Shown: piece by piece, positions 1 through 64,000 of the stretch | Layout of the letters: the number at the start of each line of letters is the position of its first letter | Numbering within the stretch: position 1 is the stretch's first letter | Origin: a virus | Taxonomy: Duplodnaviria; Caudoviricetes | DNA: 64,000 nucleotides | Strand: one strand, 5' to 3' | Virus record (IMG/VR): IMGVR_UViG_3300023053_000001 | Coordinates: 128,001-192,000 of that record | Position numbers and translations under genes: made by a program | The notes under the pieces: model-generated | The model's input: the letters and a program-made list of their open reading frames with translations, nothing else | Databases searched by the model: none | Told to the model about the DNA's origin: nothing

Positions 1-3000
1 GTGGCGTGACGTGTACATCGGTCCGGGGTCGCTGTACCTGAATGGTCAGAAGATCCTGGAAGACACCGAGTCGGGCACCATCCGCATGACGGCCGACCCG
101 AACCAGAACATTGCCGTCCAGACCTCTGGCGCCGGTGATGTGGAGCTGGCTCCGCTGGGTACGGGTTTGATTCAGCTCAAGGGTAATGTCACCTTCTTGG
201 GTGGCTCGAAGATCCGCACGTCCAATGGCCTGGCGCTGTTGTTCGATGACGACTTCGCATTCACTCCCGGTACTGGCATCACGAATGGTCTGCGTGTAAC
301 GGGCGGCCTGTCGGTTGACGGTAACGTGGCATGGGATGCAGGCAACTTCAATCCGGCTACCAAGCTGGATGCAACGGCTACGGCTGCTGCGGCCACGAAG
401 TTGGCCACTGCACGCACCATGGCACTGGCCGGTACGGTCACCGGTTCGGCTACCTTCAACGGTACGACGAACATGACCATCAACACCACCATCGCAGATG
501 GGGCGTTGACGATCGGTAAGGTGTCGGGTCTGCAGGAAGTGCTCGATAGCAAGGCTACCGGCGGTGGCTTCGGTCTGGGTGTGGGTGTCAAGGACTTCAA
601 CTGGGCTCAGGACAACCGCGCCTCTCGCTTTGCTGCAGGTACCGTTGGTTCGCCGGAAACCGGTAAGAACTACATGGGCATGCGTACGGTGTTGGATCAT
701 ACCGACTTCTACGCGTTGAATGTGGCCGGTCGCAGTAACAAGCTGTGGTTCCAGACGATCGAAGCCGGTACGGTCCAGACGTGGAATGAGTTGTACCACA
801 CCGGTAACCTGACCATCGGTGACTATGCCAAGAAGACTGACGCTGCTCCCTCTGCTGCTAAGTGGACCACGCCGCGGAACTTCTACTACCAAGGTGACTT
901 CACGGGTAACGTCGCAATCGACGGCTCGCAAGACATCGGCGCTGTGGGTCGCTTGCGCGCCTACCAGCATGGTGGCACGGGTAACCAGTACGCAGGGCAG
1001 TACACCCGTATCGCTACGGCAACGCTGAGCGCGTTGTACGAGGATGCGGCCATTGCCTTCCGCATGATGGGCTACGGTGACGGTTCGACGTATGGTCGCA
1101 CTGCGGTGGTTCGCTTCCGTATCAAGCAGCAGGTTGCTCTGCCGGGCCTGCCGTACGTCAATGTCGACATCGAATCGGCCAACTACCTGAACCCGGAAGA
1201 TTTCTACGCTGTCATCAGCGATACGACGTCCTACCCGGTCAAGGTGGATCTGTACACCAAGATGAGCGGTACCTACTCGGGCCTGAAGAGCAGCGTGATC
1301 GCTCGTGGTGGTTCGCGTACGGTGGAGTTGCTCGAAGGTGACGGTTACGTCGCTTCGCTGCCGGCCGGTACCGTTGTTCAGGGCGTTGCCGATGCAAGTC
1401 GCAACTACGCTGCCACTTACGCTGCTCGCGATGGCATGACCATCGCAGGTAATGAAGTCTGGCATGCGGGAAACATGGTCAAGGCCAACTTGCATCAGCT
1501 CGATACGGCTTCGGTCGGCGATGTGACCTTTGCTGGCAGCAGTAACGGTCGCGGTGTCAAGTTCTGGAACTCGGACAACTACAAGGTCTACATGAGTCAA
1601 GCCACTGACACGTCCTTCGGTGGACGCGTTGATGGTGAGACCAAGTCCGATTACAACATGCATTTCCGCATGGGTTCCACCGTTGCGCAGAATCGCGGCT
1701 TCGTGTTCGAGTACGCCTACGGCTCCAAGTTGTTCGGCATTCATCCCGATGGCGTGCGGTCTGTGGTAGGCGTCAGTGCTCCGACGCTGGCCTCGCTCAA
1801 TCCCAACAACACCAATGCATCGGTGACGTTGAGCTGGCAGGCTAACGTTCCGCGCATCCGCATCGGTGGCACGGGTACCGGTGCAGGTGCAACGTTCCGC
1901 ATCCAAGGTGAAGGTGATTTCAATCGCATGTCCTTGGACAGTGCCGGTAACATGGTACTGCCCGGTTACGTGGATGCAAAGAACACGCTCAACCGCGTGA
2001 TCCTGCCAACGACCGGAAACGCAGCGAAGTGGCTCAAGATCGGTACTGCAACATGGGCCGGCGCTAACCCGCGCTACCTGCAGTTTGAGGCAGCCTCGGG
2101 TAACTACGGCGTGCGCCGTATGGCACGTGACATTGTCACGGTCAACAACCGCGGATATACCAACACCACGTTGTCGCTGACCCAAGCGATCGTCAATTCG
2201 ATCGTGGACCATCAGCGTATCCGTCAAACCGATGTGGGGTCGGATTTCCTGCAAGTGGGTCTGGTACTCACCGGCACGGCCTCGGCCAGCACCGGTGTGG
2301 AGATCTGGATCAAGGTAGGGTTGTACAACTCGGGCATGCCGCTGACGTTGATCAACAACGACAGCATCGCCTGGGAAGCTCGCGACAACAGTCTGGTCGA
2401 CACCGAACCGTCGGGTATCGTCTACGCTACGGCGTACGACATCCTCAGCACGCGTGATCTGGAAACGGATACCACGTGGAAGGGGACGCAGTATTTCGAG
2501 GCAAACAACACGCACTTCGGTAGCAAGGCTGGCAGCAATGTCATTCTGGAAATCGGCGGGCGTGCAGGTGTGGCGACGTCGTCGGGATTGGACTTCCACT
2601 CCAGTGGTGGTAACAACGACTTCGATTCGCGCATCTTGGCCTCCGGTGGCGACGGTACGACCAACGGCGCAGGTACGTTGACGGCTTCGGCTGCCACGTT
2701 TGCGTTCACTGGCAACATCACCCTGCCTGTCAGTAAGAACATCACCTTCGGTGCGGGTAGTTCGATCATCCGCGATGCAGGTGCTGCGGGCCTGGTTCTG
2801 TCCACTGCGACCGGCGGCGCGATCTACCTGCGGCCCAAGGGCGACACGAATTCGGCTAACCAGTTCATGGTCAACGAAGCCAATGTCTCGTACAACGGCA
2901 ATGTGATCTGGCATGCGGGTAATTTCAATCCCTCTGGTCGTGTGGAACGTGGTACTACCACACTCAATGCGGATGCAACCGTCCCGTCGGGTTACTTCAG

Positions 3001-5545
3001 TGACGTCGCCAACGATCTGGCGTTCAAGTACAGTCAGAATAGCACCGGTTCGACGGGCTTCCCCACTGAGTTCGGCGCAACGTTGTCGGTCATCATGGGT
3101 CGTCAGAACACCCGTTCGTTTGACCTGCACATTCCGACCAACTCGCCCAACTCCATGTACTACCGCGGCTATCCGTCCACGGGTAACGTCGGTGGTGACT
3201 GGAAGCTGATCGCATCACCGAGTAACGCACATGCGTGGCAGGCCTTGCAGACATTCAACGTCGGCTTGACCATTCCCAACAACATCCTGGCCAATCTGGG
3301 CAGCGGTGGTGGTGGGTTGCGCGGTACGTCCACCGGCAGTGTGGTTCTGAGTGCCGGTACCGGTGCCAACGGGTACGTGTATCTGCGTCCCAATGGCGAT
3401 GGCTCGACGGTCGGTCAGGCTGCACTCTACGCCAATGGTCAATTGGAACTGACCAGCATCAAGGTCGGTCAGGGTGTGGGCGATGGTGGCGTGATGTTGG
3501 AACTGGCAGGCGATCGCGCATGGCAGTTCAAGCAGGCCGGCGCTGGCGCTACGTCGTCGCTGGAACTGTACGACAGCATTGGTGGTAAGGACTTCAAGAT
3601 CACCGGCTTGGGTAGTACCGGTACGATCATGTTCTCGCCGTACAACGGCACTGTCACCGCCACGACGTTTGTGGGTAAGCTCACGGGTAATGCCGACAGC
3701 GCCACCACTGCCACTACGGCAGCGACGGCGTCAGGGTTTGCTGATGGTACCAGCTCGACTTCGTTCTTGCGACGCGATGCGCAAAACGCCTCGGATCTGC
3801 GGTTCCAGTCCGGCGATGGTCGCGGTATGCGGTTCTGGGACAATGACGGTTACAAGATCTCGATGGCTGCCTCCACTTCCACCCCGGGTGGTCGTGTTGC
3901 TGGTGAAACCACCAGCGATTACAACATGTATTTCAACATGGGTGGCGGTACCAATCGTGGTTTTGTGTTCGGCATCAATGGCGGTACCAAGTTCTTTGGT
4001 ATCAATCCCAATGGTGTTCGTTCCACTGTCAACGTAACGGCTCCGGCCTTCATCGGTGCATTGACGGGTAATGCTGACACGGCAACCAAGTTGGCCACTC
4101 CGCGCACTATCAACGGCGTGGCTTTTGATGGTTCGTCCAACATCACCGTTCCGGCTACTTGGAATGGCGGTGCGGTCAGTGGAGCGATCAACTCGTTTGC
4201 AGGTACCATTGATACGCAGACTGCTCCCCTCACCATGGGTTGGTCCAGTGGCAATACGCGTTGGGCCCACGTACTGGAAGCGAATGCCACGTACTCGCTG
4301 TATGCGTATAACTCGGCTGGTGGCGGTACGATGCAGGCCATGTACGTCCAGACCCCGTCCAATGGTGGTTCGCCGCTGAGGATTGCCACGGAGGGTTATT
4401 TCCATGGTCGTGCTAATGGCGAGAACGGTATTGCCTTTGCAGTCGGCAATGATGCGACGATCAATGACATTGGCGTTGGCCACACGTTGGGTATCAACAG
4501 TGTCGCCGATCCGACGGCCGGTGGTATCCGGTTGGGTAACTCCGGTCCGCATCTGCTCGGTAGTGCCTCTCGCCTGAGCATCGATAGGGAAGTTGCCACC
4601 ACCTACGCAAACGGCTACCGCATTGTGCAGGGTAACTACGGTTCGTTCTGGCGCAATGATGGCACCACGATGTACCTGATGACCACCGCTTCTGGTGATC
4701 CGTACGGTACGTGGGGTCCTACCCGTCCATTCGCGGTGGATCTGAACAGCGGTAGCGTGTCCATGGGCAGTAACTTGGCTGTAACGGGCATGGCCGGCGC
4801 TCAGCGATTCTACGCCGGTTGGGATTCGGGTAATGCCGGTTCCATGTCGTGCAACAACTGGTTCCGCTCCACCGGCCAAACTGGTTGGTTCAGTAGTGAC
4901 TACGGTGGCGGTATCTACATGACCGACACCACGTACGTGCAGGTCTATAATGGCAAAGCCATGAAGGCGGCATGGTTCGAGGTCAACGGTCCGGTCCACA
5001 ACCCCCAGCAGTACGCATCGGCAGCCGCTTTCCGGGCCTACGGCAACTACGGTGGCGGTTACGGCCTGATCGACGGTGGCGCTCACATCTCCATGTACTC
5101 GGTGGGTGGTCACCTGAACTTCGGTTTCGGTACGGGGGCAGTTGCCGGTAAGGCCTCGATCCAGTCCGACGGTACGTTCTACGGTTACGACTTTGCGATC
5201 AACTCCGATCGCACGATGAAGAAGAACATCAAGCCGTTCCGCTACAATGGACGGTTGCGCCCGGTTCGTTTCCAGTGGCGTGCAGATGGTTCGCTCGACA
5301 TCGGCTTCATCGCACAGGAAGTGCAAAAGCAATACCCCGAAGCAGTCAAGCTGGATGAGCAAACCGGTAAGCTGCGTCTGACGCAGTCCAAGTTGACCGC
5401 AGTGGTGGCCTATCAGGTCAACGCCGTGGAAGATGAGGTCATCCGGTTGAAGGCGCACGTCAAGCGTAAGGATCGTCAGTTGGCACAGGCGTTGAAGAGC
5501 ATCAAAACTCTGCAGCGTCAGATGGCCAAGTTGATGAAGAAGTAA
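1..5545 (+). CDS. Long tail fibre protein with C-terminal intramolecular chaperone (peptidase S74-like); 5' end lies upstream of the window
   Basis: Frame is open from base 2 (W-R-D-V-Y-I-G-P-G-S-L-Y), so the true start is outside the window. Gly/Ser/Thr/Asn-rich with fibre motifs (ATKLATPRTING, VWHAGNF, GNYGSFWRNDG..RPF). Ends in SDRTMKKNI..GFIAQEVQ..PEAV plus a coiled coil, typical of S74 chaperones. Confidence 0.9.
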   Translation, partial: WRDVYIGPGSLYLNGQKILEDTESGTIRMTADPNQNIAVQTSGAGDVELAPLGTGLIQLKGNVTFLGGSKIRTSNGLALLFDDDFAFTPGTGITNGLRVTGGLSVDGNVAWDAGNFNPATKLDATATAAAATKLATARTMALAGTVTGSATFNGTTNMTINTTIADGALTIGKVSGLQEVLDSKATGGGFGLGVGVKDFNWAQDNRASRFAAGTVGSPETGKNYMGMRTVLDHTDFYALNVAGRSNKLWFQTIEAGTVQTWNELYHTGNLTIGDYAKKTDAAPSAAKWTTPRNFYYQGDFTGNVAIDGSQDIGAVGRLRAYQHGGTGNQYAGQYTRIATATLSALYEDAAIAFRMMGYGDGSTYGRTAVVRFRIKQQVALPGLPYVNVDIESANYLNPEDFYAVISDTTSYPVKVDLYTKMSGTYSGLKSSVIARGGSRTVELLEGDGYVASLPAGTVVQGVADASRNYAATYAARDGMTIAGNEVWHAGNMVKANLHQLDTASVGDVTFAGSSNGRGVKFWNSDNYKVYMSQATDTSFGGRVDGETKSDYNMHFRMGSTVAQNRGFVFEYAYGSKLFGIHPDGVRSVVGVSAPTLASLNPNNTNASVTLSWQANVPRIRIGGTGTGAGATFRIQGEGDFNRMSLDSAGNMVLPGYVDAKNTLNRVILPTTGNAAKWLKIGTATWAGANPRYLQFEAASGNYGVRRMARDIVTVNNRGYTNTTLSLTQAIVNSIVDHQRIRQTDVGSDFLQVGLVLTGTASASTGVEIWIKVGLYNSGMPLTLINNDSIAWEARDNSLVDTEPSGIVYATAYDILSTRDLETDTTWKGTQYFEANNTHFGSKAGSNVILEIGGRAGVATSSGLDFHSSGGNNDFDSRILASGGDGTTNGAGTLTASAATFAFTGNITLPVSKNITFGAGSSIIRDAGAAGLVLSTATGGAIYLRPKGDTNSANQFMVNEANVSYNGNVIWHAGNFNPSGRVERGTTTLNADATVPSGYFSDVANDLAFKYSQNSTGSTGFPTEFGATLSVIMGRQNTRSFDLHIPTNSPNSMYYRGYPSTGNVGGDWKLIASPSNAHAWQALQTFNVGLTIPNNILANLGSGGGGLRGTSTGSVVLSAGTGANGYVYLRPNGDGSTVGQAALYANGQLELTSIKVGQGVGDGGVMLELAGDRAWQFKQAGAGATSSLELYDSIGGKDFKITGLGSTGTIMFSPYNGTVTATTFVGKLTGNADSATTATTAATASGFADGTSSTSFLRRDAQNASDLRFQSGDGRGMRFWDNDGYKISMAASTSTPGGRVAGETTSDYNMYFNMGGGTNRGFVFGINGGTKFFGINPNGVRSTVNVTAPAFIGALTGNADTATKLATPRTINGVAFDGSSNITVPATWNGGAVSGAINSFAGTIDTQTAPLTMGWSSGNTRWAHVLEANATYSLYAYNSAGGGTMQAMYVQTPSNGGSPLRIATEGYFHGRANGENGIAFAVGNDATINDIGVGHTLGINSVADPTAGGIRLGNSGPHLLGSASRLSIDREVATTYANGYRIVQGNYGSFWRNDGTTMYLMTTASGDPYGTWGPTRPFAVDLNSGSVSMGSNLAVTGMAGAQRFYAGWDSGNAGSMSCNNWFRSTGQTGWFSSDYGGGIYMTDTTYVQVYNGKAMKAAWFEVNGPVHNPQQYASAAAFRAYGNYGGGYGLIDGGAHISMYSVGGHLNFGFGTGAVAGKASIQSDGTFYGYDFAINSDRTMKKNIKPFRYNGRLRPVRFQWRADGSLDIGFIAQEVQKQYPEAVKLDEQTGKLRLTQSKLTAVVAYQVNAVEDEVIRLKAHVKRKDRQLAQALKSIKTLQRQMAKLMKK

Positions 5546-5550
5546 GTCAG

Positions 5551-5572
5551 TCCCGGGAGGGCAACCTCCCGG
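5551..5572 (+). terminator. GC-rich hairpin after the tail fibre gene
   Basis: CCCGGGAGG-GCAA-CCTCCCGGG immediately after the TAA stop; weak U-tract. Confidence 0.55.
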
Positions 5573-5592
5573 GCATTTACTGGGAACTTTTT

Positions 5593-6048
5593 ATGCCTCT
5601 AGGTCCAACCCCCTCATTGCGCGAAGCGTTGGGAATGTTTGGCGGTACGAACCTGCGCGGTCTTACCCGTAATGGTGGTCGCGTCCCCAACAACTCAGCC
5701 AATCAAAACATCTCCACTGACGTCAACTCTCTGAGGCTTCGTCAATTCGGCGGTGCCGATGTCAATACGTCTTCCCCGCTCAGCGTCAGCGCACCGGACG
5801 TGTTCAATCAGGTCAATGCCGGTACTGCAGCCGGTTCGTCTGTGGCCAGTCCCTCGGGCGGTGCAGGCGGATATACTGTCACGTGGTCCGGTGGCTCAGG
5901 TGCTAACCTGCGTCAAAATGGTAACACCGCATCTTTCTCCGCCACCCGTTCTGTTTCCACCACAGCTACTGTCACCGTACGCGATGCGGCCGGTACGACC
6001 GTCAGCAAGAACATCATTGTGGAACTCACAGTGGGTCGTCCTCTCTAA
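5593..6048 (+). CDS. Putative tail-fibre tip protein/adhesin A (shared N-terminal anchor plus Ig-like C-terminal domain)
   Basis: N-terminus (FGG..L.RNG..VP.NS...NIST......RQF.GAD) is shared with the next gene. C-terminus has the Ig-like pattern PSGGAGGYTVTWS..ATVTVRDAAG. Confidence 0.6.
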   Translation: MPLGPTPSLREALGMFGGTNLRGLTRNGGRVPNNSANQNISTDVNSLRLRQFGGADVNTSSPLSVSAPDVFNQVNAGTAAGSSVASPSGGAGGYTVTWSGGSGANLRQNGNTASFSATRSVSTTATVTVRDAAGTTVSKNIIVELTVGRPL

Positions 6049-6112
6049 GTAGTTCTTTCGGACATTGGAAGTCAGCAAGAATCGCAATAACCAACTTCCG
6101 TAGATCCGAACA

Positions 6113-6691
6113 ATGGCAGTTAATTTCCCCGTACGCATGTCCCAGATCCGCAGCGTGTTTGGCGGAAATGGTCGTGCAAGTGAGTATTTGCGCAATGGTG
6201 CGCTGGTACCTACCAATTCCACCACCGGTAACATTTCCACTGAGCGAGCAGGATGGCGTTTCAGGCAGTTCAACGGTGCCGATAAAACTACAGCGCCGCC
6301 GGCTCCGACGTTCCAGTCGCTGTCTGCGTCTGATGAAATCTTCGTAAGTAATGGCGGTGGTTCAGCTTCGTGCAACATCACCATGCGTAACGACGGGGTC
6401 ATGGCCGTGTACCAGGAAAACGGTGGCTCTTACGATGCCTATCGCTGGTTGCCTGATGGCCGATCCCCGGGCGAGTATCAATTTCGCATCAGTTACTACG
6501 ACCAGAACAACTTCGGTCCTTGGCAATCGCTGGACCAGAGCGCTGGGATATGTAGCGCCAGTGCGTGGTCCGATGGTTTCTACAGTGGTAGCGATCAATT
6601 GACCACTTACGTACAGATCGGCGCTGGCGGTGTAGCACTCACCGGCATTCTCCCGTTCAACTGTTCAGCCAACGCCAACGGCCGCGGATGA
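6113..6691 (+). CDS. Putative tail-fibre tip protein/adhesin B (same N-terminal anchor, different aromatic-rich C-terminal domain)
   Basis: Paralogous ~55-aa N-terminus with 5593..6048; C-terminal beta-rich domain rich in W/Y/G/S. Confidence 0.6.
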   Translation: MAVNFPVRMSQIRSVFGGNGRASEYLRNGALVPTNSTTGNISTERAGWRFRQFNGADKTTAPPAPTFQSLSASDEIFVSNGGGSASCNITMRNDGVMAVYQENGGSYDAYRWLPDGRSPGEYQFRISYYDQNNFGPWQSLDQSAGICSASAWSDGFYSGSDQLTTYVQIGAGGVALTGILPFNCSANANGRG

Positions 6692-6730
6692 TCAATAATG
6701 TGAAGCCTTCTTTAACCTGAGGAACTCCCC

Positions 6731-7219
6731 GTGGCCGACGCAACTCCGACCAACGCACGTTTCATCGCTCTGGGCAACGGCCTGGTGGGTGAAATGCTGA
6801 CCCACCAGATTCAGCTGTTCTATGATCCCACCACCGAAGAGGTGCGTGCGATCTTCAACGGCTACGTCTACCTGTTCACCGGCGATCAGTTCCGCCGCGT
6901 GGGCGATGAGAACGACATCCTGCATGTCGAACTCAAAGACCTGATGGGTCTGACCCCGGTCCCGCCCAACACCCTGAAAGATCCGGTGACCGGCGCTGAC
7001 CTGTCCAAGATCTCCGTCGCTGGCGTGGTGATGATCATCAAGGCTGCCTACGACTACTTCTTCAACCAGCGCGCCCTGCAACGGCAGTCGGCCCTGGACC
7101 TGGAGAAGCTGGCGTTGGAACAACAGCGCGCCGCTGAAAATCCGGTGTTGCAGCTGGAGGCCCCGAGCGTGGCCGCCCTCCCCGCGCCGGATGCAGGCAC
7201 TGCTGAAATCGAAGCGTAA
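6731..7219 (+). CDS. Hypothetical protein in the tail-fibre module
   Basis: GTG start with GAGGA RBS and strong phage codon bias. Confidence 0.75.
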   Translation: MADATPTNARFIALGNGLVGEMLTHQIQLFYDPTTEEVRAIFNGYVYLFTGDQFRRVGDENDILHVELKDLMGLTPVPPNTLKDPVTGADLSKISVAGVVMIIKAAYDYFFNQRALQRQSALDLEKLALEQQRAAENPVLQLEAPSVAALPAPDAGTAEIEA

Positions 7220-7300
7220 AACAGATGGTCGGTGCGAGGCGGTAGGCAACTACCGCTTCGCATCGTCTATTTTATGGCATCTCTTACTAAGGTCACAGGT

Positions 7301-7597
7301 ATGTCTCGACCGTTCTCGCTGGCACATCACCAGCCCCAGCAAACTCCGCTGTGTCAGTTGACCAAGCATGAGCAAGTCCGCGTGCAACGGGACCTGCTGC
7401 TGCGTACGGTCAGTGACATCCTGCAGCGCCACAGTAACCAGGTCAATTTCGGCGTTCATCCCAGCATTGACCCGGATCACATTCAAGACGTGGCGAACTA
7501 CGCCCAGCGTCTTCGTGACGTCCCGCAGCAACCGTCTTTCCCCGATGTGGTCTGGCCGAAAGTGCCCAAGTGCATTCGTGCCCTCATCGTTTCGTAA
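7301..7597 (+). CDS. Tail fibre assembly chaperone (phage tail assembly chaperone-like)
   Basis: QRDLLL..SD...YAQRLRDVPQQPSFPDVVWPKVP matches the RN.LL..SD..YRQ.LRD.P.Q..FP..V.WP..P pattern. Start could also be 7274. Confidence 0.75.
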   Translation: MSRPFSLAHHQPQQTPLCQLTKHEQVRVQRDLLLRTVSDILQRHSNQVNFGVHPSIDPDHIQDVANYAQRLRDVPQQPSFPDVVWPKVPKCIRALIVS

Positions 7598-7620
7598 ACC
7601 ACTAGACATTAGGTCCGACC

Positions 7621-8490
7621 ATGGCAAGCATCACTCGCGTTTCCCAGATCACTCGTACCGTGTACGGTAGCCGGCTGCAGACCCTGCAGTACCTGGGTCT
7701 GCCCTACACCCATTGGGAGAACACCACTCTCAATGAGAAGTTCGGCATCCATGCTGGTGTCATCCCGGCCAACCAAGCCGTGCCGCGTGCGCGTTACTTC
7801 GCCATCGGCAACAAGGGCCATCGCAACCAAGCCGGTGTCGATGGTCAGCCCTACACCAGCCCCATCAAGCACTCCGCTACGGATGCGGCTCTGTACGGTC
7901 ACCTGCCCTTCGTCCTGCGTCGGGCGACCGACGATCTGGACGCTACCCAGCGTGCCCGCTACGGCCTGCGTACCTTCGTCAGCGTCGGCGGCGTGCAGTA
8001 CGTGGCGTACTACCTGCGTCGACTGGTCTTCACCGACGTCGTGCCGCAGGCACTGATCAACACCAAGAAGGATGGCGTCACCACCTCGGTGCCGTTCATT
8101 CCCGATGGTTCGAACCTGAACCCGTCTGCCCCGACCATTCCCAACACCGGTGTGGTCACCACTGACGGTACGACGGTGTCGGTCTCCACGGTGCTCAACA
8201 TGAGCTTCACCGAGAACGACGTCGCCGAGTTCATGGAAGCTGTAAAAATTCTGTACGATAACCCATATTACGGCGTTATCTCCGAGATCGCCTTGGTAGC
8301 CGGCGTGGACCAGACGGTTCCGCTGCTGCAGCCCGGTGGTGGTTCGGCTGGTTCCTACAGCGAAGTGCTGGGCGCCACCGTCACCTCTTTCGTGTCGGAC
8401 AACTTCCCGGTGGCCTTCGCCAACAAGGGCTTCGACTTCAATCTGGACATGGGCGCTTCCGAGCCCCTGTTCGTACTGGACAACGGCTAA
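7621..8490 (+). CDS. phiKZ-like virion structural protein (probably baseplate/tail)
   Basis: TRTVYGSRLQ..YFAIGNKGH..HSATDAALYGHLPFVLR pattern recalled from phiKZ-like structural proteins. Confidence 0.6.
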   Translation: MASITRVSQITRTVYGSRLQTLQYLGLPYTHWENTTLNEKFGIHAGVIPANQAVPRARYFAIGNKGHRNQAGVDGQPYTSPIKHSATDAALYGHLPFVLRRATDDLDATQRARYGLRTFVSVGGVQYVAYYLRRLVFTDVVPQALINTKKDGVTTSVPFIPDGSNLNPSAPTIPNTGVVTTDGTTVSVSTVLNMSFTENDVAEFMEAVKILYDNPYYGVISEIALVAGVDQTVPLLQPGGGSAGSYSEVLGATVTSFVSDNFPVAFANKGFDFNLDMGASEPLFVLDNG

Positions 8491-8495
8491 TTCTC

Positions 8496-9077
8496 ATGCT
8501 CCCCAAACCACCTGGCGAAGAACCTCTTCGCATCGTCAGTCTCGATCCGGGTACCGATACCTTCGGTGCAGCCCAGATTGAGATTGATTTGAGTAATCGC
8601 CAGGTGTCATTGGCGGAGGCACATCTGTTCCGTGGCTCACAACTCCAGCGCGAGTTCGTCACGGCCAGCCGTTACCACGGAGACCTGTTTGCCCGTTTGT
8701 TGGGCCACGAGGAAAATCTGCTGGGGTTCCTCCATTACGCACAACCGCACGTGATTGTCACCGAGTCGCCGTACATGGGTCGCTTTGCGACTTCCTACGG
8801 TGCCTTGTCTAAACTGATGAATGCCATCCATCGCGCCTGCTGGCGCTACGATCAATTCGCTACCCTGCGCACTGTGGACCCGTCCACCGTGAAGAAGTAC
8901 ATGGGCGTGAAAGGCACCAGTGGTGATAAGACGTTGATGACGCGTGCGATTATGTCGAAAACCGATCTGCTCAATCCCAGCGGGATTGATCTGGCGGAAT
9001 TGGACGAACATCGCATCGACGCAATTTGCATCGGGTACTACCAAGCCGGTATCATCCTCCCCAATCTTCCCATTTGA
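8496..9077 (+). CDS. ruvC: RuvC-like Holliday junction resolvase
   Basis: IVSLDPGT (catalytic D), VIVTESP (E), TVKKYMG..G..DK, and EHRIDAICIG (C-terminal acidic residues). Confidence 0.85.
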   Translation: MLPKPPGEEPLRIVSLDPGTDTFGAAQIEIDLSNRQVSLAEAHLFRGSQLQREFVTASRYHGDLFARLLGHEENLLGFLHYAQPHVIVTESPYMGRFATSYGALSKLMNAIHRACWRYDQFATLRTVDPSTVKKYMGVKGTSGDKTLMTRAIMSKTDLLNPSGIDLAELDEHRIDAICIGYYQAGIILPNLPI

Positions 9078-9084
9078 GGTTGAC

Positions 9085-9693
9085 ATGAAACTGGCAGACC
9101 TGTTGGGGAGTGTTAGCACCATTCCCCTCTCGCAACTCCCCTGGGCCCCGCCGCTGTTGATCGCACTCAACGATGGCGTACAGGACCACCTGAAAGCATC
9201 TTTGGACCACACCGGTTCGGAGGTCATCGCACTGTTGGTGAGCCGTGGTTCTACTGCGGCCTTGCAGCTGTACAACGCCGATTTCGATTTGGCTACCGGA
9301 GCCCTGACTCCGCAGGCTGAACCGGCTCCGGCTGTGGTGGTTCCTACTCCCGCCGCTTCGACGGTGGCTGTTCCGGTTGTTGCGGTTCCGCAACCGGAGC
9401 CTCGCCAGTGGAATGCGAACAAGGTCATTGCCGCCGCTGGCGCTATCTTCATCCTGTTGATCTCGCTGGCTATGGTCGCGGCGATCTTCACGGGTAAGCA
9501 GCCCACGCCGGAGCAGACCCGTGTGATGGAGAAGGCTATCGATGTCTTGGGTGATGTTACCAAGACCATGGCCAACGACGACGCGCGCCGTCAGCCGCAA
9601 CCGCAGCAGACTCAGCCGGGACCGTTCGATCCGCAGCCCTTCCCTCCGGGCCAGCCGCCGTACACGTTCCCGCAGGACACACCCCCGCAATAG
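9085..9693 (+). CDS. Single-pass membrane protein with Pro/Gln-rich C-terminus
   Basis: ATG at 9085 after GAGG; hydrophobic stretch VIAAAGAIFILLISLAMVAAIFTG; tail QPQPQQTQPGPFDPQPFPPGQPP. Confidence 0.7.
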   Translation: MKLADLLGSVSTIPLSQLPWAPPLLIALNDGVQDHLKASLDHTGSEVIALLVSRGSTAALQLYNADFDLATGALTPQAEPAPAVVVPTPAASTVAVPVVAVPQPEPRQWNANKVIAAAGAIFILLISLAMVAAIFTGKQPTPEQTRVMEKAIDVLGDVTKTMANDDARRQPQPQQTQPGPFDPQPFPPGQPPYTFPQDTPPQ

Positions 9694-9697
9694 CGGA

Positions 9698-9732
9698 CAT
9701 AAAGCCCCTCCCATCGCGGGAGGGGCTTTATG
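9698..9732. terminator. CATA-stem-loop-TATG element 1 (convergent junction)
   Basis: CATAAAGCCCCTCCC-ATCGC-GGGAGGGGCTTTATG, a perfect 15-bp inverted repeat. Confidence 0.7.
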
Positions 9733-9755
9733 CTGTCTGTATGGCCCTATGCGGC

Positions 9756-10304
9756 CTACGCAGTTGCCGCAGGTGCACTGACCTCACTGAACTCCCACGC
9801 AGCGTCTAGACGCCGTTTGAGGTCCACTACGTACGGGCTCTTCCTTTTGCCGAACTTCGTCCACAGGCGCACGGCCACGTACATGGCCTGACGCGGCCAC
9901 ACACCCACACCAGAAACCTTCATCGCGTCCTTGAAGATGCGATCAGCTTCCTTACGGCTGCACGGAACCGGTTCGCCCTTTTCATACAGGACGGCGTATT
10001 CGCACAGGTAGTCGTGCAGGGCCGCTGCCTGGGAGTAGGTATCCCACGGCGGGAGCAACCACCACAGCAGGCGCGGAATCGTAGCACCGTCGGTCAAGAA
10101 ACCTGCCGGCACACGCGCCCAACGTTGATCGGCTTCTTCGCCGATGTAGAACTTGAATGAATCCACCACCCGCCACACGTTCAGGTGCAGTTCCTTGGAG
10201 GCTTCGGCGTCGAACTGAATGCTCAGATCGGCATCGAATCGCTTGTACGGAATGGCCTTGGCCAACTCGCTTTTCACCGCAACTACGCTGTTGATGTCTT
10301 TCAT
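9756..10304 (-). CDS. DUF1353-like protein
   Basis: VPAGFLTDGATIPRLLWWLLPPW..YSQAAALHDYL signature. Likely start MKDINSV at 10304; the ORF extends to 10337. Confidence 0.8.
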   Translation of the reverse strand: MKDINSVVAVKSELAKAIPYKRFDADLSIQFDAEASKELHLNVWRVVDSFKFYIGEEADQRWARVPAGFLTDGATIPRLLWWLLPPWDTYSQAAALHDYLCEYAVLYEKGEPVPCSRKEADRIFKDAMKVSGVGVWPRQAMYVAVRLWTKFGKRKSPYVVDLKRRLDAAWEFSEVSAPAATA

Positions 10305-10368
10305 GATCCTGCTCGAGTCAAAAGAGAAGAATGCCACTGGGCCCGAAGACCCAGTGGCACCGTATTAC

Positions 10369-12375
10369 TTACGCCGCAGTACCAATTGCGATGTAACTGA
10401 CACCCTGCACACCGATACCGTCCCAGCGGAAACGCAGGCCGAAGGTGTTGACACCGTCGACGGACTGCATCGAACGCGAGGGCGAGCCGTTGGTGATGTC
10501 GTGCGCCTGACCAACCGCCGTGGGGCGCTGGGAGAACGCACGCATGAACGGGTAGGTCTGGTTGTTGCTGGTGGTGTTTTCCCAACCGAAGCAGATCAGC
10601 ATCGGACCGATACGGGCAAAGCCGCGCTGACCACCACGGTAGTTCTCCAGTCCGGTGTTACCCGAACCGATACCCAGCGAGTCCAGATACGCCTTGAGCG
10701 CATCAGCCGGAACGTAGCGACCGCCCGTACCATTGCCGATGTCCCACGACGATGCTGCCGGCCAATCGTTCAGGTTACCCAGACCGACGTGCCACTTGTT
10801 GGTACCGTGCGGGTTATCACCGCGGTTGGCATGCGCTGCGATGTTCGGATCGGGCTGTGCGGTGGTGTGCATGCGCCCCATGAAGGAGGCATCCACCGTT
10901 GCTTCGATCTGACCATTGGCCCAGCGCATCTGGACATCGTTGCCGCCGGTGTTGCGCACCTGCTTGGCATTGATGACCTGATCCAAACCCACCTGCGCCT
11001 TGTTGACCTGGTGCGGGTTGTTCCGGTTGTTGACGTGGTCATTGAGCGGTGCCAATGCCTGCGTTGCAATGGCCTGAGCCACGCGCAGCGGAGTCATCAT
11101 GCGATCGTTCAGCGAGCCAGCTCGCGCCTCAGCTTCAGAAGCCGTTGCGAAGTTGTCCACATTACCGAGGCCGACCTGCGTCTTGGTCGTCTGATGCGGA
11201 TTGTTGCGATCGTTGATGTGGTTGTTCACCGGCACCATCGCCGCATCGATCACGGTCTTGACCAACAGCGGGGTCATGTACAGCGCATTGGACGAACCAT
11301 TCAAGGCTTCCGCCGAGGTGGCAATTCCGTAGTTCTGCACACTGCCCAAGCCCACCTGCGCCTTCGTCACACCGTGCGGATTGTCGATCCGTGCGATGTG
11401 GGCGTTCAGGGGAACCAGTGCCTGTTGGGCAATGGCCGCCCGGACGTTGGCCGGGGTCACGAACAGGTTGGTCGCCGTACCGGTCACCGCCTGCGCATCC
11501 GTGGAGGTTGCGAAGTTGTCGACATTGCCCAGACCCACTTGCGCCTTGGTAGTGGCATGCGGGTTGTTCTTGTCGTCGATGTGCAGTCGCAGGGCGTCGC
11601 CTGCAAACTTATCGATGGCTTCCTTGACACGCAGGGGCGTCATGTACAGCGCGTTGGAGGTACCCGCCACGGCGTCCGCATTGGCTGCGATGCCGTAGTT
11701 CTGCACGTTACCCAAGCCGACCTGCGCCTTGGTGGTGTTGTGCGGGTTGCTCACGTTGGTGGCGTGTGCGTTGAAGTCGGTACGCAGGTTGGCCACGTCG
11801 GTACGGATCAAACCGTCCTGGTAGTCCACGTACTGAATCAGCTCACGATGGGACGCTTCATCACCCATCAAGATGGCCTGACGAATTGCCTCCAGCTCGG
11901 CCACGATGTACTCGAAGCCGTAGACGTCACCGATGTCATGCAAGTGCGGGGCCGCCGGATAGCGCTCGGGCTTTCCGATGATCGAGCCCCACTGCACCGA
12001 ACGGTAATCGATGTTCAGCGCGTCGATCATCTGCTGGATCGCAGTGATGGACGAACTGTAATCGCCACCGACCACCTGGTAGTCGATCACGAAGTCGTTA
12101 CCGATCGTGTCGTCAGTGATGACGATGACGGTACACACTTCCTGACCGGTCTTGATGGTGGCTTCCGGCAACAGCTGCACGGCCTTGTAGTGCTTTTGCT
12201 TTTCCAGCACAGCGCCGGTGGAAGCGCGCTTGACTACCAAGGACTTGGTATAGAACGGACCGTAGTTGGGCACGAATGCTCGATTGCCGACAGCCACCAA
12301 GGACTGAGGTTCCCCGACTACTTTATTCGTCGGGGAACGACCGGTCAGATCGAGCGGGTATTTGATGGGATTCAT
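10369..12375 (-). CDS. Tail fibre-like virion protein with 6 NPH repeats
   Basis: N-terminal YPLDLTGRSPTN baseplate-attachment-type domain; repeats H....NPH.TTK.QVGLGNV.N; small C-terminal beta domain. Confidence 0.75.
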   Translation of the reverse strand: MNPIKYPLDLTGRSPTNKVVGEPQSLVAVGNRAFVPNYGPFYTKSLVVKRASTGAVLEKQKHYKAVQLLPEATIKTGQEVCTVIVITDDTIGNDFVIDYQVVGGDYSSSITAIQQMIDALNIDYRSVQWGSIIGKPERYPAAPHLHDIGDVYGFEYIVAELEAIRQAILMGDEASHRELIQYVDYQDGLIRTDVANLRTDFNAHATNVSNPHNTTKAQVGLGNVQNYGIAANADAVAGTSNALYMTPLRVKEAIDKFAGDALRLHIDDKNNPHATTKAQVGLGNVDNFATSTDAQAVTGTATNLFVTPANVRAAIAQQALVPLNAHIARIDNPHGVTKAQVGLGSVQNYGIATSAEALNGSSNALYMTPLLVKTVIDAAMVPVNNHINDRNNPHQTTKTQVGLGNVDNFATASEAEARAGSLNDRMMTPLRVAQAIATQALAPLNDHVNNRNNPHQVNKAQVGLDQVINAKQVRNTGGNDVQMRWANGQIEATVDASFMGRMHTTAQPDPNIAAHANRGDNPHGTNKWHVGLGNLNDWPAASSWDIGNGTGGRYVPADALKAYLDSLGIGSGNTGLENYRGGQRGFARIGPMLICFGWENTTSNNQTYPFMRAFSQRPTAVGQAHDITNGSPSRSMQSVDGVNTFGLRFRWDGIGVQGVSYIAIGTAA

Positions 12376-12396
12376 CCCGCGCTCTCCGTGAAGCTA

Positions 12397-15300
12397 TTAG
12401 AAGGTGGCGACGTTCTGGTCGGATGCAGTGTCGGCCTCGATGAAGATACGGCGGACCGTACCGTCACGTGCACCGAAGTACAGGCGACCGTTGATCTCAC
12501 TGGTAATCAACCGCTGCTGGGTACGAGCCTTGGGCAGATTCACGGAGTTGGTCACCCATGCATCGCCATTGAACTCGGACACCACCTGCTCAGTGCCATC
12601 GACCAGCTGCATGTAGCGACGGTAAGCGTCGGGGCGGACAGCCGCCTTCACACTCACCGTCTCCGCAGCAATCGGAGCACGATTCTTGTTGATTACCACG
12701 CCCCAACCACAGGCGCCGCTGAACAGGTCAGCCAGCACCGGATCACTTGCGACGTCGAAGGAGACCGTCTTGGTGACAGTGGAAGCGTTGACAGTCTGGC
12801 GCAGTTCCACGTAGAACTGCGTGCCGGTCTTGGTGACCGACATGACCACCTTCCCACCTACGCCCGCAGCAGCCCACACGTTGGCGGTTGCAGCCGGGTT
12901 GTAGGGAGTGCCTGCACGATTGGCATCGAGCACACCATCGCCCCAACGCAGACCATCGCTGGTTGCCTGGATCATGGTGGCCTCTGCCGTCAGCAGGTTG
13001 TAGCCCACGGTGAACAGCTTGTAGAAGTTCTTACCAGCAGCACCTTCCTGCACCAGACGACCGTCGCTGCGCAGTGCGTACAGGCCATGACGAACGCCAT
13101 CGCGCTCGACGTAGGCAATGCACACACCCATCGCACTGGCCGAGCCAGTGGCGGTCAACTCCACTTCGAACTTGTAGTTGGTGTGCGTCTCCGGATTGGG
13201 CGAATACATCTCCCACTTCGAATTCAGCTCCAACCCGTCAGCCTTGATGGTGTTAAACTCCGACTTGGTAAAGCGCTTGGCCGTACCGGTCAGGATCTGG
13301 TGGAAGTCATGGTAATCTTCCGCGAAATCAGTACGCACCAGACGGGCTGCGGTCACTTCATCAGCGGTAGCCACCACGTTGATCTGCTCCAGCGACATGT
13401 TGCCGGTGCCGCCAGCGGCGACGACCTTAGCAACGCTCTTGATGGCGGTCAGGCCGGTCGGAGCAGTCGTGGTGAAATCATTGGTGCCTTCGAAGAAGCC
13501 GATAGCTTCACGATTGGCCAGGATCTGAACCTGATTGCGATTGAGCGTATCGTTCATCCACAGCTCGAAGACGTTCTGATCGGTCAAGCGGTAGCTCAAC
13601 GACCACGCCGGCTTCTTACCAGACAGCAACTCCATGTAGGACTTGTCCGGGCTGTTGATGTTCAAGTACAGCATGACCACCGAGGTTTCGGTTTCCCCAT
13701 CGGCTTCGCCGCCGGAGATCTGCACCACGTAGGTCTGATCGGTGTCTTCACCGGGCTCGTTGAAGAAGCCCAGGCGGGTGTAGGACACGGCCGACTGGTC
13801 ACGCACTTCCAAGTAGGTGATCGAACCGGACATGGCTGCCAACAGCTGCTGCGAGGACAGGCCATTCAGCAAGCTGGAGTCAGCTGCCACACCGGTGGTA
13901 CCCAGCTTACCGCTGAGCAACTGGTCGATCTGCTGCGAGGTGTAGGTACCCACCTGCGCTGCGGTAACCTGGTGCGGATTGTCACGATCGGCGATGTGAC
14001 CGGTCATGTCGGTGAAGCGGGTATCCACGTAGTCGGCAACGCCCTTCGGCGTAGCGTAGGTGGTTTCCGATTTGGCCGAGTAGTCCGATGCCACAGCAAT
14101 GCCGAAGTTCTGAACATTGCCCAGACCCACCTGCGTCTTGGTGACGCTATGCGGGTTGTCCGTACGCGCGGCGTGGGTATCCACGTCGCCACCACCGAAG
14201 ATCTGGATGGCGCGACGCACACCGGCCGGGGTCACCCACGAAGTTTCCGACACGCCTGCCTCGACTTGCGTCATGGTGGCAGTGGTGTAGTTGTCCACGT
14301 TGGACAGGCCAACCTGGGCTTTCGTGGTCCCGTGCGGGTTGTTGGTGTTGTTGACGTGATCCAGCATCGGCGCACGCACGCGCACTTCGATCGCTTCGAA
14401 TACTCGCAGCGGCGTCATGTACGTGGAGTTGTCGGTGCCGGTCTGTGCCTGCGACTGGGTTGCCACACCGTAGTTCTGCACGTTACCCAGACCAACTTGG
14501 GCCTTGTTGGTATTGTGCGGATTGTTGGTGTCATTGATGTGCGCGGTGAGCGTATCGCCCAGCAGCACGCCAATGGCTTCCTTCACCAGCAACGGGGTCA
14601 TGTACAGTACGTTGGACGTACCGGCACGAGCGTCGGTCACCGTGGCAATGCCATAGTTCTGGACGTTCCCCAAACCCACCTGCGCCTTGTTGACTTCGTG
14701 CGGGTTGGACTTGTTGGAGGTGTGGGTGTTCAGCGGAGCCAGCGCTTGGGTCTGGATCGCCTGCGCCACGCGCAGAGCGGTCATATAGACCGTGTTGCTG
14801 GTACCGGCCTCTGCCTGCGGCTGCGTGGCCACCCCGTAGTTCTGGACACTGCCCAGACCGACCTGCGCGGCAGTGGTGCCGTGCGGGTTGTTGAGGTTGC
14901 CCACGTGCGCGTTGAGCGGAGTCAGCGCCAGCGCGGTGATTGCCTGGGAGACACGCAGCGGAGTCATGTAGGACGCATTGTCCGTACCGGCCTGCGCCTG
15001 CGGAACCGTGGCAATCGGGAAGTCCATCACGTTACCGAGGCCCACCTGGACCTTGGTGGTTTTGTGCGGATTGTCGAAGTCGGCCAAATGGTCACCCAGT
15101 CCACCTTCACCTGCAAGGATGATGGCGTCGCGGATACCTTCCAGCTTTTCAACAATGGCCGATGCACCGACCATGTCAACCAGATCCCACTCGTGATCAA
15201 TCACGGGGAATTCGCGGGGCACTTCAACGACTTCTTCCCAGGTCGTGATGCGCGGGTTGACCAGCTTGTTACTCAGGATGTCTTGGATGGTCTGTTCATC

Positions 15301-15639
15301 GATCACCCATTCGCCACCGATGGTCTGGTACGTCAGTTCGACCACACCGGCGAGGGTTTTGTCGAAGTACGTCAGCGAGCCGTAAATCGGCTTACCGCAC
15401 GCCAGCGAAGCATCGTGGAACTTGTGCGAGCACAAGAAGTCCACGCCTTCGTACAGGCGACGGCCGCTGGGGTGATGGACCACCACGAGGCTTTCCTGGA
15501 AGTAGGGAGCCATCTTGGGGATGGTGAAGTAGAAGTTGGACCATCCCGGCGCCGAGATTGTCTGACGTTCGCTCGAGATGCGATTGCTCGCAGCCTTACC
15601 CGTTGGGTCAAACGGGGGCGATACTTGGTTAACGCTCAT
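12397..15639 (-). CDS. Tail fibre-like virion protein with 7 NPH repeats (paralogue of the neighbour)
   Basis: N-terminal PFDPTGKAASN domain, the same repeats, and a large distinct C-terminal beta-rich region. Start at 15639 chosen from the GGAG RBS. Confidence 0.75.
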   Translation of the reverse strand: MSVNQVSPPFDPTGKAASNRISSERQTISAPGWSNFYFTIPKMAPYFQESLVVVHHPSGRRLYEGVDFLCSHKFHDASLACGKPIYGSLTYFDKTLAGVVELTYQTIGGEWVIDEQTIQDILSNKLVNPRITTWEEVVEVPREFPVIDHEWDLVDMVGASAIVEKLEGIRDAIILAGEGGLGDHLADFDNPHKTTKVQVGLGNVMDFPIATVPQAQAGTDNASYMTPLRVSQAITALALTPLNAHVGNLNNPHGTTAAQVGLGSVQNYGVATQPQAEAGTSNTVYMTALRVAQAIQTQALAPLNTHTSNKSNPHEVNKAQVGLGNVQNYGIATVTDARAGTSNVLYMTPLLVKEAIGVLLGDTLTAHINDTNNPHNTNKAQVGLGNVQNYGVATQSQAQTGTDNSTYMTPLRVFEAIEVRVRAPMLDHVNNTNNPHGTTKAQVGLSNVDNYTTATMTQVEAGVSETSWVTPAGVRRAIQIFGGGDVDTHAARTDNPHSVTKTQVGLGNVQNFGIAVASDYSAKSETTYATPKGVADYVDTRFTDMTGHIADRDNPHQVTAAQVGTYTSQQIDQLLSGKLGTTGVAADSSLLNGLSSQQLLAAMSGSITYLEVRDQSAVSYTRLGFFNEPGEDTDQTYVVQISGGEADGETETSVVMLYLNINSPDKSYMELLSGKKPAWSLSYRLTDQNVFELWMNDTLNRNQVQILANREAIGFFEGTNDFTTTAPTGLTAIKSVAKVVAAGGTGNMSLEQINVVATADEVTAARLVRTDFAEDYHDFHQILTGTAKRFTKSEFNTIKADGLELNSKWEMYSPNPETHTNYKFEVELTATGSASAMGVCIAYVERDGVRHGLYALRSDGRLVQEGAAGKNFYKLFTVGYNLLTAEATMIQATSDGLRWGDGVLDANRAGTPYNPAATANVWAAAGVGGKVVMSVTKTGTQFYVELRQTVNASTVTKTVSFDVASDPVLADLFSGACGWGVVINKNRAPIAAETVSVKAAVRPDAYRRYMQLVDGTEQVVSEFNGDAWVTNSVNLPKARTQQRLITSEINGRLYFGARDGTVRRIFIEADTASDQNVATF

Positions 15640-15765
15640 GGTAATCTCCGATCGAGAGATGGTATCGTATGGCAATGCAAGTAAAAAACTACACGCACCA
15701 TATCATAACCTAAGCTCTTTCAGGGCCTTGGTTTTGTTGCGTTGAATTCCCCTCAGGAGACCCTC

Positions 15766-17007
15766 ATGCCCTACCAACTGACTGGCGCCAAGGTGCGCTC
15801 CAAAGGTGAAGATCGCCAGTGGTCTGATGCCGATCTGTCGGCCATGCCGATCAACGTCATTTTTGCCACGTACGGTAAAATCTATCTCCAGCTGACTCAC
15901 CCGGCGCTGCCCAAGGCTGTGTGGTTGGACATGGACACCGCCCGTCCGCTGATGGGCGTAAGTACCATGGCACGCACGATTTCCCAGTGGCTGATTTCCA
16001 TGGGCAATGCAGCGCTGCCCACGCTGGCCATGTTGCCGGACATGACCCCCAAGGTCGCACGCTATACCTGCGCCTGGCGGGCCGGCTACGATGTCAAGGC
16101 CATCGCCGTGGGTCGTCACCACAACTCGCAGATCAACGAAGGTGACAAGCACGATCTGCTGATTTCCAAGAAGGACGTGGACTTCCTGCAGAACTCGCGT
16201 TACTGCCTGGTCACCGTCAACGGCTTCTTCCATCGCGTCGGTGGGTCTGATGAAGGTCTGCATGTGGTCGATGGCGCACGCTCCACGCGCATTGCCCGTG
16301 ACAACCAGATCGGCCTGCACGATTTCCGTGAGATCGGTCCGATGGAACTGATCCCCATCACCCCGTCGATGATCTACAAGCAGAATGCCGATGGCAAGCT
16401 GGGGCAGTACGCCTACATCAAGATGCCTTACGACATCAGCAAGAAGACGGTGTTCGTGGTGATCGGCGGTTACATGCATGCACTGGACGATGTGTACAAG
16501 GTCATCGGCGCGCAGAGCCTGCGCATTGACTTCAACAACATGGCCCTGCCCGAACGTCTCTACGACAGTCAGCGGCACATCAACCTCAAAGCGTTGATGA
16601 TCGAAGACTCGGTCAACAACGCCGAGATGCGTTCGGTGGAGCAGCTGTACTCGGATCAGCTCATCACCGCGTACCTGACGTTGCCGCAGTCGTTCTTGGT
16701 CATCATCGATGCCGAGTCGGTGTACGTGCGCAAACACAACGTGGAGAACATGGGACTGCCAGGTCGTTACATGACCCATTGGCCCGTGGAGCGTTTCCCG
16801 CTCTACTCCGGTTATGGTCGTTGCTACGACTACCGCATGTTCCCCAAGGACCAGCGCTGCATGCTGGCCACCGAACCGGCCAAGATCTACGACTACAACT
16901 TCCGTACCGAGAACTGGCGCCTGAAACCGGCCATCGATGACACCCAGCTCAGCTCGGCGCCGTGGCGCTTTGCCGAGGCGTGGATGTTGGAGATCGGTCG
17001 TACCTGA
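15766..17007 (+). CDS. phiKZ-like virion structural protein
   Basis: AGGAGA RBS; long ORF with phage codon bias; motif CLVTVNGFFH recalled from phiKZ-like structural proteins. Confidence 0.55.
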   Translation: MPYQLTGAKVRSKGEDRQWSDADLSAMPINVIFATYGKIYLQLTHPALPKAVWLDMDTARPLMGVSTMARTISQWLISMGNAALPTLAMLPDMTPKVARYTCAWRAGYDVKAIAVGRHHNSQINEGDKHDLLISKKDVDFLQNSRYCLVTVNGFFHRVGGSDEGLHVVDGARSTRIARDNQIGLHDFREIGPMELIPITPSMIYKQNADGKLGQYAYIKMPYDISKKTVFVVIGGYMHALDDVYKVIGAQSLRIDFNNMALPERLYDSQRHINLKALMIEDSVNNAEMRSVEQLYSDQLITAYLTLPQSFLVIIDAESVYVRKHNVENMGLPGRYMTHWPVERFPLYSGYGRCYDYRMFPKDQRCMLATEPAKIYDYNFRTENWRLKPAIDDTQLSSAPWRFAEAWMLEIGRT

Positions 17008-17011
17008 CGGA

Positions 17012-17048
17012 CATAATCCCCTCCCCTGCGAAGGGGAGGGGATTTATG
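17012..17048. terminator. CATA-stem-loop-TATG element 2
   Basis: CATAATCCCCTCCCCT-GCGA-AGGGGAGGGGATTTATG between convergent genes. Confidence 0.7.
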
Positions 17049-17052
17049 CCGC

Positions 17053-18003
17053 TTAGTTGATGTTGGGCGCACGGACCGGACCGGTCGATTCGATACCCGT
17101 ACACTTGATCACACCGTTCTCGATGGTGAGTCCACCGATGCTGGCTTTGTTACCGGTCTTCAGTTCACCGGTCACTTCCATGGTCGGGGTATCCATCATC
17201 ACCGAGTTGGACTTGTAGGTGACGTTGTTGGCATTGACCGTGACCGTCTGCGCGTTGAGCTTGTAGTCCTTACACTCCAGCGAGATGGTCTTACCGGCGG
17301 TCATCGAGAAATCATCATCGCAGTACATGTCGATGTTGGTCTTGTCAATCACAATCCGGCTCATGTCCGGATTGAGCAATACGATCTGCCGCTCGGGCAC
17401 ATCGATGCTGATCTCATGCCCGTTGTCTTCGGTAATGATGAAGCGACCGTCAGCCAGATTGAACTGCGCATTCCAGCGGGTGTACTCTCCATTGGCCTTG
17501 GACGTGCTGAGGCTGAGGAGTTTATCGTGACTGGAGACAGTCAAGACGTAAGAGTTGTCCGCCGTCAGAGTTTCCTCTGCTTCGTCCTGGGTGGCCGAAT
17601 ACATCATGACCACCGTCTCCAACTTCCGCAGGTCATTGTCCAGACCCAAGGCCATCCAGTAGAACTCGTTGGAGTCCCCCAGTCGCCACAGCAACACGGT
17701 CTCGCCACGACGCACGTCCGGGGCCGTGGCTTGGTTACCGGGGCTGAACGGCCACCAGTCCGCTTCCAGGGTATTGTCGGTGGTGATGGAGCTGGTGTAC
17801 TGCTCACCGGCCGCATCGGTGCCTTCCACTTCCAACTGCTCGGGATTGGACTTGATCTCACCGTCGAGCATGTTCAGAGGTTCAAAGGGCGTAACCTTGA
17901 TCTTGTTCTCCGAACGCACTTTGTTCTCGGCGACCTTGCCCAGTGAGTAGATCTTGAAGGAACTGACGTCACTGGCAGGTGCGCTGGCGTCTTGCTCAGC
18001 CAT
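17053..18003 (-). CDS. Baseplate central spike / gpV-like protein
   Basis: N-terminal OB-like region (APDVRRGETVLLWR) followed by a beta-helix-like C-terminus with repeating V/I-x-V/I-x strands. Confidence 0.65.
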   Translation of the reverse strand: MAEQDASAPASDVSSFKIYSLGKVAENKVRSENKIKVTPFEPLNMLDGEIKSNPEQLEVEGTDAAGEQYTSSITTDNTLEADWWPFSPGNQATAPDVRRGETVLLWRLGDSNEFYWMALGLDNDLRKLETVVMMYSATQDEAEETLTADNSYVLTVSSHDKLLSLSTSKANGEYTRWNAQFNLADGRFIITEDNGHEISIDVPERQIVLLNPDMSRIVIDKTNIDMYCDDDFSMTAGKTISLECKDYKLNAQTVTVNANNVTYKSNSVMMDTPTMEVTGELKTGNKASIGGLTIENGVIKCTGIESTGPVRAPNIN

Positions 18004-18061
18004 GGGGGTACTCCAGAAGGTATCATTCCATTAGCATAAATTTACACGGGGGCGAGAGTCT

Positions 18062-20557
18062 ATGTGTTTAAGCCATAGTACCGTCATGATCGCCGATTTG
18101 TTTGAATTGAAGGGCTATCACCGGATCATGTTGTCCGGTGGCGATCACATTCGAATTCGTTTCGAAGAGATCGTCCAGTTGATTCTGGGTACCAATGGCA
18201 GCGGTAAAAGCTCCCTGCTAGCGGAGCTGTCTCCGCTGCCGGCGGCATCTGGTCATTTTGCCAAGGGTGGGTTCAAGCGCATCCACTACACCCACCGCGG
18301 TATGCGGTATGAGTTGTTCTCCAGCTTCAAAGATGGTGGTGCCGGTCACCACGACTTCATCTGCGACGGCGTCGAACTCAACCCGGGTCACACCAGTAAA
18401 GCACAGGCCGAGCTGGCACGGGAACACTTCGGTTGGTCCAATGACCTGCACCAGTTGATGACCGGTCGCATCCGGTTCTCGACCATGGGTCCGGCCAAGC
18501 GCCGCGATTGGATTCAGCGCCTGTCCACCGTGGACTACCGCTACGCGCTGAGTGTGTTCCACAAACTGGCCAAGAAGTCTCGCGACACCTCCGGTTCGCT
18601 CAATCGCGTCAACGCCCGCTTGACTCAGGAATCCAACAACCTGAAGATGGTCGAAGGTGATGACGTGGCGACCATGGAGGCGCGTGTGGCCACGCTGCGT
18701 CATGAAGTCAATCTGCTGCTGACCTCCCAAGACCCCAACGCCAAACCGTTGCTGGCAGCGCAGAGCCGACTGAACGAATGTCTGCAGCAAGCCGAGACAC
18801 TGTCCCGTCGCATCCTCGCTCGCAAGATCTTGCCGGTGGAGGGTGAGTACACCGGGATGGATCAGGTCATGTCGGCCATCGTGCATCTGGATGGGTCGAT
18901 CAACACCAACCGTGCCCTGTACCAGCGTGCCACTCGTGAGTACGCCGATCTGGATGCACTGGCGGCTGATCTGGGCGCCATCGGTGAAGAGATCCCTGAA
19001 GATCTGCCCGGGGTGGTGGAAAAAGCCCGTGCGGTTCTGGCCGACACCAAGGCGCGTCTGAATCGTTTCAAGGATCTGCAGTTCACCAGCCGAATGTACT
19101 CAGACACCCAACAGGTGGTCCCGGCTCTGCTGGAACTGTTCTCCCTGATGCCGGACAACTCGGACATGAGCTACAGCCCCAAGGCTGTGGAAGAGTCCAA
19201 GCAGCGCCGTACTGAGATCTTGCAAGAGATCGATCGAGCCACCAACCGACTGGTCCAGATCCATCACCGTCGACAGACGATCAATGAAGCGCGGGACATG
19301 ACCTGTCCTTCGTGTAAGTACGTCTGGCGTCCGGGCTACTCCGAAGCGGAAGTAGCTGAACTGGATAAGTGGGAAAGTGAGCAGAACGCCATCGTCGAAG
19401 CGGCGCAGCTGCGCCGTAAGGTCGAAGATGAGTTCATGGAGAAGTACGATGAAGTGGCTGCCCAATACACCCGTCTGCGCGGTTACGTGAACGGGTATCC
19501 GACCATGGCACCGCTGTGGTCGTTGATTCTGGACAACCGCCTGCATCTGAACAAGCCCAACGAACAGCGTTCGGTGTTCATCGACTGGAGTAACGATGTC
19601 ACCTTGGCCATGCAGATCCACGAGCAGACCGAGCGATTGACCCATCTGGAGAACCTGCTGCGCCGTCAGGCCGATGGCAGTTTGTCTCAACTGGGGACTC
19701 GCCGCCAGTTGCTCACCGATGAAATCGAGCGATTGCAGCAGGAGAACAAGACCCTGCGTATTCAGCGCGATCAGTTGGATGTGTATCGCCGCGAGAGCCA
19801 GGTGCAGATCGATGATGCCATGACCGTACATCGCACGATCATGGCCGCTCACGAAGCCGTACAGGCCGTTGTGGGCGCACTGCGTAATAATGCGTTGAAT
19901 CAGGTTGCCTACGGTCATCAAGACGAACTGGCCACCATTCAGCGTCGTCTGTCCGATCGTCAGACCCTGACGGGTATCGTCGATGACCTGACCCGCTTCC
20001 GCGATCAGGAGCAACTGGATCATGCCGCTCTGGCGCTGTTGGCCGATGAGCTTTCCCCGACCGAGGGCATGATTGCAGAAGACTTGGTGGGCTTCATCAC
20101 TTGTCTGGTGGAGCAGATCAATTCGATCATCGCCCAAGTCTGGACGCTGGACTTGCAGGTCAAGCCATGTGGATTGGAATCGGGTGAACTGAACTACAAG
20201 TTCCCGGTCTACTCTCCGGCTTCGATCCACAAGCCTGCCGGCGACATCGATCAAGCATCAGAAGGTCAGCAGGCAATGATTGACATGGCGTTTGTCATGA
20301 CGGTCATGCTGTATCTGGATCTGCACGAGGCCCCGTTATTTTTGGACGAGCCGGGCAGAACCTTTGATGACCAACACCGCATCAACCTGATGGGATTCAT
20401 TCGGCAACTGGTTGACAGTGCGAAGTATCCGCAGTTCTTCATCATCTCCCACTACGCTTCTAACCATGGAGCGTTCACCAAGGCGGATGTGATTGCACTG
20501 GATACCACCAACGTTGCCGTCCCGCAGAACTGTAACCAAAACGTGACCCTGCTGTAA
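18062..20557 (+). CDS. sbcC: SbcC/Rad50-like SMC ATPase
   Basis: Walker A GTNGSGKSS, long coiled coils, central zinc hook CPSC, signature ASEGQQ, Walker B/D-loop LFLDEPGRTFD, H-loop ISH. Confidence 0.9.
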   Translation: MCLSHSTVMIADLFELKGYHRIMLSGGDHIRIRFEEIVQLILGTNGSGKSSLLAELSPLPAASGHFAKGGFKRIHYTHRGMRYELFSSFKDGGAGHHDFICDGVELNPGHTSKAQAELAREHFGWSNDLHQLMTGRIRFSTMGPAKRRDWIQRLSTVDYRYALSVFHKLAKKSRDTSGSLNRVNARLTQESNNLKMVEGDDVATMEARVATLRHEVNLLLTSQDPNAKPLLAAQSRLNECLQQAETLSRRILARKILPVEGEYTGMDQVMSAIVHLDGSINTNRALYQRATREYADLDALAADLGAIGEEIPEDLPGVVEKARAVLADTKARLNRFKDLQFTSRMYSDTQQVVPALLELFSLMPDNSDMSYSPKAVEESKQRRTEILQEIDRATNRLVQIHHRRQTINEARDMTCPSCKYVWRPGYSEAEVAELDKWESEQNAIVEAAQLRRKVEDEFMEKYDEVAAQYTRLRGYVNGYPTMAPLWSLILDNRLHLNKPNEQRSVFIDWSNDVTLAMQIHEQTERLTHLENLLRRQADGSLSQLGTRRQLLTDEIERLQQENKTLRIQRDQLDVYRRESQVQIDDAMTVHRTIMAAHEAVQAVVGALRNNALNQVAYGHQDELATIQRRLSDRQTLTGIVDDLTRFRDQEQLDHAALALLADELSPTEGMIAEDLVGFITCLVEQINSIIAQVWTLDLQVKPCGLESGELNYKFPVYSPASIHKPAGDIDQASEGQQAMIDMAFVMTVMLYLDLHEAPLFLDEPGRTFDDQHRINLMGFIRQLVDSAKYPQFFIISHYASNHGAFTKADVIALDTTNVAVPQNCNQNVTLL

Positions 20558-20590
20558 GGGTCACGCCTTTTTCAACCACCTGGAAACCTC

Positions 20591-22576
20591 ATGAGCAACC
20601 AGCTTCCCTCCCGCATCCAGACCCTGCTGAACCTGCCCCAGGACGCGATGACCGCCCACATCCTGCGCGATCAGGTCGCCCAGCTGCAGCTGAACCGCAT
20701 GCTGATCAGCACCATCGCGCAGGCCTCGGCCAATCCGAATGCCACGCTGATGCTGCAGAACGCCTACCAGCAGCAGCTGAACCAGTTCTACGGATCGGTC
20801 GAGAACCTGTTCAGCGACTACTTCAACGCACACGGCCCGGTGGCGCATCAGCTCAAGCGCATCGCCCACGCCGGCGTGGACCCGGACATCACCCGCGAAG
20901 TCGTCGATCGCCTGCTCACCGAAAACCTGCCGACCATCTTCGAGGGCGAGCTGAACGGTGATCGCTACGACATCAACGAAGAAATCCACGCCCGCGTCAA
21001 CAACACCTTCGGCGTCAACAGCCAGCGCGTCTGGAACCATGCGGCAATCGAGGCGATCTTCGAAGACCTGCGTGCTCGCAAGCTGGCCGCCGATCCGTCC
21101 GATGCGCACTACGCCGACATCAACACGATGCTGCTGCGCATGACCGGCGATGATGGTCAGCCGGTGTACGGCCTGCGTCTGGTGGTCAAGAACGCCAACA
21201 ACACGATCATCACCTTCGTGGAGAAGGAAGAGTCCATCGAAGCGGCCACCGAGGTCAAGCTGGAAGGTGCGTGGATTCCGCACAACGACAACCGCCTGGT
21301 CGGCACCTTCGCCGAAATCGACGCTGCCATGGACGCCTTCTTGGCCGAAGCCGGCATCGAAGGCATGATGGACCCGGTGGAAACCGAGTACGCCCCGGTG
21401 CGTGCCGATGACCCGTGGTCCAAGAGCGAGCTGGTGCTGGACGTGATCACCGAGCGCGGCGACATGCTGTCGCTGCTGTTCCCGAAGGACTACCCGGTGG
21501 TGGTGCCCGAAGGCGACCTGACCGGCACCCGTCCGGTGAGCGACCTGCGTGAAGATGACACCTTCACCATCGACAGCCGTCATCCCGAGTACGAAGGTCA
21601 GATCGCGCGCGTTCGCCGCGTGGCCGCCTACGACGAAACCCAGGACGAAGGCGCGGCCGAGCAGAACCTGCAGACCGTGCTGCACGTCAAGCTGCGCACC
21701 GACGCCGGCGAAGAGATCGTGGAAGTCAGTGCCCTGCATGGCCTGTTCGACGTGATCGCCGACGATGGCACCATCCAGGTGACCGACGTGCGTCACCTGC
21801 CGATCGGCGCCACCGTGCAGTACAGCCACAACCATGACCTGCTGCGCGCTGAAGTGGTCGAGATCCTGCCGACGCAGATCTACGCCAACGAAGCTACCGT
21901 GGCCGGTGTGACCGTCCTGCGTCTGGCGCGCGGTGAGTACACCTTCCACCGTTCCTTCTCCGAAGACCGCATCATCGAGATCTCCGACAGCGGCAGCGGC
22001 GATAACTGGGCCAGCGGCGTGATCGCTGATCTGCGTCCGGGCCTGTGGGCCCTCATCGATGCCGGTACGCCGGTGCAGGTGATCGCCGTCCTCAGCGAAG
22101 ACGATGATGCCCAGCAGGGCGTGCAGAACTTCGTCGATGCCGAAGAAGAAGCGCAGATCCCGGAAATCGCCCTGAACCTGCCCAAGGTCAGCCTGCTGCT
22201 GCGTCTGGACGTGGCCGAACCGGCTGAAGCCCGCTGGGTGGTCTTCCCGACCAATACCTCCTTCAGCGTGATCCCGGCCGTGCTGCCGGAAGGTGAGCTG
22301 GAGCAGTACGACCCGGCCCTGAAGTATTACGACGCCATCGGTCTGGGTGAGCGCGTGATCATCGACGGACTGATGTACTTCGTGGACGACATGGCCGACG
22401 GCGATCGCACGGCTGAGAACGGCGAGCGCTTGGACATGAGCGATAACCCGCCGTGGGTTGTTGGCCAGACCCCGTTCGAAGGTGACGTCGACGCTGACGC
22501 CGATGGTCTCGAACAGGAGCTGATCGATACCGACAGCGAAGACAGCATCCCCAACAGCGGCGAAGACCGCGCCTGA
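20591..22576 (+). CDS. Very acidic hypothetical protein, probably highly expressed
   Basis: Strong C/G-ending codon bias; D/E-rich with an acidic C-terminal tail. Confidence 0.8.
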   Translation: MSNQLPSRIQTLLNLPQDAMTAHILRDQVAQLQLNRMLISTIAQASANPNATLMLQNAYQQQLNQFYGSVENLFSDYFNAHGPVAHQLKRIAHAGVDPDITREVVDRLLTENLPTIFEGELNGDRYDINEEIHARVNNTFGVNSQRVWNHAAIEAIFEDLRARKLAADPSDAHYADINTMLLRMTGDDGQPVYGLRLVVKNANNTIITFVEKEESIEAATEVKLEGAWIPHNDNRLVGTFAEIDAAMDAFLAEAGIEGMMDPVETEYAPVRADDPWSKSELVLDVITERGDMLSLLFPKDYPVVVPEGDLTGTRPVSDLREDDTFTIDSRHPEYEGQIARVRRVAAYDETQDEGAAEQNLQTVLHVKLRTDAGEEIVEVSALHGLFDVIADDGTIQVTDVRHLPIGATVQYSHNHDLLRAEVVEILPTQIYANEATVAGVTVLRLARGEYTFHRSFSEDRIIEISDSGSGDNWASGVIADLRPGLWALIDAGTPVQVIAVLSEDDDAQQGVQNFVDAEEEAQIPEIALNLPKVSLLLRLDVAEPAEARWVVFPTNTSFSVIPAVLPEGELEQYDPALKYYDAIGLGERVIIDGLMYFVDDMADGDRTAENGERLDMSDNPPWVVGQTPFEGDVDADADGLEQELIDTDSEDSIPNSGEDRA

Positions 22577-22593
22577 GCCACAAGGAACCACTC

Positions 22594-23886
22594 GTGAATT
22601 TTCTGAAAACCAACCTGCTGACGGATCTGCTGCTGCAACAGCAGTTGAACTTCGGCCGCGTGCTGGCTCAGACTTCCCGCCATGCCGAGCAACTGCTCGG
22701 CAATTGGGAGGGCGGCCTGCGCAGCGCGCTCAATGAGCTGAACCGTCAGACCAACGATGATGTCCTCATCGGTTCCGGTCCCAATGCTCAGGCACTGGCC
22801 ATCCTCAACCGTGCCCAGATTGCCGCCGGCAAGAAGGTGCTGTTGACCGAAGAGCAGATCCTCAAGCGTCTGCCGGCCATCACCCCTTCGCCGAAGGTGC
22901 TGGCCTTCCACAGCTACGATGATGAGCAGTGGATTGAAGTGCGGAAGACCTTCAAGGAAGACAACGACGATCAGCTGTACAACATCGCCTTCAACGACAT
23001 GCAGCTGATTGCTTCCCGGCTCGAAGTCACCTCGCGCCTGAATCGCCACCGGATCATCGGCGATGTGCTGCAGAGCTGGGGTGAGCTGGCCGAGAAGTTC
23101 GGCGTGCACGATCAGCCGCTGGACCTGATCAAGTTCGACGGCAATGAAAAGCCGGGCCTGTATCCGGGCGTGAACATCGACATGGTCCGTGACGACATGG
23201 GCGGCGTGGAAGAAACCCACTTCCTGCTGCTGCCGGTGATCTCCGACAACCGCTCCTTCCTGCTGGCCACCCGTAAGGAAGTGCGGTTCCTGACCTGGGT
23301 CGAGCTGGAACAGATCTGGTCGCTGCACAACCGTCATGAAGTGGTCAACCACGCACATGTCGCCCAGGCAGTGAGCGCATGGGCCGGCAGCTACGTGGAC
23401 GGAAAGGACCTGCAGGCCATGCTGCGCTCGCTGCGCGCACGCTTCGACCAGGTCCTGCCGATGTCCGCCGATGACTGGTGTGGTGAGCTGAAGCGCGCCA
23501 ACGCTTTCGTCGGTGAACCGTTCGTCGTCTCCGAGCACGACAACAACATCCGCCTGGTGAGTCGCCGTGTCGAACTGCGCCTGTCGATGGAACCGGTCGG
23601 TGAAAGTCCGGACGGTCCGACGCTGAAGCTGAAGGAAGGTGGCCTGGCACTGCACATGGTGCGCCCGGCCGATCAGCAGGCTCGCATCCCGCAGTGGAGC
23701 GACCTGACCAACCTCACCCAGCAGGAGGTCGCCGACACCCTGGGTAAGTTGACCGAGCAGTTTCTGCAGAACCAGCTCGAGGCCAACAACGTGGTGGCTC
23801 AGCCGCAGAAAACCACCAAAGCCAAGAAGGCTGCCCCGGTCGCCAAGAAGGCCGTGAAGAAAGCTGCTCCCCGCAAGGGACGCTGA
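22594..23886 (+). CDS. Hypothetical protein with Lys/Ala-rich (histone H1-like) C-terminal tail
   Basis: GTG start after AAGGAA; ends KTTKAKKAAPVAKKAVKKAAPRKGR. Confidence 0.8.
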   Translation: MNFLKTNLLTDLLLQQQLNFGRVLAQTSRHAEQLLGNWEGGLRSALNELNRQTNDDVLIGSGPNAQALAILNRAQIAAGKKVLLTEEQILKRLPAITPSPKVLAFHSYDDEQWIEVRKTFKEDNDDQLYNIAFNDMQLIASRLEVTSRLNRHRIIGDVLQSWGELAEKFGVHDQPLDLIKFDGNEKPGLYPGVNIDMVRDDMGGVEETHFLLLPVISDNRSFLLATRKEVRFLTWVELEQIWSLHNRHEVVNHAHVAQAVSAWAGSYVDGKDLQAMLRSLRARFDQVLPMSADDWCGELKRANAFVGEPFVVSEHDNNIRLVSRRVELRLSMEPVGESPDGPTLKLKEGGLALHMVRPADQQARIPQWSDLTNLTQQEVADTLGKLTEQFLQNQLEANNVVAQPQKTTKAKKAAPVAKKAVKKAAPRKGR

Positions 23887-23914
23887 TCCTGTGATCTGTT
23901 CAGGGTGAAGTGTC

Positions 23915-24328
23915 ATGTTCAAGTTCGAGCAACGTAGTTACAGTGCTGATGCGGTCCGTGCTTTAATAGAGCTTGCAGCCCGTGGCGAGTCTAAGGTAGT
24001 GGAGTCCGTTCTGGGCATCGCTACTCTTGCTGCGTTCTACAATGCTCGACCCGGCGCCAATTACCAGGTGATGTCTCTGTTGAGGGCCATCTTGGTAGGC
24101 ATGGCCGGGAATGATCCGGTGGATGTCCAGCTCACGCTGGTTGTGCACCTGATCCGGGTGAGGTTGAAGGACCAGAACGTTCCGCACTACCGCATCCATG
24201 AGGCAGCTGAGAACTACGTGCGAGAGATGGACCTGTCCCCACTCTTCAAGTTGCAGGTCAAACAAGCCCTGTTTGATCGAGGTGAGGTTTCCGGCAACGG
24301 CATCACCATCTTGCGTCAACGGAGCTGA
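23915..24328 (+). CDS. Hypothetical protein
   Basis: 137-aa ORF filling the gap before a terminator-like element. Confidence 0.65.
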   Translation: MFKFEQRSYSADAVRALIELAARGESKVVESVLGIATLAAFYNARPGANYQVMSLLRAILVGMAGNDPVDVQLTLVVHLIRVRLKDQNVPHYRIHEAAENYVREMDLSPLFKLQVKQALFDRGEVSGNGITILRQRS

Positions 24329-24371
24329 CATAAACCCCTCCCACCCTTTGCGGGGTGGGAGGGGACTTATG
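24329..24371. terminator. CATA-stem-loop-TATG element 3
   Basis: CATAAACCCCTCCCACCC..GGGTGGGAGGGGACTTATG between convergent genes. Confidence 0.7.
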
Positions 24372-24374
24372 CCG

Positions 24375-24992
24375 TTACTGTGGCGTCCAGCCGTTTTGAC
24401 GCATGAACGCTTCGTACTGGGCGATGACCTGCGTCAGTTCGGAGATTCGTGCGTTGGCAGCCAGCAGGCGGGCCAGGTCGGTTTCACTGTTGGTGATCGC
24501 ATCCTGTCGAGCCTGCATCCAGTTGGCGTGCTGAGCAGCCGTCATGTAGTTATCGCTGGGGGCGACGTTGACTTCCACCGTAGCCTGTACGCCAGTAACA
24601 CTGGCCACAGCCGTGGTGATCTGATCCTTCAGATACGTCAGGTCCATCGAGTCGGGAATCGCACCCATCGAGATACCCATCACCACATGGCTGTAAGCCA
24701 CGTTGTCCATCAGGGGGTAGCCCGTCAGGTAGGTGGTGGGAATGTACATGTTCGGTCGGGTACGCGAAGCCAAGGTGACAATCTTGGCACCGGCAACCTG
24801 ATCGGCCTGGTACTTCTCACGCGGCACGTTGTGCGGCTTGTACACCAGATCGAAGACATCCACACCGAGATCGGTGAAGTCCGCGAAATCACGTACAGCA
24901 ATGCACTCATACACCGAGTTGGCCGGCATCTGCCACGGCGAGGCCACCTGATAGAAACCCACCGCACCGATCTGAGGAATGATCGCAGACAT
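24375..24992 (-). CDS. phiKZ-like conserved hypothetical (likely virion) protein
   Basis: 205 aa, AAGGAG RBS, C-terminal coiled coil, co-transcribed with the upstream structural gene. Confidence 0.65.
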   Translation of the reverse strand: MSAIIPQIGAVGFYQVASPWQMPANSVYECIAVRDFADFTDLGVDVFDLVYKPHNVPREKYQADQVAGAKIVTLASRTRPNMYIPTTYLTGYPLMDNVAYSHVVMGISMGAIPDSMDLTYLKDQITTAVASVTGVQATVEVNVAPSDNYMTAAQHANWMQARQDAITNSETDLARLLAANARISELTQVIAQYEAFMRQNGWTPQ

Positions 24993-25002
24993 CGCTTACT
25001 CC

Positions 25003-27144
25003 TTAGGTCAGTTCGAGGATGTACAGGTCGAACTCGGTATCGGCCACGGCACCGTTGGCGTCAGTTGCACGCACGGTGAGCTTGGTCGGGCCGCCACGAC
25101 GGAAGGTCGCGCGATACACGCCGGTCACCGGATCGATGCTCTGGGCTTCGACGTAGTCGTGCTTGGGCTTGGGCAGGCTGTAGGTGTACGGAGCGGTACC
25201 GCCCAGTGCACGGAACAGTTCCTGGTACTCGTTGCTCTGACTACCGTTCTCCAGCGTGGTCACTCCTTCCACACCCTGCACGGTCACGCGCAGCGGGGAG
25301 CTGGTCACCGGCGGCGAAGCCCGGTTGAAGGACAGCTTGGACACCACCAGGTACTGCACGTTCTGGTAGCTGGAGACCACGTAGATCACCGAGCTACCAT
25401 CAGCACGCTTGCGCGTCAGACGGGTGTAGCCGGCCGGGATGTCGGAGAACTCGGTCATGTCCTCGGCGATCTTCATCAGCGTGTGGAGTTTCTCCACAAA
25501 GCCCTGCGTGATCGGGTCCATGCGGTCATGGTCCAGATGGCTGGTGCTCACGGCGATGTAGTCGGTCCACTGGTCGAAGAACTTGTTCACCCCATCCCGG
25601 TTCTGCGGACCGCCCACGGCCAGCAACGTCACGGTCTTGTAGGAGGTCGGAACCACCGAGTTGACCTTGTCGATGTGGGCGTTGTTGTAAGCGGTACCGA
25701 TGGAGAACAGGCGAGCCAACGGATTGGCGCGAGCCACTTCCACCACCGGCGAGTACAGACCCGGGTCCAGCGTCTTGTTGGGAATCGCGTAGGGATTCCA
25801 CTGCGGGATCAGGATGAACTCGGTGGAGGTGAAGATGTCCGGGAAGATCTCAGCCCATTCCTCACGGGTATGGGTGGAGTTGCCCAGAATCCACTCGATC
25901 AGACGTTCCTTGTAGGCGTCGATGTTGTCACCGGCCGCACCGTAGATCAGCGAACGCCAGTTGGTCGGCAGACGGTAGGTCGGGTCATCCGGATCACGGA
26001 ACTCGAACATCGTCGACTTGGCGATCGTGTAGGGATCGCCGGCGGCCAGCTGCTGCAGCTTCAGGAACACTTCTTCGTCGGTCCGCTTGGCAACCAGCTC
26101 TTCGACTTGACCGCGGGTCTTGAAGAAGTCATCCAGGTTGTCAATCGGTGCCAGATGGGCGAACTCGTATTCGTCGTACTGGGTGGAGAAGGCCGCGTTG
26201 GACATCCACAGCTTGACACGGGCCTTGGCCATGTAACCCGGGCTCGGGTCGGCACGGGCGGCGAGGAACGCATCACCGTTGATGCTCTGCAGCTGCTGCG
26301 GCTGGTCTTCCAGCAAGTAGAAGGTGATCGACTCGGGCAGCCAGATGGTGCCCTGCTGGATCATGGTCGCCACGGTCACATCGTAGATGCGCGTACCGAA
26401 TTCAGCCAGCACCGCCTGACGGAAGATTTCCGTGCTGGCAGTGAAGCTGCCATTCATGGCTTCGTTCCACATCCACGTGCCCATCGTGGCCAGCAGATCG
26501 CCGATGGTCAGGGGCGTATCCACCGCACCGTCGGCGGCCGTGCGCGAGGAGAACACGGTGGCCGTGATGGCCGTGCTGTTGGAACCGGCCACGCCGGCAG
26601 TGAACAGCTCACGGTCACGGGAGAAGGTCTGGCTGCGAACGCTCAGTTCACCCAGCGGGGCAACCTGATGTTCATCGTTGTTGGTCAGCGCACCGAAGGA
26701 CATGAAAGCCTTGCAGCTGAACGTGTCCGCGCCCTCGGGCAGTTCCGGGGTTTCACCACCACCACCGCCGTTACCGTCGGGGTCTTGCACCAGCATGTCG
26801 ATGGCGTAGACGTTGCCGGTACGCACACGCATCTGGATCACGAACGGGTAGTCCGGTTCCAGATTGACGCCGTAGTTGAAGGTCTCACCCGGCTGCAGCT
26901 CGATGCTGTCGTTCCAGGCGTTGGGACCACTCTGGGAGAAGTAGAGCGTGACGATGCTGGCGCCGCGGTTGTCGAACACCGCATGGAAGGTATCGCCGGC
27001 GGCCGGCATCGCATTGTCCGGGGACTGCAGCGTGACCTCGTTGGAGCCAACGACAGCGATGGACCCATTGCTGGAGTTGTAACCCTCCGGCGGAACGTTA
27101 CCGAAGTCATCGGTGAACGCATTGGGGTTCTTGAAAATGTTCAT
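25003..27144 (-). CDS. Virion structural protein with appended N-terminal beta domain and C-terminal Ig-like domain
   Basis: Core begins near KAF..LTNN..VAPLGELS after a GNGGGGG linker. C-terminus GGTAPYTYS..IDPVTG..LTVRATDANG is He_PIG/Ig-like. Confidence 0.65.
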   Translation of the reverse strand: MNIFKNPNAFTDDFGNVPPEGYNSSNGSIAVVGSNEVTLQSPDNAMPAAGDTFHAVFDNRGASIVTLYFSQSGPNAWNDSIELQPGETFNYGVNLEPDYPFVIQMRVRTGNVYAIDMLVQDPDGNGGGGGETPELPEGADTFSCKAFMSFGALTNNDEHQVAPLGELSVRSQTFSRDRELFTAGVAGSNSTAITATVFSSRTAADGAVDTPLTIGDLLATMGTWMWNEAMNGSFTASTEIFRQAVLAEFGTRIYDVTVATMIQQGTIWLPESITFYLLEDQPQQLQSINGDAFLAARADPSPGYMAKARVKLWMSNAAFSTQYDEYEFAHLAPIDNLDDFFKTRGQVEELVAKRTDEEVFLKLQQLAAGDPYTIAKSTMFEFRDPDDPTYRLPTNWRSLIYGAAGDNIDAYKERLIEWILGNSTHTREEWAEIFPDIFTSTEFILIPQWNPYAIPNKTLDPGLYSPVVEVARANPLARLFSIGTAYNNAHIDKVNSVVPTSYKTVTLLAVGGPQNRDGVNKFFDQWTDYIAVSTSHLDHDRMDPITQGFVEKLHTLMKIAEDMTEFSDIPAGYTRLTRKRADGSSVIYVVSSYQNVQYLVVSKLSFNRASPPVTSSPLRVTVQGVEGVTTLENGSQSNEYQELFRALGGTAPYTYSLPKPKHDYVEAQSIDPVTGVYRATFRRGGPTKLTVRATDANGAVADTEFDLYILELT

Positions 27145-27725
27145 GGATTACTCCGGTACGGGGTAGCGGCTGGATAGGACAGGCACTGGTTCAACTCAGA
27201 CGGATACACTCGGCGCATTGCCCGAGCTTTGCTGTCCTTGTAAATCCGGTGGTGATACAAAACGTCAGGCAGGTCAATCACGTTCAAATTGGCAACGTGA
27301 GCGATCTGGGCAATGTCGCCGGCGCAGGGGTAGGGGCGATGATCAATGATGTGGATGCGCCGATATACAGGAAGGTGGTGCCGCTGGTGACCTGGACGGT
27401 TACCCACACCACAATGTTCCTGCTCTTTCGGAAAGACAGCATCGGGCCATGACTGCAAAGCCTTTGCGATCACCGCAAAGGCGCTCGGTTCGATGTAATC
27501 GTCGTCATCAACATATGTCACGTATGGCGCAGAGCCTTGCTGGTAAGCCAGCCAGCGCCCTTTGCCGATATGTCCGTCCACCCCTGCTTGCACGAACAAC
27601 TGAACTGGTACTGGCGATTGAGAGATCGCCAAGGAGATACTATCCAAGCACTGCAGTACCCAAGCCTTGGGAGTCGAAGGACTCACGAGCACATGCACGT
27701 CTATTGACAAGGATTGGTCGTACAT
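27141..27725 (-). CDS. GT-A fold family 2 glycosyltransferase
   Basis: IDVHVLV start strand, GHIGKGR..A..QGSAPYVTYVDDDDYIEP (DxD motif). Likely start MYDQS at 27725. Stop overlaps the next gene's start (ATGA). Confidence 0.75.
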   Translation of the reverse strand: MYDQSLSIDVHVLVSPSTPKAWVLQCLDSISLAISQSPVPVQLFVQAGVDGHIGKGRWLAYQQGSAPYVTYVDDDDYIEPSAFAVIAKALQSWPDAVFPKEQEHCGVGNRPGHQRHHLPVYRRIHIIDHRPYPCAGDIAQIAHVANLNVIDLPDVLYHHRIYKDSKARAMRRVYPSELNQCLSYPAATPYRSNP

Positions 27726-27771
27726 AGATAGCCCTCCACCGTCTATACCATTAATCGCTTCGAGGCCCACA

Positions 27772-28371
27772 ATGCCTTTCCTCGGTATTTTCACCGCACT
27801 GGTAAGGCTCTTCTGGCCCTTCATCAAAGAGTCTCTGCTCAAAGATGGAACGCTGAAGGACTTCATCAGTAAGAATCGAACCACGTGCATTTGGCTGGCA
27901 ATGATGCTGGTCATGCTCTTGGGTCAGGGCTACCTGTTTCACGAAGCACACTCCGCGCGCATCATCACTGCCCGCACAGTGACGCAGATGAATCAGATGA
28001 CGGTCAACCACACCTTGCTCCGTCAGCAGTACACCATGTTGGAAACCGACCGTAATGCGTACCGGGACAAGGTCAAAGACCTGCAGAACCAGTATGACTT
28101 GCTTGAGGCCACGCATGGCGAGATGTCGGCTGATAACGAACGCTACGAACGCATCCTGCGTGCCTGTGGCGTGGATTTGAAGTTCGAAGGTACTACCCCG
28201 CCCCAATGTCGAGCCCGCGCTGCACCAGCGCGTCCGAAGCCTGCCCGGCCCCGTCCGGTCAGCCCACCCATCACTGAAATCCCGGAACACCAACCGGAGC
28301 CTGCCAAGAAGCCTTCCGCTTGGGAGCGACTCAAGGGCATTTTCAGCCGCAAGGATAAGGACGGCGAATGA
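27772..28371 (+). CDS. Putative inner-membrane spanin (Rz-like)
   Basis: N-terminal hydrophobic segments, a long coiled coil, two Cys and a Pro-rich tail; ATGA overlap with a lipoprotein gene. Confidence 0.65.
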   Translation: MPFLGIFTALVRLFWPFIKESLLKDGTLKDFISKNRTTCIWLAMMLVMLLGQGYLFHEAHSARIITARTVTQMNQMTVNHTLLRQQYTMLETDRNAYRDKVKDLQNQYDLLEATHGEMSADNERYERILRACGVDLKFEGTTPPQCRARAAPARPKPARPRPVSPPITEIPEHQPEPAKKPSAWERLKGIFSRKDKDGE

Positions 28372-28703
28372 AATCCACCGCCAGTGCCTCATTGCTCGTT
28401 GCCATCCTCCTGTTGACCGGGTGTGTTGGGTACTTCCATATCGGAGGTTCCAGCACCCGGCCCAACAAGGTGGAGATTCGCTACGGGCAATCCCCCGCAC
28501 CCGTGTCTCGCTGTCCACCCTACCAGCCTCCGGCTGATAAGGAATGGCCGGCCTACCCGCAGTTTGTTGGGACCGAGTCCGATGATGAGATCATCGATGC
28601 TCTGGGCCATGAACTGGTTGCCCTTCATCAACGTCATCGTGACTACGTGCAGGATAACCAGAAGAAGTATCAAGAGTACGTCCAGCGTTGCATGTCACAG
28701 TAA
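28368..28703 (+). CDS. Putative outer-membrane spanin lipoprotein (Rz1-like)
   Basis: Signal peptide with lipobox LLTGC, Pro-rich segment, additional Cys residues. Confidence 0.7.
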   Translation: MKSTASASLLVAILLLTGCVGYFHIGGSSTRPNKVEIRYGQSPAPVSRCPPYQPPADKEWPAYPQFVGTESDDEIIDALGHELVALHQRHRDYVQDNQKKYQEYVQRCMSQ

Positions 28704-28751
28704 TTCTCGATCGCTGGGCGAAATCATACAGTCCTGTACCATGGAATATTC

Positions 28752-30305
28752 ATGTCCACCGAAGCCAAGCCCGCCCTGAATGCGGTATTTTACACCGACG
28801 GCGGCTACCGCCAGACCGTCCAATTGGGCGGCTGGGCCCTGCACGGTTACACCTACACCGATGAAGTGCCCAAGACGGGTACTGGCCACAAGACGGCGTA
28901 CCTGACCCGTAAGGGTTACCTGACCAACACCGAAGTGCATGAAAAGAAGATCCCTGAAGAGGAGATCGCCAAGCACACCGACATCGTGGTCCAGGAATAC
29001 GTCAGCTCCTTCGGTAGCCTGCTGCCGCCGGTCACCAACAACACGGCCGAACTGCATGCCTTCACCAAGGCACTGGAGTTCACGATCGAGAAGAAGATCG
29101 AGAACGTGATGTTGCGCATCGACAGCAAGTACGTGATGGACAACTATCGCGACCAGATGGACAAGTGGCGTGCCAACAACTGGCTGAAGGCCGATGGCCA
29201 ACCGCCGGCGAACGTGGATATGTGGAAGCGCGCTGCGGAACTGAAAGCACAGCTGCGCGAAGCCGGTATCAAGATCGACATGCTCTGGGTCAAGGGGCAT
29301 TCGGGTGAGTTCGGCAATGACATGGTGGATAAGTATTGCACCCGTTCCATGTTGGCTGCGGCCAACGGTACGCCGGTGGAATACCATCAGGTCTCCAGCG
29401 CCAAGGGCTTCTGGTCGCGCAAGACCGATCGCTCGCGCATGGTGCATCTGCCCCACTGGTACTTCCATGCCCTCAACCGTGACGGGTACAAAACCCCGGA
29501 CGGTCGCACCATCTACTACACCGGTTTCTCCGGCAAGGGTGGCGCGAAGAAGGATGGCGATGACAAGAAGGAAGTCGATCCGCTGGAACTGTTCGGTAAG
29601 CGCGTGTCTGACGCTCGCTTCTCCGTGGCATACCTGCGCGAAGGCGACCCGGTCATGGAGTGCCTGCGTGAGACCTGCATCGAGATGGCCGAAGGTCGTT
29701 ACTTGGGTTTGATGGTGGGAGAGCTGCGTAACATCCTGTCTTCTACCCATTATCTGGAGATCGAAGAATTCGGTGCCAAGTTGCTCAAGCGCGATCATGC
29801 GCGCCTGCGACTGAGTAACGTCGTCTCCGCCGGTGAGGAGGTTTTGCTGACCCGTGAGATTCGACCGGCACGCCTTGCGTACTCGGCGATCGACACGCTC
29901 AATGCACTCGAGCGCGTACTGGCGGCACATGTGGAAAAGCCCAATCAAGGTGCTATGCGCAGCACTGAGATTACGGACATACTTTATGAGACTGACGGTA
30001 GCAAGAAGAAAAGCGCTGTCAAGCTCAAAAGCCACATCTCCTCTACCCTACGGTCGTTGGATGTGAAAGCCGGGTATGCCGTACGTGCTGAAGATCACGC
30101 AGAATTCACACTCAAACTGACACTGGGTTTGGACCTGCCGGATCGAAACACGTTGGCTGCGCTGGCTAGCGAGGGGGTGCGGGCTTGGGTTGTGACTTGG
30201 CCCGAATCCGCAGAAGCTATTCGCTATGCAACCATTGTCGACTCGGACGGAGATATTGGACTGTGGTGTGCTGCCTACTCCAATCTCCAACTGATCAAGC
30301 CCTAG
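28752..30305 (+). CDS. rnhA: Ribonuclease HI with long C-terminal extension
   Basis: FYTDGG, TNNTAELHA, IDSKYV, WVKGHSG..GNDMVD motifs. Confidence 0.9.
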   Translation: MSTEAKPALNAVFYTDGGYRQTVQLGGWALHGYTYTDEVPKTGTGHKTAYLTRKGYLTNTEVHEKKIPEEEIAKHTDIVVQEYVSSFGSLLPPVTNNTAELHAFTKALEFTIEKKIENVMLRIDSKYVMDNYRDQMDKWRANNWLKADGQPPANVDMWKRAAELKAQLREAGIKIDMLWVKGHSGEFGNDMVDKYCTRSMLAAANGTPVEYHQVSSAKGFWSRKTDRSRMVHLPHWYFHALNRDGYKTPDGRTIYYTGFSGKGGAKKDGDDKKEVDPLELFGKRVSDARFSVAYLREGDPVMECLRETCIEMAEGRYLGLMVGELRNILSSTHYLEIEEFGAKLLKRDHARLRLSNVVSAGEEVLLTREIRPARLAYSAIDTLNALERVLAAHVEKPNQGAMRSTEITDILYETDGSKKKSAVKLKSHISSTLRSLDVKAGYAVRAEDHAEFTLKLTLGLDLPDRNTLAALASEGVRAWVVTWPESAEAIRYATIVDSDGDIGLWCAAYSNLQLIKP

Positions 30306-30367
30306 CTTGATTGGTCTCAACGTACCCAGGGGAGCCGGTGCTCCCCGACATCCTTAGAGGTGTTTTC

Positions 30368-30859
30368 ATGAATGTGTCGTTGAAGCAGCAAGAGTCGGTG
30401 GCGGAGCGTGACTCGTTTGTCGATAACATGCGACAGAAGCTGTCTGCGTTGCGCGATCGAACCATTCTGTTTCTCTTGTCTCGCATGACCAACACGCATG
30501 CGAAGCGCATCCTGTTTCTTACATCGCTGTACTGTCGAGTAGTCAGGCTCGAACATCTGCGCGATGACACCATCGATCAGCTCAATGGACTGCTGGCTCT
30601 GGCCAAGCGGAAAGAAGCACTGCGCCTTCCGGCAGCGGTACAAGGGATTGTCTGGACTGATGAACTCAGCTCCCAGGTGCGGGCAGAACTGCACCAGAGC
30701 GAGTTCGACGAAACCAAGGCGGTGGAGTTGGCCCGTCGAGTAATTGACGGATCGAAATCGTGGATGCTCTATGGTAAGAGCGGTGAGATGGAACAGGACA
30801 TCATCACGATGTTCCGCGACATTCACGACGAAAGTCTCCGCGTACCGGCTATGGCATAA
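30368..30859 (+). CDS. Hypothetical protein
   Basis: ATG after an AGAGG RBS; ORF ends before a stem-loop element. Confidence 0.65.
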   Translation: MNVSLKQQESVAERDSFVDNMRQKLSALRDRTILFLLSRMTNTHAKRILFLTSLYCRVVRLEHLRDDTIDQLNGLLALAKRKEALRLPAAVQGIVWTDELSSQVRAELHQSEFDETKAVELARRVIDGSKSWMLYGKSGEMEQDIITMFRDIHDESLRVPAMA

Positions 30860-30871
30860 TGCCACTAGCGT

Positions 30872-30914
30872 CATAAGCCCCTCCTGCCCCGTGTGGGGCA
30901 GGAGGGGCGCTATG
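30872..30914. terminator. CATA-stem-loop-TATG element 4
   Basis: CATAAGCCCCTCCTGCCCC..GGGGCAGGAGGGGCGCTATG between convergent genes. Confidence 0.7.
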
Positions 30915-30917
30915 CCG

Positions 30918-31796
30918 TTACTTGGCCTTGTTCATGGTGATGAACGTATTGATCGCCTTCTGAGTCTCGGTGATCGAGTTGCTCAGTTCGGTGATGCGAT
31001 ACCGCAGCAGGCCGTAGTGTTCCAGCTCACGGGCCAGCTGGAAGGTGATGTCCGACAGGTTCTTCACCGCCGCCGGGCTGGCGATGTCCGGATTGCCGTG
31101 GACCATGGTGACCAGCTCGCCCATCATCATGGTGATGCGTTCGGTCAGCTTGACGATGCGCTTCTGCCCATCCAGACCGAAGGCCCGCTCCAACTTCTCC
31201 AGTTCCTTGACCAGATCGTAGATGTCCTGGTTGCGGTGGAAGGCCTTGCCGTACTTGACCAGGCTCTCGCGACGACCGCTGTGGGTGAAGCTGTCCTGGA
31301 TCTTCTTTTCCACGGCCTTGGTGTCGTGCAGACGGAAGCCGGGGATCTGCAGGTTCTGGCTCAGGTTGCGCAGGTTCTCCGGCGCGCCCAGCATCGTGCC
31401 CAGCCACGTTTCGAACGGCGCGAGCACTTCGGACTCCAGCTTGTCAGCCAGATCGCCGGACTGGTTCAGCACACGCACGTAGGCCAGCAGGTCGGTGGCC
31501 AGGCCCTCGGGAACCAGCACATCGATGTTGCGGATGTCGGCGTAGTTGATGTGCGTCAACTTGTCGGCCGTGTCGCGCAGGTCCTTGGTCTTGAAGTAGA
31601 ACGTGCCGGGGTTACCCATGAACTTCGCATAGAAGGTCTGGGCACTGCCGAACAGGGCTGGCAGGCGAGCCACGGCAGCACGCAGGGAGTCGGCGCCAGC
31701 GAAAGATTCCACAGCGATGATGTCACGCTGGGTCTGCAGCGCTTCCATCGACTGGGAGGCATCGGCAGGGAGTTGGATATGGTACATGGCAAACAC
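30918..31796 (-). CDS. Putative inner-head virion protein with a protease-processed propeptide
   Basis: N-terminal S-M-E and A-V-E motifs resemble gp175 protease sites; helical, strongly codon-biased. Confidence 0.55.
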   Translation of the reverse strand: MFAMYHIQLPADASQSMEALQTQRDIIAVESFAGADSLRAAVARLPALFGSAQTFYAKFMGNPGTFYFKTKDLRDTADKLTHINYADIRNIDVLVPEGLATDLLAYVRVLNQSGDLADKLESEVLAPFETWLGTMLGAPENLRNLSQNLQIPGFRLHDTKAVEKKIQDSFTHSGRRESLVKYGKAFHRNQDIYDLVKELEKLERAFGLDGQKRIVKLTERITMMMGELVTMVHGNPDIASPAAVKNLSDITFQLARELEHYGLLRYRITELSNSITETQKAINTFITMNKAK

Positions 31797-31906
31797 CTTT
31801 GGTAGATGGAAATCGGCAGACCGTAGTCTTCATACAGTTACGCTAAAAAATCACGTAGGCAGGCTATTCTATAGCACATCCTTTCGCAACACTCCAAGGC
31901 CCATCC

Positions 31907-33394
31907 ATGTCAGCAGCCATTGACCTTTTCGCAGATTTCGAACCGTCCCCGGAGATTCGCCCCATCATGAATGTGGGTGCCGGTCTGGACGTTCCCACCG
32001 GTACGCTGGTGTGGGGTGAGCGGGGCGAGACCTACATCAACGGCGGTTTGCCGTACGTGTCCGGCGTTGTGGGCCGTGGCAACATGTTCAAGTCGGTGTT
32101 CAGCCTGTACTTCGTTCTGTCGGCGCTGAACCGCTACCGTCGTGCCAAGGCACTGGAGTACGACACCGAAACCTCGGCCACCATGGGCCGTATCCACATG
32201 CTCAGCAAGCATATGGAAAACCTCGCTGGCGTCCATCTGGATGCCGCTGGCCGCTTCCGCCTGACCGACAACACCGTCATGTACGGTGATGAGTTCTGGG
32301 TGCTGGCCAAGAAGATGTGTCAGGTCAAGCTGGACAACGCCAAGGCCTTCACCTGCACGGCGCCGTTCCGTACCGAGAAGAAAGAGATCATTCAGATTCT
32401 CGATCCGACCATCAACTTCGTCGACTCCTTCTCGATGTTCTCGACCAAGGCGGTCAACGACATCTACGAGAAGAACAAGCTCGGTGATGGCGCGGCCAAT
32501 ACCGACGCGCTGCGTTCGGCGGCGCACAAGACCCAGATGCTCATGCAGGTGCCGACCCTCACCGGTCAGGCAGCGATGTACCTGATGATGACCGCACACG
32601 TGGGCAAGCAGCATCAGCTGGATGCGTACGCACCGGTGGAAAAGAAGCTGGCGTTCCTGAAGAACGCTTCGCTGAAGAACGTGCCCGAGAAGTTCACGTT
32701 CCTCACCAACAACCTGTGGTACGTGTACAACTCCTCGGTGCTGGCCAACAAGTCCACCAAGGCGCCGGAATATCCGCGTTCGTCGGCCGACGACATGGAA
32801 GGCGATACCGACCTGATGGTCATCCTCGTGCAGAACCTGCGCGGCAAGAACGGTCCGACCGGCCTGCCGTTCGAAGTAGTGCTCAGTCAGCGCGAAGGCG
32901 TGCTCGCCTCGCTGACCGAATTCCACATGATCAAATCCAACGAGCGCTTCGGCCTGGGCGGTAATGATCGCAACTACTTCCTGGAACTGCTGCCGGACGT
33001 CAGCCTGTCGCGCACCACCGTGCGTGCCAAGATCGACGAGAACTACAAGCTGCGTCGTGCGCTGGAAATCACCTCGCAGATGTTGCAGATGCGTCAGCTG
33101 TGGCAGGACCCGGAAGGTGTGTTCTGCACCCCGAAGGAACTGTTCAACGATCTGAAGGCAATGGGCTACGACTGGGACGTGCTCCTGGGCGAAACCCGCG
33201 GCCACTGGGTCTTCAAGGAAGATGAGCCGTTCGAAGAGAAGCTGGCGCTGTCGACCTACGACCTGATGCGTATGCGTAAGGGCTTGTACCATCCGTTCTG
33301 GATGCCGGCGCTGTCGGACAAGGACGCGATGGAAAAGTTCAAGGCCGCGCGTGCGCCGATCAATCCGGCCGATCTGATGAAGATCGCCGCGTAA
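31907..33394 (+). CDS. uvsX: UvsX/RecA-like recombinase (phiKZ-type)
   Basis: LDVPTG, Walker A-like GRGNMFKS, YDTE, Walker B-like FVDSFS, MTAHVG motifs. Confidence 0.8.
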   Translation: MSAAIDLFADFEPSPEIRPIMNVGAGLDVPTGTLVWGERGETYINGGLPYVSGVVGRGNMFKSVFSLYFVLSALNRYRRAKALEYDTETSATMGRIHMLSKHMENLAGVHLDAAGRFRLTDNTVMYGDEFWVLAKKMCQVKLDNAKAFTCTAPFRTEKKEIIQILDPTINFVDSFSMFSTKAVNDIYEKNKLGDGAANTDALRSAAHKTQMLMQVPTLTGQAAMYLMMTAHVGKQHQLDAYAPVEKKLAFLKNASLKNVPEKFTFLTNNLWYVYNSSVLANKSTKAPEYPRSSADDMEGDTDLMVILVQNLRGKNGPTGLPFEVVLSQREGVLASLTEFHMIKSNERFGLGGNDRNYFLELLPDVSLSRTTVRAKIDENYKLRRALEITSQMLQMRQLWQDPEGVFCTPKELFNDLKAMGYDWDVLLGETRGHWVFKEDEPFEEKLALSTYDLMRMRKGLYHPFWMPALSDKDAMEKFKAARAPINPADLMKIAA

Positions 33395-33400
33395 CCTGTA

Positions 33401-33442
33401 GTGCCGGGAGGCGGCACAGCTTCGGCTGGACCTCCCGGCATT
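33401..33442 (+). other. Extended RNA hairpin with UUCG tetraloop between uvsX and the tRNA
   Basis: TGCCGGGAGG...CAGC-TTCG-GCTG..CCTCCCGGCA. Confidence 0.6.
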
Positions 33443-33454
33443 GCTGGATTTAAA

Positions 33455-33539
33455 CCGGAAGTGGTGGAATTGGTAGTCACAGCAGACTCAAAATCTGCCG
33501 GGTAAAACCGTGAGGGTTCGAGTCCCTCCTTCCGGACCA
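33455..33539 (+). tRNA. trnL: tRNA-Leu(CAA)
   Basis: Acceptor CCGGAAG/CTTCCGG, discriminator A, encoded CCA, anticodon arm GCAGA-CTCAAAA-TCTGC, long variable arm, T arm GAGGG-TTCGAGT-CCCTC. Confidence 0.93.
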
Positions 33540-33616
33540 TTAAGATTCACCGCAAAGTACGGTGATGACGTAACAGCATTTCAGAAGGCCCCTTCCCACT
33601 GTCCTTCAATACCCGT

Positions 33617-33967
33617 ATGGGTAGTATCATGAACCATCAACACACCTCCCCTTTCTTGGTTAGCTGTGCCGTACGCACCATGCTCGCCATCCGTAATCCT
33701 GCTGCAGCTGAGCGCTTCCATGCGCTATACGCAGATAACGGTGATCCGTCAGTCCCCAACCAGTTGCGGACGATGAATCACTGGCTCTGCTACCAGCTGG
33801 CCACTTTGCCTCATTGCACGATGCAGTGGCGCACGGCGCTGATGTACGAGACCGAGTTTGACAGTTGGGTGGCCATGGTCAGTAATCTGATCATTCCCCA
33901 TCTGGTTGCGCACAACCTGCCAGTCGACCTCACCATGCAAACGCACGCATGTACACTGACAATCTAG
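33617..33967 (+). CDS. Hypothetical protein
   Basis: 116-aa ORF after the tRNA with weaker codon bias. Confidence 0.55.
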   Translation: MGSIMNHQHTSPFLVSCAVRTMLAIRNPAAAERFHALYADNGDPSVPNQLRTMNHWLCYQLATLPHCTMQWRTALMYETEFDSWVAMVSNLIIPHLVAHNLPVDLTMQTHACTLTI

Positions 33968-34049
33968 ACTTTTGAAACCGACGTCTTTCGGGACGTCGGT
34001 TATGTCTGTCTCTATTGTTTGACAGACTTTTAGCCTCAAGGATTCCCTC

Positions 34050-34715
34050 ATGAATCGTGCCGTTGCTACCGCACTGGCGGTCAAGCTCATTGACATGCCC
34101 ATCCCCGGTTCACCCAATGCTGCGACGTTGAAAGAGCAGCTCGATGCGCTCTCCGACGCAGACTTTGCCAATTACATGCGGGGCCTTCGCGATCGTACCG
34201 TGGTCCTGCCACTGACGGTCAGTAACATGGACCCGAAGTATTCGCTGGATCAGCAGCGCAATCTGGACAACTGCAAGAAGATCGGCTGCAAGATCTTCCA
34301 GCGGTTGATCAAGACCGATCCGACCACCGGCATGACCTTCCTCACCAATGAGGAGTATCTGATCGGCTGGGCTCCGCTACGTCGACAGCAGCAGATGCTG
34401 CTCAAGAAGATCTCCATTCCCGACAGCAACCTGCACGTGGATGAACTGACCGGTCAGCCGGCCGGTCCGTCCAAGGGTTCCAAGCTGTCCTTCCCGGAAA
34501 TCCAAGGCCTGTTCGCCCAGGGACAAGATCGCTCCATCGAAGAGCTGATCAAGTTCCGTGGCGGTGACGCCAAAGCGTACCGTGCCATGTCGCGCTCCAT
34601 TCTCGAAACTGGCCGCGCCAGTCAGGATGCGATCAAGGTCAACCCGACCCGCGTCAAGGCCAACGAGTCGCTGGAAATCCTCCTCAAGACCATGCACCTG
34701 GATACGAAGCTATGA
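34050..34715 (+). CDS. rpoB: Virion RNA polymerase beta subunit, C-terminal fragment (phiKZ gp149-like)
   Basis: LRRQQQML.KKISIP..TGQP..SKGSKLSFPEIQGL..EELIKFRGGD parallels the RpoB C-terminus (TQQP..K...GEME..L..KSDD). Confidence 0.75.
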   Translation: MNRAVATALAVKLIDMPIPGSPNAATLKEQLDALSDADFANYMRGLRDRTVVLPLTVSNMDPKYSLDQQRNLDNCKKIGCKIFQRLIKTDPTTGMTFLTNEEYLIGWAPLRRQQQMLLKKISIPDSNLHVDELTGQPAGPSKGSKLSFPEIQGLFAQGQDRSIEELIKFRGGDAKAYRAMSRSILETGRASQDAIKVNPTRVKANESLEILLKTMHLDTKL

Positions 34716-35347
34716 GTGACTCCGCGCCCCGCAATCCCACGCTGCAACCTTCCCGTGGTAGCGGTATTCAGAAAGAACCCAAGGCAGGCGCTGCCCCGCC
34801 GGCGGCGGCTTTCGAACGTCCGCTGGAAAATGGCGTGGATGTCCCCAGCCTCATTCTGGATATGGTCGCCTACCAGACCGCCAACTGCGCTGGCCATCGC
34901 TTCACCCGCGAGGTGCATCCTGATGAGCTGCGCATGATCGGCAATCTGCTCTCCACCGTGCGCTGGCTGTACATCAGTAACGAGGAGACGGCCAAGTCGG
35001 TGTGGGATGACAACATCAAGACCAATGCGGTCCTGTTGGAATACGTCCTGCGCCTGACCCAGAACGTGAGCTTCTACCTGCATGGCTGGAACGTACTGGA
35101 TACGGCCATCGAGCTGATGTCCACGGTCCTGGCCAAGCCGCCCACGCCGATCTACGACCAAGCGCTGGCTGCGCGCCTGAGCGACATCGACTCGGTGCGC
35201 AGGCTGCTGCAGCAGAACCCGTGGCTGCTGGCCCTGCAACTGGCTGCACTGTCCGATGGTACAGCAGCGCTGGGCCGTGTGGCTGATCCGCGTCAGGCTG
35301 AAGTGTTGGCCATGCAGCGACCCACTGAGTCGGAGAAGCCCGCATGA
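34712..35347 (+). CDS. Hypothetical protein
   Basis: ATGA-coupled ORF within an operon. Confidence 0.7.
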   Translation: MSDSAPRNPTLQPSRGSGIQKEPKAGAAPPAAAFERPLENGVDVPSLILDMVAYQTANCAGHRFTREVHPDELRMIGNLLSTVRWLYISNEETAKSVWDDNIKTNAVLLEYVLRLTQNVSFYLHGWNVLDTAIELMSTVLAKPPTPIYDQALAARLSDIDSVRRLLQQNPWLLALQLAALSDGTAALGRVADPRQAEVLAMQRPTESEKPA

Positions 35348-36183
35348 TTCAGTCCGAGCTGCTGTACATCTACGTGGATCTGGATGCGCTGCTCGATACG
35401 CGACTGACCACCATCTTGCAGCACTGGCCGGAAGCAGCTGCCAGGCTGGTGGCTGACGATGCGTACTACCTGCGTGAGATGGATGAGTGGCTCGAACACG
35501 GTATCAGTAAGGAAGACTTCCGCCGTGCTTACGATCGTCGCGACATCAACGTGCTGCGCGGTGCCATCGTTACGCCCAATGCCATGCGTCTGAATGAGAT
35601 CATCTCCCATCTGGAGGTGCAAAACAGCACGACGCCGGGCGCCGGCAAGCCGGTGGTGGAACTGAACATCTGGCCGTACAAGCTCGATGATGCCCAGCGC
35701 ACAGCCTACATCAATGCGGTCATGAACTTCACGGGTGTGGAAACGCTGGTGACCATCATCAATCGTCCGCCGCAGTTGGTGACGATGAGCGATGCACGTC
35801 ACAAGTACGCAGGGCTGTTCATGTACGACTTTGCCTACTGGGCGCGTCTGCACACCAAGGCCATGTCCACGGTGATCGCACCGTCCACCACCTTCTACGC
35901 TCCGACGATCTTCTTGGACAAACCCATGTCCCCGGATGATCTGAAGGCCCATGGCCTGCGGGGCGATGTGAACCCGGTGGTGTTGGTGGAGATGGGCTTT
36001 GCTGAGAAGCTGGCCTTGGACATGCTTCCGACCTTCTTCTTCTGCCCGGTTCGCCCGGAGCGTGCGGAGGAATGGATGAAGATGTTCTACGAAAAGCGTC
36101 GTCCTGACGGGGGCCATCCGGCCTCGCAGGAAGAAGATGCCCGCCGTGCTGAACTGGCCAAACAGGCCGAGGAAAAGAAGTGA
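35344..36183 (+). CDS. Conserved hypothetical protein with a HAD-like N-terminal DxD motif
   Basis: IYVDLDALLDTRL at the N-terminus; ATGA-coupled. Confidence 0.65.
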   Translation: MIQSELLYIYVDLDALLDTRLTTILQHWPEAAARLVADDAYYLREMDEWLEHGISKEDFRRAYDRRDINVLRGAIVTPNAMRLNEIISHLEVQNSTTPGAGKPVVELNIWPYKLDDAQRTAYINAVMNFTGVETLVTIINRPPQLVTMSDARHKYAGLFMYDFAYWARLHTKAMSTVIAPSTTFYAPTIFLDKPMSPDDLKAHGLRGDVNPVVLVEMGFAEKLALDMLPTFFFCPVRPERAEEWMKMFYEKRRPDGGHPASQEEDARRAELAKQAEEKK

Positions 36184-36184
36184 G

Positions 36185-36223
36185 CATACAGCCCCTGCCC
36201 CGTCAAAGGGCAGGGGCTGTATA
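36185..36223. terminator. CATA-stem-loop element 5 (ends TATA rather than TATG)
   Basis: CATACAGCCCCTGCCCC-GTCAAA-GGGGCAGGGGCTGTAT followed by ATTTTT. Confidence 0.7.
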
Positions 36224-36266
36224 TTTTTGCTCTTTATACCGATTCTATACAGTAGAAAGTTACTTC

Positions 36267-36830
36267 CTACAGTTCCTCGCCTTCGCCATCGCCCAGGTCG
36301 GGTGCAAAGCGCACTTCCTCGTTGCCCAGGCTGCGTTCCACCGCCTCACGTTCGGCCATCTTATTGGCTTCGATGATGGGAGCCATGCGTGCATGGAAGT
36401 TGTCGTAGCGCTCCATCGCCAGTCCCTGCTCCTTGGCCGTTTCCGGGAAGGGGTTGACAGCCGGATCGTGTTCCAACGAGGGGATGTCACGCGCCGCCGG
36501 CTTGGGCTGACCGTCTTCGGGACGAACCTCAAAGGGCGACACGCCACGGGTCTGCGCCTGAATGCCGGCAATGATGAGCGCCGCCTTGCGGTCTTCGTTA
36601 CCAACCTTCTCGATCACGCCCAGCTTCTTCTTGGCCATGGCCGTCTTGGACATGTGGTCCAATGTGGTCAGCAGCAAGTAGCCGTCTTTGACGTCTGTGG
36701 GGATCGTGGTACCGTGCTCGGTCATCTGTTTGATGATAGAGCGACGCACGTCTTGGGTGAAATCGACGACGCTATCGTCGTCGGCCACGTCTACTTGGAC
36801 GTTGAGCAGGTGTTTCATAGCGTCAGTCAT
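36267..36830 (-). CDS. Hypothetical protein with acidic C-terminus
   Basis: Likely start MTDAMKH at 36830; phage-like codon usage. Confidence 0.65.
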   Translation of the reverse strand: MTDAMKHLLNVQVDVADDDSVVDFTQDVRRSIIKQMTEHGTTIPTDVKDGYLLLTTLDHMSKTAMAKKKLGVIEKVGNEDRKAALIIAGIQAQTRGVSPFEVRPEDGQPKPAARDIPSLEHDPAVNPFPETAKEQGLAMERYDNFHARMAPIIEANKMAEREAVERSLGNEEVRFAPDLGDGEGEEL

Positions 36831-36892
36831 AAGGCACCATTGAAAAAATGTACAATCACATATCATAGAAAGGTAAGCAATAAAGGTACATC

Positions 36893-37450
36893 ATGTCCAT
36901 CTTGTCCCGCATTACCCAACCTTTCCGATCCATCTTCAATGGCGTCCAGCAGAGTCAACAAAAATCACGTGGACGGCAGTTCATTGAAGAGCTTGAAGCA
37001 GTCGATCAGAGTACACCTGAAACGCTGTTGACGGTGCTAACCGAGTGGCAAAACGAAATCACCTTCCAGCGCTACAATCCGCGTACGGCCGAACTCACGC
37101 CGTATAACGGAACCTTCCCTCGCCTCGATGATCTGCACGGTGCATTGCTCCGGGCTTATAACGCGATGATGAGTGATCGAGGACTGGTGCTGGAAGACAT
37201 CAAGATTCGCACGGATCGCGAGTTCACCCTGGACTACTTCCTGTCCACCGAGGACAATTTCAGTATCGACCCTGGCCAGGCCTTTGAAGACATCTACAAG
37301 GTCATGGTCGACAACGAAATGTTGCTCACGCGGATGGATGCGGATTACCGCCGCGAGCATTACGTCCTCAAATACCAAGCCATGCGACGTGACGGCTTGG
37401 TCGTCTTGGAACTACTGGCCCGACTGAGCGATGTTGCGATTCGGGCCTAA
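36893..37450 (+). CDS. Hypothetical protein
   Basis: ATG after AAGGT; 185 aa. Confidence 0.7.
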   Translation: MSILSRITQPFRSIFNGVQQSQQKSRGRQFIEELEAVDQSTPETLLTVLTEWQNEITFQRYNPRTAELTPYNGTFPRLDDLHGALLRAYNAMMSDRGLVLEDIKIRTDREFTLDYFLSTEDNFSIDPGQAFEDIYKVMVDNEMLLTRMDADYRREHYVLKYQAMRRDGLVVLELLARLSDVAIRA

Positions 37451-37464
37451 GGTGCGGAGTACAC

Positions 37465-37878
37465 ATGCAGAGAAACAAAGACGAAGACATCCTCAGAGAA
37501 AGTGACTGGGGAAAGAGCAAATCCCGTGACACGCTGACTGAACTGTGGCGGGGTTTGCTGATGCAGGGTAACATCGGTGTCCAGACTTGGCGGATCAAGA
37601 TGGATCGACTGATGCATGATCCTCGCCAGATGTTGATGTCGCGTAGCGAGAGTAAACCTTCGATGCGGGGTAACCTGCGCAAGGCCTTGCTGCGTGACAA
37701 GATGACCTTCAAGCAGTTTGAGCGGGGCATCGTGTTTTTGGGTGTGGAGTATGCCAAGATCATCATCGAGGTGAAATGGCCTGGCCCCGCCGGTCGAGTG
37801 GATCGTGTTGAAAAGACGATCAACCTGGCTGCGGTGGACATGAACTCCAATGACGATGAGGATGACAACGATGACTGA
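37465..37878 (+). CDS. Hypothetical protein (basic helical core, acidic tail)
   Basis: GGAG RBS; ends NDDEDDNDD. Confidence 0.7.
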   Translation: MQRNKDEDILRESDWGKSKSRDTLTELWRGLLMQGNIGVQTWRIKMDRLMHDPRQMLMSRSESKPSMRGNLRKALLRDKMTFKQFERGIVFLGVEYAKIIIEVKWPGPAGRVDRVEKTINLAAVDMNSNDDEDDNDD

Positions 37879-38509
37879 CAACATCGTGGCCACACTCATC
37901 TGTCCGGAGGATGATGGCGTCAGTCACATCAACATCTACAGCGTCGGGCGGACCGTGCTGGGGCGTTGGATGTCCAACTTCGACCACTCGCCCTTCACCC
38001 ATCCGATCTACGGTAGGTTCGCCAGTATGGAAGCATACTGGTACTGGATCGCCACCGGTCGGATACACGATGAACTGCGTCCGCGTTGGGGGATCAGCGC
38101 CAAGAGCGTGGGTTCCAGACTGCCCCGTGTCAACATCGATACATTGGAGTTCAAGCAACTGATCTTGGAGGGGTTCCTCTGCAAGACGCTGGCAACTCCG
38201 CAGGCCATGGTCGACATGGCCGCAAGCTATCTGCCGTTCACCCACTACTACGCCTTTGCCAGTAAGCGCAATCCTGAGGCCAAGCAGACCGTGGTGGATC
38301 AGTCAGGTAAACATCTGTGGCAATTGCAAGCCTGGACGTGGATTCGTTTCCTCTTGCAGAGCAACGGTCAAGCCTACATGGAAGATGCGCGCGATTACGC
38401 TCACACTCACCAGATGGACTGGATCGTCACGCTATTGGAGGAGTTGCGCGAGCCAGTTCTCACTCTGGCGGAAGAGTTGGTGCAGCGCAGTCGCTTCGGC
38501 GGTCAATAA
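37871..38509 (+). CDS. NADAR (YbiA / T4 gp30.3)-like protein
   Basis: INIYS...GRWMSNF..SPF......FASMEAYW...AKSVG parallels the YbiA pattern I.FYS...G.FSNF..PI......PTSEHYF...AA..G. Confidence 0.55.
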   Translation: MTDNIVATLICPEDDGVSHINIYSVGRTVLGRWMSNFDHSPFTHPIYGRFASMEAYWYWIATGRIHDELRPRWGISAKSVGSRLPRVNIDTLEFKQLILEGFLCKTLATPQAMVDMAASYLPFTHYYAFASKRNPEAKQTVVDQSGKHLWQLQAWTWIRFLLQSNGQAYMEDARDYAHTHQMDWIVTLLEELREPVLTLAEELVQRSRFGGQ

Positions 38510-38542
38510 GAGATGGGGGCTTTGGCTCCCATCTTTTTTTTT
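38510..38542 (+). terminator. Canonical intrinsic terminator
   Basis: AGATGGGGGC-TTTG-GCTCCCATCT followed by a long T run. Confidence 0.85.
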
Positions 38543-38594
38543 GTGCCGTCGACCCCCTGACCTAGGTTATGAGAGCTTCCCTTACGAGATTCCT

Positions 38595-40010
38595 ATGGTC
38601 ACTTCATCTGATGCATTGAAAAAGGTCCAAGGCGCTGCGGTGTCCTTGACCAAGAAGAAGCTGACGGCAGCGGCCACTGAAGTCAGCGGTAACGTCACCA
38701 ACCGCCTCAAGCAGAAGCTGAGCGATAAGCTGTCGTCTACGTCCAAGTCCGCCAGCGCGGCTACCACGGCCCTCACCGGCCTTGGCGGTGTCGACGCACT
38801 CACCTCAGGGTTGACCGGTAAGATGGGCGCCCTGGCCGATCTAGGCGGTTTGAAGACCGGTGCCAGTAAGGCCATCAGCTTTGCCACCGATTCGCTGAGC
38901 AAAGCAGCCAACGCCAACACTGCTGACCTGTTCCGTTCCAAGATGGAAGGGATGATGGGCAACAACGTGGCGGCGATGTTGCAGGGTGAGGCGCAGATCA
39001 ATGCCAAGCTTGCACCCTCCCTGGTCACCACCGGTCCCAACGACAAGCTGCTCACCGTCGATGCCTACGATTACAATCCCAAGGCGATCTTCACCTCCTT
39101 TGCCGGTAAGGTCAGTGACCAAGCTACCGGTATCTTCGATGCGCTGGGCGGTAAGGGCGCAATCGCCAAGACCGTGGCCGGTGTCTTGAAGAAGGGCGTG
39201 TCCGGTAACCTCAGTTTGGATACGGGGGCACTGAAGGATCGTCTGATCCAAGTCGCTGGCGGCAAGACCGGCATCATCAACAAGCTGTCCACCAGTTTCA
39301 AGCAGGGCATTGGTGAAGCCACCGGTATTCCTGCGGGGCTGTTGAACAAGGCCAACGTGGTGATCGATGGCGTGGCCCGTGCAGTGGCTACCGATGACAT
39401 TCGTAGCGCCTCCACGTTGTTTGATCTGGTCGGTTCGGTCGTCAACGATAACAGCTTGGTTGAATTCTTGGACATGGGTGCCAAGGCATCGATGCTGTCT
39501 TCGATCTACCGCGAAGCGATCAATCTGGGTGTACCCGAAGCGATCGACATTGTGGTGCGTAAGGCCAACACCAACGATCCTTCAGCGCTGTACGCGCTGG
39601 GCGCCACGATCGATACGGCCGTCATCAACGGCAACATCCCCACTGTCAAGCTGATGATCGACAAACTGGGCGCGCCGGCGGTGCTGGCTAAGTTCCCTGA
39701 ATCGATCCGTCAGATTCTGGCCTCCTACCAGTTCGACAAAGATCCCAGTGAAGCCAACCTGACGCTCATGTACAACGAGCTGATGGCCGTGCTCAATGCA
39801 CTGGACCCGAACTGGGGTAAGTTCCAGCGCAACGGGGTGTGGGTGACTGACTTCACCGTCTACACCAACATCAGCGGTCATGCAAAGCAGTTGCTCAGTC
39901 GTGATACGGACCGCGTGATTGGCATGTCGCTGGCCTCGTACTATCCGGTGACGTCCTGCGCCGGAAAGGCACGTGAGTTCTATCCCTCTGCCGTGTTTGA
40001 TCTGACCTGA
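38595..40010 (+). CDS. phiKZ-like virion (tail) structural protein
   Basis: Ala/Gly/Lys/Ser-rich N-half, preceded by a candidate late promoter, adjacent to baseplate and tape-measure genes. Confidence 0.6.
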   Translation: MVTSSDALKKVQGAAVSLTKKKLTAAATEVSGNVTNRLKQKLSDKLSSTSKSASAATTALTGLGGVDALTSGLTGKMGALADLGGLKTGASKAISFATDSLSKAANANTADLFRSKMEGMMGNNVAAMLQGEAQINAKLAPSLVTTGPNDKLLTVDAYDYNPKAIFTSFAGKVSDQATGIFDALGGKGAIAKTVAGVLKKGVSGNLSLDTGALKDRLIQVAGGKTGIINKLSTSFKQGIGEATGIPAGLLNKANVVIDGVARAVATDDIRSASTLFDLVGSVVNDNSLVEFLDMGAKASMLSSIYREAINLGVPEAIDIVVRKANTNDPSALYALGATIDTAVINGNIPTVKLMIDKLGAPAVLAKFPESIRQILASYQFDKDPSEANLTLMYNELMAVLNALDPNWGKFQRNGVWVTDFTVYTNISGHAKQLLSRDTDRVIGMSLASYYPVTSCAGKAREFYPSAVFDLT

Positions 40011-40051
40011 CATAAGCCCCTCCAGTCCGCAATGGACTGGAGGGGTCTATG
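40011..40051. terminator. CATA-stem-loop-TATG element 6
   Basis: CATAAGCCCCTCCAGTCC-GCAAT-GGACTGGAGGGGTCTATG between convergent genes. Confidence 0.7.
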
Positions 40052-40063
40052 CCGTTCTTTTCT

Positions 40064-42325
40064 TTACCGCGTGTTGTCGCGATCGGTACCCATCGACGCC
40101 GCACGGATCATTCGGCCAGGCAGCGTATCCATGAAGACCGAGGACCAGCGCGAAGCCGAGTTCCAGGTCTTGTAGTTCTGCTTGGCCAGCGAGTGAGCCA
40201 GTGCGATCTTGCGGGTGCCGTACACCATCTGCTGCAGCGACAGCGAACCCATCACGGCCAAGTAGTCCGTGTAGGCGTTGTCATCGCTGTAGGTCGAAGG
40301 TGTGGTGGCCGAAGCCACATCGTTGGCAGCGCCTTGCAGCGTACCGTCTTCACCACCTTCACCGCCCGTGCCCAGTACCGCATCACCGGCAGAGCCGGCA
40401 GCATCGGCGGCCATCAACCAGCCCTTCTCCCACAGCTTGAAGCCTGCAGAGATCGGCATGTGCATGACCGTGGACAGATCCACGACAGTGAAGTGCAGAT
40501 CGATACCCATCTGCTCGTGTTCTTCGGTCCAACCTACGTTGGCCGTACCACGCTGGATGGTCAGCGATTCGATCATACCCAGACGGATGGCGCAACGGCC
40601 CTGGGAGTAGCACTCGCACAGGAACGGTGAGGTGTAGGTACGTGCACCAGTGGACAGGGGCAGCGTGCCAGCCATCAGCATGGCAGTGGGCACCAGCTCG
40701 TACAGGAAGCGGGAGAGTTTATCGCCCGACCATGCACGCAGCTGGATGTTGAAGTCCGCACGTGGCAACTGCGCCGTGGACGAATCCCAGACCTTGGGAA
40801 TATCCACAAACGCCAGACCCGTCAGGGCCATGACGCCACCCATCTGGATCTTGGCCAATGCGTTTTCGGCAAAGGACTGCAACGCGCCGGTAGCCGACTG
40901 CAACAGACCGGCGCCGTCGATGTTACCTTCAGCCATCGAGAAGCGTTTGGACTTCATCGAAGAACTGGTGGAGTTCATCGTAGAGGCAATATCCGACTCA
41001 CGGGTGGAGTTGGAGAACGACTCACTGGCCTGACCGGGATTGTCTACACGGAAGGTCACAAAGTCCGAACCGTCGCGACGATCACCTTCCAGATAGTTCC
41101 AGAACTTACCTGCGGTCTCACCGGCCGTCAGTGCACCTTCATTGGCATTGGCATCGGGCATGCTGTACTGGGACATGTCGCCCACCGCAGCACCGTTATT
41201 ACCATTGCCGCCTTCCACCTTCTTGTTCTGGCTGGCTTCGAAGTAGGACTGCAGGTATTCGGTCATCGAGCGGTCCTTGGGGACCTTCTCGCTACCCGTC
41301 CACACCGTCTGGATGTAGTCTCGCAGGTTCGATCGCAGCTTGCCGGGAGTGATCAGATCCAGCGTACGGAAGTTCTGCGCATCACGCAGCTTTTGGTTGT
41401 ACAGGTTAGCCAAACGCTGAGCACGCGAGGTCACGTTACGGATGTTGATCAACCCGTCCTTCTGGAACAGGTCCGGCAGCATCTCGGCAAAGGCCGAACG
41501 ATACTTCTCGGAGAACACGTCCTGGTCGGTGTAGTTGGTGGTACGACTGTCCGAAGGTGCATACGGGCTCAAGCCCATGTTGTTGGCCAGACCGTTACAG
41601 ATCGCCGTCACCGCATCCCAGTACAGGGCCATGGTGGCTTTGAGGTAGTAATACTTGGTCGTAGGCCAACCGGCCAACGTGCGCAAAATACGACCACCCA
41701 AGACAATCGGGTAGAACGGTGCAGCCAGCAGTGTACCGACTGCAGCACCTGCCGCGCCTGCCGCAGACTGGATCGGCGCAGACAGGAAGTCCAGACTCGC
41801 ACGACCGGTACGCGCCAACTGCGAGGAGTCCGGATCGTACATGCCACCGAAGAAGGTCCACAGGCTGTTGAATTCGGGTACGCCAAATCGCATGTGCACC
41901 AGCTGCGAGTTGTCGTCGATGGATTCACTGTAATAGCGACCCATACCCATGCTTTGCGCTGACTTCTGACGCATGTCGCGCCAGCTGTCGGCAATGCCGT
42001 GATACACCGCGACCGGATCGGTCAGCGTGTCACCCCAATTGAGCTTTCGCGACGCCGCTGTGCCCACAGAACCACCGCCGGTTTTGATGTCGGCATAGCG
42101 GGTGAACTGAGGTGGGGCATTGATCGCAAAGTTACCGCCCAACGTGGTGTCGGTAAACTTGAATGCAGCAGTTGTCATCATCCGGCGGACCATGTCCGTG
42201 GTGGTGATGGCATCACTCGACAACAAGAACGACTGGCGAATCCAATCGTTGTCCATCGGACGTTCCGTCAGAGCCTGCGGCATCGGCTCATCACTCTGAC
42301 TCGTCCAGGTGGCAGTATCTACCAT
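40064..42325 (-). CDS. phiKZ-like baseplate/tail structural protein
   Basis: Directly downstream of the tape measure; GGAG RBS; motifs FTDTTLGGNFAINAPPQFTRYAD and SPFLCECYSQGR..IRLGMIESL. Confidence 0.65.
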   Translation of the reverse strand: MVDTATWTSQSDEPMPQALTERPMDNDWIRQSFLLSSDAITTTDMVRRMMTTAAFKFTDTTLGGNFAINAPPQFTRYADIKTGGGSVGTAASRKLNWGDTLTDPVAVYHGIADSWRDMRQKSAQSMGMGRYYSESIDDNSQLVHMRFGVPEFNSLWTFFGGMYDPDSSQLARTGRASLDFLSAPIQSAAGAAGAAVGTLLAAPFYPIVLGGRILRTLAGWPTTKYYYLKATMALYWDAVTAICNGLANNMGLSPYAPSDSRTTNYTDQDVFSEKYRSAFAEMLPDLFQKDGLINIRNVTSRAQRLANLYNQKLRDAQNFRTLDLITPGKLRSNLRDYIQTVWTGSEKVPKDRSMTEYLQSYFEASQNKKVEGGNGNNGAAVGDMSQYSMPDANANEGALTAGETAGKFWNYLEGDRRDGSDFVTFRVDNPGQASESFSNSTRESDIASTMNSTSSSMKSKRFSMAEGNIDGAGLLQSATGALQSFAENALAKIQMGGVMALTGLAFVDIPKVWDSSTAQLPRADFNIQLRAWSGDKLSRFLYELVPTAMLMAGTLPLSTGARTYTSPFLCECYSQGRCAIRLGMIESLTIQRGTANVGWTEEHEQMGIDLHFTVVDLSTVMHMPISAGFKLWEKGWLMAADAAGSAGDAVLGTGGEGGEDGTLQGAANDVASATTPSTYSDDNAYTDYLAVMGSLSLQQMVYGTRKIALAHSLAKQNYKTWNSASRWSSVFMDTLPGRMIRAASMGTDRDNTR

Positions 42326-42378
42326 GTCATTCTCCAAGAAAAGAAAACGGGGCCCCATTACAGGGCCCCGTTTCAAAC

Positions 42379-45300
42379 TCAACCAATGGCGTTACGATTG
42401 CGACGCATCGACACCGGCGTATCGGCAGCAGTGGCCGGTGCTACGGCTTTCTCGCGCTGAACGATCTGACTGCGATCGATCTTACCTTGCGCGGTGATGG
42501 CCGGAGCACTGGTGGGCGTGTTGCTATCAGCATTGGCAGCGGCCGCGCGAGCGACCTGGGTACCGGTCTGACCGGAAAGGAACCCAACCAGCTGTCCCAC
42601 CTTGTTGTCGATGGAGGTCATCACATCCAACTGCTTGGACATGATGTCCGTCATGCGACGGGTTTCCTGCTGCTCGGCACGCACGGTGGCTTGCGAGCGG
42701 GTGTCGTTCACAGCATTGGCTTCCTGCTGCTGCTGGATACGCTTGGCCAGATCACTGTCGGTCCGATTGGCCTCATCCACACGCGTGCTCTGCACGGCCG
42801 GAGCCGGCATGACAGACGTGTTCAGAGTCGGAGTCGGAGCATCCGGGCGAGCGGCCGGCATCTGGTAGTTGACCCGACCCACTGCAGCCGGATTACTGGC
42901 TTCAGTGGGAGCACTCGGCGCACTGGTGGCCGATTGCTGATAGGCACTACCTACGCCACCGGTCATGCTACCGTTGGTGACGCCCTGCGAGAACTGGTAG
43001 GCCGGTTCGCTCTTACCCAGCGAGGTCTTCGGGGAGTTCTCCGAAGCGGTCGTCGCATTGGCACGAACGTTGTTCAGCTCGGTGTTACCAGTCATCTCCT
43101 GCATGAACTTCTTGAAGTGCGACGCACGATCGGCCAGACCGTTGGTACCACCGTTGACCAGCTTGGTAACGCCATTGACGTCACCACCAGCGGCCATCTT
43201 GCGGATACCAGCGCCACGGCTCAACCACCAGTGGATCGAGGCCTGAGCACCGACCTTAGGATCGGAGACCAGCAGGTCCGGGTTGCTCAGCACGTCAATG
43301 CCAGAGGCCTTGGCGAACTTGGCGTAGTTGTCTCGTCCGGTCAACTGGATGAAACCACGACCGCGGAACTTGAAACCGTCACCGGGCTGGTTGTTGCCCA
43401 TACGTCCCTGATAAGCACGATCCAAGATCGCACGCTTACCGCCAGCAGCCATTGCGGCTTCGGCTTCCGCAGGACTGCGGAAATACTTCTTGAAGATCTG
43501 TGCAGCACGGGCCGGGCTGTAGTTGTAACCTTCAGAGATGGTGCGGAAGTTCCCCGACTCATGCGCGCACTGAGCCAAGAACATGGCCAGTTCGGTTTTG
43601 TCAGTGATACCGGCCTTGATGGCCTCCTTCATCAACATCTCTTGCAGTTCCTTCGCACTGCCCTTCAGCGCCGGCGGAGGCGGACCTTCCGGTACCGGTG
43701 CCCCACCACCACCGCCACCACCTGCCGCGGCAGCGCCACCTCCGAAGCCGAGCTTGGCAGCGGTGTTACTCCACCAACCACCGCCTCCGGACGGCTTAGC
43801 GCCACCCACACCGGCAAACTTCTCACCGGCCCGCTGCCCTGCTTGCGTGTTGCCCAACATGGCAGTGGATGCAGCACCGGCAGTGCCAATGATCTTGGCA
43901 GCGTCGGCCTTGGCCTTTTCGTACTCGGCGCTGGTCTTACCCAACGCTTCGGCCTGACGGGCATTGATGTCCTTCAACTGCGAAGCCTTCTTCTGACGAT
44001 CAATCCAGTCAGTGGCCCAGTCCGCACCGAAGATACCAAACACACCCGCCGAGCTGCTGTTACCGAGACGCTCAGCCTTACCCTTGAACTTGCCCCACAG
44101 GGAACGTTCCTTTTCCACCGTGTCAATGGCGAGCTTGTACGCATCGCCCACGCCACCGACATTCATCTCTACCGGCTTACCGTCGAAGGCGCCTGCTTTG
44201 ATGTTGTACGTTTGCGGGTTGATGTTGTTTACGGCTTTGAGCAACGAAGCCTTCTGGTCCTGCGACAGCTCGCTGTCAGCATCGCCCAGCTTCATCTGCG
44301 CCTTGATGGCGCGTACGTTGGTCAACCAAGCCAGGAACACCGGCTTGAAGCGGTTGTTGAACCAGACGTCGAACATGGCCCGTTCATCCTTGTTACTGGT
44401 GAACCAACCATCATCCAAGTCGAACAACTTGTACACCGCTTCCATGGTCAGTTCACCGCCAGCGGCGATGTCCAGACCATTGCCCATCTGCTTGACTGCC
44501 GGTTCGCACATCTGCTCCAGTTCAGAGATCATCTTACCCTGATCGCTGTCCTGATAGCCGTAACCGTACTGAGCCATACGGAAAGCACGCAGCGGCGTGT
44601 AGGTGCCGTAGTTGTACTTCTTGTAGACCTTGTAGCCCACATACGCCACCGCACCGACGATTGCCGCACCGATAGCCACAGGCGAACCCAGCACGGCCAG
44701 AGCACCCGTACCCAGCGTACCCATCACACCCATGCCACCTGCACCTGCAGCGGCAGTACCCGCGGCAGCCGTACCGGCACCTGCAGCACCGCCAGCCAGC
44801 GCGGTACCACCAGCAGCGGCCGTGCCGCCACCGAGCAGGCTGTTAGCCATCAAACCGTAGCTGACCGCATCGATGCCGGTGTTGATCGCCTTGGACCCCG
44901 CAGAGTTCGGACCACCAGTCACCTTGTCGATTGCGTAATCGGCACCAAAGCCCATCGCCAGACCACTGGCGATACCGCCAATGGAAGCACTGCGCGGCTT
45001 GAACCGAGCCAGACGTCCACCGGCACGACGCAACAGTCCGGGCTTCTTGGCGGCACCGGCAACGCCGGCAGCAGCCTTACCCTTGTTACGCTTGAGCCAG
45101 TTGGGCAGACGGCTACCGATTGCGCCAGTAGCAGCGCCAGCCATACGACCGACCTTGGAGCGACCGAACCTACGGCTCCACTTGTTACGACGGGCATTCA
45201 TGTTGCGGCGCATACCGCCACGCTTGCGACCACGGGCATCACGGTGGGCAGCGCCCTTACCGTCCTTACCCCGACCACCACCGTCGCCACCACCGCCCAT

Positions 45301-48300
45301 GAAGATGGTGTTGCCACCACCACCGCCCTCGCCATCCTCATCGTCCTCATCATCGCCACCGCCGCCAAACAAACCGCCGGTGATCTTGGACAGGAACTTA
45401 CTGAGGAAGCCGTTCTTCTCCTTCTCCGCTGCCTGCTCCTCGGCTTCTTCCTCAGCCTTACGGCCCCGGAAGGTAGCCAGACGTTCCTCGTAGGAACCGG
45501 CACGGATTTTCTTCGGCTTGGGCAGGCGTTCCTTCAGCAGGTCGCGGATTTCCACCAGCAGACCCACCGTGGCCTGATCAGCAGTCATGTTGCCACCGCT
45601 GCGCAGACCGAACATGCGACCGATACCACGGCCCAACGCACCCAGCGCATTACCGCCGAGCTTGAAGGCACCGCCGATCAGCGAACCATACCCGCTGGCA
45701 ATGGAACCGGCAGCATTTGCCAGACCACGACCGATTGAGCCGACAGCATTGATCAGACCGTTACCACGCTTGAGCTTCTTGCCGCGGTAGTCCACCAGAC
45801 CGGCCTTGAACTCTTCCAGCGACAGCGCCTCACGCAGCGTACCCTCAACCATCTTGAAGGTCTGGCCACGGATTTGCTCCCAACGCTTGATCTTGGTCTT
45901 GCGATCATCTGCAAAGACCAGACCGTTACGCATTTCCGTTACGGTGATGCGCGGGTTGGGATCGCCGGGGACGTAGATGTCCTGCGGAGCATTGGCTTCA
46001 CGAATCTTGCGGTTGACCCAGGAGATAGCACGGAAGGGTGCAGCCACCAGCGACGCATAGCCGCCGAGGATACCGCCGCCTGCCTTGAGCAGTCGACCGA
46101 ACACGTCACCGGTGGCGCGGAACAGCTTGCGCCCTTGGGTGTCGTACATGCCTTCCTGATATTCCTCAGCCGTGAGGACGATCACCGCAGGATCTGCGGA
46201 ACGATCTTCCACCGGGCCGGTAATGTCACGCCACTTACGGACCTGCTTGTTGGTCAGCTGATCCCAGTAGTTGCCCGCATTCATCTTGGCACGGGTCATG
46301 ATGACACGACCCTGCTTGTTACGGATGTCACCGAGGTAGTCACCGGCCATGGAGCCGAGCGAGCCGAGCTTGCGCGCCAGCGTGATGGGCGACTTCCAGA
46401 TGCCGACGGCAAAGCGCCCGTAAGCGCGAGCCAGACCACCCAGACCGCGACCCATGCTGGACAGACCACGGCCGATACCGCCCATGGCACGACCACCCAG
46501 ACCGCGCAGACGCTTGCCCAACCCACCACCGCCACCACCTTCGCCCGGAGCACTGGTGAAGTCACCATTCTCCAACACGTCAAGGATTGCGGTTTGCAGC
46601 TGTACCTGCTGCTGACCCAGTTCGATCAGCGGAGTCAGGTCAAAGCCGGGCATGCCACCTTCAACACCGGCAGCGCTGTCACCGCCCTCACGCCACGCAT
46701 TGACACGGTCACGACCTGCCGTCACAGCCTGCGTTGCCGCAGTCTTGGCTTCCTCGTAACTGTTACGCAGACGCGTCTTGAGCGAAGTCAACTGCTCACC
46801 GGCGCTGTTGTACATGTCCTTGGCAAAGTCCTTAGCCGACAGCACGATGTTACCTTCGCCATCGACCACGCTACCACGGATGTCATCGATGCTCTTGAGC
46901 ACAGCACCGGAAGCCTGATCGAAGTATTCGCCCGCTGCCAGTGCAGCGGCTTCAATCTTGGGATGCTTCCCGTTACCGACGTAGACATCGAACAGACGCT
47001 TACCTTCGGCCTTGAATGCGTCCTTCTTTTGGTTGAGCGCATCGCGAGCACCGCGGGCAGCACGACGCCCCTTGACTGCACCGCGCTTGAGTTCGCGTTG
47101 CGCCTTGGCCTGGACCTTACCAACCCATGCCGGGGTGTTGCCTTCTTCATCCTTCAGACCACGAGCGATGTCCTTGGCCGCAGCGATGATGTTGCCCTTG
47201 TTGTCGATGACCGTACCGGAGATGTCATCCCACTTCTCGATCAGCTTACCCGATGCCTGGTCGTAGTAATCACCAGCGGCCAACCGCACCCCTTCCAGCA
47301 ACGTGCGCTCACCATCGTTGGTGAGGATGTCGCTGTACTTGTTGTACTGATTGGTCAGCCCCGCCATTGCCTGACGGCGAGCACGTTCAGCACGCACGCG
47401 ATGACGACGGGTACCCTTCTCGGCTTTCTTAGCCAGCGACTTGGCACGTTCCTTGGCCTTGTCCAGCTGCTTTTGCACCTTGGGGTGATCGCTGAGATAG
47501 CCCTCCGCCAGATCCTTCGCATTGAGGATCACACGGTCGGCCTGATCCTTCAGGTTACCGCGCAGCTGATCCAGACTGGTGATGACCTTGCCCGAGGCAC
47601 TGTCGTAATACTCACCGGCCTTCAGCTTGGCAAAGTCGACCAGCGCTTCCTTACCGTCTTGGGTGTAGACTTCCACTGCCTCGTTGTACAAGTCCGATCC
47701 ACGGTTGTAGATGTCCTTGGCACGACGCTTGGCACCCCGGTAGCCCACACGAGCACGAGCGCGCAGACGGCTGGTCGCCTTTCCTGCAACACCCGGTGCC
47801 AGATACGGCGTGGACTTACGACGGAAAGCTTCGCGCTCTTCCGGGGTCAGCAACAGGCTGGGGTCCATATCCGGGGAGAGATCTTCCGGACGGGCATTGA
47901 ACAGCTGGTCATGGAAGTGAGCGTAATTGACGTTGTCGGTGTAACCCTGACGGTCAATCATGCCCATCTCTTTCAGGTACTCACGACCGCCGGTCTCCAT
48001 GTAGACGCTCATGGCGGCCTTGGGATCGGGGATGGCACCCTTCAGTCGACGGAAGGCTTCATCGTGGGCAGTACGACGCTGCTGATTGAACGTCCCGTCA
48101 TCGCGGGTATAGTTCGAGTTCAGTACCTGCTCCAGCTCCATCTTCGAGCTGTAGGACAGGTTAGCCGTATCGCTTTCGGTGTCGCTGTAACGCTTGGGAT
48201 CGTAGTGTCGACCGGAGATGGTGTCGATCAGGATCTGACGCTTGAGTTCATCGCGCGTCTTGTCCGAGACCTTGTGGTCACCGATCAGATCAGTGACCCA

Positions 48301-49833
48301 TTTATCCACCTGCTCACGACCGTAGTTCATCTGGTGCGGATGCATGATGCGCTTGCGAGCATCGCCGGCAGCCGTGCCAAAACTGGTGAACTCACCACGG
48401 TCCATGTTGTACACGGTCCGCTCAGCATTGGCATCGCCCGTACGCGTCTTGACCAACTCGTGGTGAATGCGCGACAGGAAGCCGGGGATGACTTCCACCA
48501 GCGAGCGACGGGCCTGCTTATCAAACGGGGTGGCTTCGTTGGCGTTGTACAGCGGGGAGTGCTGCAGTGCCGGATCGATACCGGCACGCGGCATCATTTC
48601 CTTGATCCAGCGCAACAGACCACCGGCGACGGAGGTGTTGTCATCGGCCGACTGTACGAACGAAGCCGCACGTTCGGGGATGTTGCCAAACATGTACTGC
48701 AGCTGCGAACCCAGATCGGTCACCTTCTGGTTTTTACCCAGATGGCGCTGAATGGGACGGGCCACAAAACGGGTGACCATCGGAGCGACCAGACCGCCGA
48801 GCATCTCAGCGTAGGTGCCCTTCTTGTCTCCACCCATCTCCGCTGCCGAGGCAATCGACTCACGGCCCATATCGGCCATGTCGATACCGCCGGCAATCTG
48901 CGAGGCCATGTTACCCACCGACGCGGTGAGGTTCTTGGCAAAGTTCTTGGTGAAGTTGGTCACATAGTCCACGGCCTTCTGCTGATAGTTGCTCAGCAGG
49001 CGGTCACGGAAGTTCGCACCGGCTGCTTCACGCAGATCGGTCTTGCGATACTCCGGCAACGCCGTGTTCTTCATGATGACATTCAACTGCGCGGACTGAC
49101 GCTGTTCACCGGCGGTCAACAGGGCCAACGTATTGCGTTGCAGCGCAAACGTACGCAGCTTCAGTTCCAGATCCTTGCGCTGGTAGCGAGCCAGGATGTT
49201 ATCCTGATAGGCCGCCAGTCGATCGGTGTTCTGACGCACTGCATCCATGATGCGCGCCTGATCCACCAACCGCTTGTCTTGGATCTTGTTGCGGATTTCA
49301 CCCTCAACGCGGTCCTCTTCACGGGTGCGGGCATTCTCTTCGATCATTGCACCGAAGATCTGATCCAGCTGTCCGTTGACTTCCGCACTCTCGGCATCAG
49401 CAGCATGCTGAGCCCGGTTCTCATCGCCGCCCTCGGAAAATGCCTTCAGCTTACGCTGCAGGGCCTTGGGCAACAGCTTGCTTTCGCTCTGGGAGAGCGC
49501 GCCAGCGGTGCGACGAAACACCGGCATAGCCGGACGCAGCTCTTGGGCCGCAGTATGGTATAGATTAGCCCCCAAATCCTTCAGTTCGTACGCGGTGTTG
49601 ACCGCGGTACCGTAACCGGTGGGCAGAGCGTTGGATGCAACTCGACGGACTTGGTCCGGTTGGACCATAGCCGATCCGAAGCCTGCGCCAAACTTCTTGG
49701 CGAGATGATACACCGGCTTCTTATCGTTTTTGGTACTGGTGTCCTCTGCAAAGGGATCACCGAAGTCCAAGTCGTCAAAATCCAAATTCAGAGAGTCGTC
49801 TTGCGACCCGATGGGATTTTTCTTGATGGCCAC
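42379..49833 (-). CDS. Tape-measure-like tail protein (phiKZ gp181 position) with a GH19 lysozyme-like domain
   Basis: 2484 aa, helical and Gly/Ala-rich, divergent from the beta' gene. GH19 motifs FLAQCAHES, FRGRGFIQLTGRDNY, TKLVNGGTNGLADR. Confidence 0.85.
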   Translation of the reverse strand: MAIKKNPIGSQDDSLNLDFDDLDFGDPFAEDTSTKNDKKPVYHLAKKFGAGFGSAMVQPDQVRRVASNALPTGYGTAVNTAYELKDLGANLYHTAAQELRPAMPVFRRTAGALSQSESKLLPKALQRKLKAFSEGGDENRAQHAADAESAEVNGQLDQIFGAMIEENARTREEDRVEGEIRNKIQDKRLVDQARIMDAVRQNTDRLAAYQDNILARYQRKDLELKLRTFALQRNTLALLTAGEQRQSAQLNVIMKNTALPEYRKTDLREAAGANFRDRLLSNYQQKAVDYVTNFTKNFAKNLTASVGNMASQIAGGIDMADMGRESIASAAEMGGDKKGTYAEMLGGLVAPMVTRFVARPIQRHLGKNQKVTDLGSQLQYMFGNIPERAASFVQSADDNTSVAGGLLRWIKEMMPRAGIDPALQHSPLYNANEATPFDKQARRSLVEVIPGFLSRIHHELVKTRTGDANAERTVYNMDRGEFTSFGTAAGDARKRIMHPHQMNYGREQVDKWVTDLIGDHKVSDKTRDELKRQILIDTISGRHYDPKRYSDTESDTANLSYSSKMELEQVLNSNYTRDDGTFNQQRRTAHDEAFRRLKGAIPDPKAAMSVYMETGGREYLKEMGMIDRQGYTDNVNYAHFHDQLFNARPEDLSPDMDPSLLLTPEEREAFRRKSTPYLAPGVAGKATSRLRARARVGYRGAKRRAKDIYNRGSDLYNEAVEVYTQDGKEALVDFAKLKAGEYYDSASGKVITSLDQLRGNLKDQADRVILNAKDLAEGYLSDHPKVQKQLDKAKERAKSLAKKAEKGTRRHRVRAERARRQAMAGLTNQYNKYSDILTNDGERTLLEGVRLAAGDYYDQASGKLIEKWDDISGTVIDNKGNIIAAAKDIARGLKDEEGNTPAWVGKVQAKAQRELKRGAVKGRRAARGARDALNQKKDAFKAEGKRLFDVYVGNGKHPKIEAAALAAGEYFDQASGAVLKSIDDIRGSVVDGEGNIVLSAKDFAKDMYNSAGEQLTSLKTRLRNSYEEAKTAATQAVTAGRDRVNAWREGGDSAAGVEGGMPGFDLTPLIELGQQQVQLQTAILDVLENGDFTSAPGEGGGGGGLGKRLRGLGGRAMGGIGRGLSSMGRGLGGLARAYGRFAVGIWKSPITLARKLGSLGSMAGDYLGDIRNKQGRVIMTRAKMNAGNYWDQLTNKQVRKWRDITGPVEDRSADPAVIVLTAEEYQEGMYDTQGRKLFRATGDVFGRLLKAGGGILGGYASLVAAPFRAISWVNRKIREANAPQDIYVPGDPNPRITVTEMRNGLVFADDRKTKIKRWEQIRGQTFKMVEGTLREALSLEEFKAGLVDYRGKKLKRGNGLINAVGSIGRGLANAAGSIASGYGSLIGGAFKLGGNALGALGRGIGRMFGLRSGGNMTADQATVGLLVEIRDLLKERLPKPKKIRAGSYEERLATFRGRKAEEEAEEQAAEKEKNGFLSKFLSKITGGLFGGGGDDEDDEDGEGGGGGNTIFMGGGGDGGGRGKDGKGAAHRDARGRKRGGMRRNMNARRNKWSRRFGRSKVGRMAGAATGAIGSRLPNWLKRNKGKAAAGVAGAAKKPGLLRRAGGRLARFKPRSASIGGIASGLAMGFGADYAIDKVTGGPNSAGSKAINTGIDAVSYGLMANSLLGGGTAAAGGTALAGGAAGAGTAAAGTAAAGAGGMGVMGTLGTGALAVLGSPVAIGAAIVGAVAYVGYKVYKKYNYGTYTPLRAFRMAQYGYGYQDSDQGKMISELEQMCEPAVKQMGNGLDIAAGGELTMEAVYKLFDLDDGWFTSNKDERAMFDVWFNNRFKPVFLAWLTNVRAIKAQMKLGDADSELSQDQKASLLKAVNNINPQTYNIKAGAFDGKPVEMNVGGVGDAYKLAIDTVEKERSLWGKFKGKAERLGNSSSAGVFGIFGADWATDWIDRQKKASQLKDINARQAEALGKTSAEYEKAKADAAKIIGTAGAASTAMLGNTQAGQRAGEKFAGVGGAKPSGGGGWWSNTAAKLGFGGGAAAAGGGGGGGAPVPEGPPPPALKGSAKELQEMLMKEAIKAGITDKTELAMFLAQCAHESGNFRTISEGYNYSPARAAQIFKKYFRSPAEAEAAMAAGGKRAILDRAYQGRMGNNQPGDGFKFRGRGFIQLTGRDNYAKFAKASGIDVLSNPDLLVSDPKVGAQASIHWWLSRGAGIRKMAAGGDVNGVTKLVNGGTNGLADRASHFKKFMQEMTGNTELNNVRANATTASENSPKTSLGKSEPAYQFSQGVTNGSMTGGVGSAYQQSATSAPSAPTEASNPAAVGRVNYQMPAARPDAPTPTLNTSVMPAPAVQSTRVDEANRTDSDLAKRIQQQQEANAVNDTRSQATVRAEQQETRRMTDIMSKQLDVMTSIDNKVGQLVGFLSGQTGTQVARAAAANADSNTPTSAPAITAQGKIDRSQIVQREKAVAPATAADTPVSMRRNRNAIG

Positions 49834-49898
49834 AGTTAGTTACTCCTGGCAATAGAAGACCTATCGCCTCTCTTTCATAAATTAGGAGATGTTCCCCC

Positions 49899-51533
49899 AT
49901 GAAGTCCTCGATGGTTCCATTCAATGTGACGATCATGGATACGTCGCCCGAACGACTGCGTCTGATGCGTCCGGTCACTGCGCTGGATTACTTCGAGAAC
50001 GTCAGCGGCGAATTCCACGATGATGGCCTGTTCTCGGTCAGCATCTTCGGTCGTGTGGGTGATGAAGCCCGCGATCGACGCTTCTCGTTCATCGACATCC
50101 GTGTCGACATCTTCCATCCGGTGATCTACGATCGACTGGTCAGTCTGCGCTCGATGTATCGCGATCTGATGGCCGGTAAGGTCTACGCCGTGTGGAATGC
50201 GGAGCTGGGTGATTTTGAGACCTCCAATGAAATGGACGGTCAAACCGGTTATGCCTTCTTTGCCAAGCACTGGCGCGACATCAAGTTCGTGCGCAACCGC
50301 TCGGACATCCGCGAACAGCGTATCGCCCTGATCGAGAAGTTCCGCGATCGTGCAATGACCAGCAAGATCCTGGTCATGCCTGCCGGTCTGCGCGACATCG
50401 AAGTGGATCAGTCAGGCAACATGAAGGAAGGTGACATCAACGCGCTGTACCGTCGCATTCTGTCCATCGCCAACACGGTGGCTGCCACGGACAACCGTAA
50501 CGTCTCCTCGGCCGTGGATAACGCCCGCCACATGCTGCAGATGGCCTTCAACGAGCTGTACGAGTCGGTAGAGAAAATGCTCACCGGCAAGAAGGGCTTC
50601 TTGCAGGACAAGTGGGCCAGTCGCCGCGTGTTCGACGGTACCCGAAACGTCATCACTGCCATGGATCACTCTGTGGCTGAGCTGGGCTCGATCAATGCCC
50701 CGCGCTTTACCGACGCCATCGCCGGGTTGCGTCAGCTCTCCCGTGCGGTACTGCCTGTAACAAACTACCTGTTGCTCAACGGTTATATGAAGGACGTGTT
50801 CAATCAGGGTAACGGCGCTGCCCGCCTGATCGATCCGGTCACCTTGCGTCCGGAGACCGTGCAGGTCTCTGCGCAGTCCTTTGACCGCTGGAACAGTGAG
50901 GAAGGGTTGCAGAAGGTCGTAGCGTCTTACGGCGAGATCAGTCTGCGCGACAAGCCGGTGATGATCGAAGGCCGTTACGCGGCACTGCTTTATGTCGGCC
51001 CGGATAAAACCTTCCGGGTGTTTGACGACATCGAACAGCTTCCGGAAGATCGTTCGCGTGAACACGTGCGTCCGATCAACCTGATGGAACTGATCTACCT
51101 GTCCGGCTACCGTCGCTGGAACACCTTCTGCGGCTACATCACCCGTTACCCGGTCACCGGTCTGGGCAGCTGCTACGCCACCACCCTGTACGTGAAGACC
51201 ACCGTCGTCGGTGAGGTCCGTCAGGAGTTGGGTCCGGACTGGCAGCCGCTGGGTGAGTCCTACATCGCCCCGGAGTTCCCCACCTACTCGCCGCTGGCCT
51301 ACATGGACTCGCTGTCCATCCCGGCCCCGCGTCTGGCTGGCCTGGGCGCTGACTTCGATGGTGACACCGCCTCGCTGAATGTGCTGTACACCGATGAAGG
51401 TGAAGCCGAAGTGCGTGCGCACCTGGGTAGTCGCGCCGCCTACATGGACCCGATCGACGGCGCTCGCGCCTCCATCGATACTGACACCGTCAATCTCGTT
51501 CTCAAAGCAATGTCTGGAGCACCCCGTGAATGA
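49899..51533 (+). CDS. rpoC: Virion RNA polymerase beta' subunit, N-terminal/catalytic part (phiKZ gp180-like)
   Basis: GLFSVSIFG, LVMPAGLRD, GKKGFLQ, and catalytic LGADFDGDT motifs. Confidence 0.9.
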   Translation: MKSSMVPFNVTIMDTSPERLRLMRPVTALDYFENVSGEFHDDGLFSVSIFGRVGDEARDRRFSFIDIRVDIFHPVIYDRLVSLRSMYRDLMAGKVYAVWNAELGDFETSNEMDGQTGYAFFAKHWRDIKFVRNRSDIREQRIALIEKFRDRAMTSKILVMPAGLRDIEVDQSGNMKEGDINALYRRILSIANTVAATDNRNVSSAVDNARHMLQMAFNELYESVEKMLTGKKGFLQDKWASRRVFDGTRNVITAMDHSVAELGSINAPRFTDAIAGLRQLSRAVLPVTNYLLLNGYMKDVFNQGNGAARLIDPVTLRPETVQVSAQSFDRWNSEEGLQKVVASYGEISLRDKPVMIEGRYAALLYVGPDKTFRVFDDIEQLPEDRSREHVRPINLMELIYLSGYRRWNTFCGYITRYPVTGLGSCYATTLYVKTTVVGEVRQELGPDWQPLGESYIAPEFPTYSPLAYMDSLSIPAPRLAGLGADFDGDTASLNVLYTDEGEAEVRAHLGSRAAYMDPIDGARASIDTDTVNLVLKAMSGAPRE

Positions 51534-52749
51534 ATCCCTGGAACCGAGCAATCGTTTCGATGACATCATCGACGAATTGCAGGCAACCCGTGACGGACGT
51601 CGGCTGAGTAGTTTCGAAGCGCTGGCTGTCGGCCAGCGATTGGAGGCCATGCTCGCCAGTGATCCGCAACTGTCTGTCGAGTACAACCCCGGTACGATTG
51701 AACCGGACCAGGGCCGCTATGGACGCGCTGCAGCCAACGCCGTGCAGTTCACCCACACCGTGGCGCGCATTACCCTGCCGCTGATCCAGAAGGCCGCTGT
51801 GGCCTCGGGCAAGGCGTTCCTGACCGGTGTGACGGAAATGCGTCGCTCCCTCGATCGTGGCGGTACGTTCGATCTGCATCAGACCGAGCAGATGCTGTCC
51901 AAGACGCAGGGTGAAGGTTCGGGCACGTTCACCGACAAGTCGCTGGCCCATCAGCTGGAGATCGATGGGGAGATCCCCGACGATTACGTGGCTGTGCTCC
52001 AGCAGGCATTGCAGGTTTCTGAAGCCATCGTCAACAACGTGGTGGCTCAGTCCAACAATGCCATGAGCAAGGTGCATGCGGCCATCACCGTGAGCGATTC
52101 GAACATGGACTTCAAGGCCTTGGGCGATACGCTGGCCAAGGTCGCCAAAATCCTGACCGATGAACCGCGCCTGTCGGCCATCTTGGACACCAAGGCGACC
52201 AAGTTCACCTGGCCCGGTGGTCTGGCCATGGCGCAGCCGCGACCGGCCAAGAAGATGCACCTGAAGTTCTCCACGACCAACGCCAATGCCGGTGAGTTGC
52301 TGGACCGTCTGCAAAAGGACAGTCTGGACATCACCGTCAAGCCGCGTCCGCGCAAGGACGTCAATCTGGTGGGCATGAACGTGCTGCCGCGCCATAGCGC
52401 TGAAGCCGTACTCGATGCCACGGTGCATCTGATCAACTTCAACTCCAAGCTGTTGGACATCGCCAGTGGCAAGGACATCTCCAAGTTCGATCCCAAGTTG
52501 AGCGTGTCGTCCTACGATGCCATCCTCGGTCACCTGATCGATGTGGCCATCGAGAACGAGCGCAAGACCAGTCCCAAGGTGAAGATGCCTGAAGATCTGG
52601 AAGCGCTGGATCTGATCGTGATCGCCTACCTGAAGCATTTCCAGTACCTCAATGGCCGTAAGGTGATTGCGGGGCTGTTCAACCGCAATCTGGCTGCCAT
52701 CCGGGCCGGTCTGTCTTACGTGCGCGCCTCGGCAAAGCACTACAAATAA
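51526..52749 (+). CDS. Putative head protein with protease-type sites
   Basis: GTG start overlapping the beta' stop; S-L-E, S-F-E and S-V-E in the first 50 aa. Confidence 0.6.
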   Translation: MNESLEPSNRFDDIIDELQATRDGRRLSSFEALAVGQRLEAMLASDPQLSVEYNPGTIEPDQGRYGRAAANAVQFTHTVARITLPLIQKAAVASGKAFLTGVTEMRRSLDRGGTFDLHQTEQMLSKTQGEGSGTFTDKSLAHQLEIDGEIPDDYVAVLQQALQVSEAIVNNVVAQSNNAMSKVHAAITVSDSNMDFKALGDTLAKVAKILTDEPRLSAILDTKATKFTWPGGLAMAQPRPAKKMHLKFSTTNANAGELLDRLQKDSLDITVKPRPRKDVNLVGMNVLPRHSAEAVLDATVHLINFNSKLLDIASGKDISKFDPKLSVSSYDAILGHLIDVAIENERKTSPKVKMPEDLEALDLIVIAYLKHFQYLNGRKVIAGLFNRNLAAIRAGLSYVRASAKHYK

Positions 52750-52760
52750 GAGGTGAAAGC

Positions 52761-55700
52761 ATGCAACCTGTTTCCAACTCCACGTTGCTGATGGAGTCGA
52801 TGGAGGCGTGCGGCGTGTACTTCTCGGACAATCCCCTCTCCATGGAGGGGACGATCCTGTACCCGCAGTATTACCGCCACAACGGCTTGCGTCGTGCAGT
52901 GCAGATGGTGGCACCGACGTTGCGTCCGGTGGATCGACTGGAGCTGCCGCGCGATGCGGTGCTGCACGCCATGGCCGAAGACGAATCCCAATACGGCATC
53001 TCGCAGGACGATCCGATTCTGGCCGGGGAAACCCGCATGATGTCGGTGGAACACATCGTCAAGCTGGCCGGTGACAAGGGCCCGCCGCGTCCCACCGCAC
53101 GTCCGGTGTCGAACATGACCCGTGACTATCGCCAACGCAACCGCCGTATCCGTCAGCTGCCCAACATCGATGCAGCCCTGCGCGATCCGGCCAGCCTGCT
53201 GATCGAGAACTACGGCCTGCTGCCGCATCTGTATCGCTACACGCAGACCTTCTTTGCCAGCTACAACAAGTGGTGGAACATCCAGGCCACTGTCTGGCAT
53301 ACCGCCGCTGCCGTGGCTGAGAAGTCCAACCGTCACCAGTTCATGGTCTGCCATCTGCCCACGCGTCTGCCGACGCTGACGCAGTTGAACAAGGCAGAGA
53401 CCGTCCTGTCCCGTGCTGCACTGGCCGCCTTCAGCGAACCCAGCGCGCTGTTCATTCTGGAAATGTGGAAGTGGTTCGGTGCGCACCGTGAAGGTTCGCT
53501 CATCGGTCAGCTCTCGCAGGAACAGCTGAACAAGATCAATCTGGTCTGGATCGAATCGGGCCAGTGGTTCGTCATGAACCTGGGCATGGTCAACCAGTGG
53601 CGTAAGGGCGATGATGCACCTGATGCCTCGGTCAACCCGCAGCAGATGCAGCGTCGTTTCCTGCGCCTGTTGATGTTCCTGCAAGAAGCACGCACGACCT
53701 CCACCGATGTGGAGATGACTGCGCCGAGCGAAGGTACCGTGGTGGCTCCGGCTCCCACGCCCACCGGTAATCCGGATAAGCCGCTGGCTAATACCCAGAC
53801 CGTGCAGTCCGAACCGGTCAAGATCAAGATCGAGAAGACCGAGAATTCGGCTGCTCGCACGATCACGCTCAAGCCGGGTATGAACATCGACGTGTTGCCC
53901 GATCACCCGATCGAAGAAACCCAAGCCAACATCCAAGCCATCGATGATGCGATCACCCGTGATCTGGAAGCGATGGAACGGTTGATGGCTGAGATGGATG
54001 AACGCACTGCCGTCACTGACGATTCGGTCCATGAGATCGAAGAACGTGAGGTGCCGGTGGCTTCGGAAGTGGAAGAGCAGATCGTCTATCGCCCGGAAGA
54101 GCGCACGCTCGAACAGGCGGTGATGGACAAGGTCGATGCACTGGCCAACAAGGGACAGGTCTCTGCGCCGGAATACCGTCGCTTCCTGGCTCTGTCCAGC
54201 GCGTACAAGAAGCTGCCCGATCCCTACGGTAAGCAGGAGACGATGGAGAAGGGTGCGCAGGTCCACTACAAGGACGCGCTCATCCAAGACACCATCACCG
54301 TGCCGGACCAGAAGACCGTGTTCGACAAGTCCATGCTCAAGTCCTCGCTGCTGGATTTCGATCCGCGTTACGTGCGTGACTTCCTGCCCAAGGACATCGT
54401 GCGCATGGGCCTGAACGTCCAGAACGCCGGCGTCTGCATTACCGGCTGGAGCGTGGAAGACGTCGAAGATGCGATGGGTCACTACGAGGTGCACTCCATT
54501 CAGGTCACCCCGGTGCGTGGCAAGCCCTCCACCTGGAACCTGCGCATCCCCAAGGTGCGTGAGGACGGTACCTTCAAGTCCAACGGCGTGCGCTACCTGA
54601 TGCGCAAGCAGCGTACCGATAAGCCGATCCGCAAGATCTCGCCCTCGGAAGTGTCGTTGACCAGCTACTACTCCAAGACCAATGTGAAGCGGTCGGAGAA
54701 GAAGGTGCACAACTACACCCAGTGGCTGACCGACCAGATCGCTGCGCGCGGCATGGACGAAAACGATCAGAGCGTGACCAACATCGTGCTGGGTGATGTG
54801 TTCAACACCTACGATGAGCCGCCGCGAATCTACTCCGTACTGGCCCAGCGTTTCCGTTCGTTCCGTCTCAATGACATCGACTTCATGTTCGACTATCGTG
54901 CTCGTGCTGAGCACTTTGGTGCTGAACGTGTGGCTGATGCCGAGAAGGGCGGGATGACGGTCATGGGTGTGCGTGAGAAGAACCTGATCGTAGTGGATCG
55001 CTCCGATACGCTCTACGAAGTCAGCGGTGATCTGATCACCGAGCTGGGCCGCTTTGAAGGACTGGCTGGACTGCGTGGTAAGCAGCCGATGGAAATGACC
55101 GAAGTCAAGATCAGTAACAAGGATCTGCCCGTCGGTATCGTGTTGGCCTACCTGATCGGTCTGGAACCGCTGATGGCCCTGCTGAAGCTGACCCCGCGCC
55201 GTATTCCGGCCGGTGAACGCCTGAGCCTGAGCGATGATGACTTCGCACTGCGCTTTGAAGATGTGGCGCTGGTGTTCCCGCGTGACAACAAGCTGGCCTC
55301 GATGGTGCTCTCTGGGTTCATGCCCTTTGAGAACTCGCTGCGTAACTACCCAGCTCACCTGTTTGACAAGAAGGACATCTACCTGCCGATCTTGGAGGCC
55401 AATCACATTGGCCTGCGCTACTTGCGCGAAATGGATCTGATGAACGAACTGTTCGTCGACCCCATTACCAAGATGCTGCTGGAGCAGATGGGTGAACCCA
55501 CCACGCTGGTGGGTCTGCTGGTGCGCTCGTGTGAACTGCTGTTGACCGACTGGGCTCCGGCTGAGACGGACATGAACTACATGCGTAGCCGCGGCTACGA
55601 ACGTGTGGCCGGTGTCATCTACGCTGAAATGGTGCGCTCCATTCGCCAGCACCGTGCCAAGGGTCAGCAGGGTAACTCCAAGTTGGAAATGCCGCCGTAT

Positions 55701-57170
55701 GCGGTGTGGCAGGCGATCCAGCAAGACGGTGCCGTCAAGCTGGTGGAAGAGTCCAATCCGATCCACAACCTGAAAGAGAAGGAAGAAATCACCTTCTCCG
55801 GTACCGGTGGTCGTTCGGGTCGTTCGATGGTTGCACGTACCCGACAGTTCCACAAGTCGGATCTGGGTGTGATCTCCGAGGCGACCAAGGACTCCAGTGA
55901 CGTGGCAATCACCACGTTCATGACGGCCAACCCGAACCTGGTGGATCTGTACGGCAACACCCGTCCGTATGATCCCAAGACCGACGGTCCGGCCAGCCTG
56001 ATGTCCACCACCTCGCTGTTCTCGCCCTGCATCGATCGTGACGATGGCAAGCGTGTGAACTTCGCCTCGATTCAGCATTCGTCGGGTACCTTCGCCAAGG
56101 GCTACGGCCCGATGCCGCTGCGTACCGGTTACGACCAGATCATCGCTCATCGTACCGATGACCTGTTTGCCACTACGGCCAAGCAGGACGGTAAGGTGGT
56201 GGCGATCAACAAGAATGCCATCGTGGTGGAAAACGCCGATGGGTCGCGCAAGGCGGTCCAGTTGGGTCGTCGCTTCGGCACGGCTGCTGGCTCGACCTTC
56301 CCGCATGAACTGACCACCACCCTCAAGGTCGGTGACAAGGTTCGTGCAGGCGATGCCATTGCCTACAACTCGCGCTACTTCGCTCCGGACCCGCTCAACC
56401 CGCGTCAGGTACTGATGCACGGTGGTGTGATGGTTCGCGTGGCGATCATGGACACGGCTGACACGCTGGAAGACTCCTCGGTGATCTCGCAGGAAACTGC
56501 AGACCTGCTGGAGACGGAAATCACCAAGCCGCGCGACATCGTGGTCAAGTTCTCCGATGCTGTCCACCACGTGGTCGGAGTCGGTGATGAGGTCGATGCC
56601 GAGAGCATCCTATGTACCATCGAGGACGCCGTTTCGGCGGATAGTAACCTCTTTGGCGATGACTCCATCGACGTGCTGCGCCAGATCGCTGCCAACAACC
56701 CCAAGGCTAAGTTCAAGGGGAAGGTGGAAGGGGTCGAGGTGTTCTACCATGGCGACATCGAAGATCTGTCTCCGAGCCTGCAGGAATTGGCTATCGAGTC
56801 TGATCGTGATCGACGTCGTCTGGCACGCGACCTCAGTGAGAAGTACACCAGCGGTAGCGCCAATGAAGGCATGCGCGTTGACGGTAATCCGTTGGCGTAT
56901 CAGCATGCAGTCATTCGCGTCTACATCACCGGAAAGGTTCCGGCCGGTGTGGGCGACAAGGGCGTGTACTGCAATCAGCTGAAGACGATCTTCGGCCGAG
57001 TGATGACCGGTGTGAACACCTCCGAAGATGGCCAGCCCATCGGCGGACTGTTCGGCTACCAGTCGATCTCGGCTCGTATTGTCAACAGCGCTGAGCTGAT
57101 GCTGACGACCAACGCGTTCTTGTATCACGCTTCGCAGCTGGTGGCTGACGCGTACTTCGGTGACAAGTGA
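52761..57170 (+). CDS. rpoB: Virion RNA polymerase beta subunit, large N-terminal part (phiKZ gp178-like)
   Basis: DDGKRVNFASIQ, PLRTGY, LEDSSVIS, and GDKGVYCNQLKT motifs equivalent to RpoB conserved regions. Confidence 0.88.
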   Translation: MQPVSNSTLLMESMEACGVYFSDNPLSMEGTILYPQYYRHNGLRRAVQMVAPTLRPVDRLELPRDAVLHAMAEDESQYGISQDDPILAGETRMMSVEHIVKLAGDKGPPRPTARPVSNMTRDYRQRNRRIRQLPNIDAALRDPASLLIENYGLLPHLYRYTQTFFASYNKWWNIQATVWHTAAAVAEKSNRHQFMVCHLPTRLPTLTQLNKAETVLSRAALAAFSEPSALFILEMWKWFGAHREGSLIGQLSQEQLNKINLVWIESGQWFVMNLGMVNQWRKGDDAPDASVNPQQMQRRFLRLLMFLQEARTTSTDVEMTAPSEGTVVAPAPTPTGNPDKPLANTQTVQSEPVKIKIEKTENSAARTITLKPGMNIDVLPDHPIEETQANIQAIDDAITRDLEAMERLMAEMDERTAVTDDSVHEIEEREVPVASEVEEQIVYRPEERTLEQAVMDKVDALANKGQVSAPEYRRFLALSSAYKKLPDPYGKQETMEKGAQVHYKDALIQDTITVPDQKTVFDKSMLKSSLLDFDPRYVRDFLPKDIVRMGLNVQNAGVCITGWSVEDVEDAMGHYEVHSIQVTPVRGKPSTWNLRIPKVREDGTFKSNGVRYLMRKQRTDKPIRKISPSEVSLTSYYSKTNVKRSEKKVHNYTQWLTDQIAARGMDENDQSVTNIVLGDVFNTYDEPPRIYSVLAQRFRSFRLNDIDFMFDYRARAEHFGAERVADAEKGGMTVMGVREKNLIVVDRSDTLYEVSGDLITELGRFEGLAGLRGKQPMEMTEVKISNKDLPVGIVLAYLIGLEPLMALLKLTPRRIPAGERLSLSDDDFALRFEDVALVFPRDNKLASMVLSGFMPFENSLRNYPAHLFDKKDIYLPILEANHIGLRYLREMDLMNELFVDPITKMLLEQMGEPTTLVGLLVRSCELLLTDWAPAETDMNYMRSRGYERVAGVIYAEMVRSIRQHRAKGQQGNSKLEMPPYAVWQAIQQDGAVKLVEESNPIHNLKEKEEITFSGTGGRSGRSMVARTRQFHKSDLGVISEATKDSSDVAITTFMTANPNLVDLYGNTRPYDPKTDGPASLMSTTSLFSPCIDRDDGKRVNFASIQHSSGTFAKGYGPMPLRTGYDQIIAHRTDDLFATTAKQDGKVVAINKNAIVVENADGSRKAVQLGRRFGTAAGSTFPHELTTTLKVGDKVRAGDAIAYNSRYFAPDPLNPRQVLMHGGVMVRVAIMDTADTLEDSSVISQETADLLETEITKPRDIVVKFSDAVHHVVGVGDEVDAESILCTIEDAVSADSNLFGDDSIDVLRQIAANNPKAKFKGKVEGVEVFYHGDIEDLSPSLQELAIESDRDRRRLARDLSEKYTSGSANEGMRVDGNPLAYQHAVIRVYITGKVPAGVGDKGVYCNQLKTIFGRVMTGVNTSEDGQPIGGLFGYQSISARIVNSAELMLTTNAFLYHASQLVADAYFGDK

Positions 57171-57180
57171 ACCTAGGTGC

Positions 57181-57214
57181 GGGGGCGCATTCGTGCGCCC
57201 CCAATCCTTTTATG
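57181..57214 (+). terminator. Hairpin with TTCG loop after the beta gene, followed by TTTTATG
   Basis: GGGGGCGCA-TTCG-TGCGCCCCC. Confidence 0.6.
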
Positions 57215-57334
57215 CGGAGGCATCTGAATAGACAGCGCCTCACGTTGTGCATTGAGATGCTTCGAAATGTGCAAAAAAATATGAGTGACGGGCGCTTGCT
57301 CGTTAACCATTCCTCCAGCCCAAGGGAAACCCCA

Positions 57335-57544
57335 ATGAGCCTTCAGCAAAACACTCCGGCCAACAAGGAAGCCTCGCAGGCCAACTTGGTCGCCCTGGCC
57401 AATCTGGTGGAAATGACCCGCCAGACCATCCAAGCCGTTTCCGGCGACACCATGCCGGCACTGCCGGCCGGCGCCGACACCAACTCGCAGGTCTGCGATC
57501 TGATCGCTGCCACTGCGTCCAAGCACTTCGTGACCGGAGCCTGA
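57335..57544 (+). CDS. Small hypothetical protein (69 aa)
   Basis: AAGGGA RBS, strong codon bias, stop just before the next gene. Confidence 0.65.
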   Translation: MSLQQNTPANKEASQANLVALANLVEMTRQTIQAVSGDTMPALPAGADTNSQVCDLIAATASKHFVTGA

Positions 57545-57548
57545 AGCC

Positions 57549-58976
57549 ATGTTGACCCAAACCTCCATCAACGCGGCTGCGCCGCTGGCTGCGCTGCTGG
57601 CCGATAAGGGCATTGCCCTCATTCCCAAGGCCGGTACCCCGCTGGCTGCGCTGGTGATGTCCAGCCGTTACATGCTCGATGTGGGCGTGGCAATGGAAAG
57701 CCTGCCGGACCCGGCCGGTCAGACCATGACCGAATACGCCGCCGCCCTGCAGGCCTCTTCGGCCGAACCCCACGCCGACGGCGCGCAGGAACACGACATC
57801 CTGATGGAAACGGTCGTGAACAACCTGCGTACGGCGGTGAGCTTCACCCAGAATCTGGCACGCAACACCATCACCCCGATGGTGGACACCGTGGTCAAGG
57901 ATCTGGAAGGCTCGCTGGACAGCGCTGCGGCCACCGGCCTGCACCCGCTGAACATCGTCAGCCGCGACTACAGCAACTTCGCCCATCCGGCCATCGTGCA
58001 GGATCTGGCAGGCCAGTACGGTGAGATCCTCGCCGACCAGCTGCCGCTGACCCTGCGCATCCCGATGCCGGCCAACATCGCCGACTACCTGCTCACCGGT
58101 CAAGACGGTATCGACGGTGCCGTGGCTTCCTACGTGGAGTCCATCGGCGCTGAAGGCGTCAAGAGCCTGTGGGATCGCCTGTTCGGCGGTGAAGCCTCGA
58201 TCCTGACCCAGGTGGCCAACGAGCACAAGCCGGAAACCTACGGCGATGCCGCGCTGGCAATGATCATCGTGCGCAACCTGCAGCAGAACGCACCGGCTGG
58301 TCTGAACATGCCGCTGGAAGACCTCAACAGCTACCTGCTCACCATGCAGCAGCAGCTGGGTCGCATCCTGTTCAACATCCCCAAGCAGATCGACGCCGAT
58401 GTGGCCTCTGGCCGTCTGGTCATCCGCGCCCCGCGTGGTGTGGACGGTCGCGGTGACGTCATCGTCAACGGTCCGCTGTACCAGCAGTACCTGAGCAAGG
58501 GCGGCACGCCCGAAGCCATCTTCGGCGCGCTCAGCGACGGCAATGCGCCGGGTCTGGCTGAACTGCTGGAAAAGCAGGACACCTACACCCGTAGCTGGGG
58601 CCGTGCCAAGGAACAGCTGGTCAACCAGGAAGTGGAAGGTCGCTTCGGTACCATGAAGGGTGCCATCTCCCGCGCCGTGGGCCGCCTGATCGCCGAACTG
58701 CCCGAAGACCAGCTGGTCACCTCGCGCGAAGTGCTGCATCAGCGCCTGACCGAACAGCTCGAGGCCCTGCGTGGTCCGGACATGGAAGATCGCTACGGCA
58801 TGGTCCGTCGCGTGATCTGCCGTGCCGTGTTCCCGCACACCCAGGCTGAAGAACTGCTGTGCCTGATCGATGCCTCGGCCAAGGCCGATGGTGACGTCAG
58901 TGAAGCCGTGCTGACTGCGACCACCAACTACATCGTTGCCTGGGGCGCATCCCAGTTCGATCGCGTCTCGGTGTAA
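57549..58976 (+). CDS. phiKZ-like conserved protein (gp177 position; head morphogenesis cluster)
   Basis: Synteny between the beta gene and the protease; strong codon bias. Confidence 0.7.
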   Translation: MLTQTSINAAAPLAALLADKGIALIPKAGTPLAALVMSSRYMLDVGVAMESLPDPAGQTMTEYAAALQASSAEPHADGAQEHDILMETVVNNLRTAVSFTQNLARNTITPMVDTVVKDLEGSLDSAAATGLHPLNIVSRDYSNFAHPAIVQDLAGQYGEILADQLPLTLRIPMPANIADYLLTGQDGIDGAVASYVESIGAEGVKSLWDRLFGGEASILTQVANEHKPETYGDAALAMIIVRNLQQNAPAGLNMPLEDLNSYLLTMQQQLGRILFNIPKQIDADVASGRLVIRAPRGVDGRGDVIVNGPLYQQYLSKGGTPEAIFGALSDGNAPGLAELLEKQDTYTRSWGRAKEQLVNQEVEGRFGTMKGAISRAVGRLIAELPEDQLVTSREVLHQRLTEQLEALRGPDMEDRYGMVRRVICRAVFPHTQAEELLCLIDASAKADGDVSEAVLTATTNYIVAWGASQFDRVSV

Positions 58977-58982
58977 TCGCCC

Positions 58983-59708
58983 ATGGACCCGAAGAAGCTG
59001 ATTCGCGATCCTGTGAAGGTGCGTGCAGCGACCAAGGTCATGCCTGACAAGAGCGTAATGGCTCTGCGACAAGTCAAGATCTATATCCCGAAGCGATACG
59101 AAGAGAAGCAGCTTGCATTCATCGGTAGTGAGACGTACATCCTGGGCATTTACGCCATGGTGGTGGACGACACTCACTACGCGGTGAGCAAGATCAATGC
59201 GATGATGCGCATCTGCCCCTCCACGGTCAACACGGTGAAGATCGATCAGGACTCGTACTTGGAGTTTGTCTTTGACCCCGGATCGGTGGTGATTGCCACC
59301 ACCGATCTGAAGGTCTCAGATACGCTGGTCTACTCGATCTTTGATGAGTTCCAATCCAAGGGCAATGTGCCTTGGTACATCAACTACGATGACCGCACCC
59401 GACTGTTTGAGTCGGCTGACAAGCACGCTGGCGTCAGGCTGGCGGACAAGCACGCCATCTTGGCCATGGCCACCGCGGCCACTGAACGTGTTCGCGATGA
59501 CCGTACCAAGTTCTTCCGTCAGGCTGTAATGACGGAAGAAGACAAGCTGAGTATCGCCTCGGTCAACATCGCACTGCGCAGTATCACCCACGGTACGACC
59601 AACACCACGTCCAAGTTGGTGGGTTCGTACTGGAAGGATGGTCTGAACGCAGCGCTGGTGAATCCCTCGACCGAGACCGAGAAGATGGAAGAACTGTTGC
59701 GTCGCTAA
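58983..59708 (+). CDS. phiKZ-like conserved protein (gp176 position)
   Basis: Synteny directly upstream of the protease. Confidence 0.7.
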   Translation: MDPKKLIRDPVKVRAATKVMPDKSVMALRQVKIYIPKRYEEKQLAFIGSETYILGIYAMVVDDTHYAVSKINAMMRICPSTVNTVKIDQDSYLEFVFDPGSVVIATTDLKVSDTLVYSIFDEFQSKGNVPWYINYDDRTRLFESADKHAGVRLADKHAILAMATAATERVRDDRTKFFRQAVMTEEDKLSIASVNIALRSITHGTTNTTSKLVGSYWKDGLNAALVNPSTETEKMEELLRR

Positions 59709-59720
59709 AAGGCAAGGACA

Positions 59721-60521
59721 ATGAACGGCACTCGTATTGCTTCATATTCCAGCACGGCGCTGGCGGGTACCGGCAAGACCGGTATCCTCAAGCCCGATGC
59801 GAATAATTATTGGACCATGGTGGTTGGTGGTCTGAATGTTGAGAACAGCGTTGGTGACTTTTACCGTTACGAGCCGGCCAAACATCTGTTCGATGCGGAT
59901 TCTGCATTCCAGCGCCGAATCCGTGATGGTGCCCTGTACGGCGAATGCGGTCATCCCAAGATGCGTCCGGGTGAAAGCACCCGCGATTACATCGCCCGAT
60001 GCATGCAGGTGACCGAAGAGAACGTGGCTTGCCACTTCCGCCGGATCTACCTCGAACACGGTACGGTGCGTGATAAGCAGGGCCGTCCGGTCATTGCCAT
60101 CATGGCCGAACTGACCCCAGCCGGTCCGCACATGGCCGCGCTGCAGCGTGCACTGGAGAACCAGGATCAGAACGTGGCGTTCTCGATCCGTTCGTTCACC
60201 GAGAACACCGTCCAAGGCGGTCGCACGCTGAAGGATCTGAAAACCATCATCACCTTCGACTGGGTGCTCGAACCGGGCATCTCGGTAGCGAAGAAGTGGT
60301 TCGCGCCGGGTCTGGAGTCGTTCGGCTCCACCGACGTGGTACCGCCGATGCTGGAAGAGATCCGTCGCCAGCAGATGCAAATGCAGATGGCTGCAGGCTT
60401 TGAATCTGACACCCGCATGGTCGATGAAGTGACCTGTGCGCTGGGTTGGAAGATGAGCAGCGAAGGTCTGATGATCCCCGATCGTCAGCCGGTGGTTCGC
60501 CCGCCGTCGGCACGTTGGTAA
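59721..60521 (+). CDS. Prohead maturation protease (phiKZ gp175 / T4 gp21-like)
   Basis: ALYGECGHP (His), AFSIRS (Ser), ITFDWVLEPG (Asp) motifs. Confidence 0.88.
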   Translation: MNGTRIASYSSTALAGTGKTGILKPDANNYWTMVVGGLNVENSVGDFYRYEPAKHLFDADSAFQRRIRDGALYGECGHPKMRPGESTRDYIARCMQVTEENVACHFRRIYLEHGTVRDKQGRPVIAIMAELTPAGPHMAALQRALENQDQNVAFSIRSFTENTVQGGRTLKDLKTIITFDWVLEPGISVAKKWFAPGLESFGSTDVVPPMLEEIRRQQMQMQMAAGFESDTRMVDEVTCALGWKMSSEGLMIPDRQPVVRPPSARW

Positions 60522-60523
60522 GG

Positions 60524-60559
60524 CATACCGCCCCTCCCTTCACGGGGAGGGGTTTTATG
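60524..60559. terminator. CATA-stem-loop-TATG element 7
   Basis: CATACCGCCCCTCCC..GGGGAGGGGTTTTATG. Confidence 0.6.
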
Positions 60560-60598
60560 CCCATCGTATGTCTGTTCCATCCTACAACAAAGCCCATC

Positions 60599-61348
60599 AT
60601 GGACACCACTCCTGACACTTCGCTCCTTGAGAACTTCTTTTCTCTGCATGCACCGGATCTGCGTAAGAAGGTGCGTATCGTAACGCCGGCGATCCTGGGT
60701 CAGGAGCATTTGCTGCACATCAGCAAGGATGCCAACATCAAGGTGTTCACGCCCAATGTCACTCGCCGGGCGGCGCACAAAGAGGATCGCTCCGTGGCCC
60801 GTGTGTGCGTGGCCCCATCACTGGTGGCCTGCATGTACGGCTACTCGAGCATCCTGTGGGAATACGGTAACGATCTGAACCAGTCCTACTACTCAGGCGA
60901 TAAAACCGTCAAGTGGAATGGTGGCTGGACGATCTACGGCATTCCCTACAAGGTCGCCCTGTTCCCCAGCGAGCAGTTGGTGCCCCGTGGCCCGGACTCG
61001 GATGAACACTGGTTGGTCACCACCGACAAAGACACCTCGCATTTCAAGCCGGTGGTCTTTGGCGAGTTCTATCTGGAATCCTCCGTGCAGGTCCATGTGC
61101 GTGGTAAGAAGCAAACCACCGTGGAGATCTGGGTGAAGGTCACCCATCCCGATGGTCTGTTCCTGGACAAGCAGCATCACATCGCACCGGGCTGCTGGGT
61201 AGCGCGCGTTCGTGACTTTGACACCGCCAATGGCGTGGCTGGTCGCAACACGCTGGATTTGACCCAGATCAGTGAGAAGGAATACACCACTCGCCGTCAG
61301 CTTTCCCTCTCGGCTGAGTCGCGTCGACCCATCTCCGCCACATGGTGA
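60599..61348 (+). CDS. Hypothetical, possibly head-packaged protein
   Basis: Ends LSLSAESRRPISATW, similar to the protease end RPPSARW. Confidence 0.7.
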   Translation: MDTTPDTSLLENFFSLHAPDLRKKVRIVTPAILGQEHLLHISKDANIKVFTPNVTRRAAHKEDRSVARVCVAPSLVACMYGYSSILWEYGNDLNQSYYSGDKTVKWNGGWTIYGIPYKVALFPSEQLVPRGPDSDEHWLVTTDKDTSHFKPVVFGEFYLESSVQVHVRGKKQTTVEIWVKVTHPDGLFLDKQHHIAPGCWVARVRDFDTANGVAGRNTLDLTQISEKEYTTRRQLSLSAESRRPISATW

Positions 61349-61389
61349 CATAGCTCCTGCTCCCCTCACCGGGAGCAGGAGTTGTTATG
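61349..61389. terminator. CATA-stem-loop-TATG element 8
   Basis: CATAGCTCCTGCTCCC-CTCACC-GGGAGCAGGAGTTGTTATG. Confidence 0.65.
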
Positions 61390-61448
61390 CCGTTGGTAAT
61401 TTTTTCATCCACATATTACTCGTATGTACCCTCTAACGAGACACTGAC

Positions 61449-62837
61449 GTGATTGCTCACCTTGAAGCAACTGCCGCACAATTCATGGCGTTCACCAAAG
61501 AACACCCCGCAGTAGGCTTCGCCGTCTCGGCATGGGGTCTGGCGGTGCTGAGCTGGGCGCTGCGCGATATTCCCACGAAGGTGTTTGGATGGATCAAGCA
61601 CCAGAGCACCACGTATCTGGAAATCCACAACGAGAGTGTGGGTACCAACCAGCAGTCCTTCGACAACTTCTGCACGTGGCTGTTTGCCCAGCCCAGTGCG
61701 CGCTTCTCGCGCAGCCTGATGATGAATGGCGGCTGGCGTAACGAACAGCGCCGTAACGGCATGCGGGTGTACAGCAGCTGCACCTACGTTGGTCCCGGTG
61801 ACGGCACGCACTTCTTCTTCGTGGGCCGGCGGTTGTTCTGGGCCAAGGTGACCTCCATCCGTGAGGGTGCAATCAACGAGATCAAGCGCAGCATCATCGT
61901 CACCACCTTCGGTCGTAAACATGCACCGCTGCGTGAACTGGTGGACATGATCAGCTACAAGCCCGATCCGGAACGCATCATGCGTCACACCTACAGCAGT
62001 GAAGGCTGGCAGCACAACGGTGCCATTGCACGTCGTCCCATGTCCACGGTCCTGCTCAACAACGGACTGGCCGATGAAATCCTCGAGCGCATCCGTGAGT
62101 TCGAAGGCAGTCGGCAGTGGTATGAGGAACGCGGCATCTCCTACAAGCTGTCCTTGCTGTTCCATGGGCCGACCGGTACGGGTAAGACCAGTCTGGCCCG
62201 AGCGCTGGCTGGATTGCTGAACCGTTCCATCTACCAGTTCAATCTGGCCCTGATGACGGACACTTCGCTGGAGAAGGCAGTCTCTTCCATTCCCAGCGAT
62301 TCGATCCTGCTGGTGGAAGACTTCGATTCGGCCTCGGCCCTGCGTGCGCGCAAGAATATCCACAAGGGCGCCAAGTCCAAGAAGGCTCGCCCGGTCGCTG
62401 ATGCGCCTGTCGCGCCGTATGACTCTGAACAGCTCACTCCTGCGCCGCAGAGCGATCAGGGTATCGGCCAATCGCTGGCTGACCTGATGAGCCCCCTGAC
62501 GCTGTCCGGTGTCCTCAACAGCTTTGACGGCGTGGCCGGTCTGGATGGTTGCATCATCATCTTCTCGACCAATGCCATAGCCGACATCGATGAGACCATG
62601 CTGCGGCCGGGTCGTATCGATGAGAAGTACCTGATCGACCATCTCAACCATGAGTCGATCGTCAGCTACATCCAGCGCTTTGCGCCTGATGTTGCCATCC
62701 CTGCCGGAGAGTTCGATTCCATCTCCGGCGCCCAGCTGCAAGCGATCTTGTTGCGCAACCTGCGTAACTTGGATCAGTTCGTAGCTGAAATCCCGATGCT
62801 GTACCCACAATTGACTCAGGAGAAGAACGCAGCATGA
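61449..62837 (+). CDS. BCS1-like membrane-anchored AAA+ ATPase
   Basis: N-terminal TM, a BCS1_N-like region, then WYEERGISYKLSLLFHGPTGTGKTS (Walker A), LLVEDFD (Walker B), LSGVLNSFDG, FSTN, LRPGRID (second region of homology). Confidence 0.82.
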   Translation: MIAHLEATAAQFMAFTKEHPAVGFAVSAWGLAVLSWALRDIPTKVFGWIKHQSTTYLEIHNESVGTNQQSFDNFCTWLFAQPSARFSRSLMMNGGWRNEQRRNGMRVYSSCTYVGPGDGTHFFFVGRRLFWAKVTSIREGAINEIKRSIIVTTFGRKHAPLRELVDMISYKPDPERIMRHTYSSEGWQHNGAIARRPMSTVLLNNGLADEILERIREFEGSRQWYEERGISYKLSLLFHGPTGTGKTSLARALAGLLNRSIYQFNLALMTDTSLEKAVSSIPSDSILLVEDFDSASALRARKNIHKGAKSKKARPVADAPVAPYDSEQLTPAPQSDQGIGQSLADLMSPLTLSGVLNSFDGVAGLDGCIIIFSTNAIADIDETMLRPGRIDEKYLIDHLNHESIVSYIQRFAPDVAIPAGEFDSISGAQLQAILLRNLRNLDQFVAEIPMLYPQLTQEKNAA

Positions 62838-63181
62838 CTCGTACCGAGATTGTCGAGCTGTACATCAAGTACCGCGACCGTGTCCAGAAAGATGCCCACA
62901 CATCCACCTACCTCGGCCAGCTGGACCGTATCGACCGCCTCATCCAGAGCACCTCCGGCAAGCCGGATGTCAAGCTGCGTGACTACGGCCGACTGCTCAA
63001 GACCTACCTGCCGGAACTGACCGGCAAGCTGGGCTTGGTCACTGCCCATGGACACTTCCTCGTTGCCTGCCACCTGTACGACCAGGGCAACGACGTCCAG
63101 ATGGCTCTCAAGCGCGCCCGTACGGTCTACGAGACCAAACTGGCCACTCTGCCCGCTGCCCTGAACGGGTACGCCTCCTGA
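62834..63181 (+). CDS. Hypothetical protein
   Basis: ATGA overlap with the AAA+ gene; strong codon bias. Confidence 0.7.
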   Translation: MTRTEIVELYIKYRDRVQKDAHTSTYLGQLDRIDRLIQSTSGKPDVKLRDYGRLLKTYLPELTGKLGLVTAHGHFLVACHLYDQGNDVQMALKRARTVYETKLATLPAALNGYAS

Positions 63182-63194
63182 CGTCATACAAGCG

Positions 63195-63224
63195 CATACA
63201 GGCAGGTTCCCCCTGCCTGTTATG
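63195..63224. terminator. CATA-stem-loop-TATG element 9
   Basis: CATACAGGCAGG-TTCCC-CCTGCCTGTTATG. Confidence 0.6.
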
Positions 63225-63247
63225 CCCACTGCTGAAAAGGTAACGAC

Positions 63248-64000
63248 ATGTCCGACAAAGAAAAGATCAAGCTGCTGCAAGTCCCGGCCTTGGCGCCGAT
63301 CGCAGGTGGGGTCAATGACGAAGATCCCATCATGAACTTCCGCATGTGGTTGCGAGAGGTGGTCAGTGACTGCATCACCCCGCTGGAACTGCATCTGCAG
63401 ACGGTCGTGATCGATCCGGCTAACGATAGTCCGGAATACATCCAGGCCATCAGTGCAGCGCAGAATTTCATTACGGTCATCAAGACCGAAATGAAGGAAA
63501 TCGCCACCATCCAAAACAAGGCCATGTTCGCCGAAGCCTACAAGGACTTCCTGCAGGTGATCAACACGTACCGTGGGTCGGTCGAACAGGCTACTCAGAT
63601 CAACTTCGAGATCGTCGGGTTCAGCCCGGAGATTTACAACGTCAACGAAGTGCTCAACATCGCAGAGTACCATGGCAAGTTTGTCAAAGAACTGGATACC
63701 ATCTATCAGTCGGCGATAAGCCTGACCCATCAGTACGACGCCCGACTCCATCGCCATTTCTTCATTCTGGCCGATCTGGTGCGCTTCATCGCCACTCAGT
63801 TGATTCGAGCGCGCACGTCCAACAGCTACAAGCAGCTGCGACGCATCCGTCACGAGATCGACGGCGAACTGGCTGGCTTCCAGTATCAGTTGCGCGAGAT
63901 CGAATCCCCGCGCATGCCCGACGAAGATCAGACCGGCAAGATCCCGCCCGCGGTACTGGGCGTGGACTTTGCGCGCGGCTGGGTAATGCGTGAACTGCAG
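63248..64000 (+). CDS. Hypothetical protein, truncated by the window end
   Basis: ATG at 63248 after AAAGGT; my translation (MSDKEKIKLLQVP...) stays open to base 64000; absent from the ORF track. Confidence 0.75.
   Translation, partial: MSDKEKIKLLQVPALAPIAGGVNDEDPIMNFRMWLREVVSDCITPLELHLQTVVIDPANDSPEYIQAISAAQNFITVIKTEMKEIATIQNKAMFAEAYKDFLQVINTYRGSVEQATQINFEIVGFSPEIYNVNEVLNIAEYHGKFVKELDTIYQSAISLTHQYDARLHRHFFILADLVRFIATQLIRARTSNSYKQLRRIRHEIDGELAGFQYQLREIESPRMPDEDQTGKIPPAVLGVDFARGWVMRELQ

Follow-up and report, generated by a model that had tools for sequence, protein, structure and literature searches.

In an uncultured phiKZ-like jumbo phage, an operon in which a small glycosyltransferase-like gene (GT) precedes and overlaps the gene of a baseplate protein raises the question of what such an enzyme would modify and why the two are kept together. 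In the window (the whole stretch of viral DNA that was analyzed, 64,000 nucleotides), the operon lies on the minus strand and consists of three genes in the order GT, phiKZ gp157 homolog, and phiKZ gp161 homolog, closing with a terminator-like hairpin (Table 1). This agrees with the original prediction that GT heads a minus-strand structural operon and shares nucleotides between its stop codon (TGA) and the start (ATG) of the virion gene, the overlap reading ATGA. The GT frame starts with an ATG preceded by GGAGG 6 nt upstream; homolog alignments favored this ATG over another one upstream, at 27914. GGAG is also found 7-10 nt upstream of the start of the virion gene, within the 3' end of GT. 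In phage late operons, genes with all kinds of functions commonly overlap. The promoter of the operon presumably lies inside the divergent intergenic region, where no sigma-70-like site was found, as expected of a chimallivirus, which transcribes with RNA polymerases of its own. The annotation of 201phi2-1 gp245 notes similarity to phiKZ gp161, the 'horn' role of which in the baseplate is taken from the phiKZ structure (PMC13250141).

Table 1. Features of the GT operon and its proteins (positions of the window)
Feature	Coordinates	Strand	Basis
Intrinsic-terminator-like hairpin, 12 pairs (10 G-C), then T-run; operon end	24335..24364	(-)	Sequence read
phiKZ gp161 homolog at the 3' end of the operon (baseplate 'horn' protein, DUF7194)	24375..24992	(-)	PF23824, E 3e-66
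Extra C-terminal domain of the 713-aa protein, ~100 aa (residues 611-713), and stop codon	25003..25314	(-)	Alignment, tblastn match extents
Core homologous to phiKZ gp157 / 201phi2-1 gp243 (outer brace ring), residues ~143-610	25315..26718	(-)	phrog_3293, E 3e-117
Gly/Pro-rich linker, predicted flexible, residues 126-142 (GGGGGETPELPEGADTF)	26719..26769	(-)	Sequence read; pLDDT < 50 at 126-134
ND, predicted N-terminal jelly-roll, residues 1-125 of the 713-aa protein	26770..27144	(-)	AF2, structure comparison
ATGA stop/start overlap, TGA of GT and ATG of ND-gp157	27141..27144	(-)	Sequence read
Predicted minimal GT-A (GT2-like) glycosyltransferase, 194 aa	27141..27725	(-)	Fold and family evidence
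Divergent intergenic region, 46 bp, between the GT operon (-) and a spanin-like gene pair (+)	27726..27771	.	Sequence read

The 194-aa protein is clearly GT-A glycosyltransferase-like in its modeled fold and is a predicted enzyme. Its match to Pfam PF00535 is sub-threshold (18.0 bits, where the cut-off is 23.3; E = 0.003), and its identification was therefore drawn from fold and family together: PF00535 was matched by 79 of 85 relatives (E ≤ 0.01; best, 1.8e-11), and the protein itself matched phrog_19440 (E = 8e-16). The AF2 model (pLDDT, 90; pTM, 0.87) was globular over all 194 aa, and its top 50 Foldseek matches in the PDB were all GT-A/GT2 enzymes (E, 3e-9 to 1e-6; TM, 0.57-0.71), with WrtF, TarS, K4CP, and SpsA at E values of 3e-9 to 1e-7; in BFVD, the model matched the Che8 glycosyltransferase (E = 4e-10). 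A family profile searched against PDB sequences matched 3bcv, GalT1, and TarS, whose DxDD aligned with the VDDDD motif of GT. The compact GT2 with a YVDDDD motif proposed earlier was therefore recovered, the Pfam GT2 match itself being sub-threshold. In the full motif, YVTYVDDDDY, VDDDD corresponds to residues 72-76 with the DXD at D73-D76; D73, D75, and D76 are invariant across the 85 family members, and G54, R57, R123, and Y157 are invariant or near-invariant in these diverged relatives, including clades that lack ND. The invariance of this metal/nucleotide-sugar motif argues that catalysis has been retained, with D137 as a candidate catalytic base. Solved GT2 enzymes (Staphylococcus aureus TarS/TarP, Bacillus subtilis SpsA, WrtF, Escherichia coli K4CP, and Streptococcus pneumoniae GalT1) have the Rossmann-like GT-A fold, the DXD, and the G-x-x-R ... 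DDD arrangement in common with the window GT, which differs in its low identity to them (11-17%), in being ~60-100 residues shorter than typical catalytic domains, and in its sub-threshold Pfam score. At 184-199 aa, GT proteins are unusually short, and they have no acceptor subdomain of the usual kind.

GT is the sole GT2-like gene in the 268-kb genome, and searches there for GT1, epimerase, and NTP-transferase genes turned up none; in line with the earlier remark that no nucleotide-modification genes lie nearby, no further sugar- or base-modification genes were found alongside GT. Its codon usage differs from that of the structural genes, with a GC3 of 0.605 against 0.82 for the virion gene and 0.83 for its ND portion, as had been noticed from the excess of A/T-ending codons. 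A GC3 as low as that of GT was also found in about a quarter of the long open frames of the window (a crude list, with some antisense frames included). The gap between GT and structural genes recurs in relatives of just 42-60% identity and is therefore not a sign of recent acquisition; together with the synteny conserved in these diverged relatives, it contradicts the recent gain of GT that had been suggested.

The virion protein, encoded at 25003-27144 (-), has 713 aa and is a homolog of phiKZ gp157, which gives a precise identity, that of the baseplate brace-ring protein, to what had been described simply as a virion protein. A tblastn search with the protein matched 289 phage records, among them 201phi2-1 gp243 (E = 2e-65), which is annotated as 'similar to phiKZ gp157' and was found to be a virion protein by mass spectrometry. 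In the cryo-EM structure of phiKZ, gp157 is present in 36 copies as a ring of 18 dimers, the outermost brace ring of the baseplate (PMC13250141), and by analogy with that structure we infer that the 713-aa protein sits in the outer baseplate ring. The neighborhood is kept as in the phiKZ type (RNase H gp155, small genes in the gp156 region, gp157, and gp161), as are the homologous core and the local order with gp161. In contrast, phiKZ gp157-type proteins have ~430-450 aa, with neither ND nor an upstream GT, whereas the 713-aa protein adds ND and a linker at its N terminus and the ~100-aa domain at its C terminus. This C-terminal domain, which had no Pfam match, is common to Xanthomonas phage RTH11 and missing from phiKZ/PhiPA3-type homologs; some relatives of the 713-aa protein, compared with phiKZ gp157, carry an added PKD domain.

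ND, present as a single copy in this genome, was modeled by AF2 as an eight-strand sandwich (pLDDT, 88.6). Structure comparison gave Z scores of 9.4 to PirA, 8.6 to CBM51, and 7-8 to many other carbohydrate-binding modules (CBMs) covering residues 1-122; such values (best 9.4, most 7-8.6) are middling and in a range common between unrelated jelly-rolls. Foldseek retrieved the RetS sensor domain, CDTb RBD1, and CBM61, and the ESM Atlas retrieved NPCBM and CBM35 clusters; no Pfam or CBM family was assigned to the 713-aa protein, ND included, at E ≤ 0.1. In its model, ND has a CBM-like jelly-roll fold and could therefore bind sugars rather than carry them. The window copy is the most divergent of the ND family and reached only 12.5-22 bits when its close kin were left out of the models. 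No Ser/Thr tract of the known phage acceptor type was found in ND. The best-conserved hydroxyl position is T/S121 before P122 (16 of 18 sequences); its candidacy as a universal acceptor was weakened by the Asp at position 121 of the window protein. Likewise, N-x-S/T sequons occur at residues 23, 26, and 78 of the window ND, and they were set aside as a shared acceptor site since the position is not kept as a sequon across the family. Prediction of a GT-ND complex returned a score of 0.00, which is no answer and speaks neither for nor against binding.

The partner of GT became evident from comparison across phages. The GT stop and ND start overlap by 4-41 nt in all 19 distinct loci, which comprise chimalliviruses, P22-like phages and prophages, and other late-gene clusters. 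In the close GT clade, ND comes next wherever downstream sequence exists (the window and 15 further loci), including seven loci that had been left out of ND model building. In the reverse direction, an ND-profile search of ~800 genomes from the class and order of the prophage host recovered four ND loci, each with GT immediately upstream. Random placement of GT in relatives had been named at the outset as evidence against virion glycosylation; what was found is that, in every locus with downstream sequence, the close-clade GT lies directly upstream of ND and overlaps it. Three settings were seen, all of them late morphogenesis clusters: chimallivirus baseplate genes; the interval between TerS and TerL of P22-like phages (TerS-GT-ND-TerL-portal), including a prophage of Rhodanobacter caeni JCM 16242; and a site flanked by a head-closure gene and a minor-coat gene. 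In these other phages, ND is fused to quite different late proteins; the P22-like ND protein, which has a conserved C-terminal 130 aa, gave only generic Ig/cadherin-like leads below 0.9 in the protein atlas. A search with the ND profile for longer proteins gave only four matches, all with known architectures, and this word-based search is insensitive for the fast-evolving ND.

GT and ND are jointly present or absent, in a strict two-way co-occurrence, and GT is linked to ND rather than to gp157 as such. ND was absent by tblastn from all 289 gp157 homologs of isolate phages, and RTH11 has neither GT nor ND, yet its gp157 core branches within the GT-positive group (support, 97/96). Pairwise identities of GT and ND co-vary (Mantel r, 0.64; 0 of 5000 permutations). 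A more distant GT clade, represented by two loci, shows the same overlapping coupling to a different shared N-terminal domain. Because neighboring genes are co-inherited, this co-variation and co-occurrence prove a functional link, not an enzyme-substrate relation. The backbone of the GT tree was unresolved and is compatible with one or with several chimallivirus acquisitions; the RNase H tree was likewise unresolved. Megablast of the region against phage isolates gave zero matches; among 50,697 phage records, a distant GT relative occurred in just one isolate, and no cultured phage with the GT-ND cassette was found.

The reading that we place first, at somewhat short of an even chance, is that GT glycosylates the ND-bearing virion protein. 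GT and ND would probably form a portable two-part cassette that sugar-coats a protein of the particle and that unrelated phages have gained as an in-frame addition to the 5' ends of various late or virion genes, with the phiKZ gp157 homolog as the recipient in this chimallivirus. GT would be made late and in the cytoplasm, from a shared mRNA by coupled translation, and would draw on a host nucleotide-sugar, because the phage encodes no sugar-activation genes. Before the baseplate is assembled, the sugar would be transferred either to ND itself or to the linker behind it, which is rich in [S/T]-P, so that the baseplate rim of the virion would carry a glycosylated jelly-roll. The activity of GT, the ND protein as its acceptor, the site, and the sugar are accordingly all given here as readings of sequence and models. 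In a stronger form, which we hold only tentatively, the cassette may be a self-contained, horizontally mobile 'glyco-tag' in which GT recognizes the ND fold and glycosylates a defined site, such that any virion protein gaining the cassette would become a glycoprotein. The original idea that the phage glycosylates its own virion protein through Ser/Thr/Asn-containing linkers thus stands in part: GT is indeed coupled to a decorated virion protein, but its partner is a folded jelly-roll of ~125 aa carried on varied late proteins and not the linkers of gp157 as such.

The carbohydrate-binding look of ND suggests another division of labor, in which ND is a lectin-like (CBM-type) virion adhesin and GT is its stoichiometric partner instead of its modifier; GT might, for example, be docked on ND and carried by the particle, or the two might be a split 'catalytic plus lectin' enzyme like the polypeptide GalNAc-transferases. 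The closest folds to ND (CBM51, CBM35, CBM61, RetS, and CDTb RBD1), the unusual shortness of GT without an acceptor subdomain, overlapping translation of a kind typical of complex subunits, and the position that ND would hold at the baseplate rim, the meeting point with host glycans, are all consistent with this. We nevertheless consider it unlikely, since the fold matches are middling, ND belongs to no CBM family by sequence, a virion-borne transferase would have no obvious use where nucleotide-sugars are absent outside the cell, and the GC3 difference between GT and ND suggests lower, not equal, expression of GT.

Alternatively, GT could alter a precursor of a host surface glycan (LPS O-unit or exopolysaccharide) that ND recognizes, so that progeny are kept from sticking to debris or infected cells and the two genes are paired without being enzyme and substrate. 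Phage glycosyltransferases that alter host glycans are established (seroconversion; cited in PMC12619734), the nearest solved relatives of GT (TarS, TarP, WrtF, K4CP, and RmlT) act on teichoic acid, O-antigen, or capsule intermediates, and ND is CBM-like. The location of the gene fits poorly with such masking, which we regard as very unlikely: it lies within late morphogenesis operons in every context, even between TerS and TerL of temperate phages, and is thus not placed for expression in a lysogen, and late expression in a lytic jumbo phage would leave little time for a new surface glycan. GtrB-type seroconversion traits (C-terminal membrane helices and GtrA/GtrC-type partners) were sought at GT and not found, GT having no membrane segments and its neighbors no Gtr-like matches, and the placement of ND directly after GT in all 19 of the 19 loci would be left unexplained.

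The strict adjacency to ND, the coupled translation, and the small size of GT would also suit a GT-fold protein without transferase function that serves as a folding or assembly chaperone for ND, but the near-complete conservation of the DXD aspartates, G54, R57, R123, and Y157 in relatives that include ND-less clades is typical of retained catalysis and makes this highly improbable. Modification of phage DNA or a nucleotide by GT, its adjacency to a baseplate gene being incidental, is the least credible account, as DNA-glycosylating phage enzymes are well known (and cited in PMC12619734) but GT-ND linkage runs both ways across unrelated phages, no further sugar- or base-modification genes accompany GT, and chimallivirus DNA is, as a matter of general knowledge, inside the phage nucleus, with no apparent sign of import in GT.

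Glycosylation of the virion by a phage enzyme, as favored here, has precedents. Mycobacteriophage virion proteins are glycosylated by phage glycosyltransferases (Freeman et al. 2023, as cited in PMC12619734), and the Xanthomonas jumbo phage XacN1 was found to contain glycoproteins (PMC5852040). According to PMC12619734, phage GT-A enzymes of Che8, Corndog, and Myrna act, or are thought to act, on their own structural proteins in the cytoplasm; the window GT resembles them in its fold match to the Che8 glycosyltransferase and in its location among late/structural genes. In those phages, which infect Actinobacteria, capsid and tail-tube subunits accept the sugar on Ser/Thr-rich C-terminal extensions, and the glycan is built by several enzymes, whereas the system predicted in the window has no Ser/Thr tract and pairs a single 194-aa GT with a folded jelly-roll at the N terminus of a baseplate protein; the host of this phage is Gram-negative, probably of the Xanthomonadales. 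A viral GT-A enzyme and a jelly-roll glycan carrier, as proposed here, are also combined in chlorovirus PBCV-1 (A064R among its enzymes and Vp54, respectively; generally known, and cited in PMC5852040). PBCV-1 differs in being a eukaryotic virus with a multi-enzyme pathway, in which the enzyme gene and acceptor domain are not a mobile, translationally coupled pair.

To our knowledge, mycobacteriophages are the only phages whose particles have been shown to be glycosylated, a modification that changes their recognition by antibodies; for a few other phages there are hints. If the proposed activity of GT on the ND-bearing protein is correct, sugar-coated virion proteins would also occur in jumbo phages that form a nucleus and in P22-like phages with Gram-negative hosts. 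The 'glyco-tag', if real, would be the first system for protein glycosylation to be described in chimalliviruses and in phages that infect Gram-negative bacteria. As the acceptor, a folded domain that can be transferred would replace the Ser/Thr tail, which would be a new principle, and an enzyme of 190 aa with a cognate domain of 125 aa would make an attractive compact, orthogonal protein-tagging pair. Because R. caeni JCM 16242 is in culture, its prophage copy opens the idea to direct testing. For the phage itself, a glycan in this outermost position on the baseplate could change how it adsorbs, which hosts it infects, and how host or animal defenses recognize it.

Judged by its gene content, the virus record holding the window, complete at 268,458 bp with direct terminal repeats, is a phiKZ-like (chimallivirus) jumbo phage. 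The sequence observations of the original prediction concerning the glycosyltransferase (GT) operon were correct; the TGA of the GT overlaps the ATG of the 713-aa ORF as ATGA (27141-27144). A longer GT reading from 27914 was rejected, as the aligned homologues all start at the MYDQ... position. The core of the 713-aa protein (residues ~143-610) matched 289 phage records, and its 201phi2-1 homologue, gp243, is a virion protein by mass spectrometry whose annotation notes similarity to phiKZ gp157; the conserved gene that comes next in 201phi2-1 is the counterpart of phiKZ gp161. In the 2026 structural atlas of phiKZ, 18 gp157 dimers form a ring bracing the outer baseplate periphery, and gp161 is the inner-ring 'horn' (PMC13250141). 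From this homology and these positions, the operon order would thus be GT, baseplate brace and baseplate horn.

Features of the GT operon and of the genes divergent from it
Feature	Position	Strand	Remarks
GT ORF, 194 aa	27141-27725	-	ATG start, GGAGG 6 nt upstream
gp157-homologue ORF, 713 aa	25003-27144	-	core phrog_3293, E 3e-117
Third operon gene, DUF7194	24375-24992	-	E 3e-66
Strong hairpin and T-run closing the transcription unit	24364-24335	-	
Candidate i-spanin gene, 199 aa	27772-28371	+	hydrophobic N-terminal segment, coiled-coil-like middle, Pro-rich tail
Candidate o-spanin gene, 111 aa	28368-28703	+	lipoprotein signal at start, lipobox LLTGC
RNase H-domain protein gene, 517 aa	28752-30305	+	homologue of phiKZ gp155 / 201phi2-1 gp240 (phrog_3265, E 2e-119)

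The isolate-phage homologues (289/289) aligned with the 713-aa protein from residue ~139 onward only; by this comparison, residues 1-125 are an additional domain, hereafter ND. In two metagenomic chimalliviruses (L005:6558-8891 and L007:6558-8882), an extra PKD domain lies between ND and the gp157 core, and the N-terminus of the brace-ring protein therefore looks like a hot spot where domains accumulate. The two divergent genes beside the operon, which overlap each other by ATGA, look like an i-spanin/o-spanin pair, placed where phiKZ has its gp156 region; their PHROGs label is 'unknown function' only. Synteny of the RNase H-domain gene was kept across all relatives examined.

Pfam Glycos_transf_2 scored the GT at 18 bits, under the 23.3-bit cut-off; because Pfam alone was weak, the assignment rests on fold, family profile and conserved motif. 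The AlphaFold2 model, with 14 homologues as input, was confident (pLDDT 90), and its best 50 PDB matches were without exception GT-A/GT2 transferases (E 3e-9 to 1e-6), including WrtF, TarS, TarP, SpsA, K4CP, RmlT and GalT1. The family profile run against sequences picked up 3bcv, GalT1 and TarS, and the mycobacteriophage Che8 glycosyltransferase was among the viral-model matches (E 4e-10). An exhaustive HMMER search yielded 347 representative clusters of short (~170-210 aa) GT-like proteins; D9, D73, D75 and D76 were invariant in the aligned proteins of 85 clusters, with a PF00535 match in 79 of these 85 relatives. Model and motif make the window GT a minimal GT-A enzyme whose DXD site is intact. 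No second GT2-like gene occurs in the genome, nor does any GT1, epimerase or nucleotidyltransferase gene; lacking sugar-activation genes, the phage must take any donor from its host. Tandem genes or fused double-GT proteins of 413-449 aa also occurred in the family (L038:3702-4873, L053:4348-5501, P0081, P0085, P0097, P0161 and P0162), one tandem pair being from Lysobacter enzymogenes, and ND was absent from these members.

ND was modeled as an eight-stranded jelly-roll (pLDDT 88.6) followed by a disordered Gly/Pro linker. Its structural neighbours were PirA (Z 9.4), CBM51 (Z 8.6) and, further, carbohydrate-esterase jelly-roll domains, CBM35, CBM61, the RetS sensor domain and the CDTb receptor-binding domain. 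These scores lie in a range also reached by unrelated jelly-rolls, and no Pfam family matched ND; its predicted fold is best called CBM-like, whatever its function. N2, P18 and Y113 are invariant in ND, and W22, G50, D116, [T/S]121 and P122 nearly so. The window ND is the most divergent copy, with Tyr at W22 and Asp at T121; against models that left out its near kin it reached no more than 12.5-22 bits, compared with 41-71 bits for L004, L022, L005 and L007 in the same tests, and its homology is anchored by L004 and L022 (40% identity, tblastn 1e-18).

Xanthomonas phages RTH11 and LucasX, the nearest isolates, share this neighbourhood but lack both GT and ND. Where metagenomic chimalliviruses carry a GT homologue (42-63% identical), it lies at the same position and overlaps a gp157 gene that starts with ND. 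At 41-49% identity, the GT was found in quite different phages, either separating the genes for the small and large terminase subunits in P22-like phages (one such copy being in a Rhodanobacter caeni JCM 16242 prophage) or flanked by a head-closure gene and a minor-coat gene. In each of these settings, the overlapping ORF after the GT starts with ND, whose signature is M-x-N-[IL]-L-x-x-P-x-x-W-x-D ... P-P-x-x-W-x-G-x-x-Y ... Y-x-x-D-x-x-L-[TS]-P. For the close GT clade (the relatives nearest the window enzyme), HMM scans found ND directly behind the GT wherever downstream sequence was available; the ND model had been built without seven of the confirmed loci, and one further locus was recognised by eye. 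Conversely, the ND profile, run against ~800 genomes from the class and order to which the prophage host belongs, found four ND loci (one already known), with the GT immediately upstream in 4/4. One Xanthomonadales-order genome, G618, had two GT-ND cassettes on separate contigs (L057 and L059), probably two prophages, given the unequal lengths of the ND proteins (460 and 244 aa as open frames).

An overlap of 4-41 nt between GT stop and ND start was present in 19/19 distinct loci, most with GGAG or GAGG upstream. ND was always at the extreme N-terminus, and the part downstream varied by locus: the gp157 core, Big_9 together with a conserved domain of 130 aa, other sequences, or nothing, the last giving a 141-aa stand-alone protein. 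In the gp157-core tree rooted on 201phi2-1, the GT/ND-negative RTH11 nested among GT/ND-positive phages (support 97/96), so that GT and ND were gained or lost as one unit; their divergences co-vary (Mantel r 0.64). The recent acquisition once read from GT codon usage was not borne out: the link is old, the GC3 gap of the window GT (0.605 vs 0.82) is repeated in relatives (0.62/0.82, 0.72/0.86 and 0.55/0.83), and about a quarter of the long open frames in the window, a crude list including some antisense frames, are equally low.

Among 50,697 records, no cultured phage held a close-clade GT; the copy in a cultured bacterium is that of a prophage. The sole isolate phage with a distant relative was Xanthomonas phage Xoo-sp13 (L003; MN047793.1, 218104-218688), where the gene follows a 3,245-aa ORF and overlaps a 219-aa ORF at the latter's end, with a carbamoyltransferase a few genes away; ND is absent there. 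In a distant clade (L020:6013-8471 and L034:3352-4376; ~33-43% identity across part of the protein), the GT-like genes overlap a downstream ORF by 1-4 nt, and these two ORFs have in common another N-terminal domain, of ~120 aa (blastp 1e-8), which suggests that 'mini-GT plus cognate N-terminal domain' is a more general design.

The simplest reading, quite possibly the right one, is that the GT acts on the protein carrying ND, because an intact transferase is tied in both directions to one domain across unrelated phage types and in late morphogenesis operons. This agrees with the original prediction of a GT serving a virion protein, with the unit being GT plus ND and not GT plus gp157, and with an acceptor that is no obvious Ser/Thr/Asn linker. 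The main rival, in which ND is a lectin and the GT its partner, takes the CBM-like fold at face value and seems to us rather unlikely. Host-glycan masking fits the data less well and is improbable, a non-catalytic chaperone somewhat more so, and DNA modification, which likewise fits less well, is the most doubtful. The comparative evidence is strong and the hypothesis directly testable, its biochemistry being entirely inferred.

Virion glycosylation in mycobacteriophages, as set out in PMC12619734, involves several GTs and the Ser/Thr-rich C-terminal tails of capsid and tail-tube proteins, whereas here a single minimal GT accompanies a folded, portable domain; glycoproteins have also been detected in XacN1, a Xanthomonas jumbo phage (PMC5852040). 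New here are the reliance on one minimal GT, the folded and portable nature of its partner domain, the carriage of that domain at the rim of the baseplate in a nucleus-forming jumbo phage, and the recurrence of the pair in P22-like phages.

Follow-up and report, generated by a model that had tools for sequence, protein, structure and literature searches.

The open reading frame at positions 61449..62837 of the 64,000-nucleotide stretch of viral DNA analysed here (the window; all features described lie on its plus strand) encodes a full-length Bcs1-family AAA+ ATPase of 462 amino acids, which belongs to the phage branch of the family together with gp286 of phage phiKZ (PHROG 7485). ATPases of this type are already on record in large phages, and the family is not new. 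With respect to function, the protein probably forms an ATPase ring at the host inner membrane, on its cytoplasmic side, where it would remodel or move a folded client, and the 115-amino acid protein encoded directly downstream would be an accessory or a neighbour.

The family assignment was obtained at the levels of both sequence and fold. Pfam analysis of the protein revealed a BCS1_N domain (PF08740) at residues 32-201, which covered positions 2-182 of the 182 profile positions and scored 50.6 bits (cut-off 28.1), as well as an AAA domain (PF00004; E 8.4e-13); BCS1_N was again above the cut-off, with 53.3 bits, in a genome-level search. When the single protein was compared by phmmer with the sequences of the PDB, Bcs1 was the top match (E 1.5e-32), with other AAA proteins trailing at 1e-13, and a profile of the ATPase likewise placed Bcs1 first (E 7e-100, over positions 8-418). 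The AlphaFold model of the ATPase had a pLDDT of 81, and a Foldseek search of solved structures with this model returned Bcs1 chains at all of ranks 1-17 (E 2e-29), followed by YjoB. The Bcs1 structures include those of yeast (6sh3 and 9gs2) and mouse (6uko and 8tp1); the TM score against the ATP state of Bcs1 was 0.63/0.69, while the AAA domain alone reached 0.80 by target. These results bear out the organization proposed in the initial annotation, namely a predicted anchor segment, a middle domain and one AAA module, and the Pfam score together with the phmmer and Foldseek matches excludes that the protein lacks BCS1_N similarity. Within phages, the PHROG 7485 profile was matched with an E value of 2.7e-107 (residues 4-449 on profile positions 4-413 of 430), and some phage records already label the family as BCS1, as in the 'AAA+ ATPase and BCS1 domain protein' of CcrColossus. 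Searches of PADLOC and NCBIfam gave generic AAA matches only, far under the curated cut-offs where such exist. The GTG start codon is backed by the homologues, which begin in the same first alignment column.

All the motifs quoted earlier for this protein could be located residue by residue. The Bcs1-specific N-terminal/middle domain extends over 61542..62051 (residues 32-201) and is beta-rich in the model at residues 54-194, and the single AAA module occupies 62118..62789 (approximately residues 224-447). The latter contains WYEERGISY (224-232), the Walker A motif GPTGTGKTS (240-248), the Walker B motif LLVEDFD (287-293), LSGVLNSFDG (352-361), FSTN with the sensor-1 residue N375 (372-375), and RPGRID (386-391) with the arginine fingers R386 and R389. 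Alignment with 24 homologues showed that G240, G243, G245, K246, E290, D291, N375, R386, and R389 are invariant, and the AAA module is expected to be catalytically intact. Beyond the Walker A helix, the sequence aligns with the equivalent stretch in Bcs1 and is devoid of an aromatic-hydrophobic-Gly motif.

A single membrane-anchor helix is predicted at 61506..61562 (residues 20-38), in an orientation that leaves the N-terminus outside and places the C-terminus in the cytoplasm. This segment is the hydropathy maximum of the protein, with a Kyte-Doolittle value of 1.58, which is borderline, and of up to 2.4 in relatives; its position is constant across the phage family, with three to five Lys/Arg residues after it and none or one before. 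When the profile was aligned to 6sh3, the segment fell on the hydrophobic stretch of yeast Bcs1 around residues 45-65, which we take to be the transmembrane helix of that protein. The transmembrane helix of the initial annotation thus stands as a conserved hydrophobic segment with a charge pattern that fits an anchor, membrane anchoring itself being predicted, and a soluble protein is disfavoured by the same hydropathy and charge pattern. Immediately following the Walker B strand, at the position of pore loop 2, lies a disordered Ala/Lys/Pro-rich insertion of 54 residues (62328..62489, residues 294-347), with pLDDT values below 50 across residues 305-342 of the AlphaFold model. In the 24-homologue alignment, the insertion was variable in length among phage relatives and missing from the eukaryotic members, and the unmatched gap at this site amounted to about 108 codons in phiKZ gp286 vs. 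45 residues in the window ATPase. This basic insertion is a phage-specific addition, which would face the central cavity.

The genome from which the window was taken carries ChmA, PhuZ, and nvRNAP beta, and these identify it as a nucleus-forming phiKZ-like phage (chimallivirus), in agreement with the setting assumed at the outset. Comparison of a 2-kb stretch with deposited phages at the DNA level gave no match, indicating that the window phage is without a close cultured relative. The ATPase family was found by tblastn in 163 phage records, most of them chimalliviruses, and it also occurs outside this group, in CcrColossus and CcrPW (Caulobacter), Bambus and Kabachok (Brevundimonas), Totoro (Serratia), SCTP-2 (Salicola), R26L (Dinoroseobacter), and phiTE (Pectobacterium). 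Identity of the window ATPase does not exceed 32% with the phage copies on deposit, and it reaches 67% with metagenomic relatives. Its phiKZ orthologue is gp286, at approximately 26% identity; phiKZ gp32 was considered as the orthologue and ruled out.

The gene of the 115-amino acid protein (62834..63181) starts within the stop of the ATPase gene through an ATGA overlap, as the initial annotation had reported, and is preceded by an AGGAG 11 nt upstream. The product is basic (pI 9.4) and was modelled confidently as a helical bundle. It had no match in Pfam, PHROG, NCBIfam, or PADLOC, and fold and feature searches (PDB Foldseek, BFVD, VIA-align wide, and Atlas by structure and by features) returned only generic helical bundles, with scores at or under the level usual for helical proteins in general (best values: VIA-align wide Z 7.4; Atlas by features up to 0.79). 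The sole BFVD match was a 126-amino acid protein, probably the homologue from Xanthomonas phage LucasX. IMG/VR searches with alignments of the small protein, and with the single ATPase, gave nothing usable.

Genomic context analyses revealed that the small family lies directly 3' of the ATPase in seven of ten contexts, all from a single narrow lineage made up of the window, three metagenomic relatives (L010, L011, and L012), LucasX, and two short contigs. In the other three contexts it has no adjacent ATPase, and two of these keep the remaining gene order. Conversely, phiKZ, Noxifer, four metagenomic relatives (L013, L014, L015, and L016), and 80 IMG/VR loci have the ATPase but no small gene, and more than 200 ATPase loci in total are of this kind. 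Either gene thus occurs without the other alongside, and the two do not form an obligate module. Consequently, the small protein is at most a lineage-specific accessory, and what stands of the proposed "coupled small partner" is the overlapping pair in one lineage. In this lineage the small gene would be co-transcribed and is probably translationally coupled with the ATPase gene, outside the core machinery of the family; its product may serve this lineage as an accessory or client, or may be a mere conserved neighbour.

That the small protein is instead a dedicated partner (adaptor, regulator, or client), with the two genes as a functional module, seems doubtful, while retaining some plausibility. 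An ATGA or comparable overlap persists in the window, L010, L011, L012, LucasX, and L017, and adjacency outlasts divergence of the ATPase to 28% identity, with the small protein diverging at a similar rate (63, 39, 51, and 33% identity of relatives to the window, vs. 65, 51, 48, and 29% for the ATPase). Moreover, in phiKZ an unlike gene, gp285, overlaps the ATPase gene by 4 nt and both proteins were found in the same fraction, which hints that each lineage couples a small protein of its own to the ATPase. However, no homology to gp285 was detected in the 115-amino acid protein or in the product of the window gene upstream of the ATPase, overlaps of four bases are frequent among phage genes, and the seven paired cases share one syntenic lineage and are therefore not independent. 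The three contexts with no neighbouring ATPase also argue against a dedicated partner, as does the absence of a homologue of the small protein from phiKZ, Noxifer, L013-L016, and all 80 ATPase loci of IMG/VR.

The two genes are flanked by hairpins. The upstream one (61345..61388; core stem 61354-61381) is G+C-rich, lacks a U-tract and folds at -29.1 kcal/mol (z -6.25), and four relatives have four differing stems at this site, each perfectly paired; it is likely a transcript boundary. The downstream one (63194..63225; core stem 63198-63220) folds at -21.1 kcal/mol (z -6.61). In both, the CATA and TATG flanks pair together and lengthen the stem, CAUA/UAUG forming the lower stem upstream and the lower stem downstream taking in TATGCC. 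The CATA/TATG hairpins described initially are thus real and stable, but the hairpin-plus-TATGCC element recurs at least eight times in the window, as compared to none in shuffled sequences; the hairpins are a general intergenic element and not the border of a self-contained cassette.

Between the upstream hairpin and the GTG start lies a conserved AT-rich element (61386..61426), a candidate promoter or leader, which comprises TATGCC at 61386, GTAATTTTTT at 61396-61405, CACATATTACT at 61410-61420, and an invariant second TATG at 61423-61426, 23 nt before the start codon. The element is nearly invariant in four phages although their ATPases are only 48-65% identical, and it was the only strong nhmmer match to itself within the 268-kb genome. 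The phiKZ late-promoter consensus has TATG at the transcription start (PMC7618050). The ATATTAC before the gene was considered as a general early-promoter class and rejected, with two occurrences in the window vs. 1.2 expected and four in the genome; loosely similar sites number just three or four in the genome. A sigma-70 promoter scan of the region found none, and a simple terminator scan flagged only a hairpin at 60535, the other two being missed because they lack a T-run. The hairpin scan detected none between the ATPase gene and the small gene. Since the pair stands between two hairpins of the recurring type and is preceded by its own conserved promoter-like element, the two genes probably form one transcription unit. 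The stretch was also present in 21 soil metatranscriptome libraries, on contigs of 3.6 to 49 kb, two of which cover all 7 kb unbroken; such libraries can contain DNA and are uninformative on transcription, transcript ends, and timing.

Mitochondrial Bcs1 (BCS1L) is an AAA heptamer that translocates the Rieske Fe-S protein in its folded state. By homology to it, the single N-terminal helix would anchor the phage ATPase in the host inner membrane, so that a short N-terminus lies outside and the remainder of the protein is cytoplasmic, and the middle domain and AAA module would assemble into a ring. The most likely use of ATP would then be the gripping or moving of a folded client at the membrane, rather than the threading of an unfolded chain, because the protein, like Bcs1, has no aromatic pore loop 1. 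The behaviour of the phiKZ orthologue was counted in favour of a large assembly: gp286 sediments in high-molecular-weight fractions 10-30 min after infection (PMC10914614) and elutes together with complexes of MDa size, in a preparation where membrane complexes such as FtsH-HflKC were retained as well (PMC10449902), although at approximately 26% identity the gp286 data may not transfer to the window ATPase.

The same data lend themselves to a cytoplasmic role, in which the ATPase would be a remodeller or chaperone acting on cytoplasmic machinery, in particular host ribosomes, and the helix would serve for oligomerization or loose tethering. In phiKZ infection, gp286 co-eluted with 70S ribosomes and formed cross-links with L7/L12, L10, and L11 of the ribosomal stalk (rplL, rplJ, and rplK; PMC10449902), and these cross-links point to a cytoplasmic target and not to transport; its presence in heavy fractions after infection is in accordance with this role. 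Knock-down of gp286 lowered the accumulation of ChmA protein and left plaque counts unreduced (PMC12571901), the latter indicating that the function is dispensable in the laboratory. In addition, the next-best structural relative, YjoB of B. subtilis, is in the PDB as a crystal structure. However, a large ring would co-elute with ribosomes through size alone. Being abundant and flexible, the L7/L12 stalk may cross-link readily. The retention of membrane complexes in that same preparation, and the conservation across the phage family of the anchor segment and its charge asymmetry, unexpected in a purely soluble protein, also count against this role, which is considered unlikely.

A further role has been proposed in head assembly. 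In the window lineage, the ATPase gene directly follows the head-maturation protease module (PHROG 2926, 3014, and 5043, in this order), and Iyer et al. (2021; PMC7824862), who discussed phage Bcs1-like ATPases, proposed that they assist in building heads close to the membrane, where they would load or move folded proteins destined for the capsid. In line with this proposal, the phiKZ protease gp175 was found in the same cross-linked fraction as gp286 (PMC10449902). The position shifts by lineage, however: the gene follows the head protease in the window, is close to DNA ligase in Noxifer and L015, and lies at yet another place in phiKZ, so that genome context gives no consistent functional clue; adjacency to head genes is lost in phiKZ, Noxifer, and L013-L016. 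Furthermore, the ATPase gene has its own promoter-like element, with a hairpin between it and the head genes, and plaques are unreduced after gp286 knock-down. Participation in head assembly is accordingly quite unlikely. A service to the structures of nucleus-forming phages, either the lipid early-infection vesicle suggested initially or nucleus-linked protein traffic, would suit the chimallivirus genome of the window and of most of the 163 records and the lowered ChmA after gp286 knock-down, but is highly improbable, as the family is shared by phages without a nucleus, such as CcrColossus, the Brevundimonas phages, Totoro, SCTP-2, and R26L, and is non-core for Chimalliviridae (PMC12571901). 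The vesicle, moreover, forms at injection, before phage gene expression, and the cited literature does not report the protein among virion components.

A membrane-anchored ring that would remodel or move a folded client stays the preferred function, while the translocase, adaptor, and anti-defence roles put forward in the initial annotation are speculative. The family has been on record in jumbo phages since at least 2021, and the window copy adds no functional evidence. Among AAA+ proteins, transport of a folded protein through a membrane is, to our knowledge, known for Bcs1 only. If the phage version works likewise, phages bring their own motor for folded-protein export or membrane remodelling, with a bearing on particle building at the membrane, lysis, and evasion of envelope defences in large phages. 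A more specific and quite improbable form of this idea is that the phage Bcs1-like rings export a folded phage protein across the inner membrane independently of Sec and Tat, with the coupled small genes (that of the 115-amino acid protein and gp285) encoding lineage-specific clients or adaptors. What the locus itself adds is modest: a divergent member of the family from a soil phage, a strongly conserved upstream control element, and a small orphan protein family, with a candidate that is testable in the cultured relative LucasX (genes 13 and 14).

Compared with known systems, the window ATPase resembles mitochondrial Bcs1 in plan, sharing the predicted N-terminal helix, the Bcs1-specific middle domain, and one AAA module in a full-length match of sequence and fold, as well as Walker A and ED-type Walker B motifs, sensor-1, arginine fingers, and the lack of an aromatic pore loop 1. 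It differs from Bcs1 in sequence (approximately 23-24% identity), in being encoded by a bacteriophage and expected in a bacterial inner membrane, and in the 54-residue disordered basic insertion after Walker B. With B. subtilis YjoB (7w42) it has a structural match (E 8e-15) and a sequence match over the pre-AAA and AAA regions (E 7.6e-12), but these are weaker, at 14-16% identity, and unlike YjoB the phage protein retains the hydrophobic N-terminal segment and the whole BCS1_N profile. Anchor, middle domain, AAA module, and variable insertion are all shared with the other phage Bcs1-like ATPases of PHROG 7485, such as phiKZ gp286, PhiPA3 gp347, and the CcrColossus protein; in contrast to phiKZ gp286, the window gene follows the head protease module and has no gp285 homologue upstream, and unlike in other phage lineages, it is followed by the gene of a small helical protein.

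The gene at 61449-62837 on the + strand encodes a protein of 462 amino acids, and its placement among Bcs1-type ATPases was confirmed by three kinds of search. In Pfam, the entire BCS1_N profile was matched (50.6 bits, where the cut-off is 28.1), together with the AAA domain (PF00004). The best solved relatives by sequence were mouse and yeast Bcs1, which the single protein matched at E 1.5e-32; the next AAA proteins followed at 1e-13. A family profile reached Bcs1 at E 7e-100, with an alignment spanning the membrane helix to the lid, but since this profile includes two eukaryotic members the single-sequence value is the fairer figure. Comparison of an AlphaFold model, built from 24 homologues (mean pLDDT 81), with the PDB using Foldseek returned only Bcs1 chains at ranks 1-17 (E 2e-29; TM 0.63/0.69 against the ATP state), with Bacillus subtilis YjoB next. 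The alignment shows full conservation of Walker A, the ED-type Walker B, the sensor-1 Asn and the two arginine fingers, and the enzyme is therefore very likely active.

The GTG start codon is supported by several homologues that begin in the identical alignment column. In two closer relatives, gene calling placed the start at an ATG within the upstream TATGCC motif, which gave an N-terminal extension. The corresponding letters, which stand in frame with the ATPase in those two relatives, form in the window a 21-codon frame (61386-61451) closed by a TGA that overlaps the GTG; the extension thus probably reflects an annotation error across a conserved non-coding element or leader. At the other end of the protein (62823-62834), a C-terminal Ala-Ala was observed in 9 of the 24 aligned homologues, including the window ATPase and its three nearest relatives, and a final Ala in 14; eight of 13 relatives of the overlapping small protein also end in Ala. 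These endings are reminiscent of ssrA-type C-terminal degradation tags.

The hydropathy maximum of the ATPase lies at residues 20-38 (1.58), and the equivalent segment, constant in position in nearly all homologues, reaches up to 2.4 in relatives. In the profile alignment, these residues cover the hydrophobic stretch at about residues 45-65 of yeast Bcs1, presumably its transmembrane helix. Three to five Lys/Arg residues follow the segment and none or one precedes it, which fits a predicted anchor of N-out, C-in topology that would leave the ATPase ring on the cytoplasmic side. A further feature is an Ala/Lys/Pro-rich insertion of 54 residues (62328-62489; net charge +3), located directly after the Walker B strand and predicted to be disordered in the model. 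It is variable in length among the phage relatives, with 45 unmatched residues here versus about 108 codons between the matched pieces of gp286, the phiKZ orthologue, and is missing from the eukaryotic Bcs1 members. In AAA proteins, pore loop 2 occupies this site, so that seven copies of the insertion would face the central cavity.

The ATPase TGA overlaps, as ATGA, the ATG of a 115-amino acid ORF on the same strand (62834-63181), with AGGAG 11 nt upstream. The small protein is basic (pI 9.4) and was modelled as a five-helix bundle with a short C-terminal helix (pLDDT 89.6, pTM 0.82), with no informative fold or family match in any library searched. When 1.8 billion representative proteins were scanned in full, only 12 relatives of similar length emerged; R3, K56, A91 and A95 are invariant in the family, and a K-R-A-R motif is conserved at 93-96. 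The overlap is real, but the partnership proposed in the initial annotation fared less well. The ATPase lies directly upstream, mostly with stop/start overlap, in seven of the ten readable contexts (the window, metagenomic loci L010, L011 and L012, Xanthomonas phage LucasX, and short contigs L017 and L018), and these seven are not independent observations because all belong to one syntenic lineage. At loci L019 and L020 the head-protease gene order is unchanged but the ATPase is absent from that place, and at L102 the place upstream of the small gene is taken by an unrelated gene. No small-protein homologue was found beside ATPase relatives of 35% identity or less (L013-L016, Noxifer, phiKZ), nor at any of 80 IMG/VR loci that carry an ATPase relative. 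At most, then, the small protein would be an accessory or client specific to this lineage, and it may be a mere neighbour. In phiKZ, an unrelated gene, gp285, overlaps the ATPase start, and a pattern in which each lineage has its own coupled gene is possible.

The two hairpins flanking the pair are very stable (-29.1 kcal/mol, z about -6.3; -21.1 kcal/mol, z about -6.6), and in the predicted folds their CAUA and UAUG flanks pair together and lengthen the stem. They had been read as the borders of a self-contained cassette. However, a G+C-rich hairpin followed by TATGCC, its stem often extended by a complementary CATA to the left, occurs at no fewer than eight places in the window (5592, 17045, 24368, 30911, 40048, 60556, 61386 and 63221) and nowhere in shuffled sequence; it is a general intergenic punctuation of this genome and not a mobile-cassette border. 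In phiKZ, the late-promoter consensus is a TATG that overlaps the start site (PMC7618050), and the element may therefore join a transcript end with the next phiKZ-type start.

Upstream of the ATPase, four phages with ATPases 48-65% identical carry four different stems, each perfectly paired, followed by about 40 nt of AT-rich sequence (61386-61426) almost invariant in all four. This element contains GTAATTTTTT, CACATATTACT and two TATG, the second 23 nt before the start codon; it has a looser version in LucasX and, across the 268-kb genome, just a single strong match, and looks like a dedicated promoter or leader. With the flanking hairpins, it suggests that the ATPase and small gene are probably one transcription unit. 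A looser motif, in which CCACA(C/T)AT(T/C)A follows a T-rich stretch, was found at window 61409 and, outside the window, at 15830, 85841 and 223658 of the whole record, each 25-45 nt upstream of an ATG; these sites may form a small promoter class that includes the ATPase gene. Further upstream lies a conserved block (57549-61348) encoding PHROG 3841 (475 aa), the virion structural protein PHROG 2926 (241 aa), the head maturation protease PHROG 3014/Peptidase_S80 (266 aa) and PHROG 5043 (about 249 aa). Its order is identical in L010-L012 and L019, while L020 and LucasX keep it without the fourth gene.

The virus record, of which the window is bases 128001-192000, is complete (268,458 bp, terminal repeats, 58% G+C). 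Chimallin, PhuZ and the nvRNAP beta subunit of phiKZ all have homologues here, and this gene content identifies the phage as nucleus-forming and phiKZ-like, of jumbo size. A DNA-level search of a 2-kb stretch against deposited phages gave no match, and thus there is no close cultured relative. Window 57000-64000 was present letter for letter in contigs of 21 soil metatranscriptome libraries (2018-2019) and three DNA runs, which records presence, not transcription; the phage was abundant throughout that soil sample series.

The ATPase matched PHROG 7485 (E 2.7e-107), and tblastn detected its family in 163 of 50,697 deposited phage records, every one below 60% identity (gp286, about 26%). Several records already carry labels such as 'mitochondrial chaperone BCS1' or 'AAA+ ATPase and BCS1 domain protein', and BCS1 orthologues have been described in all three major jumbo-phage groups, with a proposed membrane-proximal assembly role (Iyer et al. 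2021, PMC7824862). In Noxifer and at locus L015, an NAD-dependent DNA ligase is encoded no more than one or two genes away from the Bcs1-like gene, and the genomic position of the family is therefore lineage-specific.

Published data on gp286 keep alive a ribosome-directed role as a rival reading: the protein elutes together with 70S ribosomes and formed cross-links with L7/L12, L11 and L10, in a preparation that also kept membrane complexes such as FtsH-HflKC (PMC10449902). It was further found in high-molecular-weight sedimentation fractions of a lysate pool covering 10, 20 and 30 min post infection (PMC10914614). Antisense knock-down left plaque/colony counts unchanged and lowered ChmA accumulation, and the gene is listed as non-core (PMC12571901); taken together, the findings are consistent with a large assembly that the phage can do without under laboratory conditions. 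The suggested link to the early-infection vesicle is unsupported, and the presence of the family in phages that are not nucleus-forming (Caulobacter CcrColossus and CcrPW, Brevundimonas phages, Serratia Totoro, Salicola SCTP-2, Dinoroseobacter R26L, Pectobacterium phiTE) weighs against it.

Overall, the observation of a Bcs1-like ATPase, an overlapping small gene and flanking hairpins was borne out, while its interpretation held for the family assignment and not for the vesicle, with the small partner in doubt. Judged by homology with Bcs1, the most likely mechanism is that the subunits would form a ring anchored in the host inner membrane, its ATPase part in the cytoplasm, and grip or transport a folded client at the expense of ATP. 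The protein adds a divergent new member to a phage family that is known but still uncharacterised. In the stretch that forms pore loop 1 in threading AAA proteins, it aligns with Bcs1 and lacks the aromatic-hydrophobic-Gly motif.
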